This document shows positions 1-64,000 of a DNA stretch of 64,000 nucleotides, in pieces. The notes beneath the pieces are model-generated. The model was not told where the DNA came from. It ran no database searches and saw only the letters and a list, made by a program, of their open reading frames with translations. Every line of letters begins with the position of its first letter. Position 1 is the stretch's first letter. This DNA comes from Dehalococcoidia bacterium (lineage in GTDB: Bacteria > Chloroflexota > Dehalococcoidia > UBA2979): assembly GCA_009692705.1 (NCBI GenBank), contig SHYR01000003.1:5170-69169 (forward strand), written 5' to 3'. Made by a program: the position numbers and the translations under genes.

Positions 1-414
1 CGCGAGGTGCGGCGTGCCCCACGCGCGCGCCAGCTCGTCGCCCGCCTCCACGGACAGCCAGTAGTGCGAGTGCAGCAGGTCGTAGCGCAGCGCTTCGCGC
101 GCGCGGAACGCCTCCACCCCAGCGGCGAACTGCGCCGTGAACGGGATCATCGGTTCGTTCTCCAGCGGCTCCGCCGGCCCCGCGGCGACGTGCACGAGTC
201 GCGCGCCGGGCGCGATCAGCACCACCTCCGGCGTCGCCGGGGCGTCGCGGCGGGTGAATACATCGACAGCGACGCCGCCGGCGCCGAGCTGCTCGGCGAT
301 GCGCCGCACGTAGTAGTTCATGCCCCCGGCCTTACTGCTCCCCAGCGAGGCCAGCGGCGAGGTGTGCAGGGACAGCACCGCGATGCGAGTCAGGCGTGCC
401 ACCGGGACGGCCAC
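1..414 (-). CDS. Glycosyltransferase family 4 (GT-B fold, MshA/BshA-like), N-terminal part; gene runs off the left edge
   Basis: Own minus-strand translation from GTG at 414: VAVPVARLTRIAVLSLHTSPLASLGSSKAGGMNYYVRRIAEQLGAGGVAVDVFTRRDA..., a typical GT4 N-terminus. It is absent from the ORF track because it is truncated by the window edge. It starts 33 nt after the folE stop. Confidence 0.6.
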   Translation of the reverse strand, partial: MAVPVARLTRIAVLSLHTSPLASLGSSKAGGMNYYVRRIAEQLGAGGVAVDVFTRRDAPATPEVVLIAPGARLVHVAAGPAEPLENEPMIPFTAQFAAGVEAFRAREALRYDLLHSHYWLSVEAGDELARAWGTPHLA

Positions 415-446
415 CTCTCCCTGCTCGCGGCGCCGGGCGCGCCCGG

Positions 447-1109
447 CTAGCGGGCGCGGATCAACCCGAGGAACTCCTGCCGCGTGGCGGCGTCGCGCCG
501 GAACTGACCGCGCATCGAGGAAGTGACCATCGTCGCGCCCGACTTGCGCACGCCGCGCGCAGTCATGCAGCTATGCTCCGCCTCGATCACCACCCCGACG
601 CCCTTGGCGCCCAGCACCGACTCGATGCACTCGGCGAGTTGCGTCGTCAGGCGCTCCTGCACCTGCGGCCGACGCGCGAAGATGTCGAGCGCGCGCGCGA
701 TCTTGGAGAGCCCCACGATGCGCCCGTCCGGCAGGTAGCCGACGTGCGCCTCGCCGTGGAACGGCATGAAGTGATGCTCGCACATGGAGTAGAATGGAAT
801 CTGGCGCAGGATCACCATCTCGTCGTGACCGGCTTCGAAGCCCACGGAGAGCACAGCGGCTGGGTCCTGGCGCACCCCCTCGAACATCTCCTCGTACATC
901 TCGGCGATGCGACGGGGGGTGTCGCGCAGCCCCTCGCGCTCGGGGTCTTCGCCCAGCGCGCGGATCATCTCGCGCGCCAGCCGTTCGACCGTCGCGAGGT
1001 CTGGGGCGACCGGCACGGTGCTGGTCACAGGGCTGGTCACAGGCGCCTCGTTCCAGGCCCGGGAGGGCCACGCCGGCGGGCGCCCCTCGGCGTCCGCACC
1101 ATCGCCCAA
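447..1109 (-). CDS. folE: GTP cyclohydrolase I
   Basis: The 220-aa ORF carries the FolE core: [47 protein letters not shown]. The true start may lie downstream of the listed one. Confidence 0.9.
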
Positions 1110-1146
1110 AATCGTAGCACGCGACGCGGACCGCCCCCGCGCGCCG

Positions 1147-2220
1147 CTAGCTCCAGCCGAGAGCGCGCTCTACTGCCTCCACGTCGGCCGGCGCATCGTG
1201 GCGCACGGCTTCGATCGTGAGCGCGGTGTCGGGGTCCTTAAGGCCGCTGCCGGTGAGCACGCACACGGCGGTGCGCCCGGCGAACCGGGCGCCGGCGCGC
1301 GCCTGCGCGAACAGCCCGGCGACCGACGCGGCCGAGGCGGGCTCGCAGAAGATGCCCTCCTCGCGGGGCAGGCGGCGATAGGCTTCGAGGATCTCGTCGT
1401 CGGTGACCGCGGCGATGCGCCCGCCGGAGGCGTCGCGCGCCTCGATCGCACCCTGCCAGGAGGCGGGGTTGCCGATGCGGATCGCGCTCGCCACCGTCTC
1501 CGGGCGCTCCACCGGCGCGCCGAGCACCAGCGGCGCGGCGCCGGCGGCCTGGAAGCCCCACATCTGCGGGCGCCGCCGCGCGCGCTCCAGCCGGTAGTAC
1601 TGCTCGAACCCCCGCCAGTAGGCCGTGATGTTACCGGCGTTCCCCACCGGGATGCTGAGCACGTCCGGCGCGTCCGCGAGCTCGTCCACGATCTCGAACG
1701 CCGCCGTCTTCTGCCCCTCCAGTCGGTAAGGGTTCACCGAGTTCACGAGCGCGACGTGGTGCCGCTCGGCGAGCGCGCGCGCGATGCGCAGCGCATCGTC
1801 GAAGGAGCCGTCGATATGCACAATCTCCGCACCGTGAGCGATCGCCTGCGCGAGCTTGCCCGCCGCGATGCGCCCCGCCGGCACCAGCACGAACGCGTCC
1901 AGCCCGTGCAGCGCCGCGTACGCCGCCGCCGATGCCGACGTGTTGCCCGTCGACGCGCACAGCACCGCGGTCGCGCCATCCTCCACTGCCTTCGCCACCG
2001 CCACCACCATGCCGCGGTCCTTGAACGAGCCGGTGGGGTTCATGAAGTCGAGCTTGAAGTAGAGTGCGTCCAGCCCCAGCTCCGGCCCCAGCACGCGCGA
2101 CCGCACCAGCGGCGTGTCGCCCTCGCCGAGCGAGAGCCGCGGCGTGCGCTCGCTCAGCGGCAGCAGATCCGCGTAGCGCTCCAGGATCGACCGCGGCACA
2201 TCGCGCTTCCCCGCCGTCAT
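1147..2220 (-). CDS. thrC: Threonine synthase (short form)
   Basis: 357 aa. PLP-lysine motif [10 protein letters not shown], then [15 protein letters not shown] and [13 protein letters not shown]. It lies in an operon with hom. Confidence 0.9.
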
Positions 2221-3281
2221 CGCGCTGCCCCTGCCGCCGGCTGATCCGGCGGCTGCTCGATGCGCTCCGCGAAGCGCACCAGCAGCTCGCGCGCGCGCCG
2301 CCCGCTGCGCTCGATCTCGTCCACCTCGCGGCGTCCGGCCTCCAGTTCCACCTCGGTCCAGCGCCGAAACTGCTCCAGCACCAGCAGCCGCTGCGCCTCC
2401 AGCGCCTCGGCGAGCGCGCGCAGGCGGTTCTGCGCGGCGCCGGCCTGCTGGTGCAGCATCAGGCGCTCATCGACGCTCGACGTCAGATCGCGGCGCAGTT
2501 GCTCCAGCGTCTCCTCCACCGCGGCGAACCGCTGCTCCACACGCTGGCGCGTCGCGCGCTGCTGCTCCACCAGCTCGCGCAACTCCCCCTCCACCGTGCG
2601 CGCCGCGCGCAACGCCGCCACGGCGTCTTCCAACCGCCGGTGCTCCTCCGCCGCACCGCGCACGCACACAGCGAGGTCCGCGACCGCGGAACGCAGCTCC
2701 GGCAGCTGGGCGAGCGCGCGCGCGCGCTCGTCGCGCGTCGCCCGCGCCGCGTCGCGCTCAGCGCCCCCGGCCTCCTCCAGCGCCTCGACGCGCGCCACAA
2801 GCGACCGCACCTCGAGCCCCTGCGCCCCGAGATCAGTGGCGAGCCGGCGCCGCTGCTCGCCGTCGGAGGCGAGATGCTGCTCGGCCGCCGCCAGCCACGC
2901 GGCGAGCTGTTCCACGCCGCGCTCGGCCGCCGCCAGCTGCTCGTGCTCGGCCTGCGCGCGGCGGTCGCCGACGGCGGCGTGCTGGCGCCGCAGCTCCGCC
3001 TCCGCCTCGCTGCGCTCTGCGAGCGCGCCCAGCTCCTGCCTCAACTCGCGCGCGGCGTCCTGCCCCGCCTCGTGCCGGCGCGTGCGCCCGTCCAGCAGCG
3101 CCAGCGACTCATGCAACCGCACCAGCTCGGCCTGCTGGGCGGCAAGCGCCGCCTGCACGCGGGCCAGCTCGTGCGTCAGTTCATCCACCCGCGCGCGCGC
3201 GCGTTGCAGCTCGTCGCCGATCCAGCCGCCGCGGGCACGCTCCGCCTCGGCCGCTCCGGCGACAGCCGGCTCGCCGGTCAT
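2217..3281 (-). CDS. Ala/Glu/Arg/Leu-rich coiled-coil protein of unknown function, translationally coupled between hom and thrC
   Basis: Start taken at MTGEPAVAG (ATG 3281, 1 nt after the hom stop). The stop overlaps the thrC start (ATGA at 2217-2220). GC3 is high in this frame. There is no recognisable enzymatic motif, only long heptad-like AELxRL repeats. Confidence 0.55.
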   Translation of the reverse strand: MTGEPAVAGAAEAERARGGWIGDELQRARARVDELTHELARVQAALAAQQAELVRLHESLALLDGRTRRHEAGQDAARELRQELGALAERSEAEAELRRQHAAVGDRRAQAEHEQLAAAERGVEQLAAWLAAAEQHLASDGEQRRRLATDLGAQGLEVRSLVARVEALEEAGGAERDAARATRDERARALAQLPELRSAVADLAVCVRGAAEEHRRLEDAVAALRAARTVEGELRELVEQQRATRQRVEQRFAAVEETLEQLRRDLTSSVDERLMLHQQAGAAQNRLRALAEALEAQRLLVLEQFRRWTEVELEAGRREVDEIERSGRRARELLVRFAERIEQPPDQPAAGAAR

Positions 3282-3282
3282 C

Positions 3283-4587
3283 TCAGCCCGCCATCTGCAG
3301 CACGCTGCCGATCTCCACCACCTCGTCGAGCTCGCGGATCGTGGCGAGCGCGGCGTCCAGACGCCCACCGCGCGCCTTGTGCGTGGTGATCACCAGCTCC
3401 GCCGTGCGTGCATCCTCATCCACCTCGAACTGCACCACCGAGGCGATGCTGATGTCGTTGTCGCCCAGCGCCCCCGCGATCTTCGCCAGCACGCCCGCGC
3501 GGTCCGCGACCGTCACCCGCATGTAGTAGCGCGACTCCTGCTCCGACGGCGGCCGCACGACCGCCTTGCGATAACGGATCGCCTCCAGCGGACCACGACC
3601 GGCGACGACATCGCGCGCCACGTCGAGCACGTCGGCCAGCACCGCGCTGGCGGTCGGCTTCGGCCCGGCGCCCGGGCCCTCGAACAACACGCGGCCGACG
3701 AGGTCGCCCTCCACCTGCACCGCATTCAGCACGCCGTCCACCTTGCCCAGCGGCTCCTCGTAGGCGATGAGCGTCGGGCGCACCGAGACATCGAGCGCGC
3801 CGTCGACCAGCCGCCCACTGGCCAGCAGCTTGATCGTGTAGCCAAGCTCGTCGGCGTAGCGGAAGTCGCGCGCGGAGAGCCCGCTGATCCCCTGCCGCGC
3901 GATATCGTCGGGCGACACCGTGACGTGGAACGCGAGCCCGCAGAGGATCGCCAGCTTATACGCGGCGTCGATGCCCTCGACATCGTCCGTCGGATCCGGT
4001 TCCGCGTAGCCCAGGCGCTGCGCCTCGGCCAGTGCCTCCGCGTAGTCGCTGCCCTCGTAGGTCATCGCCGTGAGCACGTAGTTGGTGGTGCCGTTGATGA
4101 TCGCCGTCACCGCCGTGATCTCATTCGCCAGCAGGTCGCGCCCCAGCGGCCGCACGATCGGGATGCCGCCGCCCACCGACGCCTCGTACAGCAGCCGCAC
4201 GCCGTGCTCCGAGGCGAGCTCGAGCAGCTCGGGGCCGCACTTCGCCATCACCTCCTTGTTCGCCGTCACCACGTGGCGGCCGGAGGCCAGCGCGCGCGCG
4301 ATGTATTCGCGGGCGGGGTGCTCTCCACCCATCAGCTCCACGACGATCTGGGTCCGCTCGTCCTCCAGCACGTCCTCGAAGCGGTCGGTGAGCGCGCCCG
4401 CGGGCGCGCCCGCGCGCGGGCGCGCGCGGGCGCGCACCAGCACGCGCCGCAGCTCCAGCGGCCGGCCCACGCGCGCAGCGTAGCGCTCTGCGCCACGCTG
4501 CAGCGCCGCCAGCACGCCCGCGCCGACGTTGCCGGCGCCCAGCAGCGAGACGCCGATCGGCTCCATCGGCTCGCTCGCTTCGCTCAT
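3283..4587 (-). CDS. hom: Homoserine dehydrogenase with C-terminal ACT domain
   Basis: GVSLLGAGNVGAGV (NAD-binding), VVTANKEVMA, LLYEASVGGGIPI, and an ACT-like tail (YYMRVTVADRAGVLAKIAGALGDNDISI). Start taken at MSEASEP, which overlaps the upstream stop. Confidence 0.9.
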   Translation of the reverse strand: MSEASEPMEPIGVSLLGAGNVGAGVLAALQRGAERYAARVGRPLELRRVLVRARARPRAGAPAGALTDRFEDVLEDERTQIVVELMGGEHPAREYIARALASGRHVVTANKEVMAKCGPELLELASEHGVRLLYEASVGGGIPIVRPLGRDLLANEITAVTAIINGTTNYVLTAMTYEGSDYAEALAEAQRLGYAEPDPTDDVEGIDAAYKLAILCGLAFHVTVSPDDIARQGISGLSARDFRYADELGYTIKLLASGRLVDGALDVSVRPTLIAYEEPLGKVDGVLNAVQVEGDLVGRVLFEGPGAGPKPTASAVLADVLDVARDVVAGRGPLEAIRYRKAVVRPPSEQESRYYMRVTVADRAGVLAKIAGALGDNDISIASVVQFEVDEDARTAELVITTHKARGGRLDAALATIRELDEVVEIGSVLQMAG

Positions 4588-5594
4588 CGCACCTCTCCTG
4601 CCGCCGCACGCAAACGGGCGCGCACGCGCTCCTCGATCCATCCTCGCTCGCCGCCCGAGAGGTTGCTGCGCACGCCCGCCTCCCGCCGCGCCCCCGTCAG
4701 CCAGTCCTGGTACTGGCGCTCCGTGATGCGCGCGATCTGCGGCTCGTCCAACGCACGCGCCTGCTCGCGCCCGTCGACGCGGTAGAGACCGTAGAACGCG
4801 CCGCTGCGCACCAGCGCCGAGAAGCCGCCGACCGCCACCGCATCGAGGCTCTTCGCAGCCTCCTCGTCCAGCAGCATGGCGGGCAGCCAGCCCAGGTCGC
4901 CGCCGCTCGCCGCGGTGGCCGGATCCGGGTTGTGCGCCGCCGCAGCCTGCGCGAAGTCGCCGCCCGCGATCAACTGCTCGCGCACCCGCTGCGCCGTCGC
5001 CTCGTCGGAGAAGCGGATGCGCATCAGCTTTAGCTGCGGCGCCTGCGCGGGCACCTCGGCGCGGAAGCGATCGCGCATGCGCTGCGCGAGCACGCGCGCC
5101 CGCATGATGTCGTCGAACTCCGTGCGCGTCAGCCCGGAGATGTCCAGCGCGCGGCCGATCACCGTCTGCAGGTCGGCCCGCGCGAAGGCTGGATTGCCCG
5201 TGTCGGCCAGCCTGAACAACACCTTCACCGACTGCTCGATGTCGTCCGCGGTCGGCGCGGCGACCAGCGCGGGGGCGCGCTCGCGCAGCGCGACCTCCTC
5301 GGCGAGCCGGTCGAGCGCCGTTTCCGCCGGTGAAGGGCTACCGCCCGCGCTCTCGAAGGCCACCATGTAGGTGGCGCGGCTCGCCACCGCCGCGGCATCG
5401 AAATCGCTACCGCCCACGGTCAGCACATGCGCGTGCGGCGCGCGGTACTGGGTGACGTAGACGCCTGCCCCGATGATGGCTGCCACGGCCGCGAGCAGTG
5501 CGCCAGCGACCCACAGCACCTGCCGCTGGCGTCGTTGCGCCGCCCTGAGAGCCGCCCGTCTCCCCGAAGCCGCGGACTGCGTCCTGCCGGCCAC
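4584..5594 (-). CDS. Membrane-anchored parvulin-type peptidyl-prolyl isomerase (PpiC/SurA-like)
   Basis: N-terminal TM helix (VLWVAGALLAAVAAIIGAGVYV). C-terminal PpiC-like block: MRIRFSDEATAQRVREQLIAGGDFAQAAAAHNPDPATAASGGDLGWL. Confidence 0.7.
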   Translation of the reverse strand: MAGRTQSAASGRRAALRAAQRRQRQVLWVAGALLAAVAAIIGAGVYVTQYRAPHAHVLTVGGSDFDAAAVASRATYMVAFESAGGSPSPAETALDRLAEEVALRERAPALVAAPTADDIEQSVKVLFRLADTGNPAFARADLQTVIGRALDISGLTRTEFDDIMRARVLAQRMRDRFRAEVPAQAPQLKLMRIRFSDEATAQRVREQLIAGGDFAQAAAAHNPDPATAASGGDLGWLPAMLLDEEAAKSLDAVAVGGFSALVRSGAFYGLYRVDGREQARALDEPQIARITERQYQDWLTGARREAGVRSNLSGGERGWIEERVRARLRAAAGEVR

Positions 5595-5670
5595 CGCGCG
5601 TTCCCCTTCACCCCGCCAGCGAGGTCGGACCGGGGAGCTGCGGCGGCGCGCGGCCCGGCGGGACCGTCCG

Positions 5671-6087
5671 CTAGTAGCGCCTACTGCTGCCGGCCTGCAC
5701 GCCCGTCACGCGGATGTGCTCAGCGGTGTAGGGGAGCAACGCCATGAAGCGGGCGCGCTTCACGGCATTGCGCACCCAGCGCTGGTGCTTGGCGCAGGTG
5801 CCGACCTTGCGCCGCGGCTCGAGCTTGCCGCGGTCACCGACGTAGTGCCTCAGCCGGCCCACGTCCTTGTAGTCGAGCACGCTGATCTTGTTCACACAGA
5901 ACTCGCAGCCGCGCCGGCGCGCGCTAAAGCGCCGTCCGCCGCCATCGTCGTCGCGACCGCCGCGATCGCCGCGATCGTCACGGTCGCGTCCCTCGCGGCG
6001 CTCGCCCGTGCGCACCAGCGCGCGGCCCGCGCGCTCGCCAGCGGCCTGCTCGCCGCCATTGTCGCGTGTCTCGGGGTCGTTCGTCAT
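5671..6087 (-). CDS. rpsR: 30S ribosomal protein S18 with about 60-aa Arg/Asp/Gly-rich N-terminal extension
   Basis: C-terminal S18 core: CEFCVNKISVLDYKDVGRLRHYVGDRGKLEPRRKVGTCAKHQRWVRNAVKRARFMALLPY. It is part of the rpsF-ssb-rpsR gene order. Confidence 0.85.
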   Translation of the reverse strand: MTNDPETRDNGGEQAAGERAGRALVRTGERREGRDRDDRGDRGGRDDDGGGRRFSARRRGCEFCVNKISVLDYKDVGRLRHYVGDRGKLEPRRKVGTCAKHQRWVRNAVKRARFMALLPYTAEHIRVTGVQAGSSRRY

Positions 6088-6144
6088 TCGCTCGCGCTCA
6101 CTTCTTCTCCGCCACCGCGGCCGGTGCCCGGCTCCCCGGCCTGA

Positions 6145-6558
6145 TCAGAACGGCAGATCGTCTGCCTCGAGATCGCCCTCGCCGTCGGCGCCCACCGGCA
6201 GGCCCGGCGAAGCGGCTGCGCCGCTGCTCTCGCCGCGGCCCCCGAGGAACTGCACGTTGTCCGCGCGCAGCTCCCATGCGTAGTGCTTCTGCCCGTCTTG
6301 CCCGTCCCAGGAACGCGTCACGATGCGTCCCTCGACCAGCACGGCGCGACCCTTCTGCAGGTACTGGGCGCATGTCTCCGCCAGGCGCTCCCACGCCACC
6401 ACGCGGAACCACGTCGTGTCGTCGCGCCGCTCGCCTTCCTGCCCGCCGGCCCGGCGGTTCACCGCTACGTTGAACGTCGTCACGGCCTGGCCGTTGGCCG
6501 TGTACCGCATCTCCGGATCGGCCCCGAGGTTGCCGGCGATGATTACGCGCTGGAACAA
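6145..6558 (-). CDS. ssb: Single-stranded DNA-binding protein
   Basis: OB-fold N-terminus (MFQRVIIAGNLGADPEMRYTANGQAVTTFNVAVN...WFRVVAWERLAE) and an acidic tail ending DDLPF. Confidence 0.9.
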   Translation of the reverse strand: MFQRVIIAGNLGADPEMRYTANGQAVTTFNVAVNRRAGGQEGERRDDTTWFRVVAWERLAETCAQYLQKGRAVLVEGRIVTRSWDGQDGQKHYAWELRADNVQFLGGRGESSGAAASPGLPVGADGEGDLEADDLPF

Positions 6559-6609
6559 TGAAGCCCCCTCCGCTCGCGGGGAGACGCCCGGTCCACGCCC
6601 TGCGGCGGC

Positions 6610-7047
6610 CTACTCCGCCCCCACGGTGGCCGGTGATGGTTCCGCGACCGGCCCGGAGTCTCCGCCGGCATCCGGGCGCGAATCGGCCTCCCGCGGCGCG
6701 CTCACGCGCTCCTCGGACCCCCGGCTCACCGCTCCGGCGTCGCGGTCGTCCTCGCCGAGCGGGATGATGCCACGGATCAGGATGTGCCGCATGATGTCCT
6801 CGGAAATCGTGAGCTGCGACTCCAGCGCGCGCGTCGCCTCCGGCGGCAGGCGCAGCGTCACCAGGATGTAGGTGCCCTCGAGCTCGTGCTGGATCGGGTA
6901 GGCCAGCCGCTGCCGGCCCCAGTCGTCCGCCGTGAGCATCTCGCCGCCGACCTGCCGCACTACGCCGTTCACCCATTCGACCACGCCGGGCACGTCGTCG
7001 GCGCCCTTGCGGGGGTGGACGATGTACAGCAGCTCGTACTCGTTCAA
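6610..7047 (-). CDS. rpsF: 30S ribosomal protein S6 with acidic/Pro-rich C-terminal extension
   Basis: NEYELLYIVHP...WGRQRLAYPIQHELEGTYILV. TTG start with a GGAGG 6 nt upstream. Confidence 0.9.
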   Translation of the reverse strand: MNEYELLYIVHPRKGADDVPGVVEWVNGVVRQVGGEMLTADDWGRQRLAYPIQHELEGTYILVTLRLPPEATRALESQLTISEDIMRHILIRGIIPLGEDDRDAGAVSRGSEERVSAPREADSRPDAGGDSGPVAEPSPATVGAE

Positions 7048-7192
7048 GCGAACCTCCGCCGGTAGCAGCGTCGCGTACCGGGCGCCCCATGCGCCCGACG
7101 CGCCGCACCAGATCAGTGGCCCCCGAGATGAGCGTGCCCGGCGCCGTTCAGCGCCCGGGCCACGGCAGTCGCTGCGGACCCACAGCCGAAGC

Positions 7193-7222
7193 AGTATAGG
7201 GAATGCCCCGCCGGGGGGTCAA
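7193..7222 (-). promoter_or_regulatory. Sigma-70-like promoter for rpsF-ssb-rpsR (-35 TTGACC, 18-nt spacer, -10 TATACT)
   Basis: The minus strand reads TTGACCccccggcggggcattcccTATACT. The -10 maps to plus-strand 7193-7198 and the -35 to 7217-7222. It sits about 145 nt upstream of the rpsF start. Confidence 0.45.
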
Positions 7223-7482
7223 CGAAAAAAATGACCGGGTAGCTGGCAGGACTCCGGTAGCCGGTGCCCGATCTTCGCTTCATGGGCGCACTGGCTCCCC
7301 ACGTCGGGGCAAAAGCCGTGCTCTTGCCCGCTCACGACGAACTCGACCACCGTGTAGTTCCCTTGACCGGCGCATCTGCCGGACGGGTCACTGTGGACGG
7401 TTGTGACGATCGCAGACGATTCGCTGGACGCGCGGTCATGGGCGACCCAACCGCCGCCGAAGGCTGCTAGAACGATAGCCAC
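7219..7482 (-). CDS. Small hypothetical protein (possible N-terminal anchor, 4 Cys) in a lower-GC patch
   Basis: The 87-aa ORF is the only minus-strand ORF between glyA and the rpsF promoter. No family was recognised and the coding status is uncertain. Confidence 0.3.
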   Translation of the reverse strand: MAIVLAAFGGGWVAHDRASSESSAIVTTVHSDPSGRCAGQGNYTVVEFVVSGQEHGFCPDVGSQCAHEAKIGHRLPESCQLPGHFFR

Positions 7483-7575
7483 CGCAGAAACGGTGCGCGC
7501 TAGGCGGCGCTTCAGTTGCTTGTCCCCCCCCCGTGAACGCGCTCGCCGCTATCGTAGCGGCGGACGCCGCCGCGC

Positions 7576-8838
7576 TCACGCCGCGGGCACGCCCGGCGCC
7601 GGGTGCGCGGCGCACAGTTCCAGCACCTGCGCCCGCACCCGCTTCGACACCGCCGCGTCCTCCGGCGCGCGCATCACCTCGGCGATCAGCGCGCCCACGC
7701 GCCGCATCTCCGCCACGCCGAACCCGCGCGAGGTAAGCGCGGGCGTGCCGATGCGGACGCCGGACGCGACCGCCGGCGGCAGCGTGTCGAACGGGATCGC
7801 GTTCTTGTTGACGATGATGCTCGCACGCTCCAGCGCGTCGGCGGCGCGCTGGCCGTCCAGCTTCAGCGGCGTCACATCCACCAGCAGCAGGTGCGTGTCG
7901 GTGCCGCCGCTGACGACGCGCAGCCCGGCGTCCACCAGCACCTCGCCGAGCGCCTGCGCGTTCTCCACGATCTGCGCGGCGTGGGCGCGGAACTCCGCCG
8001 TCGCGGCCTCCTTCAGCATCACCGCCTTGCCGGCGATGACGTGCATCAGCGGCCCGCCCTGCTCGCCCGGGAACACGCCACGGTCGATGCGGCGCGCGAA
8101 CGGGCGGTCGCAGAGGATCATGCCGCCGCGCGGGCCGCGCAGCGTCTTGTGCGTGGAGGTCGTGATCACCTGCGCGAAGCCGGCCGGGGAGGGATGCACG
8201 CCGCCCGCGACCAGACCGGAGATGTGCGCCATGTCCGCCATCAGCATGGCGCCGGCCGCGTCGGCGATCGCGCGCGCGCGCGCGAAATCGATGCGCCGCG
8301 GGTAGGCGGTGGCGCCGACCACGATCAGCTTCGGGCGGTGCTCCTGTGCCAGCGCCTCCATCTCGTCGTAGTCGATCAGCTCGCTCTCGCGCTGCACGCC
8401 GTAGGACACGAAGTGGTAGAGCTTGCCGCTGGCGTTGACGCTGTGCCCGTGCGTGAGGTGCCCGCCGGCATCGAGCTTCATCCCCATCACGGTGTCGCCT
8501 GGCTTCAGCAGCCCGATGTAAACCGAAAGATTCGCCTGCGTCCCAGAGTGCGGCTGCACGTTGGCGTGCTCCATGCCGAAGAGCGCCTTCGCGCGCTCGA
8601 TCGCCAGCGATTCCACCTGGTCCACGAACTCGTTGCCGTGGTAGTAGCGCGCGCCGGGGTAGCCCTCCGCGTACTTGTTCGTGAGCACGCTGCCCACCGC
8701 CTCGATCACGGCGGCGCTGGCGTAGTTCTCCGACGCGATCATCTCGAGCGATTCGCGCTGGCGTCGCTCCTCGTGGCCGATCATCGCGGCCACGTCCGGA
8801 TCGACCCGCACCAGCATCGGGTGTGCCTGCGTGCTCAT
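7576..8838 (-). CDS. glyA: Serine hydroxymethyltransferase
   Basis: 420 aa with [38 protein letters not shown] and [14 protein letters not shown] (PLP-Lys). Confidence 0.95.
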
Positions 8839-8942
8839 CCCTGTCCCCCGTCACTCCCGCCACCGCGCACGCCGCGCGCCCGATGGACTGCCGATCGCAG
8901 GCCGACAGTATCGCAGCCGGGCGCTGAGCGCCGCCGCCGCCG

Positions 8943-10091
8943 TCAGGCGCCGGATGCACGCTCCCGTTCGCCCCACGCCCAGTCGTTGAGCAGCATCAGC
9001 ACGCCCGCCACCAGCGAATGGCCACCGAGCACCACCGGCACGGACGCGGCCGCCGCCTCCTCGGTCAGCGTGCGCAGCCCGCGGTCCGCGATCTCCCCCA
9101 CCAGCCCGAGGTCGGAGGCGAAGCGGTCGGCGCGCGAGGGCGCGAGGCCGAGCTGCACCAGCGCCGGCCGCGTGTCGATGAACGCCGCGTCGCAGAGCTC
9201 CGGCAGCAGCTCGCGGAAGAACCGCGCGGGCCCCACCGCCGCGATCAGCTGCCCGAGCAGCGAGCGCGCCTCGCCCCCGCTGTCGCGGCCGGCCGCGCCC
9301 ATGCCGCGCTCCTCGGCGAGCACGCGCACGCGGCAGGCAGTCTCGCGCTCTAGGTACTGCCAGCTGCGCGAGCTGACGCGGCCCGCCACCAGCACCTCCG
9401 CCTCGCGGTCGGTGAACGCCCTCGCCGCGCTCGCCAGCCGCTCGGTCGGCGGCGCCCAGCCCGCGAGCAGCGCGCCGAGCCGCGGTCCCGCGCTGCCGGC
9501 CAGCGCCAGCGCCGCAAGGTCGACCGGGGAGTCGAGGTTGAGCTGCGTGGCGAGGCTGCGCGGCAGCTCGCTCACGGCCACGCCGAGCTCCTCGTGCAGA
9601 CGGCGCGGCACCGCGTTGTCGGCGCCCGGCGCGGGGTCGAGCCGTGCCAGCAGCGCGGCCGGCGCGAGCGCGAAGAGGTCCGCGGAATAGAAGTTGTTGG
9701 TCACGCACACCGGTTCGCCCGGAGCCCCGCCGGCCACATCGCCCGCGACGCCGTCGGCCAGCGCCTCGAACTGCTCGCGGCCCAGCAGCGGCGCGCTGCC
9801 CCCGCCGAGGTACAGCAGGCGCTCAATGCCGTGGGCGGCGACCGCGCCGGCCAGCCGCCCGCCGTAGCTGAACGTCGTCCCGGGCGGGTCGAGGTCGACG
9901 ATCGTCCCGGCGGGGACGGGTAGCGACGGCACGCGATCGGCCAGCAGCAGCGCGCGCTCGAAGCGGCCGGTGGCGAGCGCCGCCTCGATGCCGTCGAGGG
10001 CGCTGGCCTCCAGCGCCCGGCGCAGCAGCGTCTCGAGCGGCCCGCCGTCCATGCCGCCGAGCATGACGACGAGCGAGAGCGGCGCGCTCAC
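8943..10091 (-). CDS. Hypothetical protein, 382 aa, no family recognised
   Basis: Long GC3-rich minus-strand ORF in line with its neighbours. No motif could be named. Confidence 0.5.
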   Translation of the reverse strand: MSAPLSLVVMLGGMDGGPLETLLRRALEASALDGIEAALATGRFERALLLADRVPSLPVPAGTIVDLDPPGTTFSYGGRLAGAVAAHGIERLLYLGGGSAPLLGREQFEALADGVAGDVAGGAPGEPVCVTNNFYSADLFALAPAALLARLDPAPGADNAVPRRLHEELGVAVSELPRSLATQLNLDSPVDLAALALAGSAGPRLGALLAGWAPPTERLASAARAFTDREAEVLVAGRVSSRSWQYLERETACRVRVLAEERGMGAAGRDSGGEARSLLGQLIAAVGPARFFRELLPELCDAAFIDTRPALVQLGLAPSRADRFASDLGLVGEIADRGLRTLTEEAAAASVPVVLGGHSLVAGVLMLLNDWAWGERERASGA

Positions 10092-10130
10092 GGCGGCGCC
10101 GGGGTGAGCGGGGGCGGGACGCGACGCGGG

Positions 10131-11087
10131 CTACCAGACGTGGGTGGGCTCCAGCACCGGCTCCACGCGCACGTCCCGTCGCAGCATCGCCACGTCGGCG
10201 GCACGGCAGAGCGCGGTGCCCGGCGTCATGCAGACGGCGGACCCGGCCGCGCACGCCAGGGTGAGCGCCGCGCGCCAGTCGCCCTCGCGCTTCAGGCCCA
10301 GCAGCAGCCCGGCGAGGAAGCCGTCGCCGGCGCCGATCGAAGAGTCCACCTCCACCGGCGGCGCGAGCACGCGGAACACGCCCGCCTCGGTCACGGCGAC
10401 CGCGCCGTAGGCGCCGCGCGTGATCACCACATTGGGCACGCCGCGCATGTGCAGCTCGCGCGCGGCCTCCAGCGCATCCTCCTCGCCGGGCAGCGGGCGG
10501 TGCAGCACGCGCCCGGCCTCGTGGTCGTTGAGCTTGAGCAGCGTCGGTCGCGCGTCGGAGCGCAGCACCGCCTCCACCACCGGCCCGTCAGCGTCGAGCG
10601 CGGTGAGGGCGCGGGCCGCCGCCGCCGCGCCGATCAGCTCGATGTGCAGCGAGGGGTCCAACGGCGGCGGGATCGAGCCTGCGAGCACCAGCCAGTCGCC
10701 CGCGCGCACGCGCCGCCGCAGGCGCTCGCACAGCAACGCCACGGCCTGCGGCGGCACCTGCGGGCCGGCCGTGGCCAGCACCGTCAGCGTGTGGCTGGAG
10801 CGATCGATGATGTGGATGTTGGTGCGGGTCTCGCCGGGGAAGCTGATCAGCTCGGTGCCGATCCCCAGATCCTGCAGCGAGTCCTCGATCATGCGACCGA
10901 GGTGGCCCGCCACGAACCCAGTCGCCACCGGCTCGAAGCCCAGCTCCTTGAGCACGCGCGCAACGTTGATGCCCTTGCCGCCGATGTCGCGGCGGATGGC
11001 GAGCACGCGGTTGGTGTCGCCGTAGATCAACCGCCCGACATCGACCATCTCGTCGATCGCCGGGTTGAGCGTCAGGGTGATGATCAC
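10131..11087 (-). CDS. PfkB-family sugar kinase (1-phosphofructokinase / tagatose-6-phosphate kinase type)
   Basis: ITLTLNPAIDEMV..., DIGGKGINVARVLKELG, and C-terminal DSSIGAGDGFLAGLL. Start taken at the GTG of VIITLTLNP, preceded by AGGTGGGG. The listed ORF extends further upstream across a repeat. Confidence 0.8.
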   Translation of the reverse strand: MIITLTLNPAIDEMVDVGRLIYGDTNRVLAIRRDIGGKGINVARVLKELGFEPVATGFVAGHLGRMIEDSLQDLGIGTELISFPGETRTNIHIIDRSSHTLTVLATAGPQVPPQAVALLCERLRRRVRAGDWLVLAGSIPPPLDPSLHIELIGAAAAARALTALDADGPVVEAVLRSDARPTLLKLNDHEAGRVLHRPLPGEEDALEAARELHMRGVPNVVITRGAYGAVAVTEAGVFRVLAPPVEVDSSIGAGDGFLAGLLLGLKREGDWRAALTLACAAGSAVCMTPGTALCRAADVAMLRRDVRVEPVLEPTHVW

Positions 11088-11213
11088 GGCGCACCCCACC
11101 TGCGATCGCAACGGCCGCCGGATCAGTCTACGCAGCGCGTGCGGGAGCAACCAGCCCGCGCCGCCTCGACGAGCAACAGTTGCACCGCGCAACCCGGCCG
11201 CCGCGTAGCCGCA

Positions 11214-11243
11214 CCACCAGATTCCACCAGATTCCACCAGATT
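11214..11243. repeat. Perfect 10-bp tandem repeat x3 (CCACCAGATT)
   Basis: Plus strand reads ccaccagatt ccaccagatt ccaccagatt. It lies in the spacer between the comF 3' end and the PfkB-kinase start. Confidence 0.9.
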
Positions 11244-11276
11244 CGAGCCAGCCACGCCCCACCGGGCGCCCGCGCG

Positions 11277-11829
11277 CTAGTCCTCGCGCGCCAGCGCCAG
11301 CGCGTACACGCGCTGCGCGCCCGCCCGCCGCAGCGCCCGCGCCAGTGGTCGTGACGTCGTCCACCAGCAGCAGCCGCGCAGGCGGCTCGCCCGCCACCGC
11401 GAACGCGCCGTCGAGGTTGCGCGCCCGCTGCTCGGCGCTGAGCCCGCTCTGCGGCGGCGTCGCCCGCACACGCCACAGCAGCGAGCAGTCGAGTGGCCGC
11501 GCCAGCGCCGCCGCGACCTCGCGCGCGACGATCTCCGACTGGTTGTGGCCGCGCCGCCGCTCGCGCGCCGCGTGCAGCGGCACCGGCACCACCGCCCCCA
11601 GCGTCGCCACCTCCCACTGCGCGGGGACGGCCGCCGCGGCCGCGCGCGCGAGCGGCGGCAGCAGCCGCGTCACGCCCCGGAACTTCGCCTCCAGCACCGC
11701 GCGCCGCGCGGCCCCCGCAAAGCGAAACGGCGTGCACAGCGCCGCGAAGGCCGGCGGCGCATCGAGGCAGCGATCGTGCAGCGCCGCGCCGAACGTGCCG
11801 CAGGCCAGACAGCGCTGCGGCAGCAACAC
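11277..11829 (-). pseudogene. comF: ComF-family phosphoribosyltransferase-like protein, frame-disrupted near its 3' end
   Basis: N-terminal Zn motif (CLACG...LHDRCL) and PRT motif (LLLVDDVTTTG) are in one frame (ORF 11128-11829). The canonical ComF C-terminus ALRRAGAQRVYALALARED-stop is in another frame (ORF 11277-11471). The switch occurs at a G/C run near 11336-11340. Confidence 0.6.
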
Positions 11830-11882
11830 CTCCGCCAGCTCCCCGGCGAGCAGCCGCCACCAGGCGCCGCCTGTATGCGGTC

Positions 11883-11888
11883 TATAAT
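11883..11888 (+). promoter_or_regulatory. Candidate -10 box TATAAT upstream of moaD-moaE
   Basis: ggtcTATAATcgagg lies 46 nt before the GTG start. No convincing -35 was seen. The same TATAATCGA(G/A)G string recurs at 60627. Confidence 0.3.
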
Positions 11889-11933
11889 CGAGGCACGAAC
11901 CCGCACACCCCGCCGCGAGTGGAGCACACCCCG

Positions 11934-12647
11934 GTGCGCGTACGCGTCAAGCTCTTCGCCGGCCTCAAGGACGTGATCGGCGGCGACCTCGAAGAGCGCT
12001 TCGAGGGCCCCACCGTCACGGTCCAGCAGCTGCACGAACGGCTGGAGCGCGCCTACCCGCTGCTCGCGCCCCGCCTGGCCGGCGTGGCGATCGCCGTCAA
12101 CCAGGAGTTCATGCTCGACGGCGGCCACGAGCTGCACGACGGCGACGAGGTGGCGCTGATCCCGCCGATCTCGGGCGGCTCAGGCGACGTCGAGCCCGGC
12201 GCTGACGCCGCGGGCACGCCGCACTTCCTGATCACCGAGCGCCCCCTCGACCCGCGCGCGCTGCGCGAGCTGGTGCGCGGCAACCACAGCGGCGCGATCG
12301 TGATCTTCGAGGGCGTCGTGCGCGACCGCCACGAGGGCTACGAGGTGCAGCGCATCGAGTACCACGCCTACGAGTCGATGGCGCTGAAGCAGCTGCAGGC
12401 GGTCGCCGAGGCCGTGCGCGCCGAGCTGGCGGTGCACGACATCGCGATCCACCACCGCACCGGCAGGCTCGAGATCGGCGAGGCCTCGCTCGTGGTCGCC
12501 GTCTCCGCGGAACACCGCGCCGAAGCCTTCGCCGCCGCGCTGCGCGCCGTCGACCGCGTGAAGGAGAGCGTGCCGGTGTGGAAGCGGGAGTTCACGCCCG
12601 ATGGCCCACGCTGGCAGGAGGGCTCGCCAGCCCGCCCGGTCAGGTAA
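11934..12647 (+). CDS. Fused molybdopterin synthase: MoaD (sulfur carrier, internal Gly-Gly) joined to MoaE (catalytic subunit)
   Basis: VRVRVKLFAGLKD...DGDEVALIPPISGG, then a 15-aa linker, then the MoaE core FEGVVRDRHEGYEVQRIEYHAYESMA...HHRTGRLEIGEASLVVAVSAEHRAEAF...VPVWKRE. GTG start at 11934 with GGAG upstream. The listed ORF start at 11493 is a GC-rich run-in. Confidence 0.85.
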   Translation: MRVRVKLFAGLKDVIGGDLEERFEGPTVTVQQLHERLERAYPLLAPRLAGVAIAVNQEFMLDGGHELHDGDEVALIPPISGGSGDVEPGADAAGTPHFLITERPLDPRALRELVRGNHSGAIVIFEGVVRDRHEGYEVQRIEYHAYESMALKQLQAVAEAVRAELAVHDIAIHHRTGRLEIGEASLVVAVSAEHRAEAFAAALRAVDRVKESVPVWKREFTPDGPRWQEGSPARPVR

Positions 12648-12690
12648 CGGGAGCCCCAGATACGCTGCGGCTAGAACGTCGGCCCAGCGA

Positions 12691-13069
12691 TCAGCTCGGA
12701 GCCTCGGCGCTATCGTCGTTGTCCACGCCATCACCGTCGCCAGCGCCAGGACCTGCCTCCGCCCGCAGGCGCGCCGCCAAAGATTCCTCGCGCCGCGCGA
12801 CGACTTCCCGGTTTGCTGGGATCAACCGAATCAAGATCAGACCGAGGACGCTGAACATCGCGCCCAGACTTCCCACGCAGCCACGGGCTGCGTCCCTTGT
12901 TTCGCGCAATATCAGCGCTAGTCCAGATTGAGAAGATCAAGAGCGCAGCGGGGACAGCTATGAAAAAGAAAAGGAGGAAAAAAAGTATACGAAATATCAG
13001 GGCGTGACGGAAGTTGGCACGACCGCATTCTAGCAGAGCGGCTAAGCGCGGCCCATCAGCGCCGCCCAT
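12691..13069 (-). pseudogene. Small two-TM membrane protein (KGRSPW-type) split by a +1 frameshift, in a low-GC islet
   Basis: Frame A reads ...ILFFLLFFFIAVPAALLIFSIWTSADIARNKGRSPWLRG. Frame B continues SLGAMFSVLGLILIRLIPANREVV...-stop. The switch is at plus-strand acttccc, about 12868-12874. Confidence 0.35.
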
Positions 13070-13125
13070 CGGGGCGTGCTCGCGACTGCCACAACCACCG
13101 GAGCAAGCCGAGGCCGGACCCGTCG

Positions 13126-14490
13126 CTAACCCGCCGCCGACCCCGCGAGGCGGTAGTCCGGCGCGAGGATCTCGTACACCACCACGGTGTCGAGGTCGGC
13201 GAGGCGCGAGCGGATGCGCGGCTCGATCTGCTTCAGCTCGAGATTGGTGGTGATCACGGTCGGCACCCGCCCGAGGTGGCGGTGGTTGAGCAGCTGATAC
13301 AGCTTCTCCTCCGCCCACGGGCTGGAGTGGTGCGCACCGAGGTCGTCCAGCACCAGCAGCCGCACCTCCAGCAGCCGCTGGAACGCGGTGTCGAAGCGCT
13401 CCGTCGCGGCCGGCGCGAAGGTCGAGCGCAGGCGGTCGAGCAGGTCGGGCACGGTGGCGAAGCAGACGGTGTCGCCCTGCTCCAGCCGCGCCCCCGCGAT
13501 CGCCGCCGCGAGGTGCGTCTTGCCGCAGCCGTTGGCGCCAATGAACACCAGCCAGCCGTCCGGCGCGGTCGCCCAGCTGCGCGCGGCGCGAAAGGCCCCC
13601 TCCAGGTTGTCGCGCTGCTTGCCGCGCAGCCCGCGCCCCGCGGGCTTGAAGGCGTCGAAGCTGAACGCCGCGAGCCGTTCGCGCGTCATGCCGCCGACCT
13701 CGAAGTAGGCGGGCAGCGTGCGCTCCTCCAGCGTCACGACCTGCGCGATCGCGGGGTCGGTGAGCCGCGCGCCGAGCCGCTGGTCGACCTCCGCCGGCGG
13801 GCGCTCACAGGTGAAGACGGTGGGCAGCGCGGCGTGGAAGCGGTGCGAGACCAGCTGCAGGAACTTCTCGCGCGCCCACGGCGTCTCGGCGTAGCTCTCC
13901 AGGTCGTCCAGCACCACCAGCGGCGCGGCGCGCAGCTGCTCCAGCAGCTGATCGTACGGCAGCTCCGCGCCCTCCTGGTAGGACGCGCGCAGATGGTCGA
14001 GCAGGTCCGCCACCGAGAGGAAGAGCGCCGGCTCGCCGCGCTCGATCGCGCGGTTTGCGATCGCCGCCGCCAGGTGCGTCTTGCCGCAGCCGGGCACGCC
14101 CGCGATCACCAGCCAGCCCTGCGGGTGCTCCGCGAAGCGCTCCGCCGCCGCCACCGCGTGCGCGTAGCGCTCGCGCGCCTCGCGCTGCGAGGAGCGCCCC
14201 TCGCGCAGCAGCGTGCCGAAGGTGAAGCGGGCCAGCGCCCCCAGCCGCGAGTAGCGCACGAGGCGGTCGCGGCGCGTGTGCACGTCCTCCTGTCGCACGC
14301 ACTGACACGGCTCGGGCTGGCCGAAGCGCGGGTCCGCGGGATCGCCGCTGACGCGCACGAAGCGCGCGCCGCCGCAGATCGGGCAACCCTCCGGCGTCTC
14401 CGGCGACGTCACGGCCGCGTCAGGGCCAGGAGCGCCGGGCGACCTTTGCAAAGGGGTCGTGGTCGCGAGAATCTCCCCCAGCCGTCGCAT
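13126..14490 (-). CDS. DnaC/DnaI-like helicase loader with N-terminal zinc knuckle and TWO tandem AAA+ modules
   Basis: CPICGG...PCQC comes first. Module 1 has GVPGCGKTHLAAAIA / LVVLDDL. Module 2 has GANGCGKTHLAAAIA / LLVLDDL / VITTN / RIRSRL. An alternative GTG start at 14412 would remove the 71-nt overlap with the upstream gene. Confidence 0.75.
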   Translation of the reverse strand: MRRLGEILATTTPLQRSPGAPGPDAAVTSPETPEGCPICGGARFVRVSGDPADPRFGQPEPCQCVRQEDVHTRRDRLVRYSRLGALARFTFGTLLREGRSSQREARERYAHAVAAAERFAEHPQGWLVIAGVPGCGKTHLAAAIANRAIERGEPALFLSVADLLDHLRASYQEGAELPYDQLLEQLRAAPLVVLDDLESYAETPWAREKFLQLVSHRFHAALPTVFTCERPPAEVDQRLGARLTDPAIAQVVTLEERTLPAYFEVGGMTRERLAAFSFDAFKPAGRGLRGKQRDNLEGAFRAARSWATAPDGWLVFIGANGCGKTHLAAAIAGARLEQGDTVCFATVPDLLDRLRSTFAPAATERFDTAFQRLLEVRLLVLDDLGAHHSSPWAEEKLYQLLNHRHLGRVPTVITTNLELKQIEPRIRSRLADLDTVVVYEILAPDYRLAGSAAG

Positions 14491-15106
14491 CGTCCCTCCC
14501 TTCCCGCTCCCAGCGGCGCAGCACCGCCTCCGCGTAGCGCCAGGAGCGCGCGTTGCGCTGCGCCGCCAGCCGCAGCGCCTCCACGATCCACGCCTCCGGG
14601 TAGCGCCCGGAGGCCTCCGCCAGCGCCTCCGCCACCGCCGGCGTGAGCGTACCGATCTCCTGCTCGTAGACGCGGGCGGGCGGCTCCGCGCTCTCGGCGG
14701 GCGGGGCCGGCCGCGCGCCCACGCCGGGCGCCGCGAGCGCGCCGCTGCGCACGCGCAGCAGGTTGCGGCGGCCGCCCTCGCTGTTCACGAAGTAGAGCGT
14801 GTCGCCATCCTCCAGCGGGCAAGCGAGCAGCGTGCCGCGCGCCGCCGCGCGCGCCAGCGCGCCGTCCAGCGCGTCGACACCCCCGCAGGGCGCGAGCCAG
14901 CGCGCGAGCGGCGGCTCCGCGCGCAGCTGGCTCGCCCGCACCGCGCGCAGCGCGCCGCGCCGCAGGGCGATCGCGTACAGCGCGTAGAGCGTCGCGCGCA
15001 GCTCCGCGGCATCCTCGATCGCCGGCAGCACCTCGACGAAGAGCTGCCCGGGCAGCGTCACCGCCGCGCCCCCGGTGATGAAGCCCGCAAACGGCGCCTC
15101 GGCCAT
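14420..15106 (-). CDS. DnaD-domain replication protein (helicase-loading accessory)
   Basis: C-terminal DnaD-like block: VYEQEIGTLTPAVAEALAEASGRYPEAWIVEALRLAAQRNARSWRYAEAVLRRWEREG. The ATG at 15106 overlaps the dnaB stop (TGATG). Confidence 0.7.
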   Translation of the reverse strand: MAEAPFAGFITGGAAVTLPGQLFVEVLPAIEDAAELRATLYALYAIALRRGALRAVRASQLRAEPPLARWLAPCGGVDALDGALARAAARGTLLACPLEDGDTLYFVNSEGGRRNLLRVRSGALAAPGVGARPAPPAESAEPPARVYEQEIGTLTPAVAEALAEASGRYPEAWIVEALRLAAQRNARSWRYAEAVLRRWEREGRDDATAGGDSRDHDPFAKVARRSWP

Positions 15107-16524
15107 CAGTCGAAGTCCGGGCTGGGCTCGCGCAGCACGAGGTCCTGGAAGGAGGCGGTGCGGTCGCGGAAGCGCACGGTGACGGTGTCGGTGGGGCCGT
15201 TGCGGTGCTTGGCGATGATGATCTGCGCCAGCCCCGACGGGTGCTGCCCGCCCGGCCGGTCCGGGTGCTCGTCCTGCCACTGCTCGGCGGTCTTGTAGAC
15301 GTCCTCGCGGTAGATGAACATCACCACGTCGGAGTCCTGCTCGATGGAGCCCGACTCGCGCAGATCCGAGAGCATGGGGATGTGCGGCGTGCGCGACTCC
15401 ACCGCGCGCGAGAGCTGGGCCGCCGCGATCACCGGCACATGCAGCTCGCGCGCCAGCTCCTTGAGCGAACGCGTGATGCCGCTGACCTCGTTGGCGCGGG
15501 TGTCAGCGCGGCCCGCGCCGTGCACCAGCTGCAGGTAGTCAACGACCACCAGATCCAGCCCGCGGTCCGCCTGCAGGCGGCGGCACTTGGCGCGGATCTC
15601 CGGCACCGTCAGCACCGCCGAGTCATCGATGTAGAGCGCGCTCTCGCTCAGCACGCCGATGGCGTGCATGATCCGCCGCTCCTCGTCGTCGCGGTGCTGC
15701 CCGAGCCGCAGCCGCGTCGCCGGCACATCTGCCTCCGCCGACAGCAGGCGCATCGCGAGCTGGTCGCCGCTCATCTCCAGCGAGAAGAAGGCGACCGCGG
15801 CGCGCTGCCCGATGGCGGCGTTGCGCGCGAAGTTCAACAGCAGCGCGGTCTTGCCCACGCCGGTGCGCGCCGCCAGCACCACGAGGTCGCCGCGCTTGAA
15901 GCCCCCGAGCACGGTGTCGAGGTCCATAAAGCCGCTACGCACGCTCTGCTCGAGGCTGCCGGGCGCCTCGCCGGGGTCCTCCAGGAACTGCTCCAGCAGC
16001 TGGCGCAGGCTCTTGAACTCGCCCGCGCGCTCGCTGGAGCGCACGCCCAGCAGCAGCTGCTCCGCCTCCGCCAGCACCCGGGCGGCGTCCGGCCCGCCCT
16101 GGTAGGCGGTCTGGGCGATGCGGCCCGCGACCTCGATCAGGCGGCGGTAGAGCGCGTCCCGCGCCACGATGCGCGCGTGCGCCTCCACGCCGACGGCGGT
16201 GAAGTACTTGCCCGCGATCTCGACCAGGTAGGCCTCGCCGCCGGCGGCGTCGAGGCGGCCCTGACGCTCCAGCTCGTGCGCCAGCGTGGGCAAGGTGACC
16301 GCGTCGCCGCGGTCGGCGAGCGCGATCGCCGCCTCGTAGCACCAGCCGTTCTGCTCGCGGAAGAAGTCGGAGACCTCGAGTATGGGCAGGACGCGCGGGT
16401 AGGCGTCCTCGTCCAGCAGCAGGGCGGCGATCACCGCCTCCTCAGCGCCGACGTCGTGCGGCGGCAGCCCGCCCTGGGGACGGCTCTGCGGCCGCAGCTG
16501 CGCCGGGCGGCCCTCGATCACCAC
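15106..16524 (-). CDS. dnaB: Replicative DNA helicase
   Basis: 472 aa. PPHDVGAEEAVIAALL, Walker A ARTGVGKTALLLN, and VVVDYLQLV, SRAVESR, LSDLRESGSIEQDSDVVMFIYRED. Confidence 0.95.
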   Translation of the reverse strand: MVIEGRPAQLRPQSRPQGGLPPHDVGAEEAVIAALLLDEDAYPRVLPILEVSDFFREQNGWCYEAAIALADRGDAVTLPTLAHELERQGRLDAAGGEAYLVEIAGKYFTAVGVEAHARIVARDALYRRLIEVAGRIAQTAYQGGPDAARVLAEAEQLLLGVRSSERAGEFKSLRQLLEQFLEDPGEAPGSLEQSVRSGFMDLDTVLGGFKRGDLVVLAARTGVGKTALLLNFARNAAIGQRAAVAFFSLEMSGDQLAMRLLSAEADVPATRLRLGQHRDDEERRIMHAIGVLSESALYIDDSAVLTVPEIRAKCRRLQADRGLDLVVVDYLQLVHGAGRADTRANEVSGITRSLKELARELHVPVIAAAQLSRAVESRTPHIPMLSDLRESGSIEQDSDVVMFIYREDVYKTAEQWQDEHPDRPGGQHPSGLAQIIIAKHRNGPTDTVTVRFRDRTASFQDLVLREPSPDFD

Positions 16525-16611
16525 GGCCTGGGACCGCGAATCGCGCGCGACCGCTCACGGGACGGCTGCCGCGCCGCCGGGCGGCGCTCTGCGTGCGGCA
16601 AGGCCGGGGGC

Positions 16612-17277
16612 CTAGGGGGCCGGCTCGTCCTCCCCCGCAGCGCCGCGAGTGCGCGCGGAACCGGGGGCGGAGGCGGGCTCGGTGGATGTGTCGTTGCCCG
16701 GCTCCGACGCGCCAGCGGCGCTGGCGTCGCCGGTGCTGCCCACCGCTGTGACCGCGGGCGCGGCCGCCGGCTCCGCCTCGAGAGGCGGGGCCAACAGGCG
16801 TTGCACGGCCGTCTCGACGCCTTCCGGCGCCTCGACGTCCACCACGGCCACCTGCACACTCGCCGTCACATTACGCGACAGGCGGATGGGCACGGTGTAC
16901 AGCCCGACGCTCCGAATCACCTCGGGCAGCAGGATGCGACGCCGGTCCAGTTCCTCGCCAAGAATCTCCCCAGCCTTCTCGGCGATGTCACCGTTGGTGA
17001 CGGAACCGTACAGGCGCCCCTGCTCGCCCACCCTGACGGCCACAACGAGCGTCCGGTCCGCGAGCTTGCCGACGAGCTCGCGAGCCTGCTCGTCCTGGAC
17101 CCGCTGCCGCTCCGCCTCGATCGCGGCGAGCGTTTCGGCCCGCCTGAGGACGTGCGGCGTTGCCGGCGCGGCGAGGCCGCGCGGCAAGAGGAAGTTGCGG
17201 GCGTACCCATTGGCGACGTCTTTGACATCGCCCATGGCGCCCGATCCCTCAACGGACTCCAGGAACACGACCTTCAC
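16612..17277 (-). CDS. rplI: 50S ribosomal protein L9 with about 75-aa Ala/Pro/Glu-rich C-terminal extension
   Basis: VKVVFLESVEGSGAMGDVKDVANGYARNFLLPRGLA. GTG start at 17277 preceded by GAGGG. Confidence 0.85.
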   Translation of the reverse strand: MKVVFLESVEGSGAMGDVKDVANGYARNFLLPRGLAAPATPHVLRRAETLAAIEAERQRVQDEQARELVGKLADRTLVVAVRVGEQGRLYGSVTNGDIAEKAGEILGEELDRRRILLPEVIRSVGLYTVPIRLSRNVTASVQVAVVDVEAPEGVETAVQRLLAPPLEAEPAAAPAVTAVGSTGDASAAGASEPGNDTSTEPASAPGSARTRGAAGEDEPAP

Positions 17278-17743
17278 GGTGAACACCCTCTCGGCGTGTC
17301 GGAGCCGGGACGCCGCACATCGTAGCGGAGCGCACCCGGCGCGGAAGCGCACTTATCGGCAGAGCTGTCCAAAATCCACCGAGCAGCGGCTCCGCGCGAA
17401 TCTGGGAGACAGTGGATAGCGTGTGGCTCCTTGTGGGGAGCCGCGCCCCGCCCCTCGCGGGCCGGGGAGGTAGCGTACCGACGGCCCCTGCCGAGCGCAA
17501 TCCGGGAACCGGCTCGCCCAGCGCCGCCTCGACGGCGGCTGCATCAATGCAAGAACAGGTGTTCCACTATTGTCAAACTGATGTTCTGAGGAGGGAAGTG
17601 CAGAATCCAAGCGTGTCCGGGAGAAGATGACGCTGAGCGCGGCCACTTATGCGACCCGCCGCAACACCTCCCACACACGCTCGATCTCCCCGCCCGCAGC
17701 AGTGGCTGCCAAGCGCGCGTTCCCCCCTACGCCGCGGCGCCCC

Positions 17744-18250
17744 CTACGCGAACTCCACGCGGTACCGCACCTGCACCGCGCCGCGCTCCAGCTTCTCCCC
17801 GCCGTCCTCGCGCCAGCCAGCGATCGTGTAGAACCGCCGCGCGCGCGCGTTGTCGCGGAACACCCACAGCGTGGCGACGCTGAAGCCACGCCGGCGCAGG
17901 TCGTTGACGGCGTGCGCGAAGAGCGCGCGGCCAACCCCGGCGCCCGCCCACTCCCGCTCGAGGTAGATCGCCGTCACCTCGCCGGTGCCAGTCGCGGCCT
18001 CCGCGTCGTCGCTCGGCGCGGTGTGCGCGAAGCCCACGATGCGGCCACCGCCGTCCGCAACCCACAGCCGGTGCTCCCCCGGCAGCTCGCTCGCCATGCG
18101 CGACCAGTAGTCGATGTAGCGCTGCTCCGGCAGCGTCGCCAGCACCTCGTCCGGCACGACTCCCGGGTACGCCCAGCGCCAGCCGCGCACGTGCAGCGAG
18201 CCGATCGCGGGGCCCTCGTCGGCGGCCGCCCGCCGCAGCGTGATCTCCAT
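17744..18250 (-). CDS. GNAT-family N-acetyltransferase
   Basis: Start at MEITLRRAAADE. Acetyl-CoA motif region VTAIYLEREWAGAGVGRALFAHAVNDLRRRGF. Confidence 0.8.
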   Translation of the reverse strand: MEITLRRAAADEGPAIGSLHVRGWRWAYPGVVPDEVLATLPEQRYIDYWSRMASELPGEHRLWVADGGGRIVGFAHTAPSDDAEAATGTGEVTAIYLEREWAGAGVGRALFAHAVNDLRRRGFSVATLWVFRDNARARRFYTIAGWREDGGEKLERGAVQVRYRVEFA

Positions 18251-18279
18251 GCGCTCCGCGATCTCCGCGATCTCCGCGC

Positions 18280-20502
18280 CTACCCCGCCAGCGCGCGCTC
18301 CAGCCCGCCCTCGCAGGCCTCGCGCATGGCGTCCAGCGCGGCGTCCAGCGGCCCCAGCCGCAGCCGTGCCCCGCCCGCGCGCCCGAGCAGCGTCGCCGGC
18401 ACGGCGGCGTCGCGCGCGAGCGCCAGCAGCGCCGCCAACGCGGCGGGCTCGCACACCCCGACCAGGAAGCGCGACTGCGCCTCGCCGAAGAGCGCGGCGT
18501 CCAGCCGCGCGCCCAGCTCCAGCCCCGCCGCCGCCTCGAAGCCCGTGCCGCCGGCCAGGCAGCACTCCGCCAGCGTGACGGCGAGGCCGCCGTCGGAGCA
18601 GTCGTGCGCGGCGGCGAGCAGCGCGCGCGCGTGCGCCTCCAGCACCAGCCGCTGCACGCGCGCCTCCAGCTCCAGGTCCAGGCGCGGGCGGCCCGCGACG
18701 CGGCCGTGCGCGCGCGCCAGGTACTCGCTACCGGCCAGGCTCTCCGCGGGCTGCGCGGGCGAGGCGCCCAGCAGCACCACGGCGTCGCCGGCGCGCAGCG
18801 CGGGGGTGAGGTGGCGCTCCACGTCCTCCAGCACCCCCAGCATCCCCACCGCCGGCGTCGGCAGCACCGCGCCCTGCGGCGTCTCGTTGTACAGCGAGGC
18901 GTTGCCGGAGACCACCGGCGTGCCGAGCGCGCGCGCGGCCTCCGAGAGCCCGATGATCGCCTGCTCTAGCTCGTAGGCAACCTCCGGCTTCTCCGGGTTG
19001 CCGAAGTTCAGGCAGTCGGTGAGCGCGACCGGCGTCGCGCCGGTGGCGACGACGTTGCGTGCCGCCTCGGCGACCGCGATCTGCGCGCCCACGCGCGGGT
19101 CGAGCCACACCAGCCGCCCGTTGCCGTCGGTCGCCAGCGCGATCCCGCGGCGCGTGCCGCCGCCGAGCGCCAGCACCGCGGCGTCGCCGCCCGGCCGCAC
19201 CACGGTGTGGTTGCCGACCTGGTGGTCGTACTGCCGCCAGATCCAGCGCCGGCTGGCGATGTTCTCGCAGCCCAGCAGCTCCAGCAGCGCCGCATTCGCG
19301 CGCGCGGCGTCGAGGTCCGGCAGCGCGCCGAGGTTCTCGCCGTGCAGGCGGTCGAGGCGCTCCGGGCGGCGGCCCTGCAGCGGGTACTGCGGCGCCTCCG
19401 CCAGCACCGCCACGGGCACGCGCGCCACCACCGCGTCGCCGTCGCGCACGGTCGCCATGCCGTCGTCGGTGACCACGCCCACCACGTCGGCGTGCAGCTC
19501 CCAGCGCCGGAAGAGCGCAACCACGTCGTCGAGGTGCTCGCGCTTCGGGATCACGAGCATGCGCTCCTGCGACTCCGAAAGCATGACATCGTAGGGGGTC
19601 ATGCCGCGCTCGCGGCGCGGCACCTTCGCTACATCGATCTCGATGCCGGTGCCGGCGCGATGCGCCGACTCCACGGCGCTGGAAGTGAGGCCCGCCGCGC
19701 CGAGGTCCTGCAGCCCCTCGATCCAGTCGCGGTGCTGCTCCGCCAGCTCGACGCAGGCCTCCATCAGCAGCTTCTCGAGGAAGGGGTTGCCCACCTGCAC
19801 GGCGGGGCGGCGCTCCCCCGAGCCCTCGTCGAGCTCCACCGAGGCGAAGGTCGCGCCGTGGATGCCGTCGCGCCCGGTGTCGGCGCCCACCAGCAGCAGC
19901 GGGTTGCCGGGGCCGCGTGCGGCGGCGGAGAGCAGGTGCTCGCGCCGCCCCACGCCCACGCACATCGCGTTCACCAGCGGGTTGCCGCTGTACGCGCGGT
20001 CGAACTGCACCTCGCCTCCCACCGTCGGCACGCCGACGCAGTTGCCGTAGCCGCCGATGCCGGCCACGACGTTGCGGAAGAGGTAGCGCTGGTGCGCGTC
20101 GTCCAGCAGCCCGAAGCGCAGCGAGTCGAGCAGCGCCACCGGCCGCATGCCCATCGCGAAGATGTCGCGCAGGATACCGCCGACGCCGGTGGCCGCGCCC
20201 TGGTACGGCTCCAGCGCCGAGGGGTGGTTGTGCGACTCCATCTTGAAGACCGCGATCCAGCCGTCGCCGAGGTCGATCGCCCCCGCGTTCTCCTCGCCGA
20301 TCTTGGTCAGCACGTAGGGGCCGGTGGTGGGGAAGTGGTGGAAGAGCGGCCGCGAGTGCTTGTAGCCGCAGTGCTCCGACCACAGCGCGCCCGCCATCCC
20401 CAGCTCCACCTCCGTGGGCTCGCGGTCGAGGCGCGCGACGAGCAGCGCGTACTCGTCGCGCGACATCGCCACCTGCTCGAGCGTACGGTCGTCGACGGTC
20501 AT
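18280..20502 (-). CDS. purL: Phosphoribosylformylglycinamidine synthase subunit PurL
   Basis: Start at MTVDDRTLEQVAMSRDEY. SEHCGYKHS, ESHNHPSALEPYQGAATGVGG and VGNPFLEK are present. The listed ORF start at 20886 reads through a palindromic repeat and is not credible. Confidence 0.95.
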   Translation of the reverse strand: MTVDDRTLEQVAMSRDEYALLVARLDREPTEVELGMAGALWSEHCGYKHSRPLFHHFPTTGPYVLTKIGEENAGAIDLGDGWIAVFKMESHNHPSALEPYQGAATGVGGILRDIFAMGMRPVALLDSLRFGLLDDAHQRYLFRNVVAGIGGYGNCVGVPTVGGEVQFDRAYSGNPLVNAMCVGVGRREHLLSAAARGPGNPLLLVGADTGRDGIHGATFASVELDEGSGERRPAVQVGNPFLEKLLMEACVELAEQHRDWIEGLQDLGAAGLTSSAVESAHRAGTGIEIDVAKVPRRERGMTPYDVMLSESQERMLVIPKREHLDDVVALFRRWELHADVVGVVTDDGMATVRDGDAVVARVPVAVLAEAPQYPLQGRRPERLDRLHGENLGALPDLDAARANAALLELLGCENIASRRWIWRQYDHQVGNHTVVRPGGDAAVLALGGGTRRGIALATDGNGRLVWLDPRVGAQIAVAEAARNVVATGATPVALTDCLNFGNPEKPEVAYELEQAIIGLSEAARALGTPVVSGNASLYNETPQGAVLPTPAVGMLGVLEDVERHLTPALRAGDAVVLLGASPAQPAESLAGSEYLARAHGRVAGRPRLDLELEARVQRLVLEAHARALLAAAHDCSDGGLAVTLAECCLAGGTGFEAAAGLELGARLDAALFGEAQSRFLVGVCEPAALAALLALARDAAVPATLLGRAGGARLRLGPLDAALDAMREACEGGLERALAG

Positions 20503-20675
20503 GGAGCCCTCACCCTCACCCCTGCCCCTCTCCCATCGGGGAGAGGGTGGCGAGCCGGAGGCGAGCCGGGGTGAGGGCCTCAGCGTAGCAGCGGCGCTCG
20601 CTTGCCTCACCCCCACCCCTCTCCCCCCGGGGGAGAGGGGTGGGGGTGAGGCAAGCGAGCCGGGTGAGGGTCCTA
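20503..20675. repeat. Two adjacent REP-like GC-rich palindromic elements (core CCCCTCTCCCC/GGGGAGAGGGG)
   Basis: A perfect inverted repeat with 30-nt arms spans 20596-20660 (gctcgcttgcctcacccccacccctctccc...gggagaggggtgggggtgaggcaagcgagc). An imperfect copy sits at about 20503-20580. The direct repeat GCGAGCCGGG(G)TGAGGG(C/T)CCT flanks both. Confidence 0.85.
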
Positions 20676-21266
20676 ACGCATCGAGAACGGCGGGTAGGCG
20701 TCCACCTGCAGCAGAATGTACGCGGTCACCCGGGCGCCCCAGCGGCCGACGCCGACGAGGTAGTAGAACGCCCCCCGCGGGAAACGCCCGGTCACGACCA
20801 CTGCCACCACCGCGAACAGCCACACGAACACTCCCACGAAGACAAGGAAGCCAAGCGCGACGTAGTGCGGCACCACGATCAGCCACTTCACCAGCGGCAG
20901 CCAGCGGTTGTACCGTTCCTGCCTCGACACGTCATAGCGCAGGTGCGGGTAAGCGCCGGCGTCGAACGAGAACGGCGGATACGGACCGTCGCGGAAGAGC
21001 GCGTAGGCGCAGACGTTGTACTGCCAGCGCGTGGCGCCCACCACCAGGCGGAAGATACTCTCCGGATAGCGCGACTTAAACAGAATCACCCAGAACGCGA
21101 GGAACGCCAGTACCGCGGCGAGGTTGCTCAACACGTTCACCACCAACAACTGGGGGATCACGAGCAGCCAGCGCACGAGGATCAGCCCGCGCGACACCTG
21201 CTCCTGGTAGTCCAACTCGAAGCGCACCGGGTACTCCGGGGACTTGCTGACGGCCATCGCGCTCAT
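20673..21266 (-). CDS. DUF4389-like integral membrane protein
   Basis: YPVRFELDYQEQVSRGLILVRWLLVIPQLLVV and a second half RWLPLVKWLIVVPHYVALGFL. Start at MSAMAVSK with GGAGG 5 nt upstream. Confidence 0.6.
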   Translation of the reverse strand: MSAMAVSKSPEYPVRFELDYQEQVSRGLILVRWLLVIPQLLVVNVLSNLAAVLAFLAFWVILFKSRYPESIFRLVVGATRWQYNVCAYALFRDGPYPPFSFDAGAYPHLRYDVSRQERYNRWLPLVKWLIVVPHYVALGFLVFVGVFVWLFAVVAVVVTGRFPRGAFYYLVGVGRWGARVTAYILLQVDAYPPFSMR

Positions 21267-21364
21267 CACCACCTCCGTTCCCGCTCGCATACGCGTGCGC
21301 GCACACCGTAGCCCACAGCGGGGGGCGCGCCAAACGGCCTAAGCGCGCGACTGCGCGGGCGGCC

Positions 21365-22105
<741 letters not shown>

Positions 22106-22158
22106 GCCCAGAGTATAGGCAGGCGCGACGGCAGCCTCGACCGCACAGGCCGCGAGCG

Positions 22159-24137
22159 CTAGGCGTCGTCCGGCGGGCCGGCCGGCGGCGTCCCACGACG
22201 CGACGGGGGCCACGGCTCCGGCGCGGGTGCGGCCTCGTCCTCCCCGTCGCCGCCGGCGAACCGCGAGCGCCGCTGGGCGGGCGCCGGCGTAGCGGCGCGG
22301 GCGGCGCGCTCGCGCGCGGTGGGCTGCGGGTACTCCACGCGCTGGTGGAAGGCCGCGTGCAGGGTGTCAATGAACGTGCCGGCGACCACGCGCAGGTCGC
22401 GCAGGTCGCACTGGCCCTCCTCGAGGCGCTCGCGGAGCGTGCCCTCCACGATCGCGCGCAGGCGCTCGTCGGAGCGGTCCGGCGAGGCGCGCGCGGTCGC
22501 CTCGCAGCCGTCGGCGAGCATCACCAGCGCGGTCTCGCGCGACTGCGGCCGGGGGCCGGGGTAGCGGAACGGCTCGGCGTCCGCGTCGACGTCCAGCGCG
22601 GCGGCGCGGCGGTAGAAGTACGTCATCAGGCGCGTGCCGTGGTGCTCCGAGATGAAGCGCGCCCGCACGTCACCGGCAGCCCCTCGCGGTGCGCCAGCTC
22701 GAGCCCGCCGGTGACGTGCGGGTGGATCACGCGCGTGCTCTGCAGCAGGTCGAGCCCGGCGTGCGGGTTCGCGCCGGCGGCGAAGTTCTCGATGAAGAAG
22801 TCAGGCGCCACCAGCTTACCGATGCCGTGGTAGTAGGCGCCGACGCGCACCAGCAGCGCATCCGCGCCGATGCGGCCGGCGTCGCGTCCGCCATGTTGCC
22901 GACCAACACCGCGTGCTGGAAGGTCCCGGCGCCTCGTCCTGCAGCCGCCGCAGCAGCGGATGGCTAAGTTCTGCGAGCTGCATCAGCGCGGCGCGCGTGG
23001 CGATCCCCAGCGCCGGGCTCAGCAGCGCGAACGCGCCCGCCGCGATCAGCGCCGACAGCAGCCCGTCTGCCGTCGAGACGCCCGCGATCCGGAGCAGGTC
23101 GGCTGCGCTGCGCTCGGGGGCGAGCAGCCAGAACAGCACCAGCGCCGCGGCGATCGCGAGCGCGGCGCCCAGCCAGGCGAGCAGGTAGCGCGGCAGCCGC
23201 TCCGCTCGCAGCGCCAGGTAGCCCCCGGCGACCGAGGCGCCGCTGACCGCGAACCACGTGCGCGCCGCCTCCAGCTGCACCGCCGCGGGGTCGATCGTGG
23301 GCAGGTAGACGGGACGAAGACCGCGATCGCGGCCAGCAGCATGGTCAGCAGCAGTGCGGTGGTGAGATCGAGCAGCACCGCCGCCGCGATCGGCGCCACG
23401 GCCAGCGGCACGGCGTAGGCGAGGAAGTGGCGGCCGCCGTCCGGCAGCAGCGCCGGGAACGCGAACTTCGCCGCCAGCACCGGCACCACCAGCAGCAGGC
23501 CGAAGAGCGTGAGCCGGCGCATCCCCGCTAGCGCGCGCGGCGCCGCCACCACGAGATACCCGGCGGCGGCCGCTCCCGCCAGCGCGGCGACCAGCGCGCT
23601 CGCGGCGATCTTGCGCGGCTCCGCGTTCTCGGAACGCAGGCCGAGCGCCCCCAGCAACTCGTTGCGCGACGCGGTCAGCGCCTGGCCCGCGGCGACCAGC
23701 ACCGCGGCGGAGCGCACCGACAGCTTCACGCCCCCCACCGCGCGCATCCGCGACTCCTTCGTGGACGCGGCCAGCGACTGGGTGGCGCGGATGGCGTTGA
23801 TATCGCGCAGCTGCGTCGCGAGCTGGGCGAGCTGGCGGTCGCGGATGCGCGAATCGAACACCAGCACATCCTCCACCGCGCCGGCGGCCTGGTCGCGCCG
23901 CTACTCCGTGAGCACGGCGGACTCGTAACTGAAGTCGCGCAGAGCGGTCACGGTGCGAGGGGCGCGCGCGCCCTCCCGCAGCAGCGCGCGGCCGGGGAAG
24001 ACCGGGAACAGCGCGGCGAACAACGCCAGCGCGAGCAGCGCCCCGAAAGCGACGGCGCCCCCGTGCCCGCGCGCGCGGGCCGCTGCCGGGAGCCGGCTTA
24101 CCAACCCACCAGCGCGATCCCGCCCGGCGCGATGCAT
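22159..24137 (-). pseudogene. 7TM-HD membrane phosphohydrolase (PgpH/YqfF family), disrupted by one nonsense codon and four frameshifts
   Basis: Colinear pieces lie in four ORFs and frames: the N-terminal ectodomain, TM helices, then LLRRLQDEAPG / TFQHAVLVGNMADA / GRIGADALLVRVGAYYHGIGKLVAPDFFIENF...HPHVTGGLELAHREGLP / VRARFISEHHGTRLMTYFYRRA. The lesions are an in-frame TAG at 23901-23903, frame switches near 23310, 22923 and 22670, and a 5-bp tandem duplication GCGTC-GCGTC at 22879-22888. Confidence 0.7.
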
Positions 24138-24141
24138 GGCA

Positions 24142-24591
24142 TCAGCCAGAGGCGAGCAGCTCCCGCACCAGCTCGCTGGCGCGGCGCCCGTCGGCGCGAC
24201 CCTCGAGCCGCGGCACGAGCTGGCCCATCACCTTGCCGAGGTCGCCCGGTCCGCTCGCGCCCGCAGCCGCGATCGCGGAGCGCGCAAGCGCCCGCAGCTC
24301 GTCGTCGGAAAGCGCGGCCGGGACGAAGGAGGCGATCACCTCCAGCTCTTCCTCCTCGGCGCGGGCTAGGTCTTCCCGCCGGCCCTTGCGGTACTCGGCG
24401 ATCGAGTCGCGGCGCTGCTTCGCCTCGCGCTGCAGCACGGCGATACATTCGCGGTCGTCGAGCTCGTGGCCGGCCGCGATGCGGCCGTTGCCGATGGCGG
24501 AGAGCAGCAGACGCATAATGTCGCGACGGCGCGTGTCGCCGCCCTTGATCGCCGCGGTCAGCTCGAAACGGACAGTCTCTTCGATCGGCAT
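24142..24591 (-). CDS. GatB/YqeY-domain protein
   Basis: MPIEETVRFELTAAIKGGDTRRRDIMRLLLSAI...LQREAKQRRDSIAEYRKGRREDLARAEEEELEVI...GDLGKVMGQLV. ATG at 24591 with GGGAGG upstream. The order rpsU-yqeY matches Firmicutes. Confidence 0.8.
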   Translation of the reverse strand: MPIEETVRFELTAAIKGGDTRRRDIMRLLLSAIGNGRIAAGHELDDRECIAVLQREAKQRRDSIAEYRKGRREDLARAEEEELEVIASFVPAALSDDELRALARSAIAAAGASGPGDLGKVMGQLVPRLEGRADGRRASELVRELLASG

Positions 24592-24630
24592 CGCGCCTCC
24601 CGGGACCAAGGCCCCGGCGTGGCCGGGGGC

Positions 24631-24840
24631 TCAGACGCGAAGCCGCTCCTCCTGCTTGCGCACCACCTTGCGCAACTTGCGCAGGCGTGCGGCCGCCTTC
24701 TTCTTGCGCCGCTCGGAGGGCTTCTCGTAGTACTCGTGCCGCCTGGCTTCGGTGAGGATCCCGTCCGCCTGCACGCGCTTGTTAAAGCGCTTCAGCGCAC
24801 CCTCCAGAGACTCCCCTTCGCCGACATGGACTTCGCTCAC
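24631..24840 (-). CDS. rpsU: 30S ribosomal protein S21
   Basis: 69 aa. SLEGALKRFNKRVQADGILTEARRHEYYEKPSERRKKK. Confidence 0.9.
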   Translation of the reverse strand: MSEVHVGEGESLEGALKRFNKRVQADGILTEARRHEYYEKPSERRKKKAAARLRKLRKVVRKQEERLRV

Positions 24841-24991
24841 GTGCCGCCCGTACCCCCTGCCGCACCACTCGGGCGCAGCCTCGGCGCCCGTTCCACACAG
24901 CGCGCGCGTCGATCGCGCGCACAGCCAGCGTAGGCAGGCGGCCGTGAGCGCGTCAAACGTGCGCTGCCGCCGCCACGCCCCGCCCGACCGG

Positions 24992-25135
24992 TCAGTCGGC
25001 CGAGGGCAGCACCTTGGGCTGCAACTCCTCCAGCGGACGGCCGTCGATCTTGAGGTCGCAGGTGCCCGGCTTGATGCAGAGCAGTTCGACGTTCGTCTGT
25101 GCGTCCTTGTAGCGCTTGCCGAGAGCTACCGCCAT
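24992..25135 (-). CDS. Unannotated small ORF (47 aa), paralogous to the ORF just upstream; GKRY...LPSAD type
   Basis: Own translation: MAVALGKRYKDAQTNVELLCIKPGTCDLKIDGRPLEELQPKVLPSAD. GGAG lies 7 nt before the ATG. It is below the ORF-track size cut-off. Confidence 0.4.
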   Translation of the reverse strand: MAVALGKRYKDAQTNVELLCIKPGTCDLKIDGRPLEELQPKVLPSAD

Positions 25136-25144
25136 GCCACGCTC

Positions 25145-25261
25145 CTATACTCGCACGAGTTCGTCGTCGCCATGGCGCAGGGTGCCTTCCCCGCCGCGCG
25201 TGACGATGAACTCGGCCCCGCACTTCGGACAGCGGTACCGCTTCCCCGTTTCGAGAGCCAT
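25145..25261 (-). CDS. Unannotated small ORF (38 aa), zinc-ribbon-like with a single CxxC
   Basis: Own translation: MALETGKRYRCPKCGAEFIVTRGGEGTLRHGDDELVRV. GGGGAGG lies directly upstream. High GC3. Confidence 0.45.
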   Translation of the reverse strand: MALETGKRYRCPKCGAEFIVTRGGEGTLRHGDDELVRV

Positions 25262-25340
25262 CGCCTCCCCCGCTCCCTGCCGGCGCGTTCGGTGCGCCCG
25301 TGCTCCCACCATCAACGTACCGCGCCGGCGCCCCGCGCAA

Positions 25341-26357
25341 CTACTGGACCGTCAGCGCCACCCGCATGCCAAGCTGGTAGTGGCCCGGCAGGTTGCAGAT
25401 CAGACTGTACTTCCCGGCCGCCAGCGTCAGCGTGAGGTCCTTCGTCTGGCCCGCCGGTAATTGCGCGATGCGCCCCAGCACCTTGAGTTGCTTCTCGTCC
25501 ACCGCGCCGCCGGCCTGTGGCAGCGCGTCTATCGCTGCTCCGCTCTGCGTCACCACGAACTCGTGCGCGATCACTCCCTTGTTGGCGACACGGAAGGTAG
25601 CCAGGCCGGCGTCGAGCGTTGCCGCCCCCATCTTGATCCCGTACGGGGCATCGCTGAGGGTAACCTCATTCAGCCTGGAGCCCGCGGGCGGTGGGCCCTG
25701 CGTCGCGGTCGCCACCGGCGTGCCGGCGGCCGCGGGCGCCGCTGGCGTCGCTGAGAAGGGGTCGCGCATGCGGAAGCTCTGCGCGGTCTCGCTGGCGAAC
25801 TGGCCGCAGTTGTTGCTGGTGACGGCAAGCGTGGCAGGGTCCTTCACCACGATCGCGGCGACCTGCTGCGCGGTCAGGCCCTCATCCGCATGCGCGGACT
25901 CCTCCGCCACTAGGTCCCAGCGGCCATTGGTGATCATCGTCACCACGTGGTTGACCTGCGTGTCGGAGAGCGGCCCCCCGAAGTGCTGGCTCCACGGCGG
26001 CATGAAAGTGTTGCTGCGCCCGCAGGAGATGGTGCTAAAGAGGAAGCTGCGGATGCCGTCCGCCTCCGCCGGCGAGGTCGGCGCAAGGCCGTACCGGTTG
26101 CCTTCGCCGAGGATCAGGAACGCGGGGCTGTTCAGCTTCGCGCCGACCCCGCCCTCCTCGGCGCCCCAACCTTCCAGCCCGTGGCAAGTGCGGCAGTTCT
26201 GCACGAAGAGGCGCGCGCCGCGGTTCGCGTTGCGCTCCGTGACCTCCCGGCGCGCGTCCACCTCGCGGCGCTGCTCGTTCACGAAGTAGCCACCGAAGAG
26301 CACGAAGCTGATGAACAGCAGGCCGATCATCACGTTCACTTGCTTGCCGGTGTTCAT
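25341..26357 (-). CDS. Membrane-anchored mono-haem cytochrome c fused to a C-terminal type-1 copper (cupredoxin) domain
   Basis: N-terminal TM helix, haem motif CRTCH (nt about 26181-26195), a Pro/Ala linker, then a cupredoxin with ligands AHEF...CNLPGHYQLGM. Confidence 0.8.
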   Translation of the reverse strand: MNTGKQVNVMIGLLFISFVLFGGYFVNEQRREVDARREVTERNANRGARLFVQNCRTCHGLEGWGAEEGGVGAKLNSPAFLILGEGNRYGLAPTSPAEADGIRSFLFSTISCGRSNTFMPPWSQHFGGPLSDTQVNHVVTMITNGRWDLVAEESAHADEGLTAQQVAAIVVKDPATLAVTSNNCGQFASETAQSFRMRDPFSATPAAPAAAGTPVATATQGPPPAGSRLNEVTLSDAPYGIKMGAATLDAGLATFRVANKGVIAHEFVVTQSGAAIDALPQAGGAVDEKQLKVLGRIAQLPAGQTKDLTLTLAAGKYSLICNLPGHYQLGMRVALTVQ

Positions 26358-26393
26358 CGACCCGCCGATCCGTCGCAGCGTGACACGCGGGCG

Positions 26394-27074
26394 CTAGGTG
26401 GCAAGGCCGGGGGCCTGGATCGCGCGCTGCGGGTTGTCCGGTCCGCCCGGTACGCGCGCGCCCGTCTGCACCGTGATGTTGCCGCTGGCGTCGACGTCGA
26501 TCTTCATCGTGTCCATCGAGCGCGGTGCCGGCCCGAACACGCGTACCCCGGCCTTGGTGTACGTGGAGCCGTGGCATGGGCAGCGAAACCAGCCGGTGTC
26601 GCCCTCGAAGGTGAAGTTGTTGCGCCACGGCACCGTGCAGCCCAGGTGCGGGCACTTGTGCCACAGCGCCAGCAGCCCGGCGGCGGCGCCGCTGCCGCCC
26701 GGGCGCTTCTCGGCGGGGTCCAAGTTGACGATCCAGAACTGCCCCTCGAGAAAGTGCTTGGGGTCCGCGCCCCTAGCGTAGTCCTTCACATTGCCGGCCG
26801 GCACCGGCGCGCCGAAGCCGCGCACGTTTCGCGGGTAGAAGAAATCGAGGAACAGCCCGACCGAGCCCAGCAGCGTGGCGCCGAGGCCGGTCCAAAACGA
26901 GGCGCGGATGAACCTGCGGCGCGAGAGCTCCGCCGACAGCGGCTGCGCCTGCGCGGCGGGCACGATCTGGCCCTCGCGCAGCTGCGTCCTGCGCGTGGCG
27001 ATCGCCTCACGCCAAGCGTCGGGCGGGCCGCCCGCCGTCCCCGCGGACTCGGTGGTCCGGGTTTCGCTGCTCAC
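26394..27074 (-). CDS. Rieske [2Fe-2S] subunit of a cytochrome bc/b6f-type complex
   Basis: Rieske boxes CPHLGC and CPCHGS, plus an N-terminal TM anchor. GTG start. Confidence 0.9.
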   Translation of the reverse strand: MSSETRTTESAGTAGGPPDAWREAIATRRTQLREGQIVPAAQAQPLSAELSRRRFIRASFWTGLGATLLGSVGLFLDFFYPRNVRGFGAPVPAGNVKDYARGADPKHFLEGQFWIVNLDPAEKRPGGSGAAAGLLALWHKCPHLGCTVPWRNNFTFEGDTGWFRCPCHGSTYTKAGVRVFGPAPRSMDTMKIDVDASGNITVQTGARVPGGPDNPQRAIQAPGLAT

Positions 27075-27114
27075 TGCACCACTCTCACTCGCTGCGCCGC
27101 CCTAGATTCGCTCG

Positions 27115-27996
27115 TCACGACACCGCAGGCTTCACGTCCCAGAACCAGAACAGCTCCATGCCCGAGCCACGGAAGAAGGTGCCGCTGATCGTAAGCGTGA
27201 GGAAGACGGCGATAAAGCCGGAGAACTGCACAATCATGTGGTCGCGTCGCGTCTTCGCGATCCCTAGCCGCCAGAGCACCAGCGAGAGCAGCAGCGGCAG
27301 CCCGACCATGAAGCTCACGGGGATGACCTGCTCCACCAGCACCGCCGGCAGGTTCACATCCAGATCGACCTTCGGCAGTCCCAGCAGGTCGGTGCGCAGC
27401 ACCTTGCTTCCGAGCGGGATGTGCCGCCACGACTCCGGCCAGGCGATGTTGTTCTGGATCGAACGCGCGTTGCGCAGCCAATTCAGCTTCGCCGGCCACT
27501 CCGCCACGTCGTGGCCCGTGAGTCGCGCCCACAGCACCACGTGCTTCTGGCCGTCCCACAGGATCAGCAGGATCGTGCCGACCGTGCCCACCACCGCACC
27601 GATCGCCGTCATCGTCCACGCGCGTGGGGTCGCCAGCCACTCGCCCTGGTGCTCGAGACTGCGGTCGAAGTATGGGATCGCGGCCAGCGCGGCCAGCGCC
27701 ACCGTCGGTACGATCACGCCGGCCAGCGCCGGGTGCATGTGCAGCAGCAGCTCCTGCAGGTTGAGGAAGTACCACGGCGCCTTCGAGGGGTCGGGCGTGT
27801 GTGCCGGGTTCGCGCGGTCCTGCAGCGGCGCATCGATCAGCACCGACAGCAGCGTGAAGGAGAGCGTGAACAGCACCGCCGAGATGAACTCGACGAAGAC
27901 GAGGTCGGGCCAGACCAGCAGCTCCTCTTCGCGCGAGCGGCGGGAGCGCGCACGCACGGCCGGCGACTGCGCCGCCGCCTGGGTGCTGATGACCAT
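27115..27996 (-). CDS. Cytochrome b C-terminal half / subunit IV-like protein (PetD/QcrB-C type) with extra C-terminal TM helices
   Basis: VWPDLVFVEF..., and PDPSKAPWYFLNLQELL (the PEWYFL-type motif). Multiple TM segments. Confidence 0.8.
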   Translation of the reverse strand: MVISTQAAAQSPAVRARSRRSREEELLVWPDLVFVEFISAVLFTLSFTLLSVLIDAPLQDRANPAHTPDPSKAPWYFLNLQELLLHMHPALAGVIVPTVALAALAAIPYFDRSLEHQGEWLATPRAWTMTAIGAVVGTVGTILLILWDGQKHVVLWARLTGHDVAEWPAKLNWLRNARSIQNNIAWPESWRHIPLGSKVLRTDLLGLPKVDLDVNLPAVLVEQVIPVSFMVGLPLLLSLVLWRLGIAKTRRDHMIVQFSGFIAVFLTLTISGTFFRGSGMELFWFWDVKPAVS

Positions 27997-28019
27997 CGCG
28001 GTCCTCCGCCCCTACGGTG

Positions 28020-28775
28020 CTACAGCGGTCTGGCCAGTCCGCCGTCGCGGCGAATGCGCCAGAAATGCACGGTCATGAATACCGCCGCCAGCAACGGCAG
28101 CCCCACCACGTGCAGCGTATAAAAACGGATCAGCGCCGACGCCCCGACGTCGAAGCCGCCGATCAGCACGAAGCGGTTCGGCTCACCGAGGATCGGTGCC
28201 GAGCCCACCATGTTGGTGCCCACGGTGATCGCCCACAGCGAGAGCTCGTCCCACGGCAGCAGGTAGCCGGTGAACGACAGCAGCAGCGTGAGCACCAGCA
28301 GCACCACGCCCACTACCCAGTTGAACTCGCGGGGGGGCTTGTAAGCGCCAGTGTAGAAGACCCGCATCATGTGCATCAGCACCGCCAGCACCATGCCATG
28401 CGCCATCCAGCGGTGCAGATTGCGCATCAGCATCCCGAAGCGCACGTCCGTCTGGATGCGCTGCATGTCCTCGTACGCGCGCTCCACCGAGGGCACGTAA
28501 TAGAACATCAGCAGCACGCCGGTGATCGTGAGCCCCAGGAAGAGGAAGAACGAGAGCCCGCCGAGGCAGAACGTATGCGTGATCTTGACGTGCGTGCGGT
28601 GGATGCGCGTCGGGTGCAGGTGCAGGAAAACGTTGGTAGCGACGGCCAGCATCTGGTTGCGGGGGGTATTGGGGTAGCCGGAGCGGAATACCGAGCGCCA
28701 CACGTAGTTGTGGAAGATCGCGTCGTAGACGCGGTCGCCGAGCGGGCGGCTTTCCGGGCGCTCCGTCGTCACCAT
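28020..28775 (-). CDS. Cytochrome b (b6-type, N-terminal four-helix haem-binding half)
   Basis: [40 protein letters not shown]..., [10 protein letters not shown] and RFYTLHV, with the His ligands in place. Confidence 0.9.
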
Positions 28776-28832
28776 CAGCGTCCCCGTTCCCAGCGCGCTC
28801 GCGACCGCACCTGCGGCTGTCGCGCTCGCGCC

Positions 28833-28940
28833 CTAGGCTTCCCACCAGCGGCCGAGCACGACCAGCACCGCCAGCGTGCCGAGCAGGGTTACGAATACGC
28901 CCACCAGCTCCAGCGCCTCGCCGACCTCGCCGAAGATCAC
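28833..28940 (-). CDS. Unannotated single-TM micropeptide (35 aa) immediately upstream of cytochrome b; possible small complex subunit
   Basis: Own translation from GTG 28940: (M)IFGEVGEALELVGVFVTLLGTLAVLVVLGRWWEA. GGAGG lies 5 nt upstream, and the ORF ends 57 nt before the cytochrome b start. Confidence 0.3.
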   Translation of the reverse strand: MIFGEVGEALELVGVFVTLLGTLAVLVVLGRWWEA

Positions 28941-29119
28941 CGCCGCCTCCGAGTCCGAGCGCTGTCGCGCGACGCGCCTGCGGCGACAGCCGCCCGTCGG
29001 TGACCGCCTTCACAAGCGGGCCGATGCTAGCCCCGGTCCGATCTAGCGTCAAGGAATCCGGCAGGCGGCGCCCCAGCGGCGGCGCCGCCGCCGCTGGGGC
29101 GCCGCCGCACGTAACCGCC

Positions 29120-29863
29120 TCACGCTCGCGGCACCAGCGGCACGCCGCCCGCGCGCAACCGCCAGATGCCGCGCAGGTCCTCAATCGCGGTGCGCACGAT
29201 CGCCACGCGGCTGTCTGGATCGTCGGTCCAGCGCACCGGCACCTCGCGCAGCCGGAAGCCATTCGCCTGCGCCACCACCAGCAGCTCGGAGTCGAAGAAC
29301 CAGCGCGTATCCCGCACCAGCGGCAGCAGCTGCCGCGCCGCCGCGCGCGAGATCGCCTTGAAGCCGCACTGCGCGTCGCTCACCCGCAGCCCGATCACCA
29401 GCCGCAGGATCGCGATGTACGCGCGAGAGATCAGCTCGCGCCGCAGCCCGCGACGGGTCTGCGAGCGCGCGTGCAACCGCGTTCCGTAGGCGATGTCCGC
29501 CTCCCCCACCGCAATCGGGTCGACCAGCTCCGGCAGGTGCGCCAGGTCGGTCGCCAGGTCCACGTCCATGTAGGCGCACACGTCCGCCGGCGAGGTCAGC
29601 CAGGCGACCCGCAGCGCGATGCCGCGCCCCTTCGCTGGCACGTGCAGCGCCACCACCCGACCGGGGTGTTCCTCCTGCAGCCGCCGCGCGATCGCCAGCG
29701 TGCCGTCAGTGGAAGCGTTGTCCGCCACCACCACGCGCCAGTCGTGCCGCGGCTCGCCGGGGTGGTCGTCGAGCCAGCGCAGCACGCTGGCAACGCTCTG
29801 CGCGAGCGCACGCTGCTCATTGTAGACTGGGAGCACGAGGTCGATGGAGGCCACAGCGGCCAT
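29120..29863 (-). CDS. Family 2 glycosyltransferase (polyprenol-phosphate sugar transferase type)
   Basis: Start at MAAVASIDLVLPVYNE. ADNASTDGT, YMDVDLATD (the DxD motif) and CGFKA are present. Confidence 0.8.
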   Translation of the reverse strand: MAAVASIDLVLPVYNEQRALAQSVASVLRWLDDHPGEPRHDWRVVVADNASTDGTLAIARRLQEEHPGRVVALHVPAKGRGIALRVAWLTSPADVCAYMDVDLATDLAHLPELVDPIAVGEADIAYGTRLHARSQTRRGLRRELISRAYIAILRLVIGLRVSDAQCGFKAISRAAARQLLPLVRDTRWFFDSELLVVAQANGFRLREVPVRWTDDPDSRVAIVRTAIEDLRGIWRLRAGGVPLVPRA

Positions 29864-29936
29864 GCTAGCGCGCCGCGCGCCTAGCGGCGGCCGGCGCGCG
29901 GACGCAGCACGCACCGGGGCGCTGCGCGCGGCCTAG

Positions 29937-31502
29937 CTAGTGCCGGAAGTGCCGCACTCCGGTGGTGAGCAGCGAGACGCCGAGGCGGTTCGCCGCGACC
30001 ACCGAGGCGTCGTCGCGGATCGAGCCGCCGGTGTGCATCACGCAGCTGACGCCGAAGGCGGCGCACACCTCCACTGTGTCCGGGAACGGGATCAGCGCGT
30101 CCGTGGCCGCTACCGCACCCCGCGCGCGCTCCCCCGCCGCCTCGCCCGCGATGCGCGCGCTGGCGGCGCGGTTCGGCTGTCCCGCGCCCATCCCCACCAG
30201 CACGCCATCGCGCACCATCGCCACCGCATTCGACTTCACGTGCTTGCAGACCTTCCACGCCAGCGCTAGGTCGGCGAGTTCCAGCGCCGTGGGCTGCCGC
30301 TCGCTCACCACCTCGAAGCGCGTCTCCTCCGAGACGTCGGCCTCCTGCACCAGCACCCCCCCGCGCACGGCGCGGAAATCCAGCCGCGCGCGGTGCGGGT
30401 CGCCAGCGGGCGCGGTGAGGATGCGCAGGTCCTGCGACTTCTTCTTCAGGTGCTCCAGCGCCTCCGGATCGGCGCCCGGCGCCACTACAATCTCGTAGAA
30501 CATCCGCTCCCCGCTGGCGGGGCTGCGCAGCTCACGCAGCGCGCGCGTGGTGTCCATGTCCAGCGGCCGGTTGATCGCGACGATGCCGCCGTACGCGGAG
30601 AGGCAGTCGCCCTCGGTGAGCGCGCGCTCGTAGAGCCCCGCCATGCCAGCGCCAGCACGCCCGGCGGCGAAGCAGCAGGGGTTCGTGTGCTTGATGATCG
30701 CCACCGCCGGCTGCTCGCACTCCAGCACGAGGTTGTAGGCGGCGTCGGCGTCGAGGATATTCACGAACGACAGTGCCTTGCCGTGGTGCTGCGTGTAGGC
30801 GCCGATGCCCTCCGCCGGCACAAGCACCGAATCATGCGCGTAGAACGCGCCCCGCTGGTGCGGGTTCTCGCCGTAGCGCAGCAGCTCGCGCCGCGTCATC
30901 GCCACCGTCAGCTCAGCGGGCAGCGCCGCCGGCTCGCCGCGCAGGTACTCCGCCACCAGCGTGTCGTAGCGCGCCACGTGCGCGAACGCCTTCGCCGCCA
31001 GCGCCCGGCGCGCGGCGGCGTCCGGGCCGCCCGCCCACAGCTGCTCCAGCACGAGGGAGTAGTCGGCGGGGTCGACCAGCGGGATCACCGCCGGGTGGTT
31101 CTTCGCGGCGGCGCGGATCATCGTGGGACCGCCGATGTCGATCTGCTCCAGCGCCTCGGCGAGCGTCGCGCGCCCGCCCGCGACCGTCTGCTCGAATGGG
31201 TAGAGGTTGCCCGCCACGAGGTCGATGCCGCGGATGCCGTGCCGCGCTACCTCGGCCTCGTCGCCAGGGTGGCCGCGGCGGTAGAGCAGCCCGCCGTGCA
31301 CCAGCGGGTGCAGCGTCTTCACCCGCCCCTCCAGCATCTCGGGGCTGCCGGTGAGCTCGGTGATCGAGGTCACGGCGACGCCGGCCTGCTGCACGGCGCG
31401 CAGCGTGCCGCCGGTGGAGTAGAGCTCCCAGCCGAGCGCTTGCAGCCCGCGCGCCAGATCCTCGATGCCACTCTTGTCGTACACGCTGAGAATCGCGCGC
31501 AC
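29937..31502 (-). CDS. purH: Bifunctional AICAR transformylase / IMP cyclohydrolase
   Basis: GTG at 31502 (VRAILSVYDKSGIEDLARGL) with GGGAGGGGG upstream. GRVKTLHPLVHGG, IDIGGPTMIRAAAKNH, and a C-terminal end FRH. Confidence 0.95.
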   Translation of the reverse strand: MRAILSVYDKSGIEDLARGLQALGWELYSTGGTLRAVQQAGVAVTSITELTGSPEMLEGRVKTLHPLVHGGLLYRRGHPGDEAEVARHGIRGIDLVAGNLYPFEQTVAGGRATLAEALEQIDIGGPTMIRAAAKNHPAVIPLVDPADYSLVLEQLWAGGPDAAARRALAAKAFAHVARYDTLVAEYLRGEPAALPAELTVAMTRRELLRYGENPHQRGAFYAHDSVLVPAEGIGAYTQHHGKALSFVNILDADAAYNLVLECEQPAVAIIKHTNPCCFAAGRAGAGMAGLYERALTEGDCLSAYGGIVAINRPLDMDTTRALRELRSPASGERMFYEIVVAPGADPEALEHLKKKSQDLRILTAPAGDPHRARLDFRAVRGGVLVQEADVSEETRFEVVSERQPTALELADLALAWKVCKHVKSNAVAMVRDGVLVGMGAGQPNRAASARIAGEAAGERARGAVAATDALIPFPDTVEVCAAFGVSCVMHTGGSIRDDASVVAANRLGVSLLTTGVRHFRH

Positions 31503-31572
31503 CGCTTCCCCCTCCCTGCCCCGTCCACTCCCTGACCCGGCCCACCCGTCTTGCCCGTCTGGCCCATCGACG

Positions 31573-32640
31573 CTAGCGATCGCCCTCCAGCCCGCGCACC
31601 GCCGGCTCGTCCGCCGCCCGCGCGACGGCCTCACCGATGCGCCACGCCCCCGGCAGCGCGGCCAGCACCGCGCCCGCGTCGGCCGCCGCGACCGCGACGA
31701 TCGCGCCCACGCCCATGTTGAAGGTGCGCCACATCTCACGCTCCGGCACGTTGCCCGTGCGGCGGATCAGCTCAAACAGCGGCGGCGCCGTCCACGAGCC
31801 GCGATCGAGCCGCGCGCCGAGAGCGGCCGGCAGGATGCGCGGCAGGTTGCCCGGGATGCCCCCGCCGGTGATGTGCGCGATGCCGTGCAGGCGGGGCCGC
31901 AGCGGCCGCAGCGCCTCCCAGAACGACGGGTGGGCCGCGACCAGCGCCTCCCCGAGCGTGCCGCCCAGCTCCGCGTAGCGCGTCTCCAGCGCCGCCCGGT
32001 CGTGCGCGAGGCCGCGGCCCTTGCCGAGGCCCCAGATCGCGCGCACCAGCGAGTAGCCGTTGGTCATCAGCCCGTTCGAGGGCAGCGCGATCAGCGCGTC
32101 CCCGGCGGCGATTGTCGAGCCATCGATCAGCGCATCGCGCTCCACCACGCCCACCGCAAAGCCTGCCAGGTCGAAGTCGCCCGCGCGGTAGAGGTCCGGC
32201 ATGTCGGCGGTCTCGCCGCCGAGCAGCGCGATGCCCAGCGCGTCGCAGGCCTGCGCGATGCCCTCCACGACCTCCACCCGCGCCTCCTGCGGCAGCGCGT
32301 TGGTCGCGATGTAGTCGAGGAAAAAGAGCGGCTCGGCGCCGGTGGTGATGAGGTCGTTGACGTTGTTGTGGACGGCGTCGTGCCCGGCGAGGCGCAGCGT
32401 CCCCAGCGCCGCGTGCAGCAGCACTTTCGTGCCCACGCCGTCGGTGGTGCCAACGATCACTGGGTCGCGGTAGCCGGCGCCGAGGCGGAACAGCCCCGCG
32501 AACGCCCCCGGCGGCGTCAGCACCCGCGGGCCGTGTGTGCGCTGCGCGATCGCGCCGAAGCGCGCCGCGGTGGCCTCGCGCGCGTCGAGGTCGACGCCGG
32601 CGGCGGCGTAGCTGTGCGGGCGGTCGCTCGCGGAGGTCAT
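31573..32640 (-). CDS. purM: Phosphoribosylformylglycinamidine cyclo-ligase (AIR synthetase)
   Basis: SYAAAGVDLD, GTTDGVGTKV, DAVHNNVNDLITTGAEPLFFLDY and GGETADMP. Start taken at MTSASDR. Confidence 0.9.
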   Translation of the reverse strand: MTSASDRPHSYAAAGVDLDAREATAARFGAIAQRTHGPRVLTPPGAFAGLFRLGAGYRDPVIVGTTDGVGTKVLLHAALGTLRLAGHDAVHNNVNDLITTGAEPLFFLDYIATNALPQEARVEVVEGIAQACDALGIALLGGETADMPDLYRAGDFDLAGFAVGVVERDALIDGSTIAAGDALIALPSNGLMTNGYSLVRAIWGLGKGRGLAHDRAALETRYAELGGTLGEALVAAHPSFWEALRPLRPRLHGIAHITGGGIPGNLPRILPAALGARLDRGSWTAPPLFELIRRTGNVPEREMWRTFNMGVGAIVAVAAADAGAVLAALPGAWRIGEAVARAADEPAVRGLEGDR

Positions 32641-32706
32641 CGCCGGATCAGCTTCCTCGCGGGCGGGGAGCGCGCGGGCGGGCGCCGCGCCGGGCACGGC
32701 GACGCC

Positions 32707-34164
32707 TCAGCGCGCCGGCCTCAGCGCGACCAGCGGCAGGTCGTGACGGTCACGGCGCGGGCTCGCCTCGAGCACGAGTTTGTCGAGCTCCAGTGGCACC
32801 TCGCTGGGGTAGCGGCCGGAGAAGCATGCGGTGCACAGCGCGCCGTCGGTGGAGCGCGTGGCCCCGATCGTGCCCTCCAGCGAGAGGTAGCCGAGCGAGT
32901 CGGCGCCGACGTGCCGGCGGATCTCCTCCACGCTCTGGTTGGCGGCGATCAGCTCGCCGCGCGTCGCCATGTCGACGCCGTAGAAGCAGGGGTGCATGAT
33001 CGGCGGCGAGGTGATGCGCATGTGCACCTCGCTCGCGCCGGCGCGGCGCAGCATCGCCACCACGCGCGGCGTGGTAGTGCCGCGCACGATCGAGTCGTCC
33101 ACCACCACCAGCCGCTTGCCCTCCAGCACCTCCCGCAGCGGGTTGAACTTCAACTGCACGCCCTGCTCGCGCAGGCGCTGATCGTGCTGGATGAAGGTGC
33201 GCCCGACGTAGCGGTTCTTCATCAGCCCCTCCCCGTAGGGGATGCCGGACTCCGCCGCGTAGCCGAGCGCCGCCGCCGTCGCCGAGTCCGGCACGCCGAT
33301 CACGAGGTCGGCCTCCACCGGGTGCTCGCGCGCCAGCCGCGCGCCCATGCGCATGCGCACCGGGTGCAGCAGCTCGCCATCGAGGCGCGAATCGGGCCGC
33401 GCGAAGTAAATGTACTCCAGCAGGCACAGCGCCCGCCGCGGCCGGTTCGCTTCGCCCAGCGGGAAGCTCGTGTGCAGGCCGCTGGCGTCCAGCCGCACCA
33501 GCTCGCCGGGTTCGACCTCGCGCAGTAACTCCGCGCCCAGGTGATCCAGCGCGCAGCTCTCGGACGCGATCACGTAGCCGCCGTTGAGCCGGCCGATGCA
33601 CAGCGGGCGGATGCCGTTGGGGTCGCGCACGCCGTACACCGCGTCCGCCGTCAGCACCGTGAGCGAGTAGGCGCCGTTGGCCCGCCGCATCATCACACGG
33701 AAGCGACCTTCCCAGTCCACACCGGTGGCGGTGGCGAGCAGTTGCGCGATCACCTCGGTATCGCTGCTGCGCGTGAACTCCACGCCCTGCTCGACGAGGT
33801 CGGCGCGCAGCATCTCGGCGTTCACGATGTTGCCGTTGTGTGCCACGGCGACCGGGCCCGCCGGCCCCTGCACGAGGATCGGCTGGGCGTTGCCCACCAC
33901 GCTTGACCCGGTGGTGGAGTAGCGGGTGTGGCCGATGGCAGCGATCCCGGGCAGCCCCTCCAGCACGTCCTCGCGGAAGATCTGCGTCACCAGGCCCATG
34001 TCGGCGTAGATGTGCAGCCGCTGGCCGTCACTGGTCGCGATCCCGGCGGATTCCTGACCGCGGTGCTGGAGCGAGAAGAGGCCGAAGAAGGTGACGCGGG
34101 CTACGTCTTCACCCGGCGCGTAGACGCCGAAGACGCCGCATTTCTCGCGCAGGCTCGGGATCAA
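32707..34164 (-). CDS. purF: Amidophosphoribosyltransferase
   Basis: TTG start. An 8-residue propeptide precedes the catalytic Cys (MIPSLREK-CGVFGV). LQHRGQESAGI, and PRT motif LVVVDDSIVRGTT. Confidence 0.95.
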   Translation of the reverse strand: MIPSLREKCGVFGVYAPGEDVARVTFFGLFSLQHRGQESAGIATSDGQRLHIYADMGLVTQIFREDVLEGLPGIAAIGHTRYSTTGSSVVGNAQPILVQGPAGPVAVAHNGNIVNAEMLRADLVEQGVEFTRSSDTEVIAQLLATATGVDWEGRFRVMMRRANGAYSLTVLTADAVYGVRDPNGIRPLCIGRLNGGYVIASESCALDHLGAELLREVEPGELVRLDASGLHTSFPLGEANRPRRALCLLEYIYFARPDSRLDGELLHPVRMRMGARLAREHPVEADLVIGVPDSATAAALGYAAESGIPYGEGLMKNRYVGRTFIQHDQRLREQGVQLKFNPLREVLEGKRLVVVDDSIVRGTTTPRVVAMLRRAGASEVHMRITSPPIMHPCFYGVDMATRGELIAANQSVEEIRRHVGADSLGYLSLEGTIGATRSTDGALCTACFSGRYPSEVPLELDKLVLEASPRRDRHDLPLVALRPAR

Positions 34165-34201
34165 ATCTCGGGCTTCCGGCTGCGGAGACCGCTAGGTAAG
34201 G

Positions 34202-34210
34202 AGTATACCA
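34202..34210 (-). promoter_or_regulatory. Candidate extended -10 (TGgTATACT) upstream of purF
   Basis: The minus strand reads ggcTGGTATACTcc, about 40 nt upstream of the purF TTG start. Confidence 0.3.
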
Positions 34211-34227
34211 GCCGCGTACCGCGGCGG

Positions 34228-34614
34228 CTACGCAGGCCGGGCCCCCAGCCGCCGGTGCTCCACCTTCGTGCAGCGGTCCATCACCACCTCCATGCCGGCG
34301 CGGCGTGCGCGCTCCGCCGCCTGCTCGTTCTCGATCCCGAGCTGCATCCAGACCGCCCGCGCGCCCGCCACGATCGCATCCTCCACGACCGGCCCCACGA
34401 ACTCCGAGCGGCGGAACACGTCCACGATGTCGACCGGCTCCGGCAGCTCCCGCACGCTGGCGTAGACCGGCCGCCCCAGCAGCGGCTGCGTTAGCGTCGG
34501 GTTGACCAGGTACACGACGTAACCCGCCTCGATCAGGTAGCGGGCGACATCGTGCGAGTCGCGCCGGGGGTCGTCGGACACCCCCACGACAGCGATCGTC
34601 CTGGCGTCCCGCAT
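34228..34614 (-). CDS. CoA-binding domain protein (YccU/YneT-like)
   Basis: MRDARTIAVVGVSDDPRRDSHDVARYLIEAGYVVYLVNP...VDIVDVFR...VWMQLG. ATG at 34614 with GGAG upstream. Confidence 0.8.
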   Translation of the reverse strand: MRDARTIAVVGVSDDPRRDSHDVARYLIEAGYVVYLVNPTLTQPLLGRPVYASVRELPEPVDIVDVFRRSEFVGPVVEDAIVAGARAVWMQLGIENEQAAERARRAGMEVVMDRCTKVEHRRLGARPA

Positions 34615-34639
34615 CAGCTCCACGGAACGGTCCACCACG

Positions 34640-35353
34640 CTACTCCTCTCCCGCACCGGCCGGCGGTGGAAGCCGCCGCCGGTGCAGCCTGCGGCGGCCG
34701 GCTGGCGCCGCCTCGCGCTGCGCCCCGCCCACACGCTCGCCGGCCGCCGGCGCCGCCGCGGCCGTCACCGCCGGCAGCTCCGCCGGCCGCGCCTCCACGC
34801 CGGTGAGCGCGCCCACGGCCTGCGCCAGGCGGTTGGCGCGCGCCAGCGCCTCGGCGGCGAACGGCCGTGCGGCGACCGCGGTGCCGAGCGCCAGCACGCG
34901 GCCGTTGTCCTTCACCAGCCGCACGTCCCACTGCACGAAGTCCTGCCGCTCGCCGCTCGTCAGCTCCTGCTCGTAATCGCCCGCCACCGCGACGTGGTCG
35001 ATGCGCGAGAACGGCACCATCTCGGCGGTGCCGAGGCCCAGGCCCAGCAGCCCCTGCTGGAAGCACACCGCCTGCTTCGCGCGCTCGATGCTCACGGTGC
35101 TGCCGGCGACGTTGTAGACCAGACCGAGGATCGCCGCCGGGCCCAGGATCAGCGTGCAGACCAGCAGCAGCATCAGCAGCCACAGCGGGCCGTCGCGGGC
35201 CAGCAGCTGCACCACGAGCCACACCGCGCCGCCAGCGAGCAGCGCCTGGATCAGCGGCGCGACCAGCCGCCCTCGGCCGGGGCGTACCGTGATCGAGTCG
35301 TCGCGCACCACCGCGACCGCCCGCTGCAACGGGATGCGTTCGAGCTGCGCCAC
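34640..35353 (-). CDS. Hypothetical two-TM membrane protein
   Basis: 237 aa with two adjacent hydrophobic helices (LVAPLIQALLAGGAVWLVVQLL / LWLLMLLLVCTLILGPAAILGLV). No family recognised. Confidence 0.5.
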   Translation of the reverse strand: MAQLERIPLQRAVAVVRDDSITVRPGRGRLVAPLIQALLAGGAVWLVVQLLARDGPLWLLMLLLVCTLILGPAAILGLVYNVAGSTVSIERAKQAVCFQQGLLGLGLGTAEMVPFSRIDHVAVAGDYEQELTSGERQDFVQWDVRLVKDNGRVLALGTAVAARPFAAEALARANRLAQAVGALTGVEARPAELPAVTAAAAPAAGERVGGAQREAAPAGRRRLHRRRLPPPAGAGEE

Positions 35354-35473
35354 GCGCTCCCGCCTCTCCCTGCCGGTGCGGCCCCGCGGCCGCGAGTCTA
35401 GCGCGCCGGGCGGTTTGCACGCCGCCCGCGCGCGTTCCTATCATCCCCCGGACGCGCCACAGGGGAGTGCCGC

Positions 35474-35689
35474 ATGCGCCGCGACCTGATGGAAATCCTC
35501 GCCTGCCCCGTCTGCAAGGGCGAACTCACGCTCCACATCGAGGCCGAGGAGGGCGACGAGATCGTCGCCGGATTCCTACACTGTGCGGCCTGCGACGAGC
35601 GCTACCCGATCGTCGAGGGCATCCCGAACCTGCTGCCGCCGGAGCTACGCCGCGCGCTGGAAGCGGAGCAGGCGCGGCGCGGCTCGTGA
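35474..35689 (+). CDS. Trm112/UPF0434-family zinc-ribbon protein
   Basis: LMEILACPVCKGELTL...LHCAACDERYPIVEGIPNLL. Confidence 0.8.
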   Translation: MRRDLMEILACPVCKGELTLHIEAEEGDEIVAGFLHCAACDERYPIVEGIPNLLPPELRRALEAEQARRGS

Positions 35690-35768
35690 GCGCGCGCCGC
35701 TCGCGCCGCACGGGGCGGGCGCTGATAGCCGCCCGCGCCTAATCCCGACCCGCCTCGCCTGTCGCCAC

Positions 35769-36293
35769 CTACCACCAGCCCGGCCCCGCCAGCAGCGCCA
35801 CGCCCGCCCGCTCGTCCCCCGGCAGCGCGTCGAGCAGCGCGCGCACGCTGCGCTCGAGCACCGGGTGCATGAGCGCCGGTGCGATCTCCGCCAGCGGCGC
35901 CAGCACGAACGCGCGCTCGTGCAGCCGCGGGTGCGGCACCGCGAGGTCCGGCGCCGCCACCAGCTCGCCCTCGATCAGCAGCACGTCGATGTCCAGCGGG
36001 CGCGCGCTGTTGCGCGACGCGGCGAAGTCGCGCCCAGCCGCCAGCTCGATGCGCTTGCACAGCGCCAACAGCTCGTGCGCGGTGAGCGCACAGCGGCCCG
36101 CGACCGCGCTGTTGGCGTAGCGCGGCTGCGCCTCGCCGCCCGCCGCGCCCCACGGCGGCGTGTCATAGAGCGAGGACACCGCGCCCACCGTCACGCCCCC
36201 GGCCGCCAGCGCCTCAAGCCCCCGCCGCAGGCTCGCGACGCGGTCGCCGAGGTTCGCGCCGAGCGCGAGCCAAACCGCGCGCTGCTCGCTCAC
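35769..36293 (-). CDS. folK: 2-amino-4-hydroxy-6-hydroxymethyldihydropteridine pyrophosphokinase
   Basis: GTG at 36293 overlaps the folP stop (GTGA). [20 protein letters not shown] and [19 protein letters not shown]. Confidence 0.85.
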
Positions 36294-37144
36294 GGCGGCG
36301 GCCAGCCCCGCACCACCGCGTCGGCCATGCGCGCCACCTCCGCCATCTCGCGCACGTCGTGCACGCGCACGATGTCCGCGCCCCCCTGCACCGCCAGCGC
36401 CACCGTCGCCGCCGTGCCCCACGCGCGCTCCCCCTCCGCCCGCCAGAGCACCGCGCCGATCGCCGACTTACGCGAGCTGCCGACCAGCAGCGGGCGCCCG
36501 AGCGCGCGCAGCTCGCCGAGGCGTCGCAGCAGCTCGAGGTTCTGCGCCACCTCCCAGCCGAAGCCGAAGCCCGGGTCGAGCAGCAGCCGCGAGCGCTCGA
36601 CGCCCGCGCGCTCCGCGAGCTCCAGGCTGGCCTCCAGGCCCGCACGCGCGTCGGCGATCGCGTCGCCACTGGAGACGCGGCCGCGCTGGTTGTGCATCAA
36701 CACCGCCGGGCAGCCCGCGCGCGCCAGCAGCAGCGCCATCGCCGCGTCGCCGCGCAGCCCGTGGATGTCGTTGATCGCGTCGGCCCCGGCCTCCAGCGCC
36801 CGGCGCGCCACCTCCGCCTTCGCGGTATCGACGCTCACCGGCACCAGCACCGCCGCGCGCACGGCGCGCAGCACCGGCGCCAGCCGCCCCCACTCCTCCG
36901 CGGCGTCCACCGCCGGCGCGCCGGGCCGCGAGGACTCCGCACCGATGTCGATCAGCGCAGCGCCATCCGCGACCATTTGCGCCGCCTGCTCCGCCGCGCG
37001 CGCGGGGTCCAGCGCGCCGTCGCCGGAGAACGAGTCCGGGGTCGCGTTCACGATCCCCATGACGTAGGTGCGTGTGCCCCAGTGAAACTCGTGCCCGCCG
37101 ATGCGCATCGGCGCGGGGTGCGCGAAGGCGGGCCCGCCGCTCAT
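36290..37144 (-). CDS. folP: Dihydropteroate synthase
   Basis: [40 protein letters not shown] and INDIHGL. Confidence 0.9.
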
Positions 37145-37157
37145 GCCAGCGCGCCGC

Positions 37158-37589
37158 TCATGCCAGCTCCAGCGGCTCTTCCTCGATCGTGCCGCCGCGC
37201 CGGATCAGGAAGGCGCGCACCGCCGGCGGCTCCGCCGCCAGCGAGACAATGATGTAGCAGGTCTGCGGGTACATCGGCTCCTGCTCGACCGCGCCCGGCG
37301 GCCAGAAGGCCATGCGCACATCCGTGGGCGAGGGCCTCGCCTCCGAAGCGACGTGCGAGTGGTAGATCGCGAACAGCGTCTCGCCGGTGCGGTCGCGCTG
37401 CTGCTCGAGTTGCAGCATGCGGCGCGGGTCCATCTCGTAGCGATACGGGCTGGCTGCAGCGTTGGTCACGCGGTACACCGCCGCCGCCGCGCCGCCGACC
37501 GCGTGGATCATGCCGCAGGCCTCGTTGGGGAGATCCGCGCGCGCGTGCGCGATCACCTCGTCCACGAAGGCGCGGGGGATGCGCGGCAT
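37158..37589 (-). CDS. JAMM/MPN+ metalloprotease (Mec/CysO-hydrolase type)
   Basis: NEACG (the catalytic Glu region) and the JAMM motif HSHVASEARPSPTD. 143 aa, single domain. Confidence 0.85.
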   Translation of the reverse strand: MPRIPRAFVDEVIAHARADLPNEACGMIHAVGGAAAAVYRVTNAAASPYRYEMDPRRMLQLEQQRDRTGETLFAIYHSHVASEARPSPTDVRMAFWPPGAVEQEPMYPQTCYIIVSLAAEPPAVRAFLIRRGGTIEEEPLELA

Positions 37590-37595
37590 GTGGCC

Positions 37596-38042
37596 TCAGA
37601 GCTCCCACGCCTGCGTCTCGCCGTCGTCGATGCACGCCCCCGCCGCCTGCCACATCTGCAGGAAGGCGGCGCTGAACGGCTCGGCCGCGAGGTGCTCGAT
37701 CCAGTGCGGCCACTCCTGCTCCGGCAGGCGCGCCACGAACTCCGCAAACGGCAGGTGCACCGTCCCGTCCGGCGCGATCCCGAGATCCAGCGACCAGCGC
37801 CCCGCCAGCGCCACCCGCCCCACGGTGCGCGTGCGTTGCATCTGCGCGCCGCGTTCGCGGTAGCGTCGCAGCACCGCGACCCGGAACCGCAGCTGCAGCC
37901 GCCCCGGCTCGCGTGCGGCGAGCGCGCCCGCCAGCAGCGTGCGCTGCTGCGCCGCCGCCGGCGCGATCTCGGACGGCTCGGCTAGACCGGTCACGCGCCT
38001 GGCTGCCCTGCTACCGCCCGCTGCCGGCTGCGACGGCGGCAC
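37596..38042 (-). CDS. Hypothetical protein (about 148 aa) between rhodanese and JAMM protease
   Basis: GC3-rich minus-strand ORF. The stop lies 6 nt before the JAMM start and the start is uncertain. No motif recognised (Trp-rich C-terminus EQEWPHWIEHL...FLQMWQAAGACIDDGETQAWEL). Confidence 0.5.
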   Translation of the reverse strand: MPPSQPAAGGSRAARRVTGLAEPSEIAPAAAQQRTLLAGALAAREPGRLQLRFRVAVLRRYRERGAQMQRTRTVGRVALAGRWSLDLGIAPDGTVHLPFAEFVARLPEQEWPHWIEHLAAEPFSAAFLQMWQAAGACIDDGETQAWEL

Positions 38043-38054
38043 CTGGCGGATCGC

Positions 38055-38879
38055 TTACTTCTCGATCGGGACATCGACCAGCGAACCGTACTCGGTCCAC
38101 GAGCCATCGTAGTTCCGGACATCCTTGAACCCCAGCAGGTGCCGCAGCACAAACCAGGTGTGCGAGGAGCGTTCGCCGATGCGGCAGTAGGCGATCACGG
38201 GCTCGCCGTCCTTGAGGCCCGCGGCGCCGTACAGCGCCCTCAGCTCCGCGGGCGACTTGAACGTGCCGTCCTCGTTCACGGCGCGCGCCCACGGCACACT
38301 CAGCGCGCGCGGGATGTGCCCGCCGCGCTGCGCCGTCTCGCTCATGCCAGGCGGGGCGATCACCTCGCCGCTGAACTCGGCCGGGCTCCGCACGTCGACC
38401 AGCTGCACGCCGCCTTGCGCAACCACCTTCAGCACATCGTCGCGGCGCGCGCGCACCGCCCGGTCGGCATCCTTGGCCCGGTAGCTGGTGCGCCGCGGGT
38501 GGGATTCCTCCTTCGTCACCGGACGACCGTCGGCAAGCCACTTCGCCCGTCCGCCGTCCATCAGCGAGGCCTGCGCGTGTCCGTACAACTCGAGCACCCA
38601 CAGCGCGTAGGCGGCGAACCAGTTGCTGTTGTCGCCGTAGAGCACGACGTGGGTATCGCTGGCGACCCCGGAGGCGCTTGCCAGCTCCTCCAGCGCCTGC
38701 TTCGTCATGACATCGCGCCGCACCGGATCCTGCAGCTGGGTACTCCAGTTCCAACCGGCCGCGCCCCGGATGTGCCCCTCGGCGTAGGCCGCGGTGTCCA
38801 CGTCCACCTCCACGAGGCGCACGTTGGCGTCGTTGCCGTGCTCGGCCACCCACTGGCAGGTCACAAGCTTCTCCACCAT
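38055..38879 (-). CDS. Two-domain rhodanese sulfurtransferase (thiosulfate/3-mercaptopyruvate type)
   Basis: Start at MVEKLVTCQWV with GGGAGGG upstream. HIRGAAGWNW in domain 1 and the active-site loop YCRIGERSSHTWF in domain 2. Confidence 0.85.
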   Translation of the reverse strand: MVEKLVTCQWVAEHGNDANVRLVEVDVDTAAYAEGHIRGAAGWNWSTQLQDPVRRDVMTKQALEELASASGVASDTHVVLYGDNSNWFAAYALWVLELYGHAQASLMDGGRAKWLADGRPVTKEESHPRRTSYRAKDADRAVRARRDDVLKVVAQGGVQLVDVRSPAEFSGEVIAPPGMSETAQRGGHIPRALSVPWARAVNEDGTFKSPAELRALYGAAGLKDGEPVIAYCRIGERSSHTWFVLRHLLGFKDVRNYDGSWTEYGSLVDVPIEK

Positions 38880-39249
38880 CACCCTCCCCTGGGGCCCCTG
38901 CCCGGCGCTCAGCGCGCGCCGCACCGCCTGGCAAGCGCCTGCGGACGTTCGGCGCCCCGTCGATGATCGGATGTGCGGCTGCGACACGCCGCCGCCTGAA
39001 GGTACCACCGGAAAGTTTCACTTGCTCGCGTGCTATGCGACACCTGCGGCCAGCCAATCATCGGCGACGGCTTCGAGCTGCCATTGCTGCCCGGCACGCT
39101 GGTGGCGGATCGGGGCTCCTCCTTCCGCCGCCCCATCTCGGTCACCGCGAGCGTGATCTCCGTCGTCCTCTGCGTGGCCTGTGGCGGGCGCCTGATCGCC
39201 ATCCTGCATCACAAGCTACAAGCCCTGCCCCGCCTGCGAGGTGGCCCCG

Positions 39250-39284
39250 GCAGGGAGCCGCCGCGCAGCGCGGCGGCTCCCTGC
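39250..39284. terminator. Perfect 16-bp-stem GC hairpin between the convergent cysM and a small plus-strand ORF (possible bidirectional terminator)
   Basis: gcagggagccgccgcg-cag-cgcggcggctccctgc. There is no U-tract, as is common in GC-rich genomes. Confidence 0.4.
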
Positions 39285-39350
39285 GCCATCAGCGCAAGGG
39301 CGAGCAGGCCGCCTGACACGCGCGCCTGCGCGCCGGCCCGCCGCGCGCGG

Positions 39351-40286
39351 CTACCACCAGAGCTTCGCGCTCACGGCCTCTGCGATCTCGTCGTAGTCGC
39401 GGGTCCACAGCCCAGTCGACAGGTACTTCCAGCCACCGTCCGCCAGCAGGCACACGATTTGCCCCTGCTCCATGCGCTCCGCGACCTTCTGTGCCGCTCG
39501 CACCACGGCCCCGCTCGAGATGCCAGCGAAGATGCCGGTGCGGCGCGCCAGCTCCTTGGTGGCGCGGAACGAGCTGGCGGAGTCCACGACGATGCGCCCG
39601 TCCAGCACCGACTCATCGAACACCGGCGGGATGTAGCCCTCTTCCAGGCTGCGCAGTCCCTGCACGAGGTCACCGGGGTGCGGTGCGGCGGCCACGATGC
39701 GCACGCCGGGGCGGTACTGCTTCAGCCGCCGCCCGACGCCGGTGAGCGTGCCGCCGGTGCCCAGGCCCGCCACGAAGACGTCGATCTCAGGCACGTCCGC
39801 GATGATCTCGGGCGCGGTGGTCTCGTAGTGCGCGCGCGGATTCTGCTCGTTCTCATACTGAAACGGCATGAACCAGTCAGGGTGCTCCGCGTGAAGGCGC
39901 TGCGCCATCGCCACCGCGCCGTTGGTGCCCAGCTCGCCGGGCGAGTAGATGATCTCCGCACCGAAGGCGCGCAGCAGCTCCGAGCGCTCGGCGCTCACGG
40001 CGTCTGGCATCACCACCGTCACCGGGTAGCCGCGCAGCTGACCGATCAGCGCCAGCGAGATGCCGGTGTTGCCGGAGGTCGGCTCCAGGATGCGCTGCCC
40101 GGGCCGCAGCCGGCCGCTACGCTCCCCCTCCGCGATCATGAACTTGGCAATGCGGTCCTTCACCGAGCCGGTGGGGTTCTGCCCCTCGAGCTTCGCGAAC
40201 AGCCGCACCGCGGGCTTCGGCGAGAGCACGGAGATCTCCACCACCGGCGTGTTGCCCACCAGGTCCAGCAGGCTCGCGTAGCGCAT
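39351..40286 (-). CDS. cysM: CysM-type cysteine synthase (candidate CysO-thiocarboxylate-dependent O-phosphoserine sulfhydrylase)
   Basis: NPTGSVKDRIA (PLP-Lys), EPTSGNTGISLA and GLGTGGTLTG. It lies immediately downstream of a GG-terminated sulfur carrier. Confidence 0.85.
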   Translation of the reverse strand: MRYASLLDLVGNTPVVEISVLSPKPAVRLFAKLEGQNPTGSVKDRIAKFMIAEGERSGRLRPGQRILEPTSGNTGISLALIGQLRGYPVTVVMPDAVSAERSELLRAFGAEIIYSPGELGTNGAVAMAQRLHAEHPDWFMPFQYENEQNPRAHYETTAPEIIADVPEIDVFVAGLGTGGTLTGVGRRLKQYRPGVRIVAAAPHPGDLVQGLRSLEEGYIPPVFDESVLDGRIVVDSASSFRATKELARRTGIFAGISSGAVVRAAQKVAERMEQGQIVCLLADGGWKYLSTGLWTRDYDEIAEAVSAKLWW

Positions 40287-40303
40287 CGCCCCGCCCGGCG
40301 GCG

Positions 40304-40579
40304 CTAGCCGCCGGCCAGCGCGGGGAGGATGGAGACGGCGTCGCCGTCCTTGAGCGCCGTGCCGCGGCCGCCCAGGTAGCGGATGTCCTCGTCGTTAAGG
40401 TAGATGTTCACGAAGCGGTGCAGCTCGCCGGCTTCGTCTTCCAGCTGGCGGCGAAACCCCGGATAGCGGCGATCGATGTTCGCGATCAGCTCGGCGATCG
40501 TGCGGCCCTCCGCCTCGAACGACTTCTGGCCGTTGACGGCCTTCTGGATCACCGACGTGACGTGTACCTGCACCGGCAA
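40304..40579 (-). CDS. cysO: MoaD/ThiS-family sulfur-carrier protein ending in Gly-Gly (CysO-like)
   Basis: 91 aa. ...RFVNIYLNDEDIRYLGGRGTALKDGDAVSILPALAGG-stop. Confidence 0.85.
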   Translation of the reverse strand: MPVQVHVTSVIQKAVNGQKSFEAEGRTIAELIANIDRRYPGFRRQLEDEAGELHRFVNIYLNDEDIRYLGGRGTALKDGDAVSILPALAGG

Positions 40580-40649
40580 CTGGGCACCTTTCCGTTGCTG
40601 CTCGCGGCGATGGCGCGATGCGCCCGCCGCACCGCCCGGCCACGACGGC

Positions 40650-41783
40650 TCAGTGGCGAGCGGCGATCGCGGCGGCCTCTTCCGCCAGCGGCGGCGTGCC
40701 GCAGAACTGGTCGTAGTCGATCAACTCGGTAACCGTCGGGTGCTCGCCGCACAGCGGGCAGCGCGGATCACGCCGCAGCTTCATCGTGCGGAACTCCATC
40801 GTCAGCGCGTCGACCAGCAGTAGCCGCCCGACCAGCGACTGGCCGATGCCGAGGATCTGCTTGAACACCTCGGTTGCCTGGATCGAGCCCACAATGCCGG
40901 TGATCGAGCCCAGCACGCCCGCTTCCGCGCACGACGGCACCAGTCCCGGCGGTGGCGGCGATGGGTAGAGGCAGCGGTAGCAGCCGCCGCCCGGCTTAAA
41001 GACCGTGGCCTGGCCGTCGAACAGCAGGATCGACCCGTCCACCAGCGTTTTGCCCAGCAGGTAGCAGGCGTCGTTCACCAGGTAGCGGGTGGCGAAGTTG
41101 TCGGCGCCGTTCACCACGATGTCGTAATCGCGGATAATCTCCATCGCGTTATCGGAGGTCAGCGGGGCGCCGTGCGGACGCACCGTGACATGCGGGTTGT
41201 AGGCCGCCAGCTTCTCCTGCGCCGAGAGCAGCTTCGACTTGCCGATGTCCGGCGTCTGGTGCAGCAGTTGCCGCTGCAGGTTCGAGAGCTCGACGATGTC
41301 GAACTCCGCGATCCCCACCGTGCCGACGCCCGCCAGCGCCAGGTAGATCGCCACCGGCGAGCCGAGCCCGCCCGCGCCCACCACCAGCACCTTCGCGTTG
41401 CGCAGCTTGCGCTGCCCGCTCGGGCCCACCGGCCCCATGATGATGTGCCGCGAGTAGCGCATCACCTCGTCCGGCGTCATCGCCACCGAGGCGGCGCCGC
41501 CGTCCGCTGCGCCGCCCGCCAGCGCCGGGATGACCGCGATCTGGTCCCCGTCTGCCAGCGCCGTCTCGACCCCCTCCAGCTCGTGGATCTCGCGGTTGTT
41601 GACGTAGATGCTGATGTGCTGCGGCACCCGCCGCGCACCGTCGTAGACCAGCATCTCGAAGCCGGGGTAGCGCGCGGTCAGCGCCTCCAGCACCTCGGCC
41701 ACGCTGCCACCCTCCACGCTCACGTAGTCGTGATCGTGGGTCAGCCGCCGCCACGGCGAGGGGATGTACACGCTCACGGTCAT
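40650..41783 (-). CDS. Fusion of an N-terminal MoaD/ThiS-like beta-grasp domain (internal ...IPALAGG) to a ThiF/MoeB/MoeZ-type E1 adenylyltransferase
   Basis: Residues 1-91 parallel CysO (ISIYVNNREIHELEGVETALADGDQIAVIPALAGG). The linker is AADGGAASVA. The E1 core has RYSRHI, VLVVGAGGLGSP, CYRCLYP...SCAEAGVLG...CPLCG. There is no C-terminal rhodanese domain. Confidence 0.85.
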   Translation of the reverse strand: MTVSVYIPSPWRRLTHDHDYVSVEGGSVAEVLEALTARYPGFEMLVYDGARRVPQHISIYVNNREIHELEGVETALADGDQIAVIPALAGGAADGGAASVAMTPDEVMRYSRHIIMGPVGPSGQRKLRNAKVLVVGAGGLGSPVAIYLALAGVGTVGIAEFDIVELSNLQRQLLHQTPDIGKSKLLSAQEKLAAYNPHVTVRPHGAPLTSDNAMEIIRDYDIVVNGADNFATRYLVNDACYLLGKTLVDGSILLFDGQATVFKPGGGCYRCLYPSPPPPGLVPSCAEAGVLGSITGIVGSIQATEVFKQILGIGQSLVGRLLLVDALTMEFRTMKLRRDPRCPLCGEHPTVTELIDYDQFCGTPPLAEEAAAIAARH

Positions 41784-41841
41784 CGGCGCCGTTCTCTTTC
41801 CGTTGCTCGTCCCACCGCTCCGGCCGCGCCCGCTGCCAGCG

Positions 41842-42789
41842 TCACAGCGGCACGCTCAAGTAGCGCTCGCCGGTGTCGCAGAGCATCGTCACCACGCGCT
41901 TGCCCGCCCCGAGCTGGCGCGCGACCTGGAGCGAGGCCCAGACGTTGGCTCCCGAGGAGATGCCGACCAGCAGCCCCTCCTCGCGCGCCAGCCGCTTCGT
42001 CATCGCGAACGCGTCCTCGTCCCGCACCGCCATCACCTCGTCGTAGATCGCGGTGTTGAGCACGCTTGGCACGAACGACGCGCCGATGCCCTGGATGCCG
42101 TGCACGCCGGCGCGGCCGCCCTGCAGCACCGGCGCCCGCGCCGGTTCCACCGCCACCACGCGCGCGTGCACCCCGGCGTCGCGCAGCACCTCGCCGACGC
42201 CGGTGATCGTGCCGCCGGTGCCGACGCCGGCCACGAAGGCGTCCAGCTGCCCGCCGGTGGCCTCCAGGATCTCGGGGCCGGTGGTGCGTCGGTGGATCTC
42301 CGGGTTCGCCTGGTTGTCGAACTGCTGCGGCATGAAGTAGCCATGGCGCTCCTGCAGCTCCCGCGCCGCGTACACCGCGCCGGTCATGCCCTCGATCGCC
42401 GGCGTGAGCACCAGCTCGGCGCCCAGCCGCTCCAGCAGCCGCCGTCGCTCCACGCTCATGTCCTCCGGCATCGTCAGCACCAGCCGGTAGCCCTTGCGCG
42501 CGCATACCACCGCCAGCCCGACCCCGGTGTTGCCGGACGTGGGCTCCACCAGCGTGTCGCCGTGGTGGATGCGGCCTTCACGCTCCGCCGCCTCCACCAT
42601 GCTCAGCGCGATGCGATCCTTCACCGAGCCGCCGGGGTTGCGCGCCTCCACCTTGCCCAGGATCTCCGCCACGCCCTCCGGCGCGATGCGCGCCAGCCGC
42701 ACGAGCGGGGTCGCGCCGATCAGCTCCAGCACGGAGCCGGCGATCAGGGGTTGGCCGCGCAGGGTGGCAGGCATCGGCGCCTCCGCCAT
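41842..42789 (-). CDS. cysK: O-acetylserine sulfhydrylase (cysteine synthase A)
   Basis: NPGGSVKDRIALSM, EPTSGNTGVGLA, GVGTGGTITG, GIQGIGA and SSGAN. Confidence 0.9.
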   Translation of the reverse strand: MAEAPMPATLRGQPLIAGSVLELIGATPLVRLARIAPEGVAEILGKVEARNPGGSVKDRIALSMVEAAEREGRIHHGDTLVEPTSGNTGVGLAVVCARKGYRLVLTMPEDMSVERRRLLERLGAELVLTPAIEGMTGAVYAARELQERHGYFMPQQFDNQANPEIHRRTTGPEILEATGGQLDAFVAGVGTGGTITGVGEVLRDAGVHARVVAVEPARAPVLQGGRAGVHGIQGIGASFVPSVLNTAIYDEVMAVRDEDAFAMTKRLAREEGLLVGISSGANVWASLQVARQLGAGKRVVTMLCDTGERYLSVPL

Positions 42790-42796
42790 CGTGATC

Positions 42797-43258
42797 TCAG
42801 ATCTTGTAGTGGGGCGCGGCGGCCATCACCCGCTCGGCCCGCTCGCGCTCGCGCTCGCGCTCCGTGAGGTCGGCCAGCGAGATCGCGGCCAAGCGCCGGC
42901 GCATCTCGTCGAAGATCTCGCGCCACACCCACTGCTGCCCGCAGAGCGGGTCGTGCGCGTCGTCCGCTGGGTCGTCGGAGAGGCAGCCCAGCGGCGCCAG
43001 CGAGCCCTCGAGGCTCTCCAGCACGTGCAGCAGGCAGATCTCGGCGGGTGGCCTCGCCAGCTCGTGCCCGCCGCCCGGGCCCCGCGTGCTGCGGATGAAC
43101 CCGTCTCGCCGCAGCTGTGCCAGCAGGTGGTCCAGGTACGACTCCGGAATCTGCCGCCGGTGCGCGATGTCGGCCCGCTGCACCGGGCCTTCGCCCTCGT
43201 GCAGGGCGAGCTCGATCAGCGCGCGCACACCATAGTCCCCCTTGGTGCTGATTTTCAC
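42797..43258 (-). CDS. Rrf2-family transcriptional regulator (CymR/IscR-like)
   Basis: MKISTKGDYGVRALIELAL..., IPESYLDHLLAQLRRDGFIRSTRGPGGG. It is the first gene of the cysK operon. A TACAAT -10-like hexamer lies at 43309-43314 (minus strand). Confidence 0.85.
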   Translation of the reverse strand: MKISTKGDYGVRALIELALHEGEGPVQRADIAHRRQIPESYLDHLLAQLRRDGFIRSTRGPGGGHELARPPAEICLLHVLESLEGSLAPLGCLSDDPADDAHDPLCGQQWVWREIFDEMRRRLAAISLADLTERERERERAERVMAAAPHYKI

Positions 43259-43431
43259 GTCCGCGTCTCAAGCCTGTCCGGCGCTGTACCAGAGATTGTC
43301 GAGCGATTTAGTCAGCATTGTAGCACGAGCGGCGGAAGGCCCCACGCGCTCACCCGGCCGCCGCCCGCCGAGGCGTAACATGGCGAGCCATCAACCGGGC
43401 CCGGAATGCCCTACGCGAACGAGGATCGAGG

Positions 43432-43629
43432 ATGGCAAGGCACCGGATCGAGATCGAGCTTCCGGCGACGATCTTGCACAAGGACGCGCGGTTCACGGTC
43501 TACTCCGATGGCGCGAAGCTGGGTGAACTCCACGTCAGCCAGGGCACGATCGACTGGAAACCGGTAAGCCGCCAGCGGCCGATCAGGCACACCTGGGAGC
43601 GGTTCGCTAGGCTGATGGAATCCCGGTAG
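43432..43629 (+). CDS. Small hypothetical protein (65 aa) in a lower-GC patch
   Basis: MARHRIEIELPATILHKDARFTVYSDGAKLGELHVSQGTIDWKPVSRQRPIRHTWERFARLMESR. GAGGA precedes the ATG. No family recognised. Confidence 0.45.
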   Translation: MARHRIEIELPATILHKDARFTVYSDGAKLGELHVSQGTIDWKPVSRQRPIRHTWERFARLMESR

Positions 43630-43680
43630 CGCCGGATGGTCCGGCCTAAACGCGTGCGTGGCCCGGCGCGCCGCGCACCG

Positions 43681-43956
43681 CTACCCGCCCGCGACCGCCG
43701 GCACGATCGATACCTCGTCACCTTCGCCGAGCGCGGTCGCCAGCCCCTGCAGGAAGCGCACGTCCTCGCCGTTGACGTAGACGTTGACGAAGCGGCGCAG
43801 CTCCCCGGACGCCTCGCACAGCCGCTCGCGCATCCCCGGGTAGCTGCGCTCCAGCTCGCTCACGAGCTCAGCGATCGAGCCGCTCCCCGCCGCGACCGTC
43901 TCGAGGCCGCTGGTGAGTGTGCGCAGGGGGGTCGGGATCTTGACGGTGACGGCCAT
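43681..43956 (-). CDS. Second free-standing MoaD/ThiS-family sulfur carrier ending in Gly-Gly (MetO/HcyS-like by context)
   Basis: 91 aa. ...RFVNVYVNGEDVRFLQGLATALGEGDEVSIVPAVAGG-stop. It is a paralogue of the carrier at 40304-40579. Confidence 0.8.
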   Translation of the reverse strand: MAVTVKIPTPLRTLTSGLETVAAGSGSIAELVSELERSYPGMRERLCEASGELRRFVNVYVNGEDVRFLQGLATALGEGDEVSIVPAVAGG

Positions 43957-44040
43957 CGCTTGCCCCTGAATACCTGTCTGCTCCGGCTGCTGCGGCTGGC
44001 CTGCTGCGGGCTGCCGGGCCCGCCCCGCGGGCGCGCCATG

Positions 44041-44286
44041 CTATCGGTCGACGATGTCACCGAGCGTGGGGTCGTCGACGCGCACGCCGAGCTCGCGCGC
44101 CCACGCGAGGGCGCGCTCGATCTCGTCGCGCTCGCCCTCCAGCTCCAGCACCACCCAGCCCACGTGCTCGTCCACGTCCGCCATGCGGATGTTAGTCACG
44201 ATCTGGAACTTGTGCCCGAGCTGGTAGATCACCGGCTCCAGGATCAGCCCCGGCTCGAACGTCATGCGCACGCGCTTGCTCACCAT
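44041..44286 (-). CDS. NIL-domain protein (stand-alone)
   Basis: 81 aa. VRMTFEPGLILEPVIYQLGHKFQIVTNIRMADVDEHVGWVVLELEGERDEIERALAWARELGVRV. The fold and motif match the C-terminal domain of MetN. Confidence 0.75.
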   Translation of the reverse strand: MVSKRVRMTFEPGLILEPVIYQLGHKFQIVTNIRMADVDEHVGWVVLELEGERDEIERALAWARELGVRVDDPTLGDIVDR

Positions 44287-44288
44287 CG

Positions 44289-45536
44289 CTACGCTCCCGT
44301 CGTCACGGCCAGGCGCGCGGCCAGCGTGGCCTCGAAGGCGCGCGCGTTCGCCGGCACCCGCAGCGGCGCCTCCAGCCGGTCCACCACCGCCTCCACGGTC
44401 TTCAAGCCGGCGCCGGTAATGAAGGCCACGGTCTCCTCGTCGCGCCGGATGTGGCCGCTCTTCACCATGCGCTTCAGGCAGGCGATCGTCACCCCGCCGG
44501 CGGTCTCCGCGAAGATGCCCTCGGTCTCCGCCAGCAGCTTCACGCCCTCGATGATCTCATCATCGCTCGCCATCTCCGCGCCGCCGTTGGTCTCCTGCAT
44601 CGTCTTCAGCGCATAGTAGCCGTCCGCCGGGTTCCCGATCGCGAGCGAGCGCGCGATCGTGTTCGGCTTCTGCGGCACGAAGTTGAACGTGCCGGCCGCG
44701 TAGGCGGTGGTGATCGGCGAGCAGCCGCTCGCCTGCGCGCCCGACATGCGCGTGTGCGGCTCTTCGATCAGACCGATGCGCGCGAACTCCTTGAAGCCCT
44801 TCCATATCTTGGTGTAGAGCGAGCCCGACGCCATCGGCACCACCACGTGATCCGGCGCGCGCCAGCCGAGCTGTTCGGCGACCTCGAAGGCCAGCGTGCG
44901 CGATCCCTCGGCGTAGTAGGGACGGACGTTGATGTTCACGAACGCCCACTGGCGCGAGCCGGAGAGCTCCGTGCAGAGGCGATTCACGTCGTCGTAGGAG
45001 CCCTCCACCATCACCAGCGTGGGGCGGTAGATCGCGCTGCCCACGACCTTGCCCTGCTCGAGGTCCTGCGGGATGAAGACGTAGGCCTGCATGCCGGCGT
45101 GCGCGGCGTGCGCGGCGACGGCGTTCGCGAGGTTGCCGGTGCTCGCGCAGGCCAGCGCCTCGAAGCCGAACTGGCGAGCGCGCGCGATCGCCACCGCCAC
45201 CACGCGATCCTTGAACGACCACGTGGGGTTCACGGTGTCGTTCTTCAGCCACAGCCGCTCCAGCCCCAGCCGCGCGCCGAGGCGCTCGGCGCGGATCAGG
45301 GGCGTGAACCCGGTCCCGAGATCGACCTTGTACGCAGGATCGCAGGGCAGCAGCTCGGCGTAGCGCCACAGCGTCTTCGGACCGGCGGCGATGTGCTCAC
45401 GCGAGGTCGCGCGCGCGATCGCGTCGTAGTCGTAATCGACCTCCAGCGGGCCGAAGCAGAACTCGCACGAGAAGATCGGCGTCAGCGAGTACTCGCGGCC
45501 GCATTCGCGGCAGCGCAGGGCCCTCTCGTAGGACAT
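44289..45536 (-). CDS. Threonine-synthase-family PLP enzyme with N-terminal zinc ribbon (second ThrC paralogue; candidate sulfur-carrier-dependent homocysteine synthase)
   Basis: Start at MSYERALRCRECGREYSLTPIFSCEFCFGPLEV. PLP-Lys NPTWSFKDRV and ASTGNLANAVAAHAA. It is translationally close-packed with the NIL and ThiS-like genes. Confidence 0.85.
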   Translation of the reverse strand: MSYERALRCRECGREYSLTPIFSCEFCFGPLEVDYDYDAIARATSREHIAAGPKTLWRYAELLPCDPAYKVDLGTGFTPLIRAERLGARLGLERLWLKNDTVNPTWSFKDRVVAVAIARARQFGFEALACASTGNLANAVAAHAAHAGMQAYVFIPQDLEQGKVVGSAIYRPTLVMVEGSYDDVNRLCTELSGSRQWAFVNINVRPYYAEGSRTLAFEVAEQLGWRAPDHVVVPMASGSLYTKIWKGFKEFARIGLIEEPHTRMSGAQASGCSPITTAYAAGTFNFVPQKPNTIARSLAIGNPADGYYALKTMQETNGGAEMASDDEIIEGVKLLAETEGIFAETAGGVTIACLKRMVKSGHIRRDEETVAFITGAGLKTVEAVVDRLEAPLRVPANARAFEATLAARLAVTTGA

Positions 45537-45779
45537 CGGATCACACTCTCTCTGCGCGGGATGGGATGGCGCCGGGGATGCCCGCGCCCACGGCCGCACG
45601 CAGCGGCCGCGACCGGGCTAGCGCATCGCCATGCGGTCCAAGCGGTGGCGTCGTGCGATCACCGCTGTCGCCCTTCGTTCATCGCTGCCGGGCACCGCAA
45701 CCACGCCGCCGCCGGTGCGGAACCGCACCGCCCGCCCCGATGCATTCGAGGCTAGGAGCGCGCCCGCGCTGCTGTCAAC

Positions 45780-46052
45780 TCAACTGCGCGCGACCGCCGC
45801 CGCCAGCGCGCGCCGCAACGCAGCGAGGTCGAGCGGGGCGACCGCCAGCTCGCGGCCCTCCACCGCCACCACGGGCACGCGCTCGCCGAAGCGGCGCTCC
45901 AGCTCCGCATCGCCCTCCACGTTCACCTCGCGCAGCTCGAAGGCCAGCGCCGGGCGCAGCGCGCGCAGCGCCTCACCCGCCTGCTCGCAGAGGTGGCAGC
46001 CGGGACGCCAGTAGAGTGTGACGGTGGAGCCCGCGGGCCTGCGCTCAGCCAC
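45780..46052 (-). CDS. Glutaredoxin-like small thiol-disulfide protein (CxxC)
   Basis: VTLYWRPGCHLCEQAGEAL...RVPVVAVEGRE. The GTG start overlaps the lgt stop. Confidence 0.7.
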   Translation of the reverse strand: MAERRPAGSTVTLYWRPGCHLCEQAGEALRALRPALAFELREVNVEGDAELERRFGERVPVVAVEGRELAVAPLDLAALRRALAAAVARS

Positions 46053-46938
46053 GGCGGCGGCGCTCCGCGCGCGTGCCCCGCCGCACCGGGATGCGCCCCG
46101 GCGGCGCGCCGGGCGCATCCGCCAGCGGCGGCCGCGTGGCGAAGTACCAGGCGCCGGGGATCAGCGCGACGAGCACCAGCAGCGAGACCAACTGCGGCAC
46201 GCGTAGCCCCAGCACCTCCGAAGAATCGACGCGCAGATACGTGAGGAAGAAGCGCATCACGGCGTAGCCGCCGAGGTAGAAGCAGAAGGTGAGGCCGGGG
46301 CGCCGCCGCAGTGGCCCGAAGAACAGCCAGAACATCACGCCGAGGATTACGAGGTCGCCGAGCAGCTCGTAGGTGGTGGCCGGGTGGTGCGGGCCCACCG
46401 TCACCGAGTACGCGAAGGCCGGGGACTGCGGGTCGGTGTAGATCACGCCCCACGGCAAGTTCGTGGCGCGCGCGAGATGCTCGCCGTTGACCAGGTCGCC
46501 GATGCGTCCGATCGCCTGCCCGAGGATCAGCCCGAAACCGCCGGCGTCCAGCCCGCGCGCGATCGGGTAGCGGCGCCAGAGCGCAAACGCCAGCCCGCCG
46601 CCCACGCCGCCGAGGATCGCTCCCCAGATCGAAATGCCGCCCTCGGTGAGGACCACGATATCGAACGGGTTGCGGCTGTAGAAGTCCCAGCGCTCGATCA
46701 CGTACAGCAGCCGCGCCCCGACCACCCCACTCGGCACCGCCACCAGCGCGAGCGCGTAGGCGTCATCGTCGTCGTAGCCGCCGGCGCGCGCGATGCGGCG
46801 GCCGAGCTGCACCCCGGCGAGGATGCCGATCGCGGTGAAGAGGCCGTGCCACGTCAGCAGGAAGCCGCCGATGCCGGCGATGTTGGGGTCCCACGGGATC
46901 TCGATCACCAGCATCAGGCCCGGCACGGCGGCCTCCAC
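46045..46938 (-). CDS. lgt: Prolipoprotein diacylglyceryl transferase
   Basis: LTWHGLFTAIGILAG, GARLLYV, GGISIWGAILGG, GRIGDLVNGEH and WGV. Confidence 0.9.
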   Translation of the reverse strand: MEAAVPGLMLVIEIPWDPNIAGIGGFLLTWHGLFTAIGILAGVQLGRRIARAGGYDDDDAYALALVAVPSGVVGARLLYVIERWDFYSRNPFDIVVLTEGGISIWGAILGGVGGGLAFALWRRYPIARGLDAGGFGLILGQAIGRIGDLVNGEHLARATNLPWGVIYTDPQSPAFAYSVTVGPHHPATTYELLGDLVILGVMFWLFFGPLRRRPGLTFCFYLGGYAVMRFFLTYLRVDSSEVLGLRVPQLVSLLVLVALIPGAWYFATRPPLADAPGAPPGRIPVRRGTRAERRRRG

Positions 46939-46974
46939 CAGCGGACGGGGGGTTCGATGCTACAGCAGCGGTCG

Positions 46975-47805
46975 CTAGCGGGCTGTCGCCGTGGGCGTGG
47001 CTGCGGGCGTGCCAGTAGGCGTGGCAGTGGCGGTCACACCGAAGAGCCGCTCGTACAGCCTGCGCACCTGCGCCGGCGGCAGGCCCGCACCGAGGAAGCT
47101 GTCTCCGACGCGCACCTCCACGTGCGGATGCAGCTCGGTGCCGGGGGCGGTCACGAACTCCGGCGTCCCCGACTCCCCGACTGCGCCGATCAGCTGGCCC
47201 TGCCGCACCTCCGCACCGGCGGCGATGCCAGCCGCGATCGCGCTCAGGTGCGCGTAGCGGCTCACGATGCCGTTGCCGTGGTCGATCCAGACCTGGCGGC
47301 CGCGGAAGGCGTCGAGGATCGCCGCATCGGAGCAGCTGCACGCCGCCGTGCGCGCTGTGAGGTCAGCGAGCGTGCGCGGCGTGAGGTCCTGGTAGTCTAG
47401 ATCCGCGCGGACCAACACACCCCGGTACATCGCCTTCACCGCCGTCCCGCGCTCGACGCGCGCGCAGCCCGCGCGGTCGTACCAGTCGACGCCCTCGTGC
47501 ACGCCGTTGCGGTAGGGGCGCGGCGCATTCGGCATCAGGTCGTCGCTGCCGGGCAGGCATGCGCCGTCGACCGGCCAGGCGAAGCCGCGCAAGTCTGAGG
47601 GGACCAGGTCGCTGGCGACCACGGTCGGCGTGCGCGCCGCCGCCGGTGTACGCGCCGCCGCCGGCGCCGGCGCGCCGTCGTCCACAGCCACGGACGCCGG
47701 TCCATCGCCACCGCACGCCGCGAACGCCAGCGCGGCCACGATCCACACCACTGGCGCCCACGCCGCAGCGGCGCGGCGCCCACCCGCACGGCTCGCATCA
47801 CTCAC
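46975..47805 (-). CDS. M23/LytM-family peptidase, predicted lipoprotein
   Basis: Lipobox-like LAFAAC. HEGVDW, IDHGNGIVSRYAHL, GESGTP and HPHVEV. Confidence 0.8.
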   Translation of the reverse strand: MSDASRAGGRRAAAAWAPVVWIVAALAFAACGGDGPASVAVDDGAPAPAAARTPAAARTPTVVASDLVPSDLRGFAWPVDGACLPGSDDLMPNAPRPYRNGVHEGVDWYDRAGCARVERGTAVKAMYRGVLVRADLDYQDLTPRTLADLTARTAACSCSDAAILDAFRGRQVWIDHGNGIVSRYAHLSAIAAGIAAGAEVRQGQLIGAVGESGTPEFVTAPGTELHPHVEVRVGDSFLGAGLPPAQVRRLYERLFGVTATATPTGTPAATPTATAR

Positions 47806-47859
47806 GCGGTCAGCCCTGCCGGGCCGTCGAACGCGCGACGCCGCGGTCGGGCGCTTCGC

Positions 47860-48648
47860 TCACCACCGCACCGCCGCGCGCGCCCGCCCGCGCTGCCGCG
47901 CGACCGCCGCCGCTGCGCGGTGCGCGCGCTCGGCGTACGGGTCATCGAGCGCGAGCAGCTCGGCCCCACCATCGCCATAGCGGTGACGCAGCGCCGCGCG
48001 CAGCAGGTGGTCGGTGAGCGCGGGGTTCTTCGGCAGCACCGAGCCGTGCAGGTAGGTGCCAATCGCGGCGCCGGCGAGCGCGCCCTCGGCGCCGTCGTCG
48101 CCGTTGTTGCCGTAGCCGTACAGCACCTGCGCGAACGGCCGCGCGCGCGGGCCGAGGTAGGTGCGGCCCCCGTGGTTCTCAAAGCCCACGACCTCGCCCA
48201 CGCCCTCGATCTCCGCACGCGCCAGCACGTCGCCGATGCAGCGCTGCCAGCCAGGGCCCGGCGCCACCGTGACCGCATCGAAGATGCCGACGCCGGGCAG
48301 CTCGTCGCCGGCCGCGGTGCGGTAGGAACGGCCGAAGAGCTGGAAGCCGCCGCACACCGCCAGCATCGCCGCGCCCTGCTCCGCCCACTCGCGCAGCAGC
48401 GCGCCGCGACCGGCCAGCTCGCCGGCAATGCGCCGCTGCTCGCGGTCCTGCCCGCCGCCGATCAGCACTAGGTCGGCCTCCGCCGGCAGCCGGTCGCCGA
48501 TGCCGATCGCGGTGACCTGGCACCCGATGCCCGACCGCAGGCAGCGCGCCACCAGCGCGATCATGTTGCCGCGGTCGGCGTACACGCCCATGACGTCGGG
48601 GTAGAGCGAGACCACCCGGATCGCGAGGCCGGCGCGCGCGACGGTCAC
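47860..48648 (-). CDS. gatD: CobQ-like glutamine amidotransferase GatD (lipid II isoglutaminyl synthase, glutaminase subunit)
   Basis: LIGGGQDREQ, catalytic AVCGGFQLFG, and GFENHGGRT...GTYLHG. The start overlaps the murT stop (GTGA). Confidence 0.8.
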   Translation of the reverse strand: MTVARAGLAIRVVSLYPDVMGVYADRGNMIALVARCLRSGIGCQVTAIGIGDRLPAEADLVLIGGGQDREQRRIAGELAGRGALLREWAEQGAAMLAVCGGFQLFGRSYRTAAGDELPGVGIFDAVTVAPGPGWQRCIGDVLARAEIEGVGEVVGFENHGGRTYLGPRARPFAQVLYGYGNNGDDGAEGALAGAAIGTYLHGSVLPKNPALTDHLLRAALRHRYGDGGAELLALDDPYAERAHRAAAAVARQRGRARAAVRW

Positions 48649-50126
48649 GACGCCGCCCCCCAGTAAGGCGCCACGCCGGTGCGGTTCGCCAGCGCCTCGC
48701 GCAGCTCCACCATCGCGGTGTAGGTCGCGAGCACGTCCAGCCGCGCCCCCGGCGGCGTGAGCTCGATCGCGCGCTCCAGCGCGGAGGCGAGATGCGGCTC
48801 CACCAGCGCCGGCTCCAGGCCGGCGAGCACCAGCCGCAGCGCCAGCTCATCGGCGCGCGTGCCGGAGACCACGATCGTGGCTGCACGCCCCTGCAGCAGC
48901 TCCAGGTCGGCATCGTAGATCCAGGACACGTCGCGACCGTCCGCCACGCCGTCATTCAGGACCGCGAGCAGGTGCAGCACGGGGCCGGGCGGAGCCGGCG
49001 TCACCAGCGTGCGCAACAGCTCGTTCATGCCCGCCGGGTTCTTCGCCAGCAGCAGCCGCACATCGCGGTCGTAGACACGGAAGCGCTCCTGCCGCCCGAA
49101 GGCGGGCCCTGCCCCCTCGAGCGCGTGCGCGATCGCTGTCACCGGCAGCCCCAGCGCGTGCGCGCCGGCCGCGGCGGCGAGCGCATTGTAGACGGAGTGC
49201 AGCCCCGCCAGCGGTAGCGCCACCGCCAGCGTCTCGCCCGGCAGCGCCAGCTCGAAACGCACGCCGTCTGCAAGCAGCTCGACGGCGCGCGCGCTCACCG
49301 CCGGCGTCTCCCGCCGGCGGCCGCAAGCGTCGCAGCGCCAGTGACCAAGGTGGCCGATGAACACCGCGTCGTACGCATAGAGTGCGCCGCAGTCGCAGAA
49401 CCGCGCGTCGGCGGCGTGCTCCACACCCGCCAGCGCCACGTCGCAGTCCTCGACGCCGAAGGTCACGACCTCGCCGCCCGCCGCCCCGGCGAGCCGCGCA
49501 ATCGACGGGTCGTCGGCGTTCAGCACCAGCGTGAGGCCGGAAGCGTCACCTTCCAGCGCGCCCCACCAGCCCTCGGCGAGCGAGTCCACCTCACCGTAGC
49601 GGTCGAGCTGGTCACGGAAGAGGTTGAGGAAGAGCGCCGCGCGCGGCCGCAGCCGCGGCAGCACGCCCGGCAGCGCCGCCTCGTCGACCTCGAACACACC
49701 GAGGCGCCGGAACGCCACCGGCAGGCGCCCCCCGGCGGTCATCGCCGCCACGAAGGCGCTCACGATCCCGCGCTCCAGGTTGGAGCCGGAGTGGTTGGCG
49801 AGCGGCTGCAGCCCGGCGGCACGCGCCGCCGCGCTCAACAGATGCGCGGTGGTGGTCTTGCCGTTGGTGCCGGTGACGGTAACACTGCCGTGACCCGGCA
49901 GCCGCCCGAGCTCTTCCAGCAGCGCCGGCGCGAGCGCCGTCGCCACCAGCCCCGGCAGCGCGGTGCCGCCGCCGCGACGCAGCCAGCGGGTGGCGGCGCC
50001 GGCGCCGCGAGCCAGCAGCAACGCACCGCGCTCCCGCAGGCTTCCCGCCAACCCGGACGCGCCTGAGCCGTCGCCGATCATGGCAACCATTGTCCTACGG
50101 TCTGCCTCCGGCCGCGCGGGGCGCAT
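48645..50126 (-). CDS. murT: Mur-ligase-family MurT (lipid II isoglutaminyl synthase)
   Basis: VTVTGTNGKTTT, a Cys4 ribbon (FCDCG...WRCDACG) and a C-terminal DUF1727-like region. The start may be the downstream Met (MVAMIGDG, about 50090). Confidence 0.85.
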   Translation of the reverse strand: MRPARPEADRRTMVAMIGDGSGASGLAGSLRERGALLLARGAGAATRWLRRGGGTALPGLVATALAPALLEELGRLPGHGSVTVTGTNGKTTTAHLLSAAARAAGLQPLANHSGSNLERGIVSAFVAAMTAGGRLPVAFRRLGVFEVDEAALPGVLPRLRPRAALFLNLFRDQLDRYGEVDSLAEGWWGALEGDASGLTLVLNADDPSIARLAGAAGGEVVTFGVEDCDVALAGVEHAADARFCDCGALYAYDAVFIGHLGHWRCDACGRRRETPAVSARAVELLADGVRFELALPGETLAVALPLAGLHSVYNALAAAAGAHALGLPVTAIAHALEGAGPAFGRQERFRVYDRDVRLLLAKNPAGMNELLRTLVTPAPPGPVLHLLAVLNDGVADGRDVSWIYDADLELLQGRAATIVVSGTRADELALRLVLAGLEPALVEPHLASALERAIELTPPGARLDVLATYTAMVELREALANRTGVAPYWGAAS

Positions 50127-50195
50127 CGCGCGATCGCAGGCGCCCGTCCACTGCGGCGGACGCGCTGGGGTGGGGGCGCAGAAGAACCGAGGGCG

Positions 50196-50513
50196 CTAGC
50201 CGGAGACGCGCTCGATGAAGACGTCCATGACGCCGCCGCAGATCTTGTCGTCGCCGTCCACCGGCTCGGTGAGGTCCACCTGCACGAGGCGCGGCCGGCC
50301 GTCGGCCATCGTCTCCATCGCGCCCTGCCAGACCTCGGCCTCGCCGCAGCCGCCGCCGACGGTGCCGCTGAACGTGCCGTCCGGCCGCAGCAGCATGTGC
50401 GCGCCGGCCTTGCGCGGCGTCGAGCCACGGGTCGCCGCGACCGTGGCGAGCACGCGCAGCTCGCCCGCCTCGATGGCGGCGCGGATCTCGGCGAATAACT
50501 CTTTCGACATCAC
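50196..50513 (-). CDS. Stand-alone XdhC/CoxI N-terminal-domain protein
   Basis: LATVAATRGSTPRKAGAHMLLRPDGTFSGTVGGGCGEAEV. 105 aa with GGAG upstream. Confidence 0.7.
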   Translation of the reverse strand: MMSKELFAEIRAAIEAGELRVLATVAATRGSTPRKAGAHMLLRPDGTFSGTVGGGCGEAEVWQGAMETMADGRPRLVQVDLTEPVDGDDKICGGVMDVFIERVSG

Positions 50514-50653
50514 ACGACTCCGGATCGGGGGTAGCGCGCGTACAACAGACCCCGGATACTATTGTAGCCCGTGCAGCTTGCAGTGGAGCCTGTAGCCGGC
50601 CGCGGCGGTCGCCCGGCAGCGGGTGAGGAGAGATCCGCCGCCCGCGCCGCGCC

Positions 50654-50833
50654 GTAGACGTAGACGTATCAGTCGATGAACCTGCCGCTCCGGACAACGC
50701 CGGACAACATGAATGCCCCCGGCCCCATGCCACAGAAGGAAGCCATGCCACGGAGGGAATGCGCGACCAGGGGAAACTGCCGCTCCGGATAGCATGAAGG
50801 CCGGGTTGCCCCGGCCCCATGCCCCAGAGGGAA
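50654..50833. repeat. Cluster of short direct repeats in a 455-bp lower-GC spacer
   Basis: GTAGAC x2.5 at 50654-50668. CCGGACAACG x2 at about 50690-50708. CTGCCGCTCCGGA occurs twice (about 50682 and 50778). CCATGCC(A/C)C(A/G)GA(A/G)GGAA occurs three times (50725-50741, 50743-50759, 50817-50833). Confidence 0.8.
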
Positions 50834-50968
50834 CTGGAGTTGCAGTATAGCAGCTTCAGGAGCGCGCAAGCCCTGCGCGTCCACGATGATCTCCGCCTCG
50901 TATTCCCACTCGCCCGTATTTGAATCGCCTCAAATCTCGTCTCGCGCCTCTGCTCACGCCCTGTGCCG

Positions 50969-51937
50969 CTACGTGTTGAGCGGCGGACGCCGCACCTGCA
51001 TCGGCGCGCCGCTGCCCCCGCGCCGCACCATCAGCACCTCCGCCAGGATCGAGAGCGCGATCTCCTCCGGGGTCTCCGCACCGATGTCGAGCCCGACCGG
51101 GGTGTGCACCGCCTCCAGCGCCGCGCGGTCCAAGCCCTCGTCCAGCAGGTGCTGCAGCACGGTGTGCGTGCGCCGGGGGCTACCGATCATGCCCACGAAC
51201 GCCGCTCCCCGCCCGAGCGCGTGCCGCAGCGCCAGCTCGTCCTGCCGGTGCCCGCGCGACACCATCACGATGTAGCTCGAGCTGTCGATCGCCAGCTCGT
51301 CCATGGCGGCGTCGATCTCGCCCGCGAGCACCCGCTCCGCCATCGGGAAGCGCTCGCGGTTGGCGAACTCCTCGCGGTCGTCCAGCACCGTGATCTCGAA
51401 GCCCAGCAGCTCGCCGATGCGCGCCAGCGCCAGCCCGATGTGGCCGCCACCGACGATCACCAGCCGCGCCGGCGACTCGAACAGCTCCACCATCACCGTC
51501 GCGTCGGACGCCGAGGCCTGCGACCGCCGGTCGACGACCGCGCCGCCGGCGCCCACCCACACCGTCTCCACCGTCACGCGCGGCGTCGTGGTGAGCTGCG
51601 CCAGCGCCGCGGCGCGCACGGCGGCCTCGGCGGGCCCGCCGTCGAGCCGCCCGAGCGTGCTGCCGTCGCCGCGCACCAGCAGCTTCGCGCCGGCCGCCAG
51701 CGCCGCGCCGCCGCCGCTGGTGACTGTCGCCACCGCCACCGCCGGGCCGTCGTCGAGCGCGCGCTCCACCTCGCGCGCGATCTGCTCCCGCGCGTCCTGC
51801 TCCCGCGAGCCGACGAGATCGATCACGCGTCCCCCCGCTCGCGGTGCCTCGCCGCCCGCCACGCGGCCGGCGCGATCATAGCGCGCGCGGTGCTCCCCGA
51901 TCAGCGCCGGCGACGCGACCGCGAGCAGCAGCGACAT
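50969..51937 (-). CDS. xdhC: XdhC-family molybdoenzyme maturation protein (full length: XdhC_CoxI plus Rossmann-like XdhC_C)
   Basis: ATVTSGGGAALAAGAKLLVRGDGSTLGRLDGG, LVIVGGGHIGLALARIG, MVSRGHRQD and VGMIGSPRR. Confidence 0.8.
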   Translation of the reverse strand: MSLLLAVASPALIGEHRARYDRAGRVAGGEAPRAGGRVIDLVGSREQDAREQIAREVERALDDGPAVAVATVTSGGGAALAAGAKLLVRGDGSTLGRLDGGPAEAAVRAAALAQLTTTPRVTVETVWVGAGGAVVDRRSQASASDATVMVELFESPARLVIVGGGHIGLALARIGELLGFEITVLDDREEFANRERFPMAERVLAGEIDAAMDELAIDSSSYIVMVSRGHRQDELALRHALGRGAAFVGMIGSPRRTHTVLQHLLDEGLDRAALEAVHTPVGLDIGAETPEEIALSILAEVLMVRRGGSGAPMQVRRPPLNT

Positions 51938-51946
51938 CGCGCAACC

Positions 51947-53038
51947 CTAGAGGTTGAACAGCACGTTCAGCACGTCGCCGTCCTGCACCTCGTAACCCCT
52001 GCCCTCGGTGTGCAGCTTGCCCTGCCGGCGCAGCTCCGCGATCGAGCCTGCGGCCACCATCTCATCCCAGCGCGCCACCTCCGCGCGGATGAAGCCGCGC
52101 TCAAGGTCGGAATGGATGCGCCCGGCGGCCTCCGGCGCGAGCGCGCCCCGGCGCACGGGCCACGCGCGGCACTCGTCCTCACCGGCGGTGAGAAACGACT
52201 GCATGCCAAGCAGCTCGTAGGAGCCGCGGATCGCGCGGTCCAGCGGCGAGTCGGCGGGGAGCCCGAGGTCGAGGCGGAACTCCGCCGCCTCCGCGGGCTC
52301 CAGCGCGGCCAGCTCCGCCTCGATCTTCGCGCACAGCGCCGACACCGCCACGCCGCGGCCACCGTGGCGCTGCGCGAACTCCGCCTCCACCTCCGCCGCG
52401 CGCGCGAGATCGGACTCGCCGATATTCACCACCAACAGCTCCGGCAGCCGCGTCACGAACTGGTACTGCGCGAGCTGCTTGCGCAGCTCCTCGCTGAGCT
52501 CGAGCGCGCGCAGCGCACGCCCCGCCTCCAGCTCGCGCTGCAACGTGCCGAGCAGCTCGCGGTCGCGCTCCAGCGCGCCGCGCGCCGCCGCCTTCACGGA
52601 ACGCATCTCCGCCTCCAGCCGCGCCAGCCGGCGCTCGATCAGCGCGAGGTCGGCGAACGCCAGCTCCAGCTCCAGCGCCTCCACATCGCGGTGGGGGTCG
52701 ACGTTGACCAGGGGGTGCGGCACCGCCTCGTCCTCGAAGGCGCGCACCACGTGCACGAGCGCATCCATGCCCGCGAGGTCGGCGAGAAAGCGCCCGCCCG
52801 GGCCCTCGGCGGTGAAGCCCGCGACGGGGTAGTCCACCCAGCGCACCTCGGCGTAGGTGACCTTCTTCGGCTTGAAGAGCGCCGCCAGCGCATCAACACG
52901 CGGGTCCGGCACCCGCACCACGCCCACGTTCGGCTCCTCGCGCGAGGAGTAGGTGCCGATCGCCGCGCGGCCGCGCGTGACGGCGTTGAAGAGCGAGCTC
53001 TTGCCGCTGCGCGCGAGGCCGATGATGCCGAGTTCCAT
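51947..53038 (-). CDS. ychF: Ribosome-binding ATPase YchF
   Basis: Start at MELGIIGLARSGKSSLFNAVT. The C-terminal TGS-like end is YEVQDGDVLNVLFNL. Confidence 0.9.
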   Translation of the reverse strand: MELGIIGLARSGKSSLFNAVTRGRAAIGTYSSREEPNVGVVRVPDPRVDALAALFKPKKVTYAEVRWVDYPVAGFTAEGPGGRFLADLAGMDALVHVVRAFEDEAVPHPLVNVDPHRDVEALELELAFADLALIERRLARLEAEMRSVKAAARGALERDRELLGTLQRELEAGRALRALELSEELRKQLAQYQFVTRLPELLVVNIGESDLARAAEVEAEFAQRHGGRGVAVSALCAKIEAELAALEPAEAAEFRLDLGLPADSPLDRAIRGSYELLGMQSFLTAGEDECRAWPVRRGALAPEAAGRIHSDLERGFIRAEVARWDEMVAAGSIAELRRQGKLHTEGRGYEVQDGDVLNVLFNL

Positions 53039-53221
53039 GCCGCCAGTGTCCGCGCGCGCCCAATGCCACGCAACGCGCGCGCCGCGCCGCGCGACGGAGC
53101 GGCCGCGGGCGGCGCGCCCCGGGGCCGTCGCGCTCAAGCCGCGCCCTCGCGCAGCGCCAGCGTCAGACAGTCGCCAGCGATGCGCGACGCGGGACCGGCC
53201 GCCCGGCCGCCCGCACCACCG

Positions 53222-53671
53222 CTAGCCCTGCGCCCAGCCGGGGATCGTGGCACCGGCCACGGAGTCGTAGTGTGGAATGTACGGCTTCACGTCGAGCACT
53301 GGCGTGCCGTCGACGAGGTCCAGCCCCTCGACGCGCAGGGCGTCGCCCTCCACCGCCAGCAGGCGACAGACGGTCACGGACAGCGGGTTGGGCCGCGCGC
53401 CGCCGCGCAGCACCAGCGCCCCCTGCAGCGGCAGCCGCTCGTCACCGCCGGGGTGGGCGCGACGCCGTGCGCGCAACTCGGCGGGCACGCGGTCGAGCCA
53501 GCCCACCACGATCACGTGCGAGTAGCCGGCGAACCCGAGCAGCGCCTCGCCCAGCCCCGCCTGCAGGCGAATCTCGCTGCGCGCGCGCGACCAGTCGCGG
53601 CGCGCGAGCTGGTGCTCGGCGCTCGCCACCACCCCGATCGGAACCAGCTCGATGGGCTCCACCCCGCGCAT
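53222..53671 (-). CDS. tsaA: TsaA/YaeB (TrmO)-family tRNA methyltransferase-like protein
   Basis: IELVPIGVV..., RPNPLSVTVCRLLAVEG..L.VEGLDLVDGTPVLDVKPY. Confidence 0.8.
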   Translation of the reverse strand: MRGVEPIELVPIGVVASAEHQLARRDWSRARSEIRLQAGLGEALLGFAGYSHVIVVGWLDRVPAELRARRRAHPGGDERLPLQGALVLRGGARPNPLSVTVCRLLAVEGDALRVEGLDLVDGTPVLDVKPYIPHYDSVAGATIPGWAQG

Positions 53672-53735
53672 TCTACGGGCGCGGCGCGCCCGCCGCCGGG
53701 AGGCGCGCTCTCAGGGGATATTGCGAGAGCATTAA

Positions 53736-56051
<2,316 letters not shown>

Positions 56052-56120
56052 CTACGGCCTCTGCCCGCGCGTGCCTGCGCAGCGTTTGAGAATCGCGCCC
56101 GCGAGGCGCACGATCGCCCC

Positions 56121-56672
56121 ATGACCGACGCCAGCGACGCGACCGACGGGCCGCAGCCGCCCGCCCATCAGCGACGGCTGACCGAGTACGAGCGCTGGCT
56201 CGCCGCGCCCACGCCGTCCAGCCTCGTCCTGCGCTGGCTGATGGGTCCGCTCGGCGCGTTCTTCGCCAACAGCCCGCTCTTCCGGCTGCCGGAGAGCCTG
56301 CAGCTCCAGCCCTCGCTGCGGCCGACGAGCGCCGCGCCGGCCGGCCACTGCGTCTCGCGCACGCCTCGGCGACCGCGCTGCCATTCCGCTCGGCGACCTT
56401 CAACCTCGTGCTCTGCGGCCACGTGCTCAAGCACCTCGATGACGAGGAGCCGCTGGCGCTGTCGTGCGAGGTGCGCCGCGTGCTGGCGGTGCGCGGGCTG
56501 GCGCTGCTGTGGGAGTTCGCGCCCACCGACAAGCCACGCCTTGATGCCTTCAGCCGTCGTATGCTCGAGCGCGGTGTGCACACGTCGAGGCTGCGCTCCA
56601 CGGCCGCGCTGCTGCAGGCTGCCGCCGATCCAGCGCGCCTCGATCCTGCTCGGCGTCCCGCCCGCTCCCTAG
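56121..56672 (+). pseudogene. Remnant of a class I SAM-dependent methyltransferase (SAM-binding motif I missing, reading frame broken)
   Basis: The N-terminal 60 codons (high GC3) read ...YERWLAAP...LQLQP in frame 1. The post-motif-I part LAAADERRAGRPLRLAHASATALPFRSATFNLVLCGHVLKHLDDEEPLALSCEVRRVLAVRGLALLWEFAP is in another frame. No GxGxG block lies between them, and the second frame has no nearby stop. Confidence 0.45.
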
Positions 56673-57262
56673 CCGCCGCCGTACAGGCCCAGCTCCGCGA
56701 TCACCGCCTGCACGGTCTGCGACACCAGCACGTCCAGAGAGCGCCCGGCGCGCGCGCGCGCGCGCAGCTCCGTGGACGACACCCACAGCGACGGCATCGT
56801 CACGGGGTCCAGGCGTGCCTCCACCCCCGGCACCGCCCGCGCCAGCTCGCCCAGCGCGAGCGCCGCGTCCGGCCGCTGCGCCACCGCCAGCCGCGCCACC
56901 GCCAGCAGCCGCTGCGGCTCGTGCCAGCGCGGCAGGTCGGCGAGCGCGTCGGCGCCGAGCACGAACCACCACTCGCCGCCGCCTTGCGCCAGCGCGGTCA
57001 TCGTGTCGCTGGCGTAGGAAGGGCCGCTCCGCTCCAGCTCCACGGTGCTCGCCTCGGCCCACACCAGCGGAGCGATCGCTCCGCGCAGCATGCGCAGCCG
57101 TGTCACCGCCGGCGATACCGCGCGCTCCGCCTTGAGCCAGGGGTCAGCCGCCACCACGAACATCACGCGGTCCAGCGCCAGCGCCCGCCGCGCCGCGGCC
57201 GCCAGCACCAGGTGCGCGAGGTGCGGCGGATCGAAGGTGCCGCCCACCACCCCGGTCCTCAC
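56669..57262 (-). CDS. nadD: Nicotinate-nucleotide adenylyltransferase
   Basis: GVVGGTFDPPHLAHL and the SSTELR motif (VSSTELRARA). Confidence 0.9.
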   Translation of the reverse strand: MRTGVVGGTFDPPHLAHLVLAAAARRALALDRVMFVVAADPWLKAERAVSPAVTRLRMLRGAIAPLVWAEASTVELERSGPSYASDTMTALAQGGGEWWFVLGADALADLPRWHEPQRLLAVARLAVAQRPDAALALGELARAVPGVEARLDPVTMPSLWVSSTELRARARAGRSLDVLVSQTVQAVIAELGLYGGG

Positions 57263-57269
57263 GCCGCGC

Positions 57270-58547
57270 TCACCCCTCCCACATCAGTTCCACCTCGCCG
57301 ATGCGCACCACTTCACCCGCCACTACCCCCTGACGCTGCAGCGCCCGCGCCACCCCCATGCGGCGCAGCCGCTGCAGCAGCTCGTACCGCGCCTCGCGGT
57401 CGTCGAGGTCCAGCGTGCGCGCCCAGTGCTCCACGGAGCGCCCATCCACCACCACCATCCCGCTGCGCCCGTCACGTGTCACGGTAAAACGGGCGCGGCG
57501 TGGCTCCGGCCGTAGCACCGGCAGTGGCCGCTCCGCCGCCTCCACCTCCCGCTGCTGGCGTAGCAGTTGCAGCGTCCGCCGGGCCAGTTCGCGCGTGCCC
57601 TCGGTGGTCAGCGCCGAGATCGTCACCGCCGGTCCGTGCGGCTCTCCTTGTTCTTGCAGCAACTCCAGTTGCGCGCGCCCGTCTGGAAGATCGACCTTGT
57701 TCAGTGCCAGCAACTGTGGCTTTGCATCGAGCCCGTGCCCGAACGCCGCCAATTCGCCGTCAATCAGTGCGCGACCTGCCAGTGGATCGTCAGCGGTGAG
57801 GTCGATCACATGTACAAGCACACGCGTGCGTTCAATATGGCGCAGAAACTCATGGCCTAGGCCTGCGCCCCGGCTTGCACCCTCAATCAGCCCGGGCATG
57901 TCCGCCGCTACGAAGCTCCCACCATCCACCTCTACCACCTCTACCACACCCAGCTCCGGCTCTAGCGTGGTAAATGGATAGGCTGCCACCTTCGGACGTG
58001 CCGCGCTCCACGCGCGCAGTAGTGTCGACTTACCTGCGTTCGGCAGCCCGATCAGGCCGACGTCCGCTAATAGCTTCAACTCGATGCGCAGCTGCCGCCA
58101 TTCCCCCACCTCACCACTCTGTGCGAACTGTGGCGCCTGCCGCGTGGAGGTTGTGAACCGTTTGTTGCCCCAGCCCCCGCGTCCGCCACGACAGATCACT
58201 ACTGCCATACCATCTTCAGAGAGATCCGCTAGCGGCTCCGCTCCCTCGCCGCGCTCCGTGTCCCACAACACGCTACCCACAGGCACACGCAACTCAAGCT
58301 CTGCACCATTAGCCCCGTGGCGCAGCTTCGAACCGCCGTTTCCGCCATCGACGGCGGCGCGTGCCCGCCCGTCGCTGTACTCGCGCAGCGTGGCTCGGCC
58401 GCGGTCGGCGCGTATCACCACGGCGCCTCCGCGACCGCCGTCGCCACCGTCCGGCCCACCGCGTGGCACAAATTTCTCGCGGCGGAATGACACCGAACCG
58501 TCGCCCCCGCGACCAGCGCACACCTCAAACTTGACCGAGTCAATCAC
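57270..58547 (-). CDS. obg: GTPase Obg/CgtA
   Basis: MIDSVKFEVCAGRGGDGSVSFRREKFVPRGGPDGGDGGRGG, GLPNAGKSTLL, DMPGLIEGA and NKVD. Confidence 0.95.
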   Translation of the reverse strand: MIDSVKFEVCAGRGGDGSVSFRREKFVPRGGPDGGDGGRGGAVVIRADRGRATLREYSDGRARAAVDGGNGGSKLRHGANGAELELRVPVGSVLWDTERGEGAEPLADLSEDGMAVVICRGGRGGWGNKRFTTSTRQAPQFAQSGEVGEWRQLRIELKLLADVGLIGLPNAGKSTLLRAWSAARPKVAAYPFTTLEPELGVVEVVEVDGGSFVAADMPGLIEGASRGAGLGHEFLRHIERTRVLVHVIDLTADDPLAGRALIDGELAAFGHGLDAKPQLLALNKVDLPDGRAQLELLQEQGEPHGPAVTISALTTEGTRELARRTLQLLRQQREVEAAERPLPVLRPEPRRARFTVTRDGRSGMVVVDGRSVEHWARTLDLDDREARYELLQRLRRMGVARALQRQGVVAGEVVRIGEVELMWEG

Positions 58548-58636
58548 AACGGGGCATCGAACGCGGGATATACACAGGGTTCTCAGTTCTGATGGTCAAG
58601 ATCACAACTTAGGAGGATTGCAAAGGACAGAGACCA

Positions 58637-58664
58637 TAGTAGTAGTAGTAGGCGCTGTGGATGC
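58637..58664 (+). promoter_or_regulatory. DnaA-trio-like array: (TAG)x5, GC cluster GCGC, DnaA-box-like TGTGGATGC
   Basis: The plus strand reads TAGTAGTAGTAGTAG-GCGC-TGTGGATGC. Read 3' to 5', the repeats are GAT trinucleotides, abutting a box through a short GC cluster. Confidence 0.5.
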
Positions 58665-58798
58665 GTGGAGGGAGATTCCGGCGCGAACCAGCGCGATAAT
58701 GGGTGATGTGTGTACGTGCGTGGATAAAGTGGTGAGGGATCGACGCTGACATGTCTGCACGGAGCTGTTGTGGGAGCGCTGGCTCGTGGATTGGACTG

Positions 58799-58807
58799 TT
58801 ATCCACA
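58799..58807 (+). promoter_or_regulatory. Consensus DnaA box TTATCCACA
   Basis: Exact 9-mer match. Confidence 0.7.
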
Positions 58808-58949
58808 GCGCGCAGCGGTTGCTGCACACGTGTGAGCCGGTTTATCAACCGCTGGCTCACAGTAAACAGCCAACTGCATATGCGGCAAAACTTATACGGG
58901 CTGTAGATGGTGTTGGCTGGGAAATGGGAGGGTGAGTGCCAGGGAACGG

Positions 58950-60293
58950 TCAGGCAACCTCGCGTGCCTGCTCGACCATCTCGCGCAGGCTGCCGATGTC
59001 GCGCTTAATCTCCAGATCGATGTTCTGGGCGCGCTCCATCTTGCGCCATCCGTGGTGCACGGTGGAGTGATCGCGGTGGCCGAGCAAGTCGCCGATCTCC
59101 ACTAGTGAGCGGTGTGCGAGCTCGCGCATTAGGTACATCGCCAACTGGCGTGGGTACGCTACCCGCTTCGCGCGGCTCTTGGATAGCAGCTCCTCGGGGC
59201 TGAGCGTGAAGTAGCGGCAGATCACGCTCATGATCAGCTGCGGTGACGGCGGCAGCCGCGGCTCCGACGCCGCGAGCGACGCGAGCGCGGACTGCACCAG
59301 CGCCGGCGTCAGCGGATCGCCGGTGAGCCGAGAGTAGGCGAACACCCGCGTCAGCGAGCCCTCCAGCTCACGGATGTTGTTGGTGAAGCGCCCTGCGATT
59401 ACGTGCAGCACGTCGTCCGGCACGCGTGCGTGCTGCTCCGCGGCCTTGGCGCGCAGGATCGCGACGCGGGTCTCGATGTCGGGCGCCTGGATGTCGGCGA
59501 TCAGCCCCCACTCGAAGCGGGTGCGCAGGCGCTCCTCCAGCCGCGGGATCAGCGCCGGGCTCTCGTCGGACGTGATTACGATCTGGTGGCCGGCCTCGTG
59601 GAGGTCGTTGAAGGTGTGGAAGAACTCCAGCTGCGTCTGTTCGCGCCCGGCGATGAACTGGATGTCGTCGATTAGCAGCGCGTCGGCCAGACGGTAGCGG
59701 GCGCGGAACTCTTCCTGGCGGCGCTGCTGGATGGCGGTGATCAACTCGCTGGTGAACTGCTCGGAGGAGACCACCACCACGCGCAGGCCGGCCCGCACGA
59801 GGCGGTGGCCGATGGCGTGCAGCAGGTGGGTCTTGCCGAGACCGACGGGACCGTAGATGAAGAGCGGGTTGTACAGCCGGCCCGGCGCCGCCGCGGAGCC
59901 TTCGGCCGCGGCGTGGGCGAGGCGGTTGCCGGGGCCGACGATGAAGTGCTCGAAGGTGTAGCGGTCCCGCAGCCGTGGCCGTCCGCTGGGCGACGCCGGG
60001 GGGACGGCGACCTCTGCCAGCGCAGGGGTGGCCTCCTCGTGGGCGCGCAGCGGTTCGAAGCGGATATCGAGCGGGTCGCCGGCGAGGTCGGTGAGGGTGC
60101 GGATGATCAGCGGGCGCAGGCGCTTCTGCAGCCACTCGGTTACGAACTCGGAGCGCGTGCCCACGACCAGTGCGCCCTCGTTGAGGCGCATGCCTTCGGT
60201 GCCTTCGAGCCAGGTCTCGTAGTTGGCGCGTGAGACGTGCTGCGCCAGGTGGCGTAGCGCTTCGGTCCAGAGGGCTGCGGGATCGGCGGTCAC
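58950..60293 (-). CDS. dnaA: Chromosomal replication initiator protein DnaA
   Basis: GTG at 60293 (VTADPAALWTEALRHL). YNPLFIYGPVGLGKTHLLHAIG, LLIDDIQF, NIRELEG, and C-terminal HTH RQLAMYLMRELAHRSLVEIGDLLGHRDHSTVHHG. The listed start at 60524 runs through the DnaA boxes and is not credible. Confidence 0.95.
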   Translation of the reverse strand: MTADPAALWTEALRHLAQHVSRANYETWLEGTEGMRLNEGALVVGTRSEFVTEWLQKRLRPLIIRTLTDLAGDPLDIRFEPLRAHEEATPALAEVAVPPASPSGRPRLRDRYTFEHFIVGPGNRLAHAAAEGSAAAPGRLYNPLFIYGPVGLGKTHLLHAIGHRLVRAGLRVVVVSSEQFTSELITAIQQRRQEEFRARYRLADALLIDDIQFIAGREQTQLEFFHTFNDLHEAGHQIVITSDESPALIPRLEERLRTRFEWGLIADIQAPDIETRVAILRAKAAEQHARVPDDVLHVIAGRFTNNIRELEGSLTRVFAYSRLTGDPLTPALVQSALASLAASEPRLPPSPQLIMSVICRYFTLSPEELLSKSRAKRVAYPRQLAMYLMRELAHRSLVEIGDLLGHRDHSTVHHGWRKMERAQNIDLEIKRDIGSLREMVEQAREVA

Positions 60294-60365
60294 GACACGT
60301 TGCCCCCGAGGCCCTCGAGCGCCCGACAGGAGCGAGCGCGCCAACCTCACCGTGCGCGAAGCACG

Positions 60366-60396
60366 ATATCCACAGACGCTCAACGTTTGTGGATAT
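60366..60396. promoter_or_regulatory. Inverted pair of DnaA boxes (ATATCCACA ... TGTGGATAT) upstream of dnaA
   Basis: ATATCCACA at 60366-60374 and TGTGGATAT at 60388-60396, 13 nt apart, about 75-100 nt upstream of the dnaA start. Confidence 0.6.
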
Positions 60397-60626
60397 GCCG
60401 TTTCATGAGAGTGACGCCCCCCGGGGGGCCTGATTAGTCCGTCGTTATCGTCGGTCGCGTCCCGCTGCCGCCGACGGGAAACCGAACGGTCGCGAGAGTA
60501 GCACCGCGCGAAAAGCAGGCGCAAGGGTCTTATGTGGAGTCACCTTGCGAAGTCGCCGATCTTGAGATCGCGCGTGCCGTGGGTGGCCGTCGCGCCGCGG
60601 GCGGCGGGGCGCGCTCGGTGCGACGG

Positions 60627-60632
60627 TATAAT
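60627..60632 (+). promoter_or_regulatory. Candidate -10 box TATAAT upstream of coaX
   Basis: cggTATAATcgaag lies 33 nt before the coaX start. No good -35. Confidence 0.3.
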
Positions 60633-60664
60633 CGAAGCCCCGCGCGCCCGGCCGGCAGCTGCCG

Positions 60665-61483
60665 GTGCGTACTGCGAAAGGCGTGGTCGTGAGCGCGTCA
60701 CCGCTGCTGCTCGTGATCGACATCGGCAACACGAGCGTCGCGATGGGCGTGTACGACGGCGACCGCTTGCGGGCGACGTTCCGCATCGCGACCGATCAGG
60801 AGAACCTGCCCGACGAGTACGCGATGCTCGTGCTGTCGCTGCTGCGATCGCATGAGGTCGAGCCGCGCGACGTCGGCGCCGCGGTGGTGTCGTCCACGGT
60901 GCCGCCACTGATCGGCACCTTCCAGCAAGTGTGCCGGCGCTATTTCGATGTGGAGCCGCTGGTGATTGGCATCGGCGTGAAGACCGGCGTGCGCGTGCGC
61001 TACGATAACCCGCGCGAGGTGGGGCCGGACCGCATCCTGCACGCGGTGGCGGCGCTGGCGCGCTACCATCCGCCGCTGGTGATCATCGATGTCGGGACGG
61101 CGCTGGTGTTCGACGCGGTGTCGCGGGAGGGCGATTATCTCGGCGGGGCGATCGCGCCCGGCATCGTGATCGCGTCGCAGGCGCTGTTTGCGCGCGGGGC
61201 GATGCTGCACCGTGTGAGCATCGAGCGGCCGGAGCACGTGATCGGCCGCAACACGGCGCACTCGCTACAGGCGGGCATCTACTACGGCTACGTGGAGATG
61301 GTGAGCGGCATGGTGAGGCGCTTCAAGGCCGAGATCGGCGAGGACGCCACGGTGATCGCCACCGGCGGCTACGCCAGCCTGATCGCCGCCGACGTGGATA
61401 GCATCGATGCGATCGATGAGCACCTCAACCTCGAAGGCCTGCGGCTGGTGTGGCTGGCGAACCGCGCGGCGGTCGGCACGTGA
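60665..61483 (+). CDS. coaX: Type III pantothenate kinase
   Basis: LLVIDIGNTSVAMGVY, NPREVGPDRI, IIDVGTALVFD, GGAIAPG and ATGG. The exact start among several GTGs is uncertain. Confidence 0.9.
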   Translation: MRTAKGVVVSASPLLLVIDIGNTSVAMGVYDGDRLRATFRIATDQENLPDEYAMLVLSLLRSHEVEPRDVGAAVVSSTVPPLIGTFQQVCRRYFDVEPLVIGIGVKTGVRVRYDNPREVGPDRILHAVAALARYHPPLVIIDVGTALVFDAVSREGDYLGGAIAPGIVIASQALFARGAMLHRVSIERPEHVIGRNTAHSLQAGIYYGYVEMVSGMVRRFKAEIGEDATVIATGGYASLIAADVDSIDAIDEHLNLEGLRLVWLANRAAVGT

Positions 61484-62676
61484 GCAGCCCGCTCGCCGGA
61501 CGGCACGTGCTGCTGGGCGTCTCCGGCTCGGTGGCGGCCTACAAGGCCGCCGAGATCGCCAGCCGGCTGGTGCAGGCTGGCGCCGCCGTCGACGTGGCGC
61601 TGACGCCAGCGGCGGCGCGCTTCATCGCGCCGCTCACTTTTCGCTCGCTCACCGGCCGCGAGCCGCACCTCGACCCGTTCGCGCCTCGCGGCGAGGTGGG
61701 GGAGCCGCACGTCGAGCTGGCGCGCGGCATCGACCTAATGCTGATCGCCCCCGCCAGCGCCACCACGATGGCACGGCTTGCGCACGGGCTGGCGGGGGAC
61801 TTCGTCTCGCTGGTGGCGCTCTCGACGCGGGCGCCGCTGCTGCTCGCCCCGGCGATGGACAGCCAGATGTGGGAGCACGCGGCGACGCAGGCGAACCGCG
61901 CCACGCTCGAGGGGCGCGCGGTGCAGCTGGTGGGGCCGGTGGCGGGCCGCCTGGCCTCCGGGCGCACCGGCGCCGGGCGCATGGCCGAGCCGGAGACGAT
62001 CGTGGACGCCGTGAAGGCGCGTCTCGGGCGCGAGCACGGTGACCTCGCCGGCCGCTGCATCGTGGTCACGGCGGGGGGGACGCGCGAGGCGCTGGACCCG
62101 GTGCGGTTCATCGGCAACCACTCCACCGGGAAGATGGGCTACGCGGTGGCGGAGGCGGCGCGCGACCGCGGGGCAGAGGTGGTGCTGATCAGCTCGGCGG
62201 CGCTCCCGGACCCGGTGGGCGTGCGCGTGGTGCGCGTGGAGTCCGCGCTCGAGATGCAGCAGGCGCTGCAGCGCGAGGCCGCCGGCGCGGCGGCGGTGGT
62301 GATGGCGGCGGCGGTGGCGGACTACCGGCCGGCGGAGCCGGCGGCGCGCAAGATCAAACGCGCATCGCGCGCGCGGCTGGAGCTCGGGCTGGTCGAGACC
62401 CCGGACCTGATCGCCTCGCTGCAGGGGCCCTTCATCAAGGTGGCGTTTGCGGCCGAGACCGACGACCTACTGGAAAACGCGCGCCTGAAGCTGGCCGCGA
62501 AGGGCGCGCACCTGGTGGTCGCTAACGACGTCACCGAGCCGGGCTCGGGCTTCGGCACGGACACCAACCGCGTCACGATCCTCGACCGTGACGGTGGTAC
62601 GGACGCGCTGCCGCTGCTCCCCAAGTACGAGGTCGCGGTGCGCCTGCTGGACCGCGTGGCGGCGCTGCTGCGCTAG
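61480..62676 (+). CDS. coaBC: Bifunctional phosphopantothenoylcysteine decarboxylase / synthetase
   Basis: GTG at 61480 overlaps the coaX stop (GTGA). LLGVSGSVAAYKAAEI, PAMDSQMW, TAGGTREALDPVRFIGNHSTGKMG and AAAVADYRP. Confidence 0.9.
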   Translation: MSSPLAGRHVLLGVSGSVAAYKAAEIASRLVQAGAAVDVALTPAAARFIAPLTFRSLTGREPHLDPFAPRGEVGEPHVELARGIDLMLIAPASATTMARLAHGLAGDFVSLVALSTRAPLLLAPAMDSQMWEHAATQANRATLEGRAVQLVGPVAGRLASGRTGAGRMAEPETIVDAVKARLGREHGDLAGRCIVVTAGGTREALDPVRFIGNHSTGKMGYAVAEAARDRGAEVVLISSAALPDPVGVRVVRVESALEMQQALQREAAGAAAVVMAAAVADYRPAEPAARKIKRASRARLELGLVETPDLIASLQGPFIKVAFAAETDDLLENARLKLAAKGAHLVVANDVTEPGSGFGTDTNRVTILDRDGGTDALPLLPKYEVAVRLLDRVAALLR

Positions 62677-62708
62677 CGCCGGGCCGGGTGCTCCGCCGCG
62701 CTGCGGCG

Positions 62709-64000
62709 CTAGCCGCGGGCGCGGCCCAGCACGAAGTGCACCAGCGTGCGCACTGCGGCGCCGGTGCTGCCCTTCACCAGCTCGCCGTGATCGCGGGCGG
62801 AGCTCATCACCCCGGCGATGTCCAGGTGCGCCCACGGCACGTCGCCGGCGAAGCGCTGCAGGAACTTGGCGGCGGTGATAGAGCCCGCGGGCGCGCCGCC
62901 GGTGTTCTTCATGTCGGCGACGTCGGACTTGATCTGCTCCGCGTACTCCTCGTCCAGCGGCATGCGCCAGAGCCGCTCCCCGGCGGCGCCCGCGGCGCGC
63001 TCCAGATCGCCCCAGAGGCGGTCGTCGTTGGCGAAGACGCCGGCCCGCAGGTGACCGAGCGCGGTGGTGATCGCACCGGTGAGCGTGGCCACGTCGACGA
63101 GCGTGGTGCAGCCCTGCGCCCGGGCGTAGGCCAGGCCGTCGGCGAGCACGAGGCGGCCCTCGGCGTCGGTGTTGATGACCTCGATCGATTGCCCGTCCAT
63201 CGCGTAGACGACATCGCCGGGCTTGGTGGCGGAGCCGCCGGGCATGTTCTCGGTGCAGGGCGCGATCGCCAGCACGTTCACGCGTGGTTGCAGGCGCGCG
63301 ATCGCCTGCATGGCCGCGATCACGGCGGCGGCGCCGCTCATGTCGCCCTTCATTGCCTCCATGTTGGCCGCGGGCTTGAGTGAGATGCCGCCGGTATCGA
63401 AGGTGATGCCCTTGCCCACCAGCGCGATGCAGCGACCGCCGCGGCCCCCGCGGTAGCGGAGCACGATGAACTTCGGCGGCTGCACGGAGCCGTTGGCGAC
63501 CGAGAGGTAGGAGCCCATCTGCAGCCGCTCCGCCTCCAGCCGCTCGATGATCTTGCACTCCATGCCGGTGCGCTCCGCGAGCTCCAGTGCGCGGCCTGCC
63601 ATGATCGACGGCGTCATCAGGTTGGCCGGCTCGTTGGCGAGGTCGCGCGCGAAGTTCGTGGCCTCCGCCAGCACCACGCCGGTTTCGACGCCGCGTCGCA
63701 GCGCGGCGGCCGCGTGCGCGCTCGGCGCCACCAGCGTGACCGCCTCGATGCTGCCGCTGACGCGGTCGGCGGCGCGCGTGTGGTGGCGATCGAAGCGGTA
63801 GAGGCCGAGCAGCAGACCCTCGGCGAGCGCGCAGCCGGCGGCCGCCGGGTCGAGGCCGGCGGTGAGGCCCTGCGCGGCGAGCGCCACGCGCGCGGCGCCC
63901 GCCCCGCGCAGCTGGCGCGCGGCCTCCCCGCTGCGAGCGCGCAGGCGGTCGACCGTCCACTGGCCGCGCGGACCGATGCCGAGCACCACCACCCGCTTCG
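62709..64000 (-). CDS. pepA: Leucyl aminopeptidase (M17), N-terminus beyond the right edge
   Basis: VGKGITFDTGGISLKP, MKGDMSGAA and NTDAEGRLVLADGLAYA. The ORF is still open at the window end. Confidence 0.85.
   Translation of the reverse strand, partial: KRVVVLGIGPRGQWTVDRLRARSGEAARQLRGAGAARVALAAQGLTAGLDPAAAGCALAEGLLLGLYRFDRHHTRAADRVSGSIEAVTLVAPSAHAAAALRRGVETGVVLAEATNFARDLANEPANLMTPSIMAGRALELAERTGMECKIIERLEAERLQMGSYLSVANGSVQPPKFIVLRYRGGRGGRCIALVGKGITFDTGGISLKPAANMEAMKGDMSGAAAVIAAMQAIARLQPRVNVLAIAPCTENMPGGSATKPGDVVYAMDGQSIEVINTDAEGRLVLADGLAYARAQGCTTLVDVATLTGAITTALGHLRAGVFANDDRLWGDLERAAGAAGERLWRMPLDEEYAEQIKSDVADMKNTGGAPAGSITAAKFLQRFAGDVPWAHLDIAGVMSSARDHGELVKGSTGAAVRTLVHFVLGRARG

Follow-up and report, generated by a model that had tools for sequence, protein, structure and literature searches.

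A bacterial basal unwinding system (BUS) is recognised by at least three consecutive DnaA-trios with a DnaA box within 16 bp of them (PMC8287927). The trios conform to 3'-NAN-5', preferably 3'-GAT-5', and the box, which carries at most three mismatches, stands in the layout 3'-AATAGGTGT-spacer-GAT-5'; 57% of predicted systems possess a tandem co-oriented second box, the upstream one of the two usually being nearer to the consensus (PMC8287927, PMC6669920). In Bacillus subtilis, the incC module between dnaA and dnaN comprises boxes 6 and 7, a GC spacer, the trios and an AT-rich 27-mer (PMC6669920, PMC8287927, PMC10721633; PDB 8BTG). The bipartite oriC1/oriC2 of Helicobacter pylori has boxes on both sides of dnaA, with the unwinding element and the trios on the downstream side (PMC8235120). 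In the same phylum and class as the genome studied here, a DoriC-based survey predicted a BUS beside a DnaA box in the predicted oriC of Dehalococcoides mccartyi and of other Chloroflexi (PMC8287927, supplementary table); these predictions are weak, being A-rich runs of NAN, and concern genomes of low GC content.

Here we analyse a stretch of 64,000 nucleotides (the window) from a 1.18-Mb MAG of an uncultured Dehalococcoidia-class Chloroflexota with a GC content of ~72%. The spacer between obg and dnaA, at 58548-58949, is very probably a DnaA-dependent oriC with an unwinding system of the B. subtilis type, as judged from its sequence.

Results

The usual gene order is broken at this locus, as an earlier note on the DNA had described. 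dnaA (58950-60293, minus strand; 447 aa from a GTG at 60293; Pfam DnaA_N, Bac_DnaA and Bac_DnaA_C) is flanked by obg (57270-58547, minus strand; Pfam GTP1_OBG, MMR_HSR1 and DUF1967) and by coaX (60665-61483, plus strand), and gyrB (53781-56051, plus strand) ends 2.9 kb from dnaA on the other strand. Downstream of the proposed origin, obg stands where dnaN would be expected; dnaN, whose absence beside dnaA the note had pointed out, resides on a separate contig (C1:15699-16889), and this absence is a family trait. The order coaX<-dnaA->obg recurs in 23 of 24 family loci. The proposed oriC core is the 402-bp intergenic spacer that runs from the obg start (58547) to the dnaA stop (58950). A search of this spacer against Rfam gave no family matches, and a scan for consensus promoters and terminators called none. 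A lone sub-threshold match to AsdA (E 0.18), which sits inside dnaA, was taken as chance.

Direct reading and a box scan located every sequence feature that the earlier note had listed. Five perfect DnaA-trios, 5'-TAG-3' on the plus strand (3'-GAT-5'), occupy 58637-58651 as TAGTAGTAGTAGTAG, which reads (CTA)5 on the dnaA coding strand. A 4-bp spacer, GCGC (58652-58655), separates the first trio from a correctly oriented box on the minus strand, GCATCCACA (58656-58664; TGTGGATGC in the plus-strand reading), which has two mismatches and takes the position of the trio-adjoining box in the Bacillaceae module. A candidate tandem co-oriented box, CCCTCCACG (58664-58672, minus strand), stands in an 8-nt register with this proximal box; it has four mismatches with the TCCAC core kept, so that the upstream box is here the poorer of the two. 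Written in the orientation of the dnaA coding strand, the module is thus CCCTCCACG/GCATCCACA-GCGC-(CTA)5-AT-rich. Further into the spacer lie the one-mismatch box TTATCCACG (58719-58727, minus strand) and the perfect box TTATCCACA (58799-58807, plus strand). Perfect boxes number only three in the MAG; the one here faces head-to-head a weak box, CAATCCACG (58785-58793, minus strand; three mismatches, TCCAC core). Additional weak boxes with two to three mismatches were found at 58568 and 58842.

The box-density scan that the earlier note had proposed was run across the MAG. Boxes with at most one mismatch number 30 in the entire 1.18 Mb, and the sole place with more than one of them per 2 kb is the dnaA locus, with four, although the spacer itself holds just one perfect and one one-mismatch box. 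The array is unique as well: (TAG)5 occurs once in the MAG, (TAG)3 is found elsewhere only three times, and the box-spacer-CTA-trio pattern has one strict match genome-wide.

At lengths of 60 to 100 bp, the least stable DNA of the window lies beyond the trios (58567-58650), albeit with a GC content that is still 42-46%. For 60, 100, 200 and 400 bp alike, the minimum of stability falls at the spacer, directly distal to the trios: the least stable 60-mer is 58591-58650 (42% GC), the least stable 100-mer 58567-58666 (42-46% GC for the 'AT-rich' DNA here, against 72%), and 58525-58924 is the least stable 400-bp stretch and the one with the lowest GC (54% versus ~72%). The claim that the window's lowest-GC DNA lies here is upheld at 400 bp; at 30 bp the 58591-58650 region ranks second, behind 12959-12988. 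We regard the relatively AT-rich segment 58567-58636, where the promoter and leader of obg lie as well, as the candidate DNA unwinding element.

The layout closely follows that of B. subtilis, in which the BUS likewise lies directly downstream of dnaA and presents, on the same strand and in the same order, a pair of boxes in like orientation (the second of them a candidate here), 4 bp of GC-rich spacer, CTA repeats and less stable DNA. In the Bacillaceae locus L063 the same orientation is found between dnaA and dnaN as TTATCAAC/ATATCCACA-GCCC-CTACTACTATTACTA, and L073 and L057 are built alike; the GCCC spacer of these three equals GCGC in length, and the 8-nt box register is common to L063 (TTATCAAC-ATATCCACA) and L073 (TTATCCAC-ATATTCACA). 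The two systems differ in several respects. The downstream gene is obg instead of dnaN, the genome has 72% GC and its 'AT-rich' element still 42-46%, both trio-proximal boxes are poor consensus matches (two and four mismatches), and the five trios are perfect, whereas those of B. subtilis form a degenerate set. Large incA/incB box clusters lie upstream of dnaA in B. subtilis, in contrast to the two or three boxes found upstream here. Compared with the D. mccartyi predictions, the present locus stands out by its five perfect GAT trios, a GC content of 72%, family-wide conservation and the coaX<-dnaA->obg context.

This conservation is pronounced. About 20 of the 24 family relatives possess tandem boxes followed by a C(T/G)A-repeat array some 100 nt ahead of obg, and the array is the best-conserved block of the obg-dnaA spacer, with position, orientation and spacing to the tandem boxes kept at DnaA identities of 47-77% while the remainder of the spacer has diverged. 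The relatives also show clearer tandem TCCACA pairs than the window does.

The encoded DnaA is full length, and its closest match is the B. subtilis protein in the BUS complex PDB 8BTG (4.8e-115 over residues 8-439). Of the five trio-contact residues it keeps four (the equivalents of Ile190, Ile193, Arg202 and Glu228), with Ser in place of the fifth, Asn187. Retention of these four would fit DnaA-ATP-, box- and trio-dependent strand separation at the module. Trio type (CTA or CGA) was compared with the residue at the Asn187 position and did not covary with it: all relatives have Asn, and Ser occurs in the window alone.

Since the MAG consists of 58 contigs (estimated completeness 77%), a whole-chromosome skew was impossible and skew was computed by contig and in relatives. 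The module is adjacent to dnaA and sits at the cumulative G-C minimum of its contig and at a switch in gene strand; within the window the minimum falls at 58550, inside the spacer, with ~6 kb of contig to the right of the spacer. Left of 58.6 kb the genes are mostly on the minus strand, as the earlier note had seen (43 minus versus 4 plus ORFs in a rough gene call), and in G007, G001 and G009, as in the window, genes lead away from the spacer. gyrB, on the plus strand, has negative skew like its minus-strand neighbours, and dnaA, on the minus strand, has positive skew like its plus-strand neighbours. Both genes therefore carry the regional skew, so that a coding-strand artefact is rejected, and the same was seen in G009. 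We give less weight to the exactness of the 58550 minimum, because intrinsic composition accounts for part of it: read along the dnaA coding strand, almost every relative has a C-rich dnaA and spacer next to a G-rich obg, irrespective of its regional skew.

The skew minimum was expected to map to this locus. It does so in the contig of the window, in an 80-kb stretch each of G023 and of G007, which belongs to the same genus, and over a whole 168-kb contig of G002, but not in two other relatives. In these four sequences, skew and gene orientation switch together at the spacer. The window's genome has its largest skew amplitude around dnaA-obg. G012, a closed genome, changes sign at this locus weakly but in the correct direction, and in G008 and G003 a clear flip was not seen there. 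The two exceptions are the closed relative G009 and a 286-kb contig of G001, where the regional skew passes dnaA-obg with no flip and strong upward jumps occur at parS sites 100-230 kb away.

The earlier note had also described the origin as bipartite, and this part of its proposal stands less well. The inverted pair of one-mismatch boxes, ATATCCACA N13 TGTGGATAT, is indeed present at 60366-60374 and 60388-60396, 73-103 nt upstream of the GTG start of dnaA, but as a second origin half it is weak, with few sites, a place in the dnaA leader and patchy conservation. Under the bipartite reading, by analogy with B. subtilis or H. pylori, initiation would require both the downstream module and a second DnaA-binding half made up of this pair and a box-like site at 60529-60539. 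Boxes do lie on both sides of dnaA; the pair recurs with its 13-nt spacing in L001 and G009, and in L002 with the variant TCAACA in both arms. Furthermore, conservation across the aligned dnaA-coaX spacers is highest in a promoter-like block on the minus strand at 60495-60541, composed of TCCACATAAG, which is invariant in four relatives, followed by TTGCGC, 18 nt and TACTCT. This block, which the consensus scan did not call, may be the dnaA promoter. The upstream side nevertheless offers just the two one-mismatch boxes and one box-like core beside the promoter-like block, compared with five boxes or cores downstream; L003 and L072 lack the pair; and the downstream side of dnaA has the skew minimum as well as the trios and the low-stability DNA. 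Moreover, the upstream sites fall in the leader and promoter of dnaA, where autoregulatory DnaA boxes are common. The pair thus fits autoregulation of dnaA at least as well as a second half of the origin: it is probably an autoregulatory operator and possibly an auxiliary origin element, and we consider a bipartite origin conceivable but unlikely. H. pylori (PMC8235120) likewise has boxes on both sides of dnaA and its unwinding element with trios downstream, but the upstream sites here are few and in the dnaA leader, and a role of theirs in initiation is conjectural.

The parS sites of the relatives display a pattern of their own. In G009 (8 parS) and G001 (23 parS), the GC skew follows a saw-tooth with sharp upward jumps at parS; it is independent of gene strand and declines near-linearly through zero between parS sites. 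No DnaA boxes, box clusters or BUS-like modules were found at the two G009 skew jumps examined in detail, and our literature search on saw-tooth or multi-origin skew in Chloroflexi returned nothing relevant. In the window's genome we saw one parS, in an rnpA-yidD-parS locus at the extreme end of contig C4, the left flank of which lies beyond the contig.

Such a saw-tooth would be expected from several fixed origins combined with dispersed termination. It permits a multi-origin reading, in which the dnaA-obg module would be one of several start sites in the family, the parS-rich relatives having added or switched to parS-linked, box-poor origins, and the window's genome would still fire mainly from its DnaA/BUS origin. 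We hold this to be quite unlikely. To our knowledge, several fixed origins with dispersed termination are unknown in bacteria.

We judge it very unlikely that the main start lies elsewhere altogether, for example at rpmH-rnpA-yidD-parS (the start of C4), with the dnaA-obg module left as a vestigial or secondary origin or as a DnaA-titrating or regulatory site. This reading draws on G009 and G001, whose strongest origin-like switches are at parS, including the ancestral rnpA-yidD-parS, and not at dnaA-obg, and on the presence of the same locus at the C4 end in the window's genome. However, C4 lacks a strong skew to the right of its parS, its start has no DnaA boxes, and boxes are not clustered at the two G009 jumps either. 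The skew amplitude of the window's genome and the switches at dnaA-obg in G007, G002, G023 and G012 also speak against it. In G009, genes lead away from dnaA-obg over ~100 kb with 93-100% co-orientation, and these would run head-on to a fork from the 1,098-kb parS.

That the TAG array is a chance microsatellite beside chance box look-alikes in an AT-richer promoter region is hardly credible, because its conservation in ~20 relatives already contradicts this, as does its uniqueness in the MAG, even though bare TCCAC cores are not significantly enriched in the spacer (1.4% of 402-bp windows have at least five) and shuffles of the whole window reach at least four one-mismatch boxes in 3 of 100 trials.

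Discussion

The Bacillaceae-like architecture, the conservation in the family and the concurrent switches of skew and gene strand support what the earlier note had proposed downstream of dnaA, namely an origin with a module of DnaA box, GC cluster, trios and AT-rich DNA. By analogy with B. subtilis, we infer that DnaA binds, unwinds and fires the spacer. Following the B. subtilis model, DnaA-ATP would bind the double-stranded boxes at 58799, 58785 and 58719 and the tandem pair at 58664-58672 and 58656-58664. From this pair, a DnaA oligomer would cross the 4-bp GCGC onto the five 3'-GAT-5' trios of the plus strand at 58637-58651 and capture the trio bases, whereupon the adjoining low-stability DNA (~58567-58636) would open and the helicase be loaded there. 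Forks would then leave in both directions, the leftward one co-directional with the long minus-strand gene block, and the inverted pair at 60366-60396 would most likely let DnaA repress its own gene.

The likely replication origin is thereby located for an uncultured Dehalococcoidia lineage with 72% GC. A Bacillus-type module has kept its position and orientation downstream of dnaA although obg has replaced dnaN, and its retention lends further comparative support to an ancient basal unwinding system.

For specialists, the surprising part will be the saw-tooth skew of G009 and G001, uncoupled from dnaA and from gene orientation. If it reflects replication, these would be bacterial chromosomes with several origins.

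Most trios in the relatives are CGA (3'-GCT-5'), with CGA arrays present in the same-genus L123-L125, contrary to the central-adenine rule, and these arrays constitute a natural test set for trio specificity.

The obg-dnaA spacer and its gene context

The window corresponds to C3:5170-69169 of its own MAG, an assembly of 58 contigs and 1.18 Mb with 72% GC and a completeness estimate of 77%, and its DnaA relatives place the source in the Chloroflexota, class Dehalococcoidia. Relatives from the same genus and family mostly have genomes of 1.6-3.5 Mb, compared to the much smaller MAG, indicating that either the completeness is overestimated or the genome is much reduced. Pfam analysis identified gyrB (53781-56051, +), obg (57270-58547, -), dnaA (58950-60293, -, with a GTG start), coaX (60665-61483, +), coaBC (61450-62676, +) and an M17 aminopeptidase gene (from 62709, -). 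The claim of an earlier note that dnaN is not adjacent to dnaA was borne out, as dnaN sits at C1:15699-16889 on a separate contig of the same MAG; in two relatives, G001 and G002, dnaN is likewise found on contigs other than that of dnaA. Rough gene calls gave 43 minus-strand and 4 plus-strand ORFs to the left of 58.6 kb, in agreement with the strand bias described earlier.

Each of the previously described motifs was recovered at its position by direct reading and a box scan. Read on the dnaA coding strand, the spacer between obg and dnaA (58548-58949) contains TTATCCACG, then TGTGGATAA and CAATCCACG arranged head-to-head, then CCCTCCACG/GCATCCACA-GCGC-CTACTACTACTACTA, followed by DNA of 42-46% GC and obg. 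The least stable 60-, 100-, 200- and 400-bp DNA of the window all lies in the spacer. The second least stable stretch is found at 12897-12996 and includes the 30-mer gaaaaagaaaaggaggaaaaaaagtatacgaaatatc, with 23% GC in a genome of 72% GC. The whole MAG holds 30 DnaA boxes with at most one mismatch, and a density scan at this threshold revealed a sole cluster, the four boxes around dnaA. The plus-strand (TAG)5, representing five 3'-GAT-5' DnaA-trios, occurs once in the MAG, and so does the strict box-spacer-trio pattern. Neither an Rfam search nor a consensus promoter and terminator scan returned anything accounting for the spacer.

The module has the element order and strand of the dnaA-dnaN module in Bacillaceae comparison loci whose dnaA lies on the plus strand (L063, also L073 and L057), where TTATCAAC/ATATCCACA-GCCC-CTACTACTATTACTA is followed by an A/T run. 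The two-box 8-nt register is identical and the GC spacer measures 4 bp in both, although it reads GCGC in the window and GCCC in the Bacillaceae loci, and the gene downstream is obg rather than dnaN. The arrangement also agrees with the 3'-box-spacer-GAT-5' layout and the search criteria for the basal unwinding system (BUS) in PMC8287927. The closest match of the window DnaA is the B. subtilis protein in the cryo-EM structure of the BUS complex, 8BTG (4.8e-115), and equivalents of Ile190, Ile193, Arg202 and Glu228, which contact trio bases in B. subtilis DnaA, are retained. Asn187, which contacts the trio adenine in B. subtilis DnaA, is replaced by Ser in the window (motif SSEQFTSELITAI; 58950-60293, -), while each of the 25 relatives examined has Asn at the aligned position. 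We consider it highly probable that a DnaA-dependent oriC, equipped with a basal unwinding system and set in an unusual gene context, occupies this spacer.

Conservation of the module in relatives

The coaX<-dnaA->obg order is present in L001-L003, L072 and 23 of 24 family loci, with gyrB beyond obg wherever the flank extends that far. The dnaA-obg spacers are divergent overall, and their best-conserved block in the alignment is formed by tandem boxes of the TCCACA type together with a C(T/G)A repeat array, found about 100 nt before obg in approximately 20 family loci. The first trio is nearly always CTA and later trios are CGA in many relatives, including members of the window's own genus; CGA trios depart from the central-adenine rule for DnaA-trios. 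In six spacers (L123-L125, L136, L141 and L144) the arrays are mostly CGA (3'-GCT-5') after the first CTA.

The inverted DnaA-box pair upstream of dnaA

Upstream of dnaA, the inverted pair occupies 60366-60396, at a distance of 73-103 nt from the start codon. Farther upstream is a conserved block, TCCACATAAG...TTGCGC-18 nt-TACTCT, which by its sequence is a putative dnaA promoter and which was not called in the consensus promoter scan. L001 and G009 carry the same pair with 13-nt spacing. The G001 dnaA upstream region has a variant (L002:5896-5924) in which TCCACA has become TCAACA in both arms and the arms are also lengthened, reading CGTCAACAGACGAT / ATTGTTTGTTGACG. Comparison of dnaA upstream regions showed that the pair is absent from L003 and L072. 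We read the pair as an autoregulatory operator. That it serves as an auxiliary half of the origin is possible but unsupported, and the "bipartite" origin proposed earlier was not established, given that the pair is located in the dnaA leader and is missing in L003 and L072.

GC skew and parS sites

A cumulative GC-skew minimum at the spacer, as expected for the proposed origin, was found in the window's own contig (58550), where skew is negative across 59 kb leftward and positive across 5.5 kb rightward, and in G007 (same genus; 80-kb stretch), G023 (80-kb stretch, weak skew) and G002 (whole 168-kb contig), but no flip occurs in G001 (286-kb contig) or the closed genome G009. In the closed genome G012 the sign changes weakly but in the expected direction (skew magnitude at most 0.03), and the signal is ambiguous in G003, G008, G015 and G020. 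At gyrB (+) and dnaA (-) skew follows the region and not the coding strand. However, almost every relative has a C-rich dnaA and spacer and a G-rich obg when the dnaA coding strand is read, so the base-pair precision of the minimum partly reflects intrinsic gene composition. Genes are oriented away from the spacer in the window's contig, G007, G001 and G009.

The lead most worth pursuing is the parS-linked saw-tooth skew of relatives. Coverage of the entire single 2.6-Mb contig of G009 (C1, 2,615,142 bp; loci L152-L189 and L210-L229) revealed a regular saw-tooth. Skew jumps upward at about seven points, of which two (near 90 and 163 kb) are close neighbours, and the teeth, 70-600 kb long, each rise sharply to +0.15 to +0.22 before falling near-linearly to between -0.15 and -0.2. 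Genes of either strand show equal skew, AT skew is flat, and dnaA-obg occupies a mid-tooth position. The canonical parS palindrome TGTTTCACGTGAAACA has eight copies in G009 (C1 positions 90,297; 162,651; 498,128; 858,394; 1,098,557; 1,346,333; 1,785,343 and 2,199,715), seven of which are at skew jumps, one of them belonging to the ancestral rpmH-rnpA-yidD-parS locus (1,346 kb). The two jumps examined in detail, at 1,097 kb and 1,346 kb, contain no DnaA boxes or trio modules. G001 has 23 parS sites on at least 11 contigs, and a seven-parS array at the same ancestral locus (G001:C3:6,668-7,200) coincides with the point where skew switches on the 286-kb contig, while G012, G011, G023 and G021 carry just one or two sites each. 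The parS-linked saw-tooth makes GC skew a weaker marker of the origin across the family, and some relatives may initiate replication elsewhere than at dnaA-obg. The MAG itself has one parS, a perfect copy outside the window (C4:1015-1030) where a PQQ/BamB-like gene begins and without strong skew beside it. It follows rpmH-rnpA-yidD (C4:214-1030), with 213 nt between rpmH and the end of contig C4, and in G009 and G001 this same locus carries the strong skew switch.
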